A stretch of 63,920 nucleotides of DNA, filler included, from Collodictyon triciliatum (taxonomy: Eukaryota): NCBI GenBank assembly GCA_043381765.1. It is 21 parts of 21 records of this genome, joined end to end, with 100 filler letters (N's around TTAATTAATTAA, not from the genome) between each part and the next. Parts side by side here need not be neighbours in the genome. Positions count along the whole stretch, not along the records: positions 6,346 to 9,415 come from JBHJMP010007836.1; positions 9,516 to 12,584 come from JBHJMP010007837.1; positions 12,685 to 15,757 come from JBHJMP010007838.1; positions 15,858 to 18,926 come from JBHJMP010007839.1; positions 19,027 to 22,094 come from JBHJMP010007840.1; positions 22,195 to 25,261 come from JBHJMP010007841.1; positions 25,362 to 27,635 come from JBHJMP010007842.1; positions 27,736 to 30,800 come from JBHJMP010007844.1; 13 more parts are not named here. One strand, written 5' to 3'. The notes below the pieces were generated by a model, which had not been told where the DNA came from, did no database searches, and was given only the letters and a program-made list of their open reading frames with translations. This document shows positions 1 through 63,920 of the stretch, piece after piece. Position numbers and translations under genes: made by a program. Position 1 is the stretch's first letter, and each line of letters opens with the position of its first letter.

Positions 1-98
1 TATGTATGTATGTATGTATGTATGTATGTATGTATGTATGTATGTATGTATGTATGTATGTATGTATGTATGTATGTATGTATGTATGTATGTATGTA
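1..98. repeat. (TATG)n microsatellite
   Basis: Perfect tetranucleotide run; another copy at ~62172-62253. Confidence 0.97.
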
Positions 99-143
99 TA
101 TGTAGCTATTTTCAATTAAAATCTAACAATTTTCTTAATTCAG

Positions 144-2141
144 GCTTGCCTAAGACGGCCGAAAATCTAACCGAGCTTTTGTCAGTAAATGTCTATGAAT
201 ACGCCTTGCTATACTCTTTTTCTTTTTCTTTTTCTTTTTGTGTATTGTTGCTGTTTACCTTATGCAAGTAATTAATACTTATCGTAAAATGATAATAAGA
301 GAACAAAAATTTTATAATTGATTCAAAGGATTTATTAATATCTCCCATGAAATAGTGGGTCCTCGAAAAATGCCAAGTTCGAGTCTGGTTTGGTATGAAA
401 TACTTGTACCTCTTGAAGATAACATGGGCATGCTCTGTGTGATTTACCGTATATTGTGTATGAAGTCTAACCTCGAACCCGCTATGTAGTCCCTTAACAC
501 CAGTAACGATGAAGAGGGACTAGCATTAGAGGAAAAAAAGCCAAAAAAGGTTGATTACAAATGTCCTTTTCTTGCTTTTTCATTTGAGTTTCAACTGTTT
601 ATCTATTAATATTTATTGCTCCCTTCTAGTATAATCTTTCTCCTATTCGCAGTGGTTCATATATATTCTGAGTAATCGGCCATAACCAATACTTGTTTTT
701 TTTTTCTTTTTCACAAAATAATCTTTGATGAATCCATACTGGTATGCAGCGAGGTCCAAAAGCTGGTGTTAAAAAGGAAGAAAGTCATAGGTAAGATTAC
801 AAGCCTCTTTTCATTATGTAAGACACGTCGTTTTAGTGTAGAGGAAAACATTTTGATACTACCAAAACAACTTGGAAATAGCAAGAACGTAATGATTTTT
901 TTCCTTTATTAAAAAAATTGATATTAATGTGTTGAACCGAATAGCCCCAAGCAAGACATACGCACATATATGAAGCCAGTTAAAAAAGGTTTATATGTTA
1001 TTATTACGTTTGCTTTGACCTTGGATTCGTTTAGATTTTATATATGTAAAAGACAGCTATTACAGGGGACCAGTATGAAGAAAATATTGAAAAATCGCTG
1101 TTATCTCGTTATTTTTCTAATATTAAAATAAAATAAAATAAAAGATAAAAGGGAAATTGTTGATGAAGATCAACCGAAGCGAGGGGCGAAAGGGAAAGGG
1201 AAACGTCGAGTAAAAAATGAGAACGATGAAAGTGAGGAGGAGATTGAAGAAAACGATGGTAGCGATAATGATGATTTCGAAGATACAAAGGCTGCTCCAG
1301 TAAGCAATCTTTTACTTTCATAGTGCTATATCTTACTTCTTCATTATTATTATCATAATCTTTATCATCATCATTATTATCATTATCATTGCCATTGTCA
1401 TTGTCATTGTCATTGTCATTGTCATTGTCATTGTCATTGTCATTATCATTATCATTATCATTATCATTATCATTATCATTATCATTATCATTATCATTAT
1501 CTTTATCATTATCATTATCATCATTATCATCATTATCATCATTATCATCATTATCATCATCATCATGGTGCTTGTCCCCCCCCCTCCCTTTGTGTTTTTT
1601 TCCCCCCCCCCCCCCCCCCCCCACCCCCCTCACGTTTTTCTCTTTTTGTTCTTCATCAAATACAGATACGCTGTTTCATGTGGTTGCCTTTTCGTAGTCC
1701 ATAATTAGGATATTTTTTTATGCGTAATATCATATCCATCTCCATACAACTAACGAACCTGCCATTCTAATAAAACAGGTGTCCAAGAGCGTGGCCTCTT
1801 CTCGAAGTATGACATCGTTCTTTGTTATTTGTTCTTCGCCATTTGTGATGAGTTTCTTCTGGCATACGAATGAATGCGATCGACTCACTTCCGTAGATAT
1901 AAAATCGTTTCTTTAAATGACTCAACCAATCCAAAATAAATAAATAAATAATAATATAAATAATAGGCCGCCGCCAAGTCAAGCAAGTCAGCTACCGCCA
2001 ACCTGGTTTGCAAGAAGACTCTATATGAACCATCATTATGGTTTCTACTATGTGAAGTTGGATATCACCAAACATGCGATGATGATGACGCGCCGCGAAG
2101 CGGACGCACCGACATCCTCTGCATTTGCTGTGTGCGCCTGA
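144..2141 (+). CDS. Probable multi-exon hypothetical protein (3' part), with an acidic/basic low-complexity exon
   Basis: Short AG..GT-bounded open segments, e.g. ~1151-1299 EIVDEDQPKRGAKGKGKRRVKNENDESEEEIEENDGSDNDDFEDTKAAP followed by gtaagc. Downstream exon phases are ambiguous. Confidence 0.35.
1340..1565. repeat. (ATCATT/GTCATT)n and (ATC)n microsatellite
   Basis: Hexamer/trimer array; explains the spurious DN/MI/SL ORFs. Confidence 0.95.
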
Positions 2142-2587
2142 TTCTGCTTAACCAACTTTAACTAAATGCACCAACCACGCCTTTTATAGGAGGTACAAAC
2201 GACGACGACGACGACGATGATGATGATGATGACGATGATGAGGACGCCTTTGAGATCAGTGATTAGGCATCACTCTGATCTAATGGACTTGCACTATCCA
2301 TAAACAACCTCTCGATTACCGCCTCCCATTTAGTTTCGTCATCTCATTTAAGATAGAGATAGATAAAAAAAAAAAATGAAAAAAGAAAAAGTAACACAAA
2401 CACAAAGTATCAGGCTGTCAATCATCGATTGATTTTATGGATATTATTTGGTTCCACTCCTGCGAGGTCCGGACTTGTCGAACAGATCGCTGGGTGCGGT
2501 GGTATTTGGGATGGGTGCGTATATATGCCCACCTGTAAATCATCAATCATCAATCATCAATCATCAACGCGGCCAGAGAAAAATATG

Positions 2588-2893
2588 TCAATGCGCACGA
2601 CCAGACACAGATAAATGCATAAAGGGATTGCCTTTGTGTCCAAGCATGTTGATCTCTGCCCGCAAGGCCTCGATCTCCCTGCGCTGGTTCTGGATGAGTT
2701 CGGTGAGGCGCTTGCGCTCCTGCCCCTCCTTCTTTGTGGCAGTGGTGTACTCTGCAGCGAGTGTGTTTTGCGAGTGGTTAAGGCTCGCCTCGAGATGCTG
2801 CTGCGTTTGCGACAGTTCGGCCAGTTTGTGCAGCTTTGCTGTGTTGTGTTGCGTCGAGTGCATCAACTCGTCCTTGGTGCTCCCGATTTTTTG
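2588..2893 (-). CDS. CFAP44: Last exon of a CFAP44 (WDR52)-like flagellar protein, C-terminal coiled coil
   Basis: acacag acceptor, then QKIGSTKDELMHSTQHNTAKL...RLTELIQNQRREIEALRAEINMLGHKG, matching the remembered CFAP44 C-terminus ([25 protein letters not shown]). Confidence 0.7.
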   Translation of the reverse strand, partial: QKIGSTKDELMHSTQHNTAKLHKLAELSQTQQHLEASLNHSQNTLAAEYTTATKKEGQERKRLTELIQNQRREIEALRAEINMLGHKGNPFMHLSVSGRAH

Positions 2894-3073
2894 CTGTGTT
2901 TAACCGCTAGTTAGAGGCTCGCAAGGAAAGAGACAAACAATGAAGGCAGAGTAAGAAAGAAAGAAAAGAAAAGAAAAGAAAAGAAAAGAAAAGAAAAGAA
3001 AAGAAATGAAAAGAAAAGAAAAGAAAAGAAAAGAAAAGAAAAGAAAAGAAAAGAAAAGAAAAGAAAAGAAAAG

Positions 3074-3173
3074 NNNNNNNNNNNNNNNNNNNNNNNNNNN
3101 NNNNNNNNNNNNNNNNNTTAATTAATTAANNNNNNNNNNNNNNNNNNNNNNNNNNNNNNNNNNNNNNNNNNNN
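3074..3173. other. Artificial contig linker (44N-TTAATTAATTAA-44N); first of 20 copies
   Basis: The same 100-bp six-frame-stop linker recurs at 6246, 9416, 12585, 15758, 18927, 22095, 25262, 27636, 30801, 33966, 37129, 40291, 43452, 46613, 49772, 52931, 56090, 59248 and 62405. True scaffold gaps are at 32420-32876 and 38338-38836. Confidence 0.98.
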
Positions 3174-3190
3174 AAAAAAAAAAATTCCCC

Positions 3191-3232
<42 letters not shown>

Positions 3233-3678
3233 AAAAAAAAAAAACAACCTCTGCACAAAAAGCAAACAAACAAAACTTCAACACAAGAAAAACACACTCG
3301 CCGAAGGGCGGCACGGTATTCAACCACGCCCGCATTCCCGCCCGCGGATTATTCCGCTTCGCCGATCGCAGTGACTGCGCACACAACAACAGCGTCGGCG
3401 AACAGCGAAACCATAAAAACACAAAAGATTGCCGTTTGGGATAATCACACCACGAAAGGAAGAAGAGAGAAAAGTAGCCACGGAAGTACGATACCTGATT
3501 TATCATGCCATTATTGGATAAAATTGAGGCGCCAGCCACAGGCGGATTTGAAGCGGACTGCCACTTCGAGCCTGGCTGTGTGAAAGCAAGGGCAAGCAGA
3601 CAAGGGGCAAAAGACTTCCATCCAATCGTTGCTGTGCTTGCATATTCGTGGGCGTTTCGTTAACATATATATTTATAT

Positions 3679-5990
3679 TTACAGGAGGAATATCTTTGTC
3701 TCCAACTCGGTAGGCCGTTTTGTGGATTGAGAGGCTGAGTAGGTTGACATCATTTGCGGGTCGAGTCGAATCCGCGCGGGGGTGGCGCCTAACCGGCGAA
3801 GTTCATCTGGCGAGAGGGAATGAAACTGAAAGACTGATTAATCAAAAGAATATATGAACGTGTACTGTTTGTGCATCAGAATCGAAGACATCGCAAAACC
3901 GTTCTTACATCAGAGGGAGAAGAGCGGTTGCGTTGGGTCGAGTGCGAACTGGATGACCTGGGTCGTATATTCACAGATTGGAATGAGAAGTTTGTTCGTA
4001 ACCTTTGCGCTTGGTTGCCTCCTGTTGATTTACGAGCTCCATTGTCGCATGTTGAAGTTTCAGGAGCATCGGATGCACTAATATTAAATGACAGATTTCT
4101 TTCTTCTATTTTTTTCTTTATAAAACGTCACTTATTTTTATTTATACATGCAAAAAAAAAAAAATACATATATGTATATGACATTCAAAATACTATAACA
4201 AAAAAAAAATCCCCCAAGATAACATATTAACGTGAAAGCATAAAAAAAAATAAAACAAGACAAAGAGCTTCGTGAATTCTTTTACAACTTCATGAAAGGC
4301 ATAGATATATGAAATGGTCGAACATAAGTAGTAACCTCTTTGGGCGATGTTCCATGTTTCGTTTCGATAAAAAGTCCAGAGCTCTTGGGATTGGGGGAGG
4401 TTTCAAGACCATCCTCTCTACGGCTTCCTACAATAAAAGAGCATTCTTTCGGTGGCTGGCAGAGAGTAGGGAATACACGATTGGAATAAAAAGTGCCAAA
4501 TAGGTTAGAGGATGGAGCGAGCTACAAGATTTTGTTCGCTTATTAAACCACATACCTGCTCTGCCTTTTCTTTCATCCTTGCCTCGTGAGCCTCATGAAT
4601 TTTTTTGGTTTCAGTCCTCAGCTTGAGAACATAGTCACCCAAGTCCTGCTCTATCTTGGACAATCCAACTCTGGACTGCATCATCTTTTCAGGTGCTCTT
4701 TTCCCTACATTTAATTTCAATAAGATTGAAACACACAAAAGGATTAAAAATTTGTAGAGAGAGACAGAACTTCATGAAAGAAAGAGTAAGACTCAAAGCT
4801 TATGTAGAATTCGCAAGCAGGGTCTCCCATTAGGTTTCATCGAACCGACATATCAAAATTACCAAAACATATTTTATCAGCATCGATCCCTTCAAACTTC
4901 TGCCGGGCCAGGATTCGCTCTTCGTCCGACACAGCTAATACAATTTAAAAAAAAGAAAAGAAGAAAGAAGAGCGCATATGAGCTATTAAAATGGTCTCGA
5001 ATGCCATTTAATCTAAAGAATTATGATATTGCGGTCATAGGGAAAATAAAAGGAGCATCACAAACATGACACAACGTGAAATAAAACAGGGAAAAGCTTG
5101 GGTGGGCATATATTAAATTTTACCATGTCTATCCAATATCTTTAATGATGGGATGTAGTATATCAGAGAAACACGATAGTCAGCCTCCTCTTGAACAGGA
5201 TTCCCAAATAAATCTTTATTTCATAACCCATTAACATTTCCACTCTTCAAATAATTGATAAAATTTTATCGTTATCGACTGGTATTTAATTTGCTTCAAT
5301 ATTTAAGTATCAGATGTACGATTTACTTAGTTCTCGTAGAAAGATCAATCCCCTCAAATGATCCAACAAGACTTTAAAGTCTCGAATCTTGTTATTCTTT
5401 AAATTTAAATATGTCAATATGTACTCCAAAAGATAGAAGAAAAAGCAAGATTATAAAAAAATATAAAAATAATATAAATAAAAAAAGTCAAAGAATATCA
5501 AGCCTGACTAATTTGCAAAAAAAAACAAAAAACAAAAAAAACCTGGATTAGCAAAACTTCAAGGTATTTGCACCATTTGCTGATATTTTCCAATGACCGA
5601 ACAGAGTTGTTTTCAATATACAAGCGCCGGAGACGGAAGTTCCTCTGAAGGAAAGTGATGCTCTTTAACTAATGATAAAAGCAAGAAGCCCATGAGCAAT
5701 AAATTCGCGACTGAGCCAGTAGATGTTGAAACGTCCTTTTTTTTTTTTAATTTTCCCTTCTTTTTCGCAACACGGTTTCCCAAAAGTCAGTTACTACGTA
5801 ATGGCCTGGCTATTATCATTTTTAATTTGCTTATTTAATTCAAGGCAATGACCTGATTATTATTGACCCACAGAACCTCCAGCTGTGGAAAAAGGCTGAG
5901 ATCGAGACGCTCCAGGTTGCGGTTCGACAAAAATATCTCCGTGCAGCGATCCTTGTGTGGCATTGCGCTGTAGTCCCAGTTTTCATCCAT
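3679..5990 (-). CDS. LRRC72: LRRC72-like leucine-rich repeat protein, ~9 exons
   Basis: MDENWDY..EIFLSNRNLERLDLSLFPQLEVLWVNNNQ|LKSITFLQRNFRLRRLYIENN..|NLFGNPVQEEADYRVSLIYYIPSLKILDRH|AVSDEER..ICFG|KRAP. LRR cap present; GT-AG introns. The 3' exons are less certain. Confidence 0.7.
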
Positions 5991-6176
5991 TTTTTCATAA
6001 ACCGAGGCCTCTTGTCTGGTGCTTTTGAAGGCCGGTTAATTGGTATTATAAGAGGCTTCCTTCTGTCTTCTATTTTTTGTTTTTCGTTTCTTGTTTTATT
6101 TTTGCTTCTTTGTTTCGTTTTGTTTTGTTATTTGTTTTGTTTTTTGTTTAGTTTTGTTTTGTTTTGTTTTGTTTTG

Positions 6177-6245
<69 letters not shown>

Positions 6246-6359
6246 NNNNNNNNNNNNNNNNNNNNNNNNNNNNNNNNNNNNNNNNNNNNTTAATTAATTA
6301 ANNNNNNNNNNNNNNNNNNNNNNNNNNNNNNNNNNNNNNNNNNNNATAAAGTTATAAAC

Positions 6360-7664
6360 CTGAAATACTGACCAATGATGTATGTTTGGAAAATATGCAA
6401 TATTTGTAGATTCGGGAGATTGAAAAAGTCTGGAATATCTCCTAGGCCATAATATATGTAATAAAGTAACTGTAATGAGCCAAAATCTTCACATTTCTAC
6501 GTATTTTATATCAATATAGAATTTCAAACATTTGAACTAAACCATATGAAAAAAGTCTTACCTGTAATTATGCTACTTAATCCTATGCACATCAGGATAA
6601 GCTCCAGTATTTTTGAAAAATCAGGTATTGTACCCTCCAATGAATTTCCTTCTATTAATATAATTTGTGCATTTGGAATCCCAGAAAAATCTGGAATAGA
6701 ACCGGTAATCTTGTTCAAAGAGACACCCAAGTATATAAGAAACGGTGGGTTAAAGTCGTGAAGCGCCCCGTAAATAAAATTGTTGTACATTTTCACAGAC
6801 AAGAGATGCGAGAAATATTCCAAGGTATTTGATACTTCCCCTATATCTCCAGATAGATTGTTTCCAACCAACTTTATTTCAATTAATGGACAAGAGTTTT
6901 CCTATTTATTAAAATTTTCAAATATATAGTATTTTATGATCGAATTTTTTCCTTTATTCTATTCAAAAAAATTTATGATCGAAAATAAAATAAAATAAAA
7001 TATTGGACACTTAAAATTATATCTACATACATCCACTTTGAATCGAATAAAGGAAAAAAAATATCTACATACATCCAACTGAGTTTTTGAACACTTTGAG
7101 TGACAGTGTATCCCAAACCAATAACATATAGGAGTTTCATGACTTTTGCAACCAGAATAATTGAACCAAAAGTCTTCATTCAGGACTCTACAAAGCTCAT
7201 GCAATAATTCAAAAATTTTTTTCGAGGTTTCGGATATTTCTTTTACCCAGCTTGCGTCAGTGCTGTAAGTTAGGTCATTGGCTCCGATAAACTTCCTTTC
7301 AAATGAATTTTTCCATTCACCTTTGTCATGAAAATCATATTTACTAAGACTATCATGATTAAAATCATATGGGATAAATACTTTGTAGTATTTTTTAAAC
7401 AATCCAGTAAATATCATTACCTTCTTGACCTAAGTGGTCATCATTCTCATCGGAAGAAAGTAGACATGAATCCATGTAAAAATCCAGCAAAATTTTGAAT
7501 GCCTCGTCTGTATTCATGGACATGATTTCATTGCGACTCAGCAAGCATCTGAGACATGAGTTGCCACTGGACGAAGATAAACCAGTTTTTATATTGAAAA
7601 TCATAAAAACTTTGTGCTTTCTTAAATTATCTTTACCTATCATCCCTGGACAATATATGACCAA
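6360..7664 (-). CDS. Extracellular-type (plant-like) LRR protein, partial, multi-exon
   Basis: N-cap ICYWFGIHC, then LxxNxLxGxIP repeats (GNNLSGDI, LNKITGSIPDFS, GNSLEGTIPDFS, GDIPDF); runs into the contig end. Confidence 0.75.
6933..6983 (-). mobile_element. Micro-retroposon copy (6945-6971) with 12-bp TSD TTTATGATCGAA
   Basis: Reverse complement is TTTGAATAGAATAAAGGAAAAAA, between direct repeats at 6933-6944 and 6972-6983. Confidence 0.75.
7019..7077 (+). mobile_element. Micro-retroposon copy (7036-7060) with perfect 17-bp TSD ATATCTACATACATCCA
   Basis: CTTTGAATCGAATAAAGGAAAAAAA between identical direct repeats at 7019-7035 and 7061-7077. Confidence 0.9.
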
Positions 7665-9039
7665 AAAGAGACAAAAGAATCAATATGTTCCAAATATTCA
7701 ATTTTCTCATAAAGGGGAAGCGTTGGCCAAGACAATATCTATATTTGGCTAGGCATTACTATGCATAAATGATTTTTCTTGTGTGTTTCATTCTGTTTGA
7801 CCCCACATTTTTTGATTTATCATGTGTCAAAGTTTTAGCAATTTTCAATGCAGATTAGAATTATAATTGCATATTATTATATGAAATTCTTTTCAAAAGC
7901 AAAAGTTATTGGTGAAAAAATCAGAAAGAGGATTATTGCAAAAGAAGGTTCTCGACATTTGGTTCACTTAATATTTGATAAAAAGCTCTTATCCTCTCGA
8001 TTTATTTATTATTCTTGATGATTTCAATAGTTATAAATATTCTCCTCTTAAAAATGTGATAAATTAAATTATTTGAAATCAAAAGAAAAGAAATTTTCAT
8101 TTTTCAGTGCGCCACGCTTTTTTTAGATTTATCTTGTATTTAGTAAATTATATTGGAAATATGAAAAATTAATGCTTACATCACCTGCTAAAATTCTTAG
8201 AACAAAAACTACGGGATGTTATAAAAGAGCTTAAATTATCCATATAAAACATATAGTACGCCTCTAATTTTTAAAAAGGTCACAACTTGAATATTATATT
8301 ATCATATATTTCAGAGAAGTAAAACCTCAATTATTTCATGATTATCCTATGATTTGAATTGGAATAGAACTTGGCACTTTTTTCATCAAAATATCTTTAG
8401 AATAGCTTAACTTAGGTACTTAAATTGGTGTAATGAATTATTTACTGAATGGCTCAATATTTTGAGAGTGATAAGAAAATTATGGAATGAATATTTTTTC
8501 GTTACAAATCATTTAGACTAATAATATAAACTATAGATGAAATAATGAATCATTATTCTATAATCTATAATTTCTCTCCTTGCATACAGACATATCGCAT
8601 GACTTTTTTTTAAAAAAAAGGGAGCGTACACCATGTTTAGCAGTTAGCAGATGCTATTCACAAAACTATGCAGATTTCAGATGAAATTCAGAGGAATTTA
8701 TATCACAAAGCTGCATTGAAATATTCAATACAGAAGGATGAGAATTGTAAGGAAAAAAGATTTTTCAAAATTTATAAAGCATAGTGGTATTGTATTTTCA
8801 CAAGAATTTCTAATAAGGTATATACATTTAATTATTCGCCTTCGTAATTATCTATTCATATAAGGTGGTATGTCGATGTTGGCAAATCAGAATATGAAAA
8901 GTGTGGTTGATAGACTAGATAATTCAGCTTTCGGGTGCATGCAAGCCAATTTCTAGGTATTTTATGACATTTTTCCGATGCAAATAAAAAACATATTTCA
9001 CTTCATATTTGAATTCAGTGTTTCGGGTTGGCAACAACA

Positions 9040-9300
9040 TACCTATTTTAGAGCCAGTGAACAAGGGGGACTTATGTATATTCTAAGGAGAATTTAGTTG
9101 CTCTTCGAAAAATAAAAAATAAATAGAGCGAAATCTATGATGATGGTTGCTAAACTTCGCCTAGGCTGTCTAATACGGGCTTAACACTCAGGCAAAAGGC
9201 GAAAGCACAGAAATCTATTCCTGATAATCGACTACTTCACCTCCACCCAGGCCCGGGTAGTGTTCATGGAGACGAAGGCTAGCGAGTAAATGTCAAAACA
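9040..9300 (+). mobile_element. Degenerate 3' end of the L1/Tx1-like LINE
   Basis: attcctgataatcgactacttcacctccacccag..gtagtgttcatggagacgaaggctagcga aligns by eye with the 3' segments at ~24960-25045 and ~28100-28175. Confidence 0.6.
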
Positions 9301-10111
9301 CGCTATTGAGCGAACTTATAGAGAGAATTCTATAGAAAAGAAAAGTCAAGGACTTTAGCGAATATATAGAGAAATAAAACGCATCAACAAAGGTCCGTCC
9401 TAAACCTTCCTGAGCNNNNNNNNNNNNNNNNNNNNNNNNNNNNNNNNNNNNNNNNNNNNTTAATTAATTAANNNNNNNNNNNNNNNNNNNNNNNNNNNNN
9501 NNNNNNNNNNNNNNNAAAAAAAAAAAAAAAAAAAAAAAAAAACAAAAAACAAAAAACAAAAAAACAAAAAAACAAAAAAAAAACAAAACAAACAATACGA
9601 AAGCTTCAAACTCTCATTATTCAGAAGCGACCCAAAGGTTAGCCAAGTCGCGAGTGTTAGTGTAGCCCTGTCGTCGTATTACATCAGCGCATCACAAGGC
9701 CAAGGTTTTACCCACACTCAGCAGAGCCGAGACGAGAAGGCTTCGAGAATCCCTGCGTGTTTTTTTCTCAGGCCGTCCGTGGCTCTGCCGCAACCCCGCG
9801 TTCTATCGCTTAGCCGGTGGGTGATAACTTCCACAGACTCATACTCGACCTTGAAATGCTTCGAAAGTATTATTAAATAAGTGATTTGTATGGATGTGGA
9901 TTCGCACAAGGCGAAGGTTGTATACTCATACAAATGATTACGATCTATGCTGTTGCTCAAATTAAAATACATTCAACAAAAGCTGAAAGTGTTTTTTTTT
10001 ATATATATATTTATTTTATTTATAGGTGTGTGGTGGCAGTCTTGACGTATTTTCCGTCGTCGCTCCCTCCAAAACCCGATATTCGCCTCTTTGCTTCTAC
10101 TGAGCATTTTA

Positions 10112-11468
10112 TCAGAACTGTAGCTCGACTTGACACTTGTGGAAAACGTAGTCTTGTCGATAAAGTTGCATCACGCCGTCCTTCAAGATGCATCTCCATT
10201 TGTTCCTGGAATGGGTGACCTGTGCCAAAGTGAAGTAGGTTTTTTTTGTTTTTTTTAAAAATAATAATAATAAAATAAAGTAGTTATTTCAGGCGGGATG
10301 ATAATCGCCCTATAAGTTGGAGCCATATATACCCACTCGTATCTAATAAATAAATAAATAAAAAAAAATGAAATAAGAATGAATATATAACGCACACGCT
10401 CGTATTGACACAAGACGAGTTGATAAGTGATGGTTGCATCATCGCTGCTGTTGTCGTAATCAGAGCCTAGCTCTGAGCCTTCATCATCCTCTTGCCGAGC
10501 TGTATTTGCCGAGTTTGAGCCGGCTGACACCAAAGTACCAATTGGTCCACTGTGCAGAGTTGGAGGCCCAGGCAAGGGAGCCAGGGCAGTGGGTTGGGAT
10601 GATACGAAGCTTTGGGACTGAGAATGAACGATGCCCGTTTCATCGTGCAGATGCTGCTGCCCCATGTAATGCTGTGCGAGATGTCCGACAGGCATTTGAC
10701 TCTGGTGCGATCTGATTGCCTGCTGTTGTAGCCCACCCTGGTAATGCTCTTGGTGCAATATGTTGTGAGACCCTTGGTTGTGCCCAATCGAGCCTTGTGA
10801 TGGACCGTGCAAATACTGATGTCTGTCTCGAGTGGGGTGCGATGATTGGTATCCACCTTTCTCTTCATCGTCGTCTTCGTCGTCATCATCATCATCATCA
10901 TCATCATCGTCATCGTCGTCATTAGTATCCCCAACCCCTCCAGCTCCGTACTGATGATGCCCCTTGGCCTGGTTGTGATAGGTTTGCTGGTGAGAACGAG
11001 GCTGGTCGTGCTTCCCATCGACCTGTGGAACTTCAATTGAAGCCGTTTTTTTGTTTTTGTTTTTTGGTTTCGAATAGGGAGGTGAGTAAGAAATCATAAT
11101 CTTAATGATAATAATCATACCAATATTTAACTTTTATCATTCAAGAGAAAATGTTTTTTTTTTTTGTTACAGGAGCAGTTAAAAGAAAAGGAAAATGATA
11201 TGTGTGATAATATTCTCACTATTATCTAATATCGCGGAGGTATTTTTGTCCCTTTTGCTGGATACACAGATGCTTTGCACATAATTTGGTTCAATTTCAT
11301 CCCCAGCGCCATCATTCTGTGGAAGATGATGTCCTCCTCTGGAGAAGCCATGCTGCATTTATCAAATAGAACAATTATTCAGACTTTCATTAAATCGATT
11401 CAGCGAAGATGAATGGTATCGATAGTGCGAACCATGACTTCGTCAAGGATATATAAAGAAAAAGAAGG

Positions 11469-11500
<32 letters not shown>

Positions 11501-12327
11501 AGGAACAAATCATGCAAATTTAATAAAATTCAATTGACGGTACGCATAATTGACAAAGAACTGATAAAAATGCAAATATAATTATGACAATTTAAGCATC
11601 AATTTTGATGATGAAGCAGGAACATACATATCCCCGACTTTGATCCTCTTCATTAGATGAAACCCAAGTCGGAGCGTCCTGTTATCGAAGAACAGTGGAT
11701 GGACAAATTGTCAGAAATATAATATTTTCATACGAAATATTCGAGAAAGGAAAAATAAAGTATGCCCGAACCATGTAAGGGGCAGGTCGGCCCCAACCAG
11801 CGTCATCATGCGCTCGGTATTGAGGTTGATGTTGATTCTGATACATCGGAGGTCTTTGCCCTTGATGAAACTGTGGGTGAGTTTGGCTGGGGGAGAAAGA
11901 GTATGGCGCAGGAGTGGAGAATGAGAATTGCTGAGTGTGATGAAGCTGCGGTGGTGGGTGATGACGCATTTGGGGCTGGGATGATGACTGTGATGGTTGG
12001 TGATGGTGATGCTGTTGCTGCTGGTATTGGCTATTCTCAGCATGCCGCGATTGCTTTATATCGAGGAAGTTGATAGCCATAAGATAATACCAAACAAGAA
12101 TGTGACTAGATAATTATTATTTTTTATTTCTCGATAACCGTTTTTCTTCTTTTCTTTCATTTATTCATTTAGAAATAAAAAAAGATGGATATATAGTTTC
12201 TTTGACTGATACAGACCCATTCCAACTGGTGGGAGGGATGGTACACGTGCGAGTCGGAGTTTTCATCATCAGACTGATCGTTTTCCTCTTCTTCCACGGG
12301 ATTCATGTGAAGCTTTTTTTGCCACAG
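10112..12327 (-). CDS. GTF2A1: Transcription initiation factor IIA large subunit (alpha/beta), 5'-truncated, multi-exon
   Basis: LWQKKL (N-terminal helix end), Q/H-rich linker, PQNDG and PQVDG motifs, acidic tract, LVLCQYER|VTHSRNKWRCILKDGVMQLYRQDYVFHKCQVELQF*. Confidence 0.9.
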
Positions 12328-12510
12328 CTAATGCGCATCATAGAGAGGATTAAACAACATTCATATGAAATATCAGAAGGATGGGTTGGCGATTTATGGT
12401 GTGAGCACTGCATATTCTTTTAAGGGACTCATCATTTTAAATTATTCATATGGCTTTTCAGAATAAGGCATGTAATTATACCAACAAAGTAGGGGGGGGG
12501 GGGGGGGGGG

Positions 12511-12545
<35 letters not shown>

Positions 12546-12939
12546 TTTTTTTTTAAAAAAAAAAAAAAAAAAAAAAAGAGAGAANNNNNNNNNNNNNNNN
12601 NNNNNNNNNNNNNNNNNNNNNNNNNNNNTTAATTAATTAANNNNNNNNNNNNNNNNNNNNNNNNNNNNNNNNNNNNNNNNNNNNAAAACAAAAAAACAAA
12701 AAAACAAAAAAAAAACAAAAAAACAAAAAAACAAAAAAACAAAAAAACAAAAAAACAAAAACAAAAAAACAAAAAAAAAACTGAGACCATGACAAACCGC
12801 AGAAGCCTTTCGAGCTGCTTATTATTGACCGAAGAAAATTGTTAAACTTCTACCTCCTGCTTTCAGTGCATACATTAAAACATGTCTCTTTTGGTTTCGC
12901 AAAAACAGAAGACTACTCAAGGCTTCGGCGATCTACAAC

Positions 12940-53379: not shown

Positions 53380-53699
53380 AAAAAAAATATTATCAATACA
53401 TACAAATTTAAAATATTTTTGTTGTATTCTGCCTGATCATCACGGTTCACAAATAAGTAAATTTATGAAAAATTGAATATCTAATCCAATTAATGAATTT
53501 GCTTATATAGTTCAAATTTACCTGATTTTAACTTAGATTATTTGAGTATTGGAAATAATTTTGAACTTACTACGATGATGGTTGATTATCTGATAATGCA
53601 CCAAAAATAATATCGACATCTTGATTTTTCTTGATCAAAAGGGAGACTCTTTCACAAATCAATAATTGGTTCTAGAAAACTTTTGCCTACGTAAATGTC

Positions 53700-53801
<102 letters not shown>

Positions 53802-53984
53802 GATACTAAAAGTCTTTTTATACTAGGTCTGTGTGAAACATTTTTCCTACGATATCATGATATAATTAAATCCTAAATTTAACAAAAATAAGAGAAAATG
53901 ATACATTCTGAACAGTGGTAATGAAATTAAACTATGAATATTTACCTCTAATAGAAAAATCAACTTAATTATAAACTGGATAGA

Positions 53985-56089
53985 ATGAATTTTAGGCAAC
54001 AGATATCCAGAAAGGCCTTACATGTGTTAGGTCAGTAGATTTTACAAAAAATGTGAATTTATTCTAATTTTTTTTATTTTAGGATTGATAATTTTCAATC
54101 AATTTCTTAATGCCAAGGGGCAAGATGTATCAATTTATACAATCAGTGGCCCCGGAAATCTATTGAGTTTGACCTTTACCCCTGACGGTTCTAACATTGT
54201 CTCTGGAAGTGATGATCGCAACGTCAGAATATGGAATCTTTCTGATGGAAATTTGATTCGCACATTATCTGGTCATTGGAATGAGGTTTACAGTGTCGCT
54301 GTATCTCCTGATGGTTACATGATTATATCTGGGAGTTACAGTTCTATAAGTCAATGGAATATCTCTGATGGAAGCTTGATTCGCTCATTGAATGGTCATT
54401 GGAACTGGATTTATAGTCTTGTCATTACCCCTGACGGTTCAAAATTCTTATCTGCAGGCGTAGATCGCACAATTAAAATTTGGAATCTTGCTGAAGGAGT
54501 GGTAATTCTAACATTGACCGGTCATACCCATTATGTTAACAGCCTTGCTGTTACTCGAGATGGATCGAAAGTGGTCTCTGGAAGTAGCGATAATACAATA
54601 AAAATTTGGAATATCACATACGGAACTTTAGTCAGCACTTTGACTGGTCATACTAACATAGTAAATAGTGTTGCTGTCACTCCTGATAGTTCGAAAGTGG
54701 TTTCTGGAAGTAGCGATAATACAATAAAAATTTGGAATATCACAGACGGAGCTTTAGTCAGCACTTTGACTGGTCATACTAACATAGTTAATAGTGTTGC
54801 CGTCACTCCCGATAACTCAAAGATAGTTTCTGGAAGCAGTGACACAACAGTTAAAGTTTGGAATCTTTTGGACGGAATTTTAGTCGGGAATCTGACCAGT
54901 CATTCTAATTGGGTTTACAGAGTTGCTGTTACTCCTGATGGCTCAAAAATCGTCTCTGGAGGCAGTGATACAACGATGAAAATATGGAATTTGGCACAAA
55001 GAGCTCTGGATCGCATCATAAATGGGCATACTAATCAGGTTTGCAGTGTTTTTGTTACTCCTGACGGGTCGAAAATTATTTCAGGAGGTGGAGATTCAAG
55101 CATCAGAGTCTGGAATATTACAGATGGAAATATGATTCGCATTATAAATGGTCACTCTAAAGAAGTTTTCAGTGTTGTAGTTACTATTGATGGCTCAAAA
55201 ATTATTTCAGGAGGTGGAGATTCAAGCATCAGAGTCTGGAATATTACAGATGGAAATATAATTCACACGATTTATGGTCATAATGATCGTGTTTCTAGTG
55301 TCTCTGTTACTCCTGACGGATCAAAAATTATTTCTGGTAGCTTTGATAGAACAATCAAAATATGGGGTATGTTGGATGGATTATTGTTAAGCACATTGAA
55401 GGGGCATTCCTATTATGTGTCAAGTGTTACTGTTACGCTAGATGGCTCAGTACTTATTTCTGGTAGTTACGATAATAGCATCAAAATATGGAACCTTTCT
55501 AGTGGAACGTTGATTCGCACATTGAATGAAAATGATGGCTACATTACTAATCTTGCCGTATCTCCTGATGGCTTAAGGCTTGTTTCTAGCACTTTCGATG
55601 CCTCCTTAAAAATATGGAATTTATCCGATGGAGCTTTAATTTGCACCTTGAATGGTCACACTGGTCCTATTTACAGCATTTCTATTAATACAGACGGCTC
55701 GAAAATTGTATCTGGGAGTCAGGATACCACAATTAAAATATGGGAAACTTCCCAGTATCTATCCAAACCCCAATCCCAATCCCAATCTCAATCACAATCA
55801 CAATCACAATCACAATCACAATCACAATCACAGTCTCAGTCTCAGTCTCAGTCTCAGTCCCAGTCCCACTCCCAGTCCCAGTCCCAGTCCCAGTCCCATT
55901 CTCAGTCCCAATCCCAATCCCAATCCCAATCCCAATCCCAATCCCAATCTCAGTCCCAATCCCAGTCTCAGTCTCAGTCTCAGTCCCAGTCTCAGTCCCA
56001 ATCCCAATCCCAATCCCAATCCCAATCCCAATCCCAATCCCAATCCCAATCCCAATCCCAATCCCAATCTCAGTCCCAATCTCAGTCCC
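53985..56089 (+). CDS. Signal peptide + 13 WD40 repeats + (SQ)n stalk; 3'-truncated
   Basis: Exon 1 53985-54030 [15 protein letters not shown], intron 54031-54082, then [30 protein letters not shown] repeats and a long Ser-Gln hexamer repeat. Confidence 0.9.
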
Positions 56090-56471
56090 NNNNNNNNNNN
56101 NNNNNNNNNNNNNNNNNNNNNNNNNNNNNNNNNTTAATTAATTAANNNNNNNNNNNNNNNNNNNNNNNNNNNNNNNNNNNNNNNNNNNNCAAGTTCTTAG
56201 AATCAGTCCAAAGAACCACCGTGGACCGCTCCAGGATCGTTCTCAGAAACCTCCCCTGAACCCTTCGTCCAGGGGATATTTAACGAGTCCGCCGACTCGT
56301 TAATAGGTTGAGAATCATAAAGCAAGCGTGTAGCAGAATAAAAGAACATCCCCTTACACGATGCCAGATTTCATTGTTTAGAAAAATTGAACAGACATCA
56401 AGGTTTGATAAATATTTTCTGTCCACTGATTTTTTTAACTGTTGAGTTATTTCGTAATTTAAAACTTTTTA

Positions 56472-57468
56472 TTATGTGTGCCTATAATGTGGGCATAATT
56501 CGTCTACTGATTGTGGCTTATTATTCACCCAAAGCATGAATGAATCAATAGATTTAATAAGAGGATCAATCATTATATCTTTGGTATACTTTGTAAATAT
56601 CCACTTGGAAGGTCCGTTGAAATGTACTATATAAGGTCTTGTTCCCGTCGGTATGTGTTCAAGATATCCAAGTTTATTGGCTACCCATGGGCAATGAGGG
56701 ACACAAGCTTCATCTATAAGGTACATATCCATGAAAAATTCTACGCAATGATCCAGAACAATACCGTATTTCCCAGAAAAGTACGCTTCGTGAAAAAATT
56801 GTTGATCGTCCTGGAAATATCTACGAGTGGCAATAATCTCTTGACATAGAGCTTCTAGCATATCCTTTAGCACCCAGGCATATGCTACGTAAGTTCCAGA
56901 ATTTATAAACCTAGGCCTGTAGGAAAAAGTACGTGTATTATGATTTTGGGAATACTAATCCTAAAAAACTATGACATAAAAGATGTATTAGATGATAATT
57001 TACCCTCTTTCGAAACATCCATTATGCGAATGGAATAGATCATAGGCTTTCTCACAGCTTCCATCAGGAAAAGCAGCTCCAGGTACTAGCTTACGAATGA
57101 TTGAATCTGGCATACAGTTATGCTCAACCGATATGACCATATTATATTTTTTGGACTTGAATAACTTGACTAAACCATTTACATCATTATTGAAGATAAC
57201 ATCATGACAGTCAGAAAAGATTATGACTGTTTCATTCGAATATTTTTTGACAGCATCTCTCATAATGAAGAGTTTGTCTCCATTTCTAACCCACTCTTTT
57301 CCAAATCCCAATACATGAACAAACGCATTAAAACTAATTGCACTTCTGATGAAATCGCAAAAATGGGCCTTACTGTTGGAACATACAGAAATTACTACAG
57401 CCCCAGCTTTTTCCAAATTGCTGTTATAATGAACAACAGCCTCTCCTAAGTCGTCAGCTATGTATTTA
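56472..57468 (-). CDS. PLOD (procollagen lysyl hydroxylase) N-terminal-type glycosyltransferase domain protein
   Basis: VLGFG.EW..GDK, IFSDCHDVIF, EHNC.PD, RFINSGTYV, DDQ, IVLD, HFNGPSK motifs; the upstream exon (~57522-57680) appears frameshifted. Confidence 0.8.
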
Positions 57469-58679
57469 CCTTTACAAAAATAAGAAACATTCTGTTAATT
57501 TTAAAACTATGTATCGAACCTAGTAATCGTGGTAGAACTCGTTCATTTTGATTGAATTTAAATACTTATAGTTGCAAGTAATAATACACAAGGTGAACCA
57601 ACTGACCAAATGGAAATTCCAAGAGTTTATTTTAAACAACTTGTTTGTTCTTCGGATAGCTTTCCCCGATATTTTCATTCAAAAAGTAGCTCGATTGTTT
57701 TTTAGTGAAACGGTGAACAACGCAGCTGCTTAGTATCTGCAAACAATGTTATTTCTAATGCATCACTTATTAGTACTTCTGAAATTTTGATAACGAAATG
57801 TGGCATTGATGCGCCCAAGCAAGTTTCCCTTAGATTGGTTGTTCGAATGGCTACATATACTTTTTCCTATGGTAACGCACCAATGAGTTATGATGTGTTT
57901 TTGATATTAACTTTTGCCCAGACTTTAACTGTGCTAATATACAGCTTTCAATAATACTGCATTTTTAATGGTTTTCACAGAAACATTTTTCAACATTTCG
58001 AAATTTCACAACTTTGAGTTCGGAAGAATAAATACTATGCTGACATCTCAATTCTAAACGGAATTCTCCACTATTAAATACATGCTAAATTTAGCATCCA
58101 CCCTACCTTTGAGCTAGCCAACCCGCCCTTTCTCTCCGATCCCTTGCCTTACCACCTCCTCCCACACCCTTTCACCTCAGAAAACAGAATATTTCTTTTT
58201 GTTCACTACGTTCTGGTGCGCTAGAAATAAGGAAACACTGGGTCAAACAACAGCGCATTTTTGAACTTACACAACATATTTTAGAAAACCTACCTTTGCC
58301 TGTCCGTCTATCCGTCCTTTGTCTTTGAACTCAATCCATATCGATGACAACCTAGCTAGGATTCGAAAATGAGTACGTTCTACATGTACTACCGGACAAG
58401 ACCTGTGATCATAGCGTCGGATCTGTTGAGCGGCCTGGTCCCTGCCCACCCCCGCAAAGAGGCGGCAAAGCCCTTCGCCCACTCACCCATTACCGCACCC
58501 ACAGGGCCGCCGCTATCGACTTCCTGCATCCATGTCCATACCATCCAGCTCTGTGGCATCAATTTTTTTATTCTATAAGTTTTAGCTGTTGAGCCCGTCT
58601 CAACAATCTTTCATTCAACCATCAGGCAAGTAGTTCCAAAGTAGGTGAGGATGTGTGGGAGATAGAAAAAAAACAGGGA

Positions 58680-59247
58680 TAAAAATAAGATAAAAGGGAA
58701 AAGAGAGGTCCTTGAGGCTTGATAAGAGACGCATGGATTTATTTTGGGGACGCGTGATAGTGTCCTGCGAGTATGAGAAAGAAAAAAGGGGCGGGTGATA
58801 TTGATTGGATGGAGGAAGGGGAATACTGCTTTGATGGCGCAAGCTGTCGAAAAGGATGGTGAAAAGAGAAGTGAGGTTCGTTTCATAAGCACTAGGTCGA
58901 GTGCAAAGACGACTTCTCTGCATGGTTGACTCACCTCCTACCAGACCGTATTCGGGTCTTTTCAGTGGGGTTATCGAAGGGACTTCTCCCTCTTGCTTGC
59001 AAAGGAAACCTATGGCTATAAGCTTCCACTCCCTGGTGTCTCTCTCAGCCAAGGTCGAGAATTTTGGCTTTGATACCGCAGGTTTTGCAAGTGGATTTGG
59101 TCAGCTATTCAGGACTCGCGTGTCAAGAGGTGTTAGTTGCCTGCAGTATCCCGGCTCAGGGAGTCTGTTAATGGGTTCGTTTGGGGTAGGGTATGGGTAT
59201 GATGGTCGGTATACCCATAGAGGAGGTCAGGACTGATGCGAGGTATC
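58680..59247 (+). mobile_element. Heavily decayed LINE APE-endonuclease region
   Basis: Relics in the expected order: EVLEA**ETH (QETH), KKGRVILI (KKRGVAILI), KDGEKR (DKEGR), frameshifted GDF; many stops. Confidence 0.4.
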
Positions 59248-59347
59248 NNNNNNNNNNNNNNNNNNNNNNNNNNNNNNNNNNNNNNNNNNNNTTAATTAAT
59301 TAANNNNNNNNNNNNNNNNNNNNNNNNNNNNNNNNNNNNNNNNNNNN

Positions 59348-61953
59348 TGAACCAGTAATATTGTTTGTTGTTCCAGCTTGACACGATATGCATGATGTCT
59401 GGCCTTCTTTATCGTTCCAGGTGCCCTGAGGACACTTATTGCAAGATAGATTTCCATATGAACCGGGGCTGGGGTTTAATGTCCCCTTCGGGCATGGAAT
59501 ACATGAAGAAGGGCTTTTAGGTACTTTCTCTTGCTGATAGAAACCTGAAGGACATACAATACACGATGACCTATCATGTGAGCTAAAACTTCCATTATAG
59601 CAATTTAAACATGAATTCACGCCAAATAATCCTGTTTCATTGTTGAATGTGCCTACAGGACATGAATCACATTTATCTTTTGATTGGGTACCGTAAGTTC
59701 CTTTTGGACATTTAATGCAAGAAGAGATATTAATTGATGCAAAATCAGGATTGAATGTTCCATCTCTGCAAGTCTTGCATTGAACTTGGCTAACTTCATC
59801 ATTGTAAGTTCCCGGTTTACATATATAGCAATTAATATTACTTGTTTTATTACTGTAAGTACCTGAGGGGCATAATAAGCAACTCGCTTGTCCGGTTAAT
59901 TGATTGTATGTTCCAGCTGCACATGAAATACACGCACTGGAGCTTGTCGAGCCGATGGATGGATTGTATGTTCCTGAGGGGCATAATAAGCAACTTGCTT
60001 GTCCAGTTAATTGATTGTATGTTCCAGCTGCGCATGAAATACAAGCGCTGGAGCTCGTAGAGCCGATGGATGGATTGTATGTTCCAGCTGCACATGAAAT
60101 ACACGCACTGGAGCTTGTTGAGCCGATGGATGGGTTGTATGTTCCTGAGGTGCATAATGAGCAAATCGCTTGTCCAGTTAATTGATTGTATGTTCCAGCT
60201 GCACATGAAATACAAGCGCTGGAGCTCGTAGAGCCGATTGATGGATTGTACGTTCCAGCTGCACATGAAATACACGCACTGGAGCTTGTTGAGCCTATGG
60301 ATGGATTGTATGTTCCAGCTGCGCATGATGTGCAATTTGATTGTCCAGTTAATTGGTTGTATGTTCCAGCTGCGCATGAAATACAAGCACTGGAGCTCGT
60401 AGAGCCGACGGATGGGTTGTATGTTCCAGCTGCGCATGAAATACAAGCGCTGGAGCTCGTAGAGCCGATTGATGGATTGTATGTTCCAGCGGCACATGAA
60501 ATACACGCACTGGAGCTTGTTGAGCCGATGGATGGATTGTATGTTCCAGCGGCACATGAAAGACAAGAACTGGAGCTTGTTGAGCCGATGGATGGGTTGT
60601 ATGTTCCTGAGGTGCATAATGAGCAACTCGCTTGTCCAGTTAATTGATTGTATGTTCCAGCTGCACATGAAAGACAAGCACTGGAGCTTGTTGAGCCTAT
60701 GGATGGGTTGTATGTTCCTGAGGGGCATAATGAGCAGCTTGCTCGTCCAGTTAATTGATTGTATGTTCCAGCTGCGCATGATATACAACTTGCTTGTCCA
60801 GATGATGGGTTGTAAGTTCCTGGGGGGCAAAATGAGCAGGTTCTAGATTCTACGTCATAAAAGAAACCTGCTTCACAAACGCCCCAAATTTTGATTGTGT
60901 TATCTTTGCTTCCTGAAACAATATTTGAACCATCAGCTGTAACAAAAACACTGCGCACATGGTCAGTATGGCCAGACAATGTTCGAATCAAACTTCCATT
61001 TGAGAGATTCCAGATTTTGATTGTGTTATCAGCACTTCCCGAAACAACTTTTGATCCATCTGGGGTGATTCTTAAACTCCAAATATGACCTGTATGTCCA
61101 TTTAATGTAAGAATATGAGCTCCATCAGATAGATTCCAGATTTTTATTGTTAAATCATGACTTCCCGATAGTAATTTTGAACCATCCGGGGTCATAGCAA
61201 CAACATTCACTGGGTTGCTATGACTAATTAAAGTTTGAATCAATCTTCCATCAGTTAGATTCCATATCTTGATCGTCGTGTCGACACTCCCTGAGAGGAT
61301 TTTCGATCCATCCGTATTAACTAGAACACTCCGTACAGGTTGTGAGTGGCCGTTTAACGTATGTATAAGGGCTCCATCAGATAGATTCAAAATTTTTATT
61401 ATTTTCTCATAACATCCGTAAATAATTTTTGATCCATCAGGAGTAATTGCGACGCTATTTACCTGATCAATATTGAGGCTCAACGTGCGAATAGAAGCAT
61501 CACCAGATATATTCCAAATTTTGATAGTCTTATCCCAGCTTCCAGAGACTATTTTTGAGTCATCAGGGGTAATTGCAACACCACGAACGACGTTAGTATG
61601 GCCAGATAATGTTCGAATCAAACTTCCATCTGAGAGACTCCAGATTTTGATTGTGTTATCAGCACTTCCCGAAACAATTTTTGAACCATCAGGAGTAACA
61701 ACAATACTATGTACCGAACCATCGTGGCCAGACAACGTTTGTATCAGATAGTTTTGTCCCCTAGCATGAAGTAAACGACAGCAAATAATTATTCCTATGG
61801 AAAAAAGTGATTAATTTTTCTCATAATATCGTCAAATATTTTTCCTTTATTTGATACAAGGAATGGTTTTGTCAAACATTTATATTAATTACTAAAATCT
61901 TGAAAATTTCATTTACCCAATAACAAGGTATTTACCACGCTCAGATATTTCAT
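59348..61953 (-). CDS. Signal peptide + 7 WD40 repeats + long Cys-rich (ephrin-receptor-like/GCC2-GCC3) repeat stalk; 3'-truncated
   Basis: Exon 1 61953-61917 MKYLSVVNTLLL, intron 61916-61795, then GIIICCRLLHARG-QN, 7 WD40 repeats and C..C..GTYN repeats of 17 and 20 aa. Confidence 0.92.
61831..61881 (-). mobile_element. Old micro-retroposon copy in the WD40 gene intron
   Basis: TTTCCTTTATTTGATACAAG between GTCAAATATTT and GTCAAACATTT. Confidence 0.5.
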
Positions 61954-62799
61954 CTAAGATAAACAAAAAAATTCAATTAGAGTAATAAGTGTGTGCCTAA
62001 TATAAAGATCAATGGAAATATCGATATACATGAATTAACTTGTTGTAAAAACGGTATCCTTTTTGTATACACAATATAGACATCGATTTTCTCAAATTTT
62101 TGCTTGTCTAATCCATGCATTTACAAAAAATAGCGTTCATAATACAGATAATAAAACAGGAAGTGGATTCGTGTATGTATGTATGTATGTATGTATGTAT
62201 GTATGTATGTATGTATGTATGTATGTATGTATGTATGTATGTATGTATGTATGAAAAAAATCATTGGATTCTTTCTTTTTCTTCTTTCTTTTTCTTCTTT
62301 CTTTTTCTTTCTTTTTCTTCTTTCTTTTTCTTCTTTCTTTTTCTTCTTTCTTTTTCTTCTTTCTTTTTCTTCTTTCTTTTTCTTCTTTCTTTTTCTTCTT
62401 TCTTNNNNNNNNNNNNNNNNNNNNNNNNNNNNNNNNNNNNNNNNNNNNTTAATTAATTAANNNNNNNNNNNNNNNNNNNNNNNNNNNNNNNNNNNNNNNN
62501 NNNNAAACCAAATAGCTTTTTAATATGGTCATTCAATCTATGGTCTTTTTTTCTTTTTTTTTTTTTTTGCAACCAACGAGCAATGGTATCATCGCGCAAT
62601 CGTTCGCATGCGCATCTTGTTTCTCTATTTTACCCAAACCATTTTCCCCTTCTTCTTTGTCAGTCACTTTGGTATCTGAAACATCCCATGGTACCTTTCC
62701 TTTCTTGGGATGATCTTTCACGACACTAGATACGACGCTCTTATATAGCCTTCAATCCCTATATTTGCTTCTCTCCTTTCCAATTCAGTATTCTGTAAG

Positions 62800-63790
62800 A
62801 AAAAGAGGGCCAAACTCCATCTAGTGGTGCTCTATGATTTAGTCTCTAGAATCAGTCTAAGATATACTCTTGGTATCTTTTTCTAACCCTTTCATCTATA
62901 TCGTCCTCCATATTTACTTCTAGTAGCTCAAACACGCCATCCTTCCCTGTACCCCGTTTTATTTTTCTAGCGTCCATATCTTGTCCCGCATGCAATTGTT
63001 CACGTTTATGTAAGGGACGGTCTGGGTTGGCACGGCACATTTTTTTCTCCCTACTATTTCGCTCCGTAGATGTTCTTGGAACCGTAGTTATGTCCATTCA
63101 TGATTTTGCTTCTAAGAAACACTTACCACAACACAACCCTTTCTCCGCTAGGTCTTATCTACACTTTTTTTTTTTTGCTAACTCAGGGATTTCACACACA
63201 CACACAAACCCGTACTTCTTAATCTCACAATTCTTTTCACCATGAACGCATTTCTTCTCTTCCCTTCTGTTTGATTGGTCATGCAATGTGCCGTGCCTCC
63301 AGTGTCCAACTGCCTCACACTCCCTCACTTTTCCCACGGCCACCCCGAAGTTACTGGTCAGTCTGTCCATCTCCAGTCCGTTCTGAATTCCCACTTCGTC
63401 TCCATGCTTATTCGTTTTACATCGCCCACTTTGACTCGCCATCTCCAGCTTGTGTCTCAACACCCTTACCTTTCTTACCACCCCATCTCCCTCTTATATA
63501 CTACAATCTTCACTGAAATAAAAAGATGAGAAAAACACGACCAAAACTTCCATCACCGCGCATCCACCCTAAGCGGGCTGAGGATTTAAATCACACCATC
63601 ATTTCCAGACTAGGGCTCTCTCAAACACAAGTTCCTCAAGTCCGATCAAAGAAATATTCCGACATTGATCAAACCAATGATTCGAGAGGGCGAGAGCTTT
63701 TTCTTAGTAATTTTAGTCGCATAGTAGAGTTGGGAGGACTTGAGACCTCCATCTCTCCGCCTATATGTCGCAGTGAAAGGCTCACTATTG
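62800..63790 (-). mobile_element. Possible decayed non-LTR retrotransposon ORF2 (post-RT region)
   Basis: RRRDGGLKSSQLYYAT resembles the L1/Tx1 GGL..P.L.YY.A motif; downstream VVLW*VFL; many stops and frameshifts. Confidence 0.35.
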
Positions 63791-63827
63791 TCATATTTTG
63801 CATTTCCTTTCCTTTTTCTTTTTTTTG

Positions 63828-63828
<1 letters not shown>

Positions 63829-63920
<92 letters not shown>
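63829..63920. repeat. (ATT)n microsatellite
   Basis: Perfect run. Other SSR blocks at 2960-3073, 19027-19160, 23657-23803, 25362-25450, 26699-26851, 30905-30975, 33850-33965, 37229-37340, 40200-40290, 43235-43350, 46480-46590, 48950-49052, 49676-49771, 53699-53799. Confidence 0.95.

Follow-up and report, generated by a model that had tools for sequence, protein, structure and literature searches.

The 25-27 bp units dispersed over this stretch of the Collodictyon triciliatum genome are probably retrocopies of the last 18 nt and the oligo(A) of a non-LTR retrotransposon, LINE-A, made by target-primed reverse transcription (TPRT) with the endonuclease and reverse transcriptase (RT) of LINE-A.

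An 18-mer with a short A-tail recurs on unrelated contigs

The window, i.e. the whole stretch of 63,920 nt that was analysed, is composed of ~21 unrelated ~3-kb contigs with spacers N44-TTAATTAATTAA-N44 between them. The repeat unit (25-27 bp) consists of the last 18 nt of LINE-A, CTTTGAATCGAATAAAGG, and a short oligo(A). A scan of the window for this 18-mer at ≤2 mismatches, as proposed by an earlier, sequence-only reading, gave 7 matches compared to 0.01 expected (mean of 100 dinucleotide shuffles, none of which reached 7). A 13-nt core of the 18-mer was found 14 times in the window (3.48 expected). When ≤3 mismatches, or ≤5 together with an A-rich tail, were allowed, 11 sites were obtained in ~61 kb, 10 of them credible, while 20 block shuffles contained 0-2 sites each. 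Site 25514 was set aside; it has 5 mismatches and resembles chance. The copies are listed below (TSD, target-site duplication).

7019..7077, + strand: micro-copy 1; insert 7036-7060 (25 bp), the 18-nt LINE-A tail (0 mismatches) + A7; 17-bp perfect TSD ATATCTACATACATCCA at 7019-7035 and 7061-7077.
31959..32016, + strand: micro-copy 2; 26-bp insert with an extra 5' T at 31975, core 31976-31993 and A7 tail; 16-bp perfect TSD at 31959-31974 and 32001-32016.
6933..6983, - strand: micro-copy 3; insert 6945-6971 (27 bp), TTT + TTTTGAATAGAATAAAGG + A6; 12-bp perfect TSD (TTCGATCATAAA, element strand) at 6933-6944 and 6972-6983.
53321..53379, + strand: micro-copy 4, older; core CTTCGAATCGAATAAAGA at 53339-53356; A5-6 tail; 18-bp TSD, 2 mismatches.
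46097..46155, + strand: micro-copy 5, older; core CCCCAAATCGAATAAAGG at 46115-46132; A5-6 tail; 18-bp TSD, 2 mismatches.
61831..61881, - strand: micro-copy 6, decayed; core CCTTGTATCAAATAAAGG at 61844-61861; 11-bp TSD, 1 mismatch.
40558..40604, - strand: micro-copy 7, decayed; core CTTTGAATCGAATAAACC at 40578-40595; degenerate tail AGCGAAAAATT; 9-bp TSD, 1 mismatch.
44818..44991, + strand: 5'-truncated LINE-A 3'-end copy, 174 bp; 18-mer at 44962-44979, A-rich tail; no clear TSD.
48541..48558, - strand: 18-mer match (CTTTGAATCGAATAAAGT, 17/18) without A-tail or TSD; an unexplained member.
31632..31649, + strand: degenerate copy, GTTTGAATCGAATTAAAA followed by GAAAAT; a TSD was sought, none was found.

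Micro-copy 3 lies in reverse orientation 68 bp from micro-copy 1. Since the window was built from ~21 unrelated contigs, the sequence-only reading was right in placing the motif on unrelated contigs, and every copy that it had named was found in its place. Support for its term "high-copy" comes from one metagenome and from the 10 copies detected in ~61 kb, a sample made up of small, probably repeat-rich contigs.

A short, uniform A-tailed oligonucleotide in a fragmented assembly might suggest a sequencing adapter or an assembly artefact. Against this, the copies are mutually diverged, have decayed TSDs and are never situated at contig ends. An unrelated metagenome assembly has the sequence as the terminus of a LINE (contig L008), and the sequence is also present in a third data set (X3) with other flanks. 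The artefact reading is already largely refuted, and we give it practically no credence.

Half of the copies are bordered by locus-specific duplications

TSDs were scored against random sites. A score ≥10 was reached by 5/10 copies compared to 4/3000 random sites outside tandem repeats; a null that includes tandem repeats is useless (50/1500 sites ≥10). In these five copies the TSDs are specific to the locus, measure 12-18 bp and directly adjoin the insert. The TSD of micro-copy 6 (score 2.5) is by itself not significant, and that of micro-copy 7 is weak (score 0). A search of the window for A-tailed inserts flanked on each side by an exact direct repeat (≥10 bp) gave 7 pairs, of which 4 are micro-copies. 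The other 3, with "inserts" of 206-272 bp, resemble chance.

This comparison of flanking repeats with random controls had also been proposed by the sequence-only reading, and the duplications that it had described were recovered: perfect at 7019-7077 (17 bp), 31959-32016 (16 bp) and 6933-6983 (12 bp), 18 bp with 2 mismatches at 53321-53379, degenerate at the 61831 and 40558 copies (11 bp/1 mismatch and 9 bp/1 mismatch), and without clear TSD at 31632, 44962 and 48541. At 46097 a TSD is indeed present, but the 15 bp with 1 mismatch given for it are the inner part of 18 bp with 2 mismatches.

The A-tails are A5-A8 in 6 copies, decayed in copy 40578 and absent in copy 48541. A T|AT bottom-strand nick site was found at 5/7 mappable insertion sites, and the (T/C)T|AT insertion site noted earlier for four forward copies was confirmed. 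At the 5' junction, two of the three perfect-TSD copies have additional T residues (T in one, TTT in the other), and microhomology there is 0-2 nt only. The A-tail, the variable, abutting TSDs of 12-18 bp and the T|AT nick site support TPRT, to which the earlier reading had assigned the copies. Repair filler, in the form of a LINE-tail cDNA or RNA fragment captured at a double-strand break independently of the endonuclease, could account for copy 48541, lacking tail and TSD, and for the 9 unexplained nt (AAAACCATT) 5' of the core in copy 61844. However, break capture leaves deletions or no TSD, whereas five copies here have TSDs of 12-18 bp, and the T|AT nick site is common to 5/7 mapped sites. 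We therefore regard it as highly improbable.

The unit is the 3' terminus of LINE-A

The 18-mer with its A-tail is the extreme 3' end of the non-LTR retrotransposon LINE-A. Among 35 metagenome matches, only contig L008 has both an A-tail and LINE sequence. It carries ~1 kb of LINE-A, comprising the ORF2 C-terminus with a zf-RVT domain (32.4 bits, above the cut-off of 27.5), a ~95-nt UTR and the 3' tail, and ends in ...CTCGCTACA|CTTTGAATCGAATAAAGG(A)10 (also given as ...GGCATAACCTCGCTACA + 18-mer + A10). In the window, 44818-44991 matches L008 with 93.1% identity over 174 bp (blastn, E 2e-69) and contains the last ORF2 codons (86% over 22 aa, tblastn), the ~95-nt 3' UTR, the 18-mer and the A-rich tail. 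The search for longer elements ending in the unit, another check suggested beforehand, thus yielded L008 (~1 kb) and 44818-44991.

A free-standing element was rejected because the 18-mer and A-tail form the LINE-A 3' terminus in L008 and in the 174-bp window copy. The same evidence, a match to the 3' terminus of the RT-encoding L008 and the 174-bp copy, favours one alternative of the sequence-only reading, a stereotyped 5' truncation of a LINE. The site at ~44962, listed there as a mere TSD-less copy, actually ends a longer LINE-A fragment. Its statement that the LINE family in the window has a 3' end different from the unit is correct for LINE-B only and fails for the LINE-A fragment 44818-44991. 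LINE-B is a second family (24403-25045 and 27736-28229) with the tail ...TTTGAAAGGAAGAAT(A)10. TTTGAA is found in both tails ~15-17 nt ahead of the A-run, a hint that the tail may contain a recognised motif.

The LINE-A C-terminus matched 14 library proteins at E≤1e-3, 4 of which are full-length (1226-1275 aa). All 4 have Exo_endo_phos (AP-endonuclease, APE) and RVT_1 domains; zf-RVT is weak, below the Pfam cut-off, in 3/4. LINE-A itself was read at its C-terminus only, and the APE and RT architecture is taken from these 4 distant relatives. Judged by these relatives, with 25-38% identity confined to the C-terminus, LINE-A may be an APE LINE of L1/Tx1 type. It is presumably a non-LTR retrotransposon of the poly(A) type that encodes an AP-endonuclease.

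Alternatively, the units might be an independent, non-autonomous nano-SINE, derived from a ~25-nt transcript that has its own master gene(s), imitates the LINE-A tail and depends on mobilisation in trans. The uniform 5' end, the short, uniform A-tails (5-8 nt) and the 9 short copies versus 1 longer LINE-A copy in the window would agree with this. However, 18 nt are too short for a Pol III A/B-box promoter or a small-RNA head, and there is no candidate master locus with a common upstream promoter, the upstream flanks of all copies being unrelated. Moreover, the unit is colinear with the LINE-A terminus up to the A-tail; LINE-A RNA is therefore a sufficient source. No SINE head (tRNA, 7SL, 5S) was found, as no copy has a tRNA or Rfam match and the insert is 18 nt plus tail. 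The only gathering-level RNA match in the window, tRNA-Asp at 45513-45584, lies at no copy, and the earlier suggestion of a small RNA retrotransposed directly found no support. A nano-SINE is thus improbable.

Most short copies share a 5' end at position -18

Only 1/10 copies runs past position -18 into LINE-A (44818-44991). A single match (≤3 mismatches) to the 17 nt directly preceding -18 was found in the window, compared to 10 copies of the tail, and none of the 9 short copies has any of these 17 nt. At least 5 copies begin at one identical base, C(-18): 7036, 31976, 53339, 40578 and 48541. Upstream of copy 48541, LINE-A sequence was sought and none was found. In copy 6951 the -18 base is changed from C to T. 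With 1/10 copies extending beyond -18, a continuous spread of 5' truncation points was not observed in this small sample. The ratio of micro-copies to longer LINE-A copies in the window is 9 to 1, a figure that may be skewed should assemblies tend to break at long LINE-A copies. In the unrelated metagenome X3, 6 of the contig pieces listed match only 7035/7036 to 7063-7069 and have different flanking sequence at either end; word depth summed over this bin is 13.4. X1 and X2 contain 151-nt pieces that match unique parts of the contig with the 7036 copy at 99-100% identity. No empty site was observed; the metagenome contigs did not extend across the insertions.

5' truncation is the rule among L1-like elements, and the units could be ordinary random truncations, with a seemingly fixed end that arose by accident in a small sample or through biased assembly. 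One longer copy is present, and the 5' junctions at 46115 and 61844 are odd. Micro-copy 5 (46115) keeps 18 nt but has CCCA instead of TTTG as its four 5' bases; it may alternatively be a truncation at -13 with 5 filler bases. Random truncation is nevertheless very unlikely, given that at least 5 copies share the exact start base, that 0/9 short copies have any of the 17 upstream nt, and that the X3 pieces likewise begin at 7035/7036.

A stable hairpin was sought in the 25-mer (MFE 0) and in the UTR (z -1.4 and 0.1), and none was found. Ribozyme families gave no match at E≤10, and a tRNA-like match at the LINE-A end was likewise absent, in L008 and window 44600-45100. An RNA processed by a self-cleaving ribozyme (HDV-like, hammerhead etc.) thus found no support, the comparison covering known ribozyme folds beside the processed end.

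Discussion

The units are real, and we consider it likely that they are TPRT-made, stereotyped ultra-short copies of a LINE tail, with a fixed stop that is unusual for LINEs. In the proposed sequence of events, the LINE-A endonuclease would nick T|AT and the oligo(A) would pair with the T-ended primer. Copying would be limited to 18 nt, 0-3 residues (T on the sense strand) would be added at the junction, and a top-strand cut 12-18 nt downstream followed by fill-in would generate the TSD.

For the stop at -18, we tentatively suggest that the template is a 3'-terminal LINE-A RNA fragment starting at -18, from which RT runs off. Such a fragment might remain after 5'-to-3' decay or cleavage, its 3' end being held by the element protein. 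Next likeliest, and again only a possibility, is that RT copies full-length RNA but is blocked, or aborts, at the fixed position -18, with end-joining thereafter. The extra T or TTT at 5' junctions hints at run-off. Extra junction bases are found in ordinary truncated LINE insertions too, and therefore do not discriminate between run-off and block. More speculative, and on balance doubtful, is that the fixed 18 nt + oligo(A) is the commonest product of a LINE in this host, with its RNA trimmed or its RT arrested at a set distance from the 3' end, as though the element protein on its own tail served as a molecular ruler. If so, the units would be the smallest known TPRT-amplified repeat family and a natural read-out of the minimal RNA for LINE RT recognition and priming.

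If the -18 stop holds genome-wide, the minimal TPRT template for LINE-A would be 18 nt plus a few A, and the family would offer a simple system for what ends cDNA synthesis, an open question for L1-like 5' truncation. With every copy an AATAAA signal is introduced and 12-18 bp are duplicated, which in this sample concerns about one site per 6 kb. Repeat maskers that require >30-50 bp would overlook the whole family.

The copies resemble 5'-truncated TPRT insertions of L1-type elements (APE + RT + CCHC) in their A-tail, variable 12-18 bp TSDs and T-rich/A nick site, and in sharing their sequence with the 3' end of an element that encodes RT. In L1 the truncation points scatter widely, whereas here 9/10 copies have nothing upstream of -18 and most share the start base; furthermore, the tails are 5-8 A only, even with perfect TSDs.

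In tail-dependent ("stringent") LINE/SINE pairs, e.g. UnaL2/UnaSINE1, a short LINE 3' tail is enough for mobilisation. Platy-1 (PMC4864456) is a short Alu-derived SINE of ~100 bp, and Maque is termed an "extremely short interspersed repetitive element" in the title of Tu 2001 (Gene 263:247; from the reference list of PMC3212995). UnaL2/UnaSINE1-type pairs and Platy-1 are similar to the present case in that a short LINE 3' tail suffices, but the unit here is without Pol III head, body or stable 3' stem-loop, and Platy-1 is about four times longer. The Drosophila suffix (~265 bp) has the same sequence as the F-element LINE at its 3' end. It is likewise a short dispersed repeat equal to a LINE 3' terminus, but about ten times longer than the unit here. 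Maque of Anopheles gambiae is reportedly ~60 bp long, with non-LTR retroposition hallmarks and without a small-RNA head. By this description both are ultra-short interspersed retroposed repeats lacking such a head, whereas the present unit (18 nt + tail) is less than half as long as Maque and its parent LINE terminus is directly identified.

A LINE-derived micro-element flanked by target-site duplications

The micro-copies, repeats of ~25 bp made up of an 18-nt LINE tail and a short A-tail, form a real family, and their parent is the LINE that has a terminal fragment at 44818-44991. The core CTTTGAATCGAATAAAGG was found 7 times in the window at ≤2 mismatches, versus 0.01 matches expected. A looser scan of the window gave 11 sites, 10 of them credible, compared to 0-2 sites per shuffle in 20 block shuffles. 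The credible copies, named by the start of their core, are listed with their reconstructed target-site duplications (TSDs).

Table. Micro-copies in the window.
7019/7061 (copy 7036): perfect TSD of 17 bp, touching the insert on both sides
31959/32001 (copy 31976): perfect TSD of 16 bp, touching the insert on both sides
6933/6972 (copy 6951): perfect TSD of 12 bp, touching the insert on both sides
53321/53362 (copy 53339): 18-bp TSD, 2 mismatches
46097/46138 (copy 46115): 18-bp TSD, 2 mismatches
61831-61881 (copy 61844): decayed copy
40558-40604 (copy 40578): decayed copy
31632, 44962 and 48541: copies without direct repeats

The flanking repeats are enriched over random sites: 5 of the 10 copies attain a TSD score that was matched by only 4 of 3000 random sites with equal geometry. 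Tandem repeats were masked for this null, which was unusable with the repeats left in. Exact direct repeats of at least 10 bp enclosing any A-tailed insert occur as 7 pairs in the window; four of these are micro-copies, and the remaining three, with "inserts" of 206-272 bp, look like chance. The sequence-only reading was therefore accurate in its description of the copies and their repeats. It had also placed four forward copies at a (T/C)T|AT site, which is confirmed by the anatomy of the copies; a T|AT nick was seen at 5 of 7 mapped sites. The A-tails are short and uniform (5-8 nt), including those of the copies with perfect TSDs. A-tails, TSDs and T|AT nick sites fit target-primed reverse transcription, and the interpretation as retroposition was right.

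Copies 6951 and 7036 (region 6951-7053) are independent insertions in opposite orientation, both with perfect TSDs and 68 bp apart. Another close pair is formed by copies 31632 and 31976 (327 bp apart). Local hot spots for insertion in AT-rich DNA may explain such pairs. Copy 48541 (48541-48558, minus strand) matches the tail at 17 of 18 positions, has no A-run, TSD or upstream LINE-A sequence, and lies 36 bp past the stop of a 503-aa ORF (46994-48505, plus strand).

The parent element LINE-A

Public metagenome contigs were scanned with the bare 18-mer, which yielded 35 loci. Only one of these, contig L008, continues into A10 and LINE sequence. The other 34 matches look like chance, with unrelated flanks and no A-tail plus LINE sequence, and some are duplicates of each other. 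With a 21-mer including the A-tail, viral contigs gave no match and prokaryote genomes 3, all by chance. Upstream of the 18-mer, L008 carries the same sequence as window copy 44962. Its minus strand holds 1046 bases of the parent element (LINE-A), beginning with a reading frame with one frameshift, followed by a stop codon, a C-rich UTR of ~95 nt, ...GGCATAACCTCGCTACA, the 18-mer and A10. The first part of the frame matches Pfam zf-RVT ("zinc-binding in reverse transcriptase") with 32.4 bits at a cut-off of 27.5. This 3' end is also present in the window, as a 174-bp copy with 93% identity (44818-44991).

A word-indexed search found no homologue of the L008 ORF; an exhaustive profile-free search recovered 14 related proteins. 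Four of them are full-length (1226-1275 aa) and are 25-38% identical in their C-terminal 65-180 residues. Exo_endo_phos and RVT_1 are present in all four, and a sub-threshold zf-RVT in three. From these relatives, and not from phylogeny, we infer that LINE-A belongs to the poly(A)-type non-LTR retrotransposons, encodes an AP-endonuclease and has an L1/Tx1-like architecture.

A second LINE family, LINE-B, is present in the window together with a further fragment.

Table. LINE-B copies and adjacent LINE fragment.
24403-25045 (+): LINE-B copy, 5'-truncated
27736-28229 (+): LINE-B copy, 5'-truncated
~25140-25261 (+): reverse-transcriptase fragment with YADD active-site motif (...AQYADDTMIFLEDQEDAQRAIEAV...), running off the contig end

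The two LINE-B copies are 89.7% identical to each other over 447 bp, and the C-terminal region of LINE-B shares 41-46% protein identity with LINE-A. Six-frame scans of the LINE-B contigs, with stops as X, gave no Pfam match at E≤0.001. LINE-B ends with ...CAAATTTGAAAGGAAGAAT(A)10; the tail ...TTTGAAAGGAAGAAT(A)10 is kept by the 27736-28229 copy alone, and the homology of the other copy ends at 25045. No micro-copies of this tail were found in the window, where the single match is LINE-B itself. The micro-copies had been said not to match the 3' end of the LINE in this window. This holds for the tail of LINE-B, evidently the LINE used for that comparison, and fails for LINE-A with its terminal fragment. 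Both families have TTTGAA ~15-17 nt before the A-run, which, in two families only, hints at a recognised tail motif. The YADD fragment lies directly downstream of a LINE-B fragment and looks to be from another LINE inserted within it or next to it.

A fixed 5' end 18 nt before the A-tail

The 17 nt immediately before the LINE-A 18-mer have a single match in the window (≤3 mismatches), versus 10 occurrences of the 18-mer tail. Copies 7036, 31976, 53339, 40578 and 48541 start with the same C, and copy 6951 has T at that position. Extra bases at the 5' junction are absent in 7036, 53339 and 40578; there is a T in 31976, TTT in 6951, and nine bases in 61844. Copy 46115 is also 18 nt long, with CCCA replacing TTTG, and could be a sub-family member or a truncation at -13 with five filler bases. 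Such uniformity in length, at 18 nt, is genuinely unusual, although the sample is small.

Junction microhomology was rejected as an explanation for the fixed end, as only 0-2 nt are present at the junctions. No stable hairpin was found: a possible 5-bp stem in the 18-mer has an MFE of 0, and shuffles fold equally. The LINE-A 3' UTR folded no better than shuffles, and no match to a known ribozyme or tRNA-like element was found.

Logan contigs of three metagenomes were mapped onto the window contig 6346-9415. A lake-water and a freshwater metagenome each contributed two 151-nt pieces that match unique contig regions at 99-100% identity; thus the organism occurs naturally, and the assembly holds up in these regions. 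These pieces lie outside all micro-copies, and the mapping showed no joint or left-out stretch. The six pieces listed for the third, subsurface metagenome match only the micro-element, from 7035/7036 to 7063-7069, with unrelated loose ends before 7035 and behind 7069. Summed word depth was 13.4 in the micro-element bin versus 0-6.6 elsewhere. The micro-element is thus multi-copy, and its 5' boundary is unchanged in a further data set. No insertion site was spanned by any of the mapped contigs.

Sequence context

The evidence comprises ~61 kb of sequence, contig L008 and the one mapping of metagenome contigs. The window consists of ~21 contigs of ~3.07 kb each, with lengths dropping from 3073 to 3057 bp. 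They are joined by N44-TTAATTAATTAA-N44 spacers (e.g. 3074-3173), so that distances across spacers are meaningless. Internal N gaps occur in contigs 30901-33965 (457 bp) and 37229-40290 (499 bp), and GC content ranges from 26 to 44%. The genes resemble animal genes and include PLOD-type glycosyltransferase exons, two Vps35 exons with 58 bp between them, and long WD40 and ephrin-receptor-like ORFs.

Table. Other features of the window.
9516-9590, 12685-12780, 30698-30800, 48950-49060, 6160-6245, 15713-15757: microsatellites or A or T runs
26008-26090: T83 homopolymer
~12495-12577: contig end with ~15 G, A33, T9 and A23 in direct succession
15858-16560, 16529-16806, 17098-17360: satellite-like tandem array of ~54-58 bp units and related dispersed pieces, within one contig
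54031-56088 (+): long, intron-free WD40-rich ORF
59348-61810 (-): long, intron-free WD40-rich ORF, also with 15 ephrin-receptor-like repeats
45513-45584 (-): tRNA-Asp(GTC) gene, ~530 bp from the LINE-A fragment
28410-30572 (-), 46994-48502 (+), 49874-51319 (-): long ORFs (482-721 aa) without Pfam match

Microsatellites of the (CAAAAAA)n type (5-8-nt units) and long A/T runs occupy many contig ends, and one is contig-internal. These repeats and runs probably break the assembly, and they may be derived from LINE A-tails. The T83 and G/A/T runs may be real or sequencing artefacts. A (CCCAAT/CCCAGT)n hexamer array (~55850-56089) forms the end of the ORF 54031-56088, and a 198-bp stretch is common to both WD40 ORFs (74% identity). 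No homologue of the 721-aa ORF (28410-30572) was found in a word-indexed search.

Possible mechanism and comparison with known elements

The tail would be inserted by LINE-A's own proteins through target-primed reverse transcription. A T|AT nick would provide a T-ended primer able to pair with oligo(A), and a staggered second nick would create the 12-18 bp TSDs. Two models may account for the fixed end. The template could be a short 3'-terminal RNA fragment starting at -18 (the 18th nucleotide before the A-tail), from which the reverse transcriptase would run off, sometimes adding untemplated residues. Alternatively, the enzyme would halt at a fixed distance on a full-length RNA, and end-joining would seal the break. 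We lean slightly towards run-off, given that two young junctions carry extra T residues. Extra junction bases also occur in ordinary truncated insertions, and this lean is therefore weak.

The micro-copies resemble 5'-truncated L1-type insertions in tail, TSD and identity of the parent, but lack the broad spread of truncation points that is usual there. SINE identity was rejected, as the micro-copies have no Pol III head. The 18-mer motif was not found in the open-access main texts searched, and those on the shortest SINEs and on stereotyped truncation do not describe a family of 18-nt LINE tails. Among known elements, ultra-short or tail-only retroposons come closest: the Anopheles element Maque, reportedly ~60 bp long, the Drosophila suffix, and short SINEs such as Platy-1. 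The latter is ~100 bp long (PMC4864456).

Follow-up and report, generated by a model that had tools for sequence, protein, structure and literature searches.

Two partial, paralogous genes, here called A and C, appear on balance to encode secretory-pathway proteins built as a propeller head on a stalk, with a likely function in extracellular-ligand recognition or adhesion; we hold this reading, drawn from sequence, with slightly better than even confidence. In gene C a leader, a WD40 propeller and an Ephrin_rec_like (PF07699) array lie in one frame, in the order found in many signal-peptide-bearing relatives with RCC1, Kelch or FG-GAP heads, and it is for this reason that a secretory route is considered the best reading. 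A WD40 domain, which is normally intracellular in eukaryotes, is unusual behind a secretion signal and next to a cysteine-rich stalk. The first-pass annotation had proposed a cell-surface recognition or adhesion family; the paralogy, the WD40 repeats and the head-then-stalk order support this in part, but an accompanying analogy to HET-E fails and the glycosylation sequons are weak evidence.

The window, that is, the whole stretch of 63,920 nucleotides that was analysed, is made up of 21 short contigs, with artificial N..TTAATTAATTAA..N spacers between them. The interval 53985-61953 crosses three unrelated ones, contig A (53031-56089), contig B (56190-59247) and contig C (59348-62404). Contig B carries a GT_PLOD glycosyltransferase. 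The WD40-leader family is found on two of the 21 contigs, which adjoin arbitrarily. The source is best explained as an AT-rich, microsatellite-rich, intron-bearing eukaryote in which genes A and C are paralogous and incomplete. Both genes reach a contig end and hence are partial, and their 3' extensions were not recovered by two scans of metagenomes.

By Pfam and by the modelled fold, the propellers are canonical WD40, the closed fold being seen for gene C only. The gene A array occupies 54121..55749 on the forward strand, with 13 blades at a 42-residue period (PF00400, E 4.7e-121; 390.6 bits in 13 stretches, cut-off 27); its 13 Trp-anchored units are 41 or 42 residues apart, and the DNA has tandem periods of 123/126 nt. 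The AlphaFold2 model of this gene has a mean pLDDT of 44.8 and does not resolve a 13-blade fold. The seven-bladed propeller of gene C (60878..61756, reverse strand; PF00400, E 2e-65; 214.9 bits in 6 stretches, cut-off 27) has seven Trp-anchored units spaced at 42 residues. Its AlphaFold2 model contains 28 strands, making seven blades, with the propeller blocks at a pLDDT of ~80-95, and Foldseek gave this model target TM-scores of 0.97 to 7big_A and 5yzv_B and of 0.88-0.94 to WDR5 chains. The very regular 42-aa repeats, 13 and 7 in number, described in the first-pass annotation are borne out by the unit spacing. As to the GH...WD signature, 16 of the 19 blades have His at position 12 of the unit and 18 have Trp at position 40. 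After this Trp comes Asn in 15/19 blades of the two genes and Asp in 0/19, and the WN variant is common in homologues (370 of 1491 blades). Cysteine makes up 0.3-0.4% of the propellers.

Beyond its array, gene A runs into an (ATCCCA)n microsatellite (55761..56089, forward strand; period 6, 54.8 copies), which reaches the contig end and reads in frame as (Ser-Gln)n. A (Ser-Gln)n stalk had been proposed here, and the run is indeed present in frame; however, it is a microsatellite at a contig end that leaves all three forward frames open, so that its openness is uninformative on coding, and the ‘stalk’ could be no more than this repeat. The visible part of gene A contains no cysteine domain of the PF07699 type. 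In gene C, the propeller is followed by an Ephrin_rec_like array (59348..60877, reverse strand; PF07699, E 2.9e-83), cut by the contig end, which scores 273.9 bits in 15 stretches (cut-off 23.1) and comprises at least 15 repeats. It holds 25 CxxCxxG-type motifs, its DNA has tandem periods of 60/111/171 nt, and it is 10.8% cysteine compared with 0.3% in the gene C propeller; this part of the AlphaFold2 model has a pLDDT below 50. The leader-adjacent propeller and the array share a single open frame of 836 codons (2.45 kb) and, at the junction (~60878), a complete last blade gives way to the first cysteine repeat within two residues. What had been noted as disulfide-type cysteine repeats after the second propeller is thus a PF07699 array. 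From the cysteine content and the relatives, we infer that these repeats are disulfide-bonded and extracellular.

Amongst the 120 best stalk homologues (448-1428 aa), PF00400 is listed in none, and 19 carry another beta-propeller family, the heads being RCC1 in 14, Kelch in two, and NHL, FG-GAP and lactonase in one each. The propeller was N-terminal to the PF07699 array in all eight relatives scanned. Several of the relatives that combine a propeller with PF07699 begin with a hydrophobic leader, some have a TM-like segment at the C-terminus, and a TM segment plus a kinase plus a TIR domain is present in one. Head-and-stalk proteins from protists and metagenomes (for example P0285, P0305, P0306, P0311, P0372, P0377, P0384 and P0291) share with gene C the order of leader, propeller and PF07699 array, and identity between their stalk repeats and its own is 28-62%. 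They differ in the head, which is RCC1, Kelch, FG-GAP, NHL or lactonase, whereas that of gene C is canonical WD40 (PF00400). A C-terminal TM segment or kinase is a feature of some of them; gene C is known only up to the contig end. The combination of WD40 with PF07699 was found in 0/498 retrieved proteins and 0/79 metagenome loci. Gene C probably adds a new head type, WD40, to this known head-and-stalk surface architecture, its sequence suggesting an extracellular location.

On the secretory reading, a cleavable signal peptide, the coding sequence of which is split by a conserved phase-1 intron, would take the protein into the endoplasmic reticulum. The first strand of the canonical WD40 fold, as modelled for gene C, would start a few residues past the predicted cleavage between A-x-G and Q. 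In gene C the propeller would then cap a long, disulfide-rich Ephrin_rec_like stalk on its N-terminal side, away from the membrane, in keeping with the observed domain order. The head would most likely bind an extracellular protein or peptide ligand, serving as a recognition or adhesion module.

Alternatively, the two proteins might be secreted structural parts of a filament, coat, test or matrix, in which a rod-like stalk, as in mastigonemes, carries the WD40 domain as a docking or assembly head, with no anchor or signalling part. The sole solved sequence relative of the gene C stalk is indeed the mastigoneme filament protein Mst1 (8tx1_A, E 3e-15). We take Mst1 of Chlamydomonas (8tx1 and related entries), partly from the entry names, to be an extracellular rod rich in Ephrin_rec_like repeats; the likeness is confined to the cysteine repeats, the query having been the gene C stalk alone. 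The stalk repeats are also long and very regular, neither gene shows a TM segment or kinase in its visible part, and gene A perhaps continues into the low-complexity Ser/Gln run. However, both genes are truncated at contig ends, so the missing anchor carries no weight, and the TM-like ends of several propeller and PF07699 relatives, one with its kinase plus TIR, argue the other way. A purely structural role is considered unlikely.

The 5' ends of the genes were modelled as follows. Gene A exon 1 (53985..54030, forward strand, 46 nt; predicted) starts with the ATG at 53985 and encodes a basic n-region and the first half of the leader; it was chosen as the nearest upstream ATG with an open frame to a GT donor in the needed phase. 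The intron (54031..54082, 52 nt, GT..AG), in which a T-rich tract precedes the AG, interrupts a GGA Gly codon in phase 1. Exon 2 extends from 54083 to the contig end, and the second half of the leader (54083..54120) ends in A-K-G followed by Q, the predicted cleavage region. In gene C, on the reverse strand, exon 1 (61917..61953, 37 nt; predicted) starts with the ATG at 61953 and again encodes the first half of the leader. It is followed by an intron (61795..61916, 122 nt, GT..AG) that likewise splits a GGA Gly codon in phase 1, and by exon 2, which spans 61794 to 59348, where the contig ends, and in which the second half of the leader (61757..61794) ends in A-R-G and then Q. The intron position within the leader is identical in the two genes, and the two align as DNA across the splice acceptor and the opening of exon 2, which encodes leader. 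The short first exon, the phase-1 intron in a Gly codon and the A-[KR]-G leader end before Q, which the first-pass annotation had described as shared, are thus present in the predicted models of both paralogs. In neither gene does the exon-2 frame contain an in-frame Met ahead of the WD40 array, so an upstream exon is needed; in gene A the frame is also shut by a stop just upstream, and splicing is therefore required. The spliced models of both genes give a Met, basic residues and a hydrophobic stretch; each predicted leader begins basic, has a hydrophobic core and carries A-x-G ahead of Q. At its most hydrophobic 12-residue window the gene C leader scores 2.72, and that of gene A 1.63, which is only moderate.

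It could be argued that neither protein is secreted: the 5' models would be wrong, or the start would not be a signal peptide, and the proteins would be intracellular WD40 scaffolds with ordinary sequons and variable positions. The 5' models are predicted from sequence; the modelled first exons are the nearest ATG-plus-GT pairs that are open and in phase in both genes, more distant ones are possible on paper, and the gene A leader is weak. The blades lack disulfides, and variability of the top face with a pN/pS below 1 is typical of any WD40 protein. The sequons, too, are compatible with an intracellular protein. It had been claimed that most blades carry a sequon directly after the Trp, and W-N-x-S/T does occur in 8/13 blades of gene A and 5/7 of gene C (13/20 together, with one of the five in gene C following Leu rather than Trp), compared with 66/1491 blades in the 120 homologues. 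However, the density of N-x-S/T does not exceed what composition-preserving shuffles give (observed versus mean, 9 versus 9.5, 6 versus 4.2 and 7 versus 10.2), and W-N-x-S/T also occurs in leaderless WD40-channel proteins of ciliate type (10/14 blades in P0066 and 6/10 in P0055). Because the density matches composition and leaderless proteins share the motif, the sequons are weak evidence. Against an intracellular location, all the in-phase alternatives for the first exon are likewise short and keep the hydrophobic stretch N-terminal, there is no upstream ORF for another domain on contig A or contig C, both the leader and the intron position are kept between the paralogues, and 25 in-frame CxxCxxG-type motifs are very hard to square with a cytosolic protein. 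We therefore regard an intracellular location as quite unlikely.

Several observations were counted against the secretory reading. The gene A leader is moderate and this gene has no visible cysteine domain; the propellers are almost without cysteine, and N-x-S/T is no denser than in shuffles. No second protein or locus with WD40 and PF07699 was found amongst those searched, the assembly is highly fragmented, and the junction in gene C is bridged by no independent contig.

This last point also bears on whether the WD40 and cysteine parts of contig C have been misassembled, or whether both loci are pseudogenised arrays. The assembly breaks at microsatellites, 25 of the 42 contig ends in the whole window lying inside such repeats. 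Both arrays are tandem repeats and hence prone to collapse, and a related metagenome contig joins 60096 to 60619, which suggests variation in repeat copy number within the stalk array. On the other hand, the open frame spans 836 codons in gene C, passing through the junction, and 704 codons in gene A, the last blade is whole with the first cysteine repeat within two residues of it, and a pN/pS of 0.33 at scaffold positions indicates purifying selection. Artefact or decay is thus very improbable.

A hydrophobic leader stands directly before the WD40 repeats in 24 of 120 homologues, mostly metagenomic and bacterial-looking. Exported WD40 proteins thus appear common amongst bacteria, and it follows that the WD40 fold can work outside the cytosol. 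The statement in the first-pass annotation that WD40 proteins are overwhelmingly cytosolic or nuclear holds for eukaryotes but not for these apparently bacterial exported forms. In a number of them (P0058, P0062, P0084, P0120-P0122 and, from Spirochaetia, P0068), only a few residues separate the leader from the first strand and GH, and the blades are 38-47% identical to those described here. These proteins are without a PF07699 stalk; genes A and C need spliceosomal introns and match the composition of the window. We shall assume that the exported relatives are prokaryotic and intronless, although only P0068 bears an organism name. With a GC3 of 0.28-0.32, genes A and C lie at the low end of the range for the window's other ORFs (0.31-0.45) and are therefore not contaminant-like. 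Although, ranked by identity, the top WD40 matches come from cyanobacteria or metagenomes (51-54%) and many apparently bacterial homologues share the leader-then-first-blade arrangement, it is extremely improbable that the genes are bacterial contaminants or that an exported bacterial WD40 gene was transferred very recently, given the GT..AG introns needed in both genes, their GC3, flanking microsatellites that are the same as on other contigs, and stalk relatives that include named eukaryotes. An ancient transfer of a bacterial WD40 gene is conceivable and would leave the secreted head-and-stalk reading unchanged.

The most variable positions of the WD40 unit are 4, 7, 10, 13-15, 17, 20, 33 and 35; those that follow GH and those near the Asp of SGSxD are amongst them, the first-pass annotation having pointed to the residues after GH and after SGS. 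The top, ligand-binding face of WD40 propellers is formed by the D-A and B-C loops. Placed by the strand order of the model and textbook WD40 topology, the variable residues would fall in these loops, and the recurrent N-x-S/T on the other face, in the turn from strand C to strand D. Blade DNA identity has a median of 62% and a maximum of 83%. The per-position check of selection suggested by the first-pass annotation gave, with pS near saturation, a pN/pS of 0.76 at top-face positions 13-15, 17, 33 and 35 and 0.33 elsewhere; the former is not above 1, and there is no sign of positive selection.

The fungal NACHT-WD40 allorecognition receptors of the HET-E/NWD type (for example P0397 and P0491) also have consensus-like 42-residue repeats, whose variability centres on the residues following GH and near the Asp of SGSxD. 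They are cytosolic, however, and genes A and C have neither HET nor NACHT, their arrays starting right after the leader; amongst the best 25 families listed per protein there was no NACHT or NB-ARC Pfam match. Likeness to HET-E, which had been suggested, fails on the lack of NACHT, on blades that are far from near-identical and on the top-face pN/pS. Membership of the HET-E/NWD STAND group was rejected since no NACHT/NB-ARC is listed, the blades are diverged and pN/pS does not exceed 1.

A stronger form of the secretory reading would be that a eukaryote lineage has put WD40 outside the cell as a glycosylated, blade-variable ligand head on Ephrin_rec_like stalks, in an expanded receptor or adhesin family. 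This is a doubtful proposition. If true, that family would parallel, outside the cell, the NACHT-WD40 recognition receptors of the cytosol, and its origin may lie in an exported bacterial WD40 gene.

The plant receptor kinase CRINKLY4 provides a further comparison. Its ectodomain has a signal peptide and a seven-bladed propeller, proposed as a ligand-binding platform, followed by a cysteine-rich TNFR-like domain; Asn150 of PpCR4 is N-glycosylated, and the propeller, nearest to BLIP-II/UVR8, has disulfide-stapled blades and a pore-filling N-terminus (bioRxiv 10.1101/2020.08.10.245050). On that account, CRINKLY4 is alike in having a propeller and then a cysteine-rich part behind a signal peptide, which here is predicted. 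CRINKLY4 further has a TM helix and a cytoplasmic kinase; genes A and C are visible only as far as their contig ends. The propellers described here are canonical WD40 with little cysteine, not BLIP-II/UVR8-like with blade disulfides, and a CRINKLY4-type propeller was rejected on Pfam, fold and the 0.3-0.4% cysteine. The cysteine-rich domain of CRINKLY4 as described there spans ~90 residues, compared with an array of 25 motifs in gene C.

The reading we prefer for the two partial genes, one on contig A (53031-56089, + strand) and its paralogue on contig C (59348-62404, − strand), is that they encode secretory proteins of head-and-stalk build, the head being a canonical WD40 propeller; we hold this reading with slightly better than even confidence. 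What the first-pass annotation observed is present in the sequence, and its secretory reading is plausible. The 42-residue WD40 repeats that it described, 13 in one gene and seven in the other, are borne out: Trp-anchored units occur in exactly these numbers in genes A and C, respectively, with a spacing of 42 residues and one of 41, and Pfam WD40 matches 13 stretches in gene A (E 4.7e-121) and six in gene C (E 2e-65). Modelling gives the gene C protein (P0002) a WD40 fold. An AlphaFold2 single-sequence model of its first 420 residues has 28 strands, with pLDDT ~80-95 in the propeller blocks, and it matches seven-bladed WD40 propellers, both designed and natural, at target TM-scores of 0.97 (7big_A and 5yzv_B) and 0.88-0.94 (WDR5 chains); the ESM Atlas returned generic WD40 clusters only, at ≤0.86. 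The 13-blade AlphaFold2 model of gene A has a mean pLDDT of 44.8 and is therefore uninformative on whether the blades are arranged as 6+7 or 7+6.

In gene C the propeller head is followed by a stalk of Ephrin_rec_like (PF07699) repeats, which number 15 stretches (E 2.9e-83) and contain 25 CxxCxxG-type motifs; these are the cysteine repeats that the earlier description took to be of the disulfide type. Cysteine makes up 10.8% of the stalk versus 0.3% of the propeller. The stalk DNA is tandemly repeated with periods of 60, 111 and 171 nt and ends at the contig end, and in the AlphaFold2 model the stalk has pLDDT <50. Within the array, a 141-nt freshwater-metagenome contig matches both sides of 60096-60619 at ~94-95% and skips 522 bases, which suggests either that a related sequence differs in its number of repeats or that the placement in the array is ambiguous. 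Gene A had been given a (Ser-Gln)n stalk. An in-frame run of this kind is present where the frame enters an (ATCCCA)n microsatellite (55761-56089, up to the contig end), but the stalk is no more than putative, because none of the three forward frames is closed by a stop in this run and most contigs end in microsatellites.

Eukaryotic WD40 propellers are regarded as cytosolic or nuclear scaffolds, and the usual extracellular propellers are of other types (YWTD, Kelch, FG-GAP, Sema and RCC1-like). A search with the stalk retrieved 1009 proteins of 448-1428 residues; the WD40 family PF00400 is found in none of the best 120 of these, and 19 of the same 120 carry another propeller (14 RCC1, two Kelch, one NHL, one FG-GAP and one lactonase). 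A scan of eight propeller-plus-PF07699 relatives placed the propeller on the N-terminal side of the array in every one; several such relatives have a hydrophobic leader and some a C-terminal TM-like segment. Other propellers thus occur on PF07699 stalks behind leaders, and the head-and-stalk architecture is recurrent. A secreted structural or filament protein, which we consider unlikely, would have its parallel in the mastigoneme protein Mst1 (8tx1_A, E 3e-15), the only sequence relative of the stalk among solved structures. On the other side stands the metagenome protein P0291, in which NHL repeats, Ephrin_rec_like repeats and a TM-like segment are followed by a kinase and a TIR domain; this architecture is receptor-like and could show a possible full-length form of a gene C relative. 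The products of genes A and C may themselves be anchored in some way. A characterised analogue of the head-and-stalk layout is the plant receptor kinase CRINKLY4, which combines a propeller with a TNFR-like cysteine-rich domain, as described in a preprint (bioRxiv 10.1101/2020.08.10.245050).

The general layout is recurrent, but its WD40-headed form was not found among top-ranked matches. When four protein searches were pooled, none of 498 top-ranked matches covered both the WD40 and the PF07699 parts. A whole-library HMMER search with P0002 residues 270-816 gave WD40 in none of its best 150 matches, which are giant cysteine-repeat proteins, and the top-scoring matches of word-index searches with the whole protein, at both the 'near' and the 'longer' lengths, did not extend over both parts. 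One candidate, the 3827-residue protein P0459, was set aside: its three WD-like motifs are loose chance occurrences, and phmmer finds no WD match in it. With the junction and first repeats as query, a metagenome scan found WD40 beside the repeats in none of 79 loci (590 kb); the closest loci inspected (L001, L009 and L035) hold GC-rich cysteine-repeat genes of other organisms. A metagenome scan with the C-terminal 185 residues gave 166 pattern-matched stretches, none of which was confirmed. These absences apply to top-scoring matches and are no proof of absence elsewhere. The literature searches gave no relevant account of WD40 combined with Ephrin_rec_like/GCC2_GCC3, or of secreted WD40; CRINKLY4 alone was returned for an extracellular WD40 protein with a signal peptide, and no title on Reticulomyxa filosa WD40 was relevant. 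If the preferred reading is true, the known set of eukaryotic ectodomains would grow by a canonical WD40 head carried on a disulfide-rich stalk, and with it would come a consensus-like, readily engineered binding module that functions in the secretory pathway. The arrangement is also a clean example of head swapping, with RCC1, Kelch, NHL, FG-GAP and here WD40 on a common Ephrin_rec_like array.

The leader depends on predicted gene models. In both genes an upstream exon is required because no in-frame Met precedes the repeats; from stop to contig end, the exon-2 frames run for 704 codons (gene A) and 836 codons (gene C). In gene A (+), the predicted exon 1 starts with ATG at 53985 and is 46 nt long, the GT..AG intron occupies 54031-54082 (52 nt) and exon 2 starts at 54083; in gene C (−), the predicted exon 1 starts with ATG at 61953 and is 37 nt long, the GT..AG intron occupies 61916-61795 (122 nt) and exon 2 starts at 61794. 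The short first exon and the phase-1 intron within a Gly codon (GGA), both noted in the first pass, are thus recovered in predicted models on two separate contigs. Each intron interrupts a hydrophobic stretch midway, and this stretch ends in A-[KR]-G and is followed by Q. Over the acceptor and the initial ~45 coding bases of exon 2, the two genes align clearly; the leader and its intron structure are conserved between them.

That the proteins are not secreted, their 5' ends having been modelled wrongly, is in our estimate marginally less probable than the structural or filament reading. This alternative would draw on the listing of sequencing runs for this DNA, which comprises four DNA runs with small shares and zero RNA runs. 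When all ATG-to-GT combinations were enumerated, however, the proposed first exons were the nearest in-phase open choice, and the few alternatives are likewise short and keep the hydrophobic segment N-terminal. An intronless reading in the ciliate code, judged by eye, would give gene A a start and was rejected, since gene C then meets an in-frame TGA with no later Met. We regard the predicted models as reasonable, and the leader as a putative signal peptide that would place the products outside the cell.

An assembly chimera or decaying copy is improbable. None of the short DNA-run pieces on contig C spans the intron or the WD40-stalk junction, and the longest carry differences (150 nt with 13; 121 nt with five and two gaps; 98 nt with four); the cysteine repeats nevertheless begin at most two residues past the last blade, in one shared frame. 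Bacterial contamination can be all but dismissed: exported WD40 proteins do appear ordinary in bacteria, given that 24 of 120 WD40 homologues (one from Spirochaetia, most of them metagenome proteins) have a hydrophobic leader directly N-terminal of the first blade, but genes A and C match the rest of the window in base composition (GC3 0.28-0.32 versus 0.31-0.45 for other ORFs).

To return to the preferred secretory reading, its WD40 part has thousands of WD40-rich matches, with identity up to 54% and each covering about one-third of the query, among them cyanobacterial, fungal NACHT-WD40, Stentor and Reticulomyxa proteins. The blades are regular in length without being nearly identical: at DNA level, two blades of one gene share a median identity of 0.62 and blades of different genes one of 0.61, with 0.83 and 0.81 for the most similar pairs. 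The proposed likeness to homogeneous-repeat HET-E/NACHT receptors of fungi fails on this identity and on pN/pS, and no testable feature supports it. The first pass had also seen variable residues on a conserved scaffold, and the variable columns are real (4, 7, 10, 13-15, 17, 20, 33 and 35 of the unit). The gene C model puts positions 13-15 into the D-A loop and positions 33 and 35 into the B-C turn, which in textbook WD40 topology form the top face; this face may bind a ligand. In blade comparisons, pN/pS is 0.76 at the top-face variable positions versus 0.33 in the scaffold, which indicates relaxed constraint and not demonstrated positive selection. A test for diversifying selection gave no sign of it: with all blade pairs pooled, pN/pS is <1 for every site class, and the single value of 1.41, at strand-D positions, comes from four close pairs, which are too few. 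A large and variable family would suggest that a little-studied lineage of protists uses such proteins for recognition at its surface; of the 21 contigs in the window, A and C alone carry this family.

The sequon after the Trp has a mixed standing. W-N-x-S/T occurs in eight of 13 blades in gene A and five of seven in gene C, as against 66 of 1491 blades in 120 homologues, although, the blades being copies of each other, these 13 of 20 do not amount to 13 independent events. Overall, N-x-S/T is no more abundant than in composition-preserving shuffles (9 versus 9.5, 6 versus 4.2 and, for the stalk, 7 versus 10.2), and leaderless ciliate-type WD40-channel proteins share the habit (P0066 in 10 of 14 blades, P0055 in six of 10). 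In the gene C model the site sits where strand C ends and the C-D turn begins, on the face opposite the variable loops. The products may be glycosylated; the sequons are compatible with this and are weak evidence for it. P0055, P0066 and P0113 (from Stentor and metagenomes) have 10-14 N-terminal WD40 blades, no leader and a multi-TM C-terminal part that by eye is ion-channel-like.

The window (1-63920) consists of 21 contigs of ~3.06 kb, ordered by falling size and separated by 20 artificial spacers (N around TTAATTAATTAA), and contig order carries no information. Because of this joining, the interval 53985-61953 spans three unrelated contigs (A, B and C). The DNA is AT-rich (contig GC 0.31-0.45), and microsatellites (tandem repeats of period ≤15) lie at 25 of 42 contig ends; the assembly therefore breaks at them. 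Eukaryotic genes with introns are present on other contigs, those for a Rab5-like GTPase and polyubiquitin among them. On contig B (56190-59247), two ORF pieces at 56472-57494 (−) have matches to PF25342, a glycosyltransferase domain of PLOD type (E 1.1e-16 and 4.9e-08), and are probably two exons of one gene, which is unrelated to the WD40 genes despite its position between them. Open frames of 721 codons (28407-30572, −) and 503 codons (46994-48505, +) have many hydrophobic stretches and match no Pfam family at E ≤0.01. A polyubiquitin fragment lies at a contig start (43552-43902, +), and the sole Rfam match in the window is a tRNA (45513-45584, −). The Rab5-like GTPase gene (31133-32420, +) has several introns; a putative one at 31502-31862, past the WDTAGQE codons, has by eye the non-canonical boundary AT..AC, and the others are GT..AG and ~150-160 nt long.
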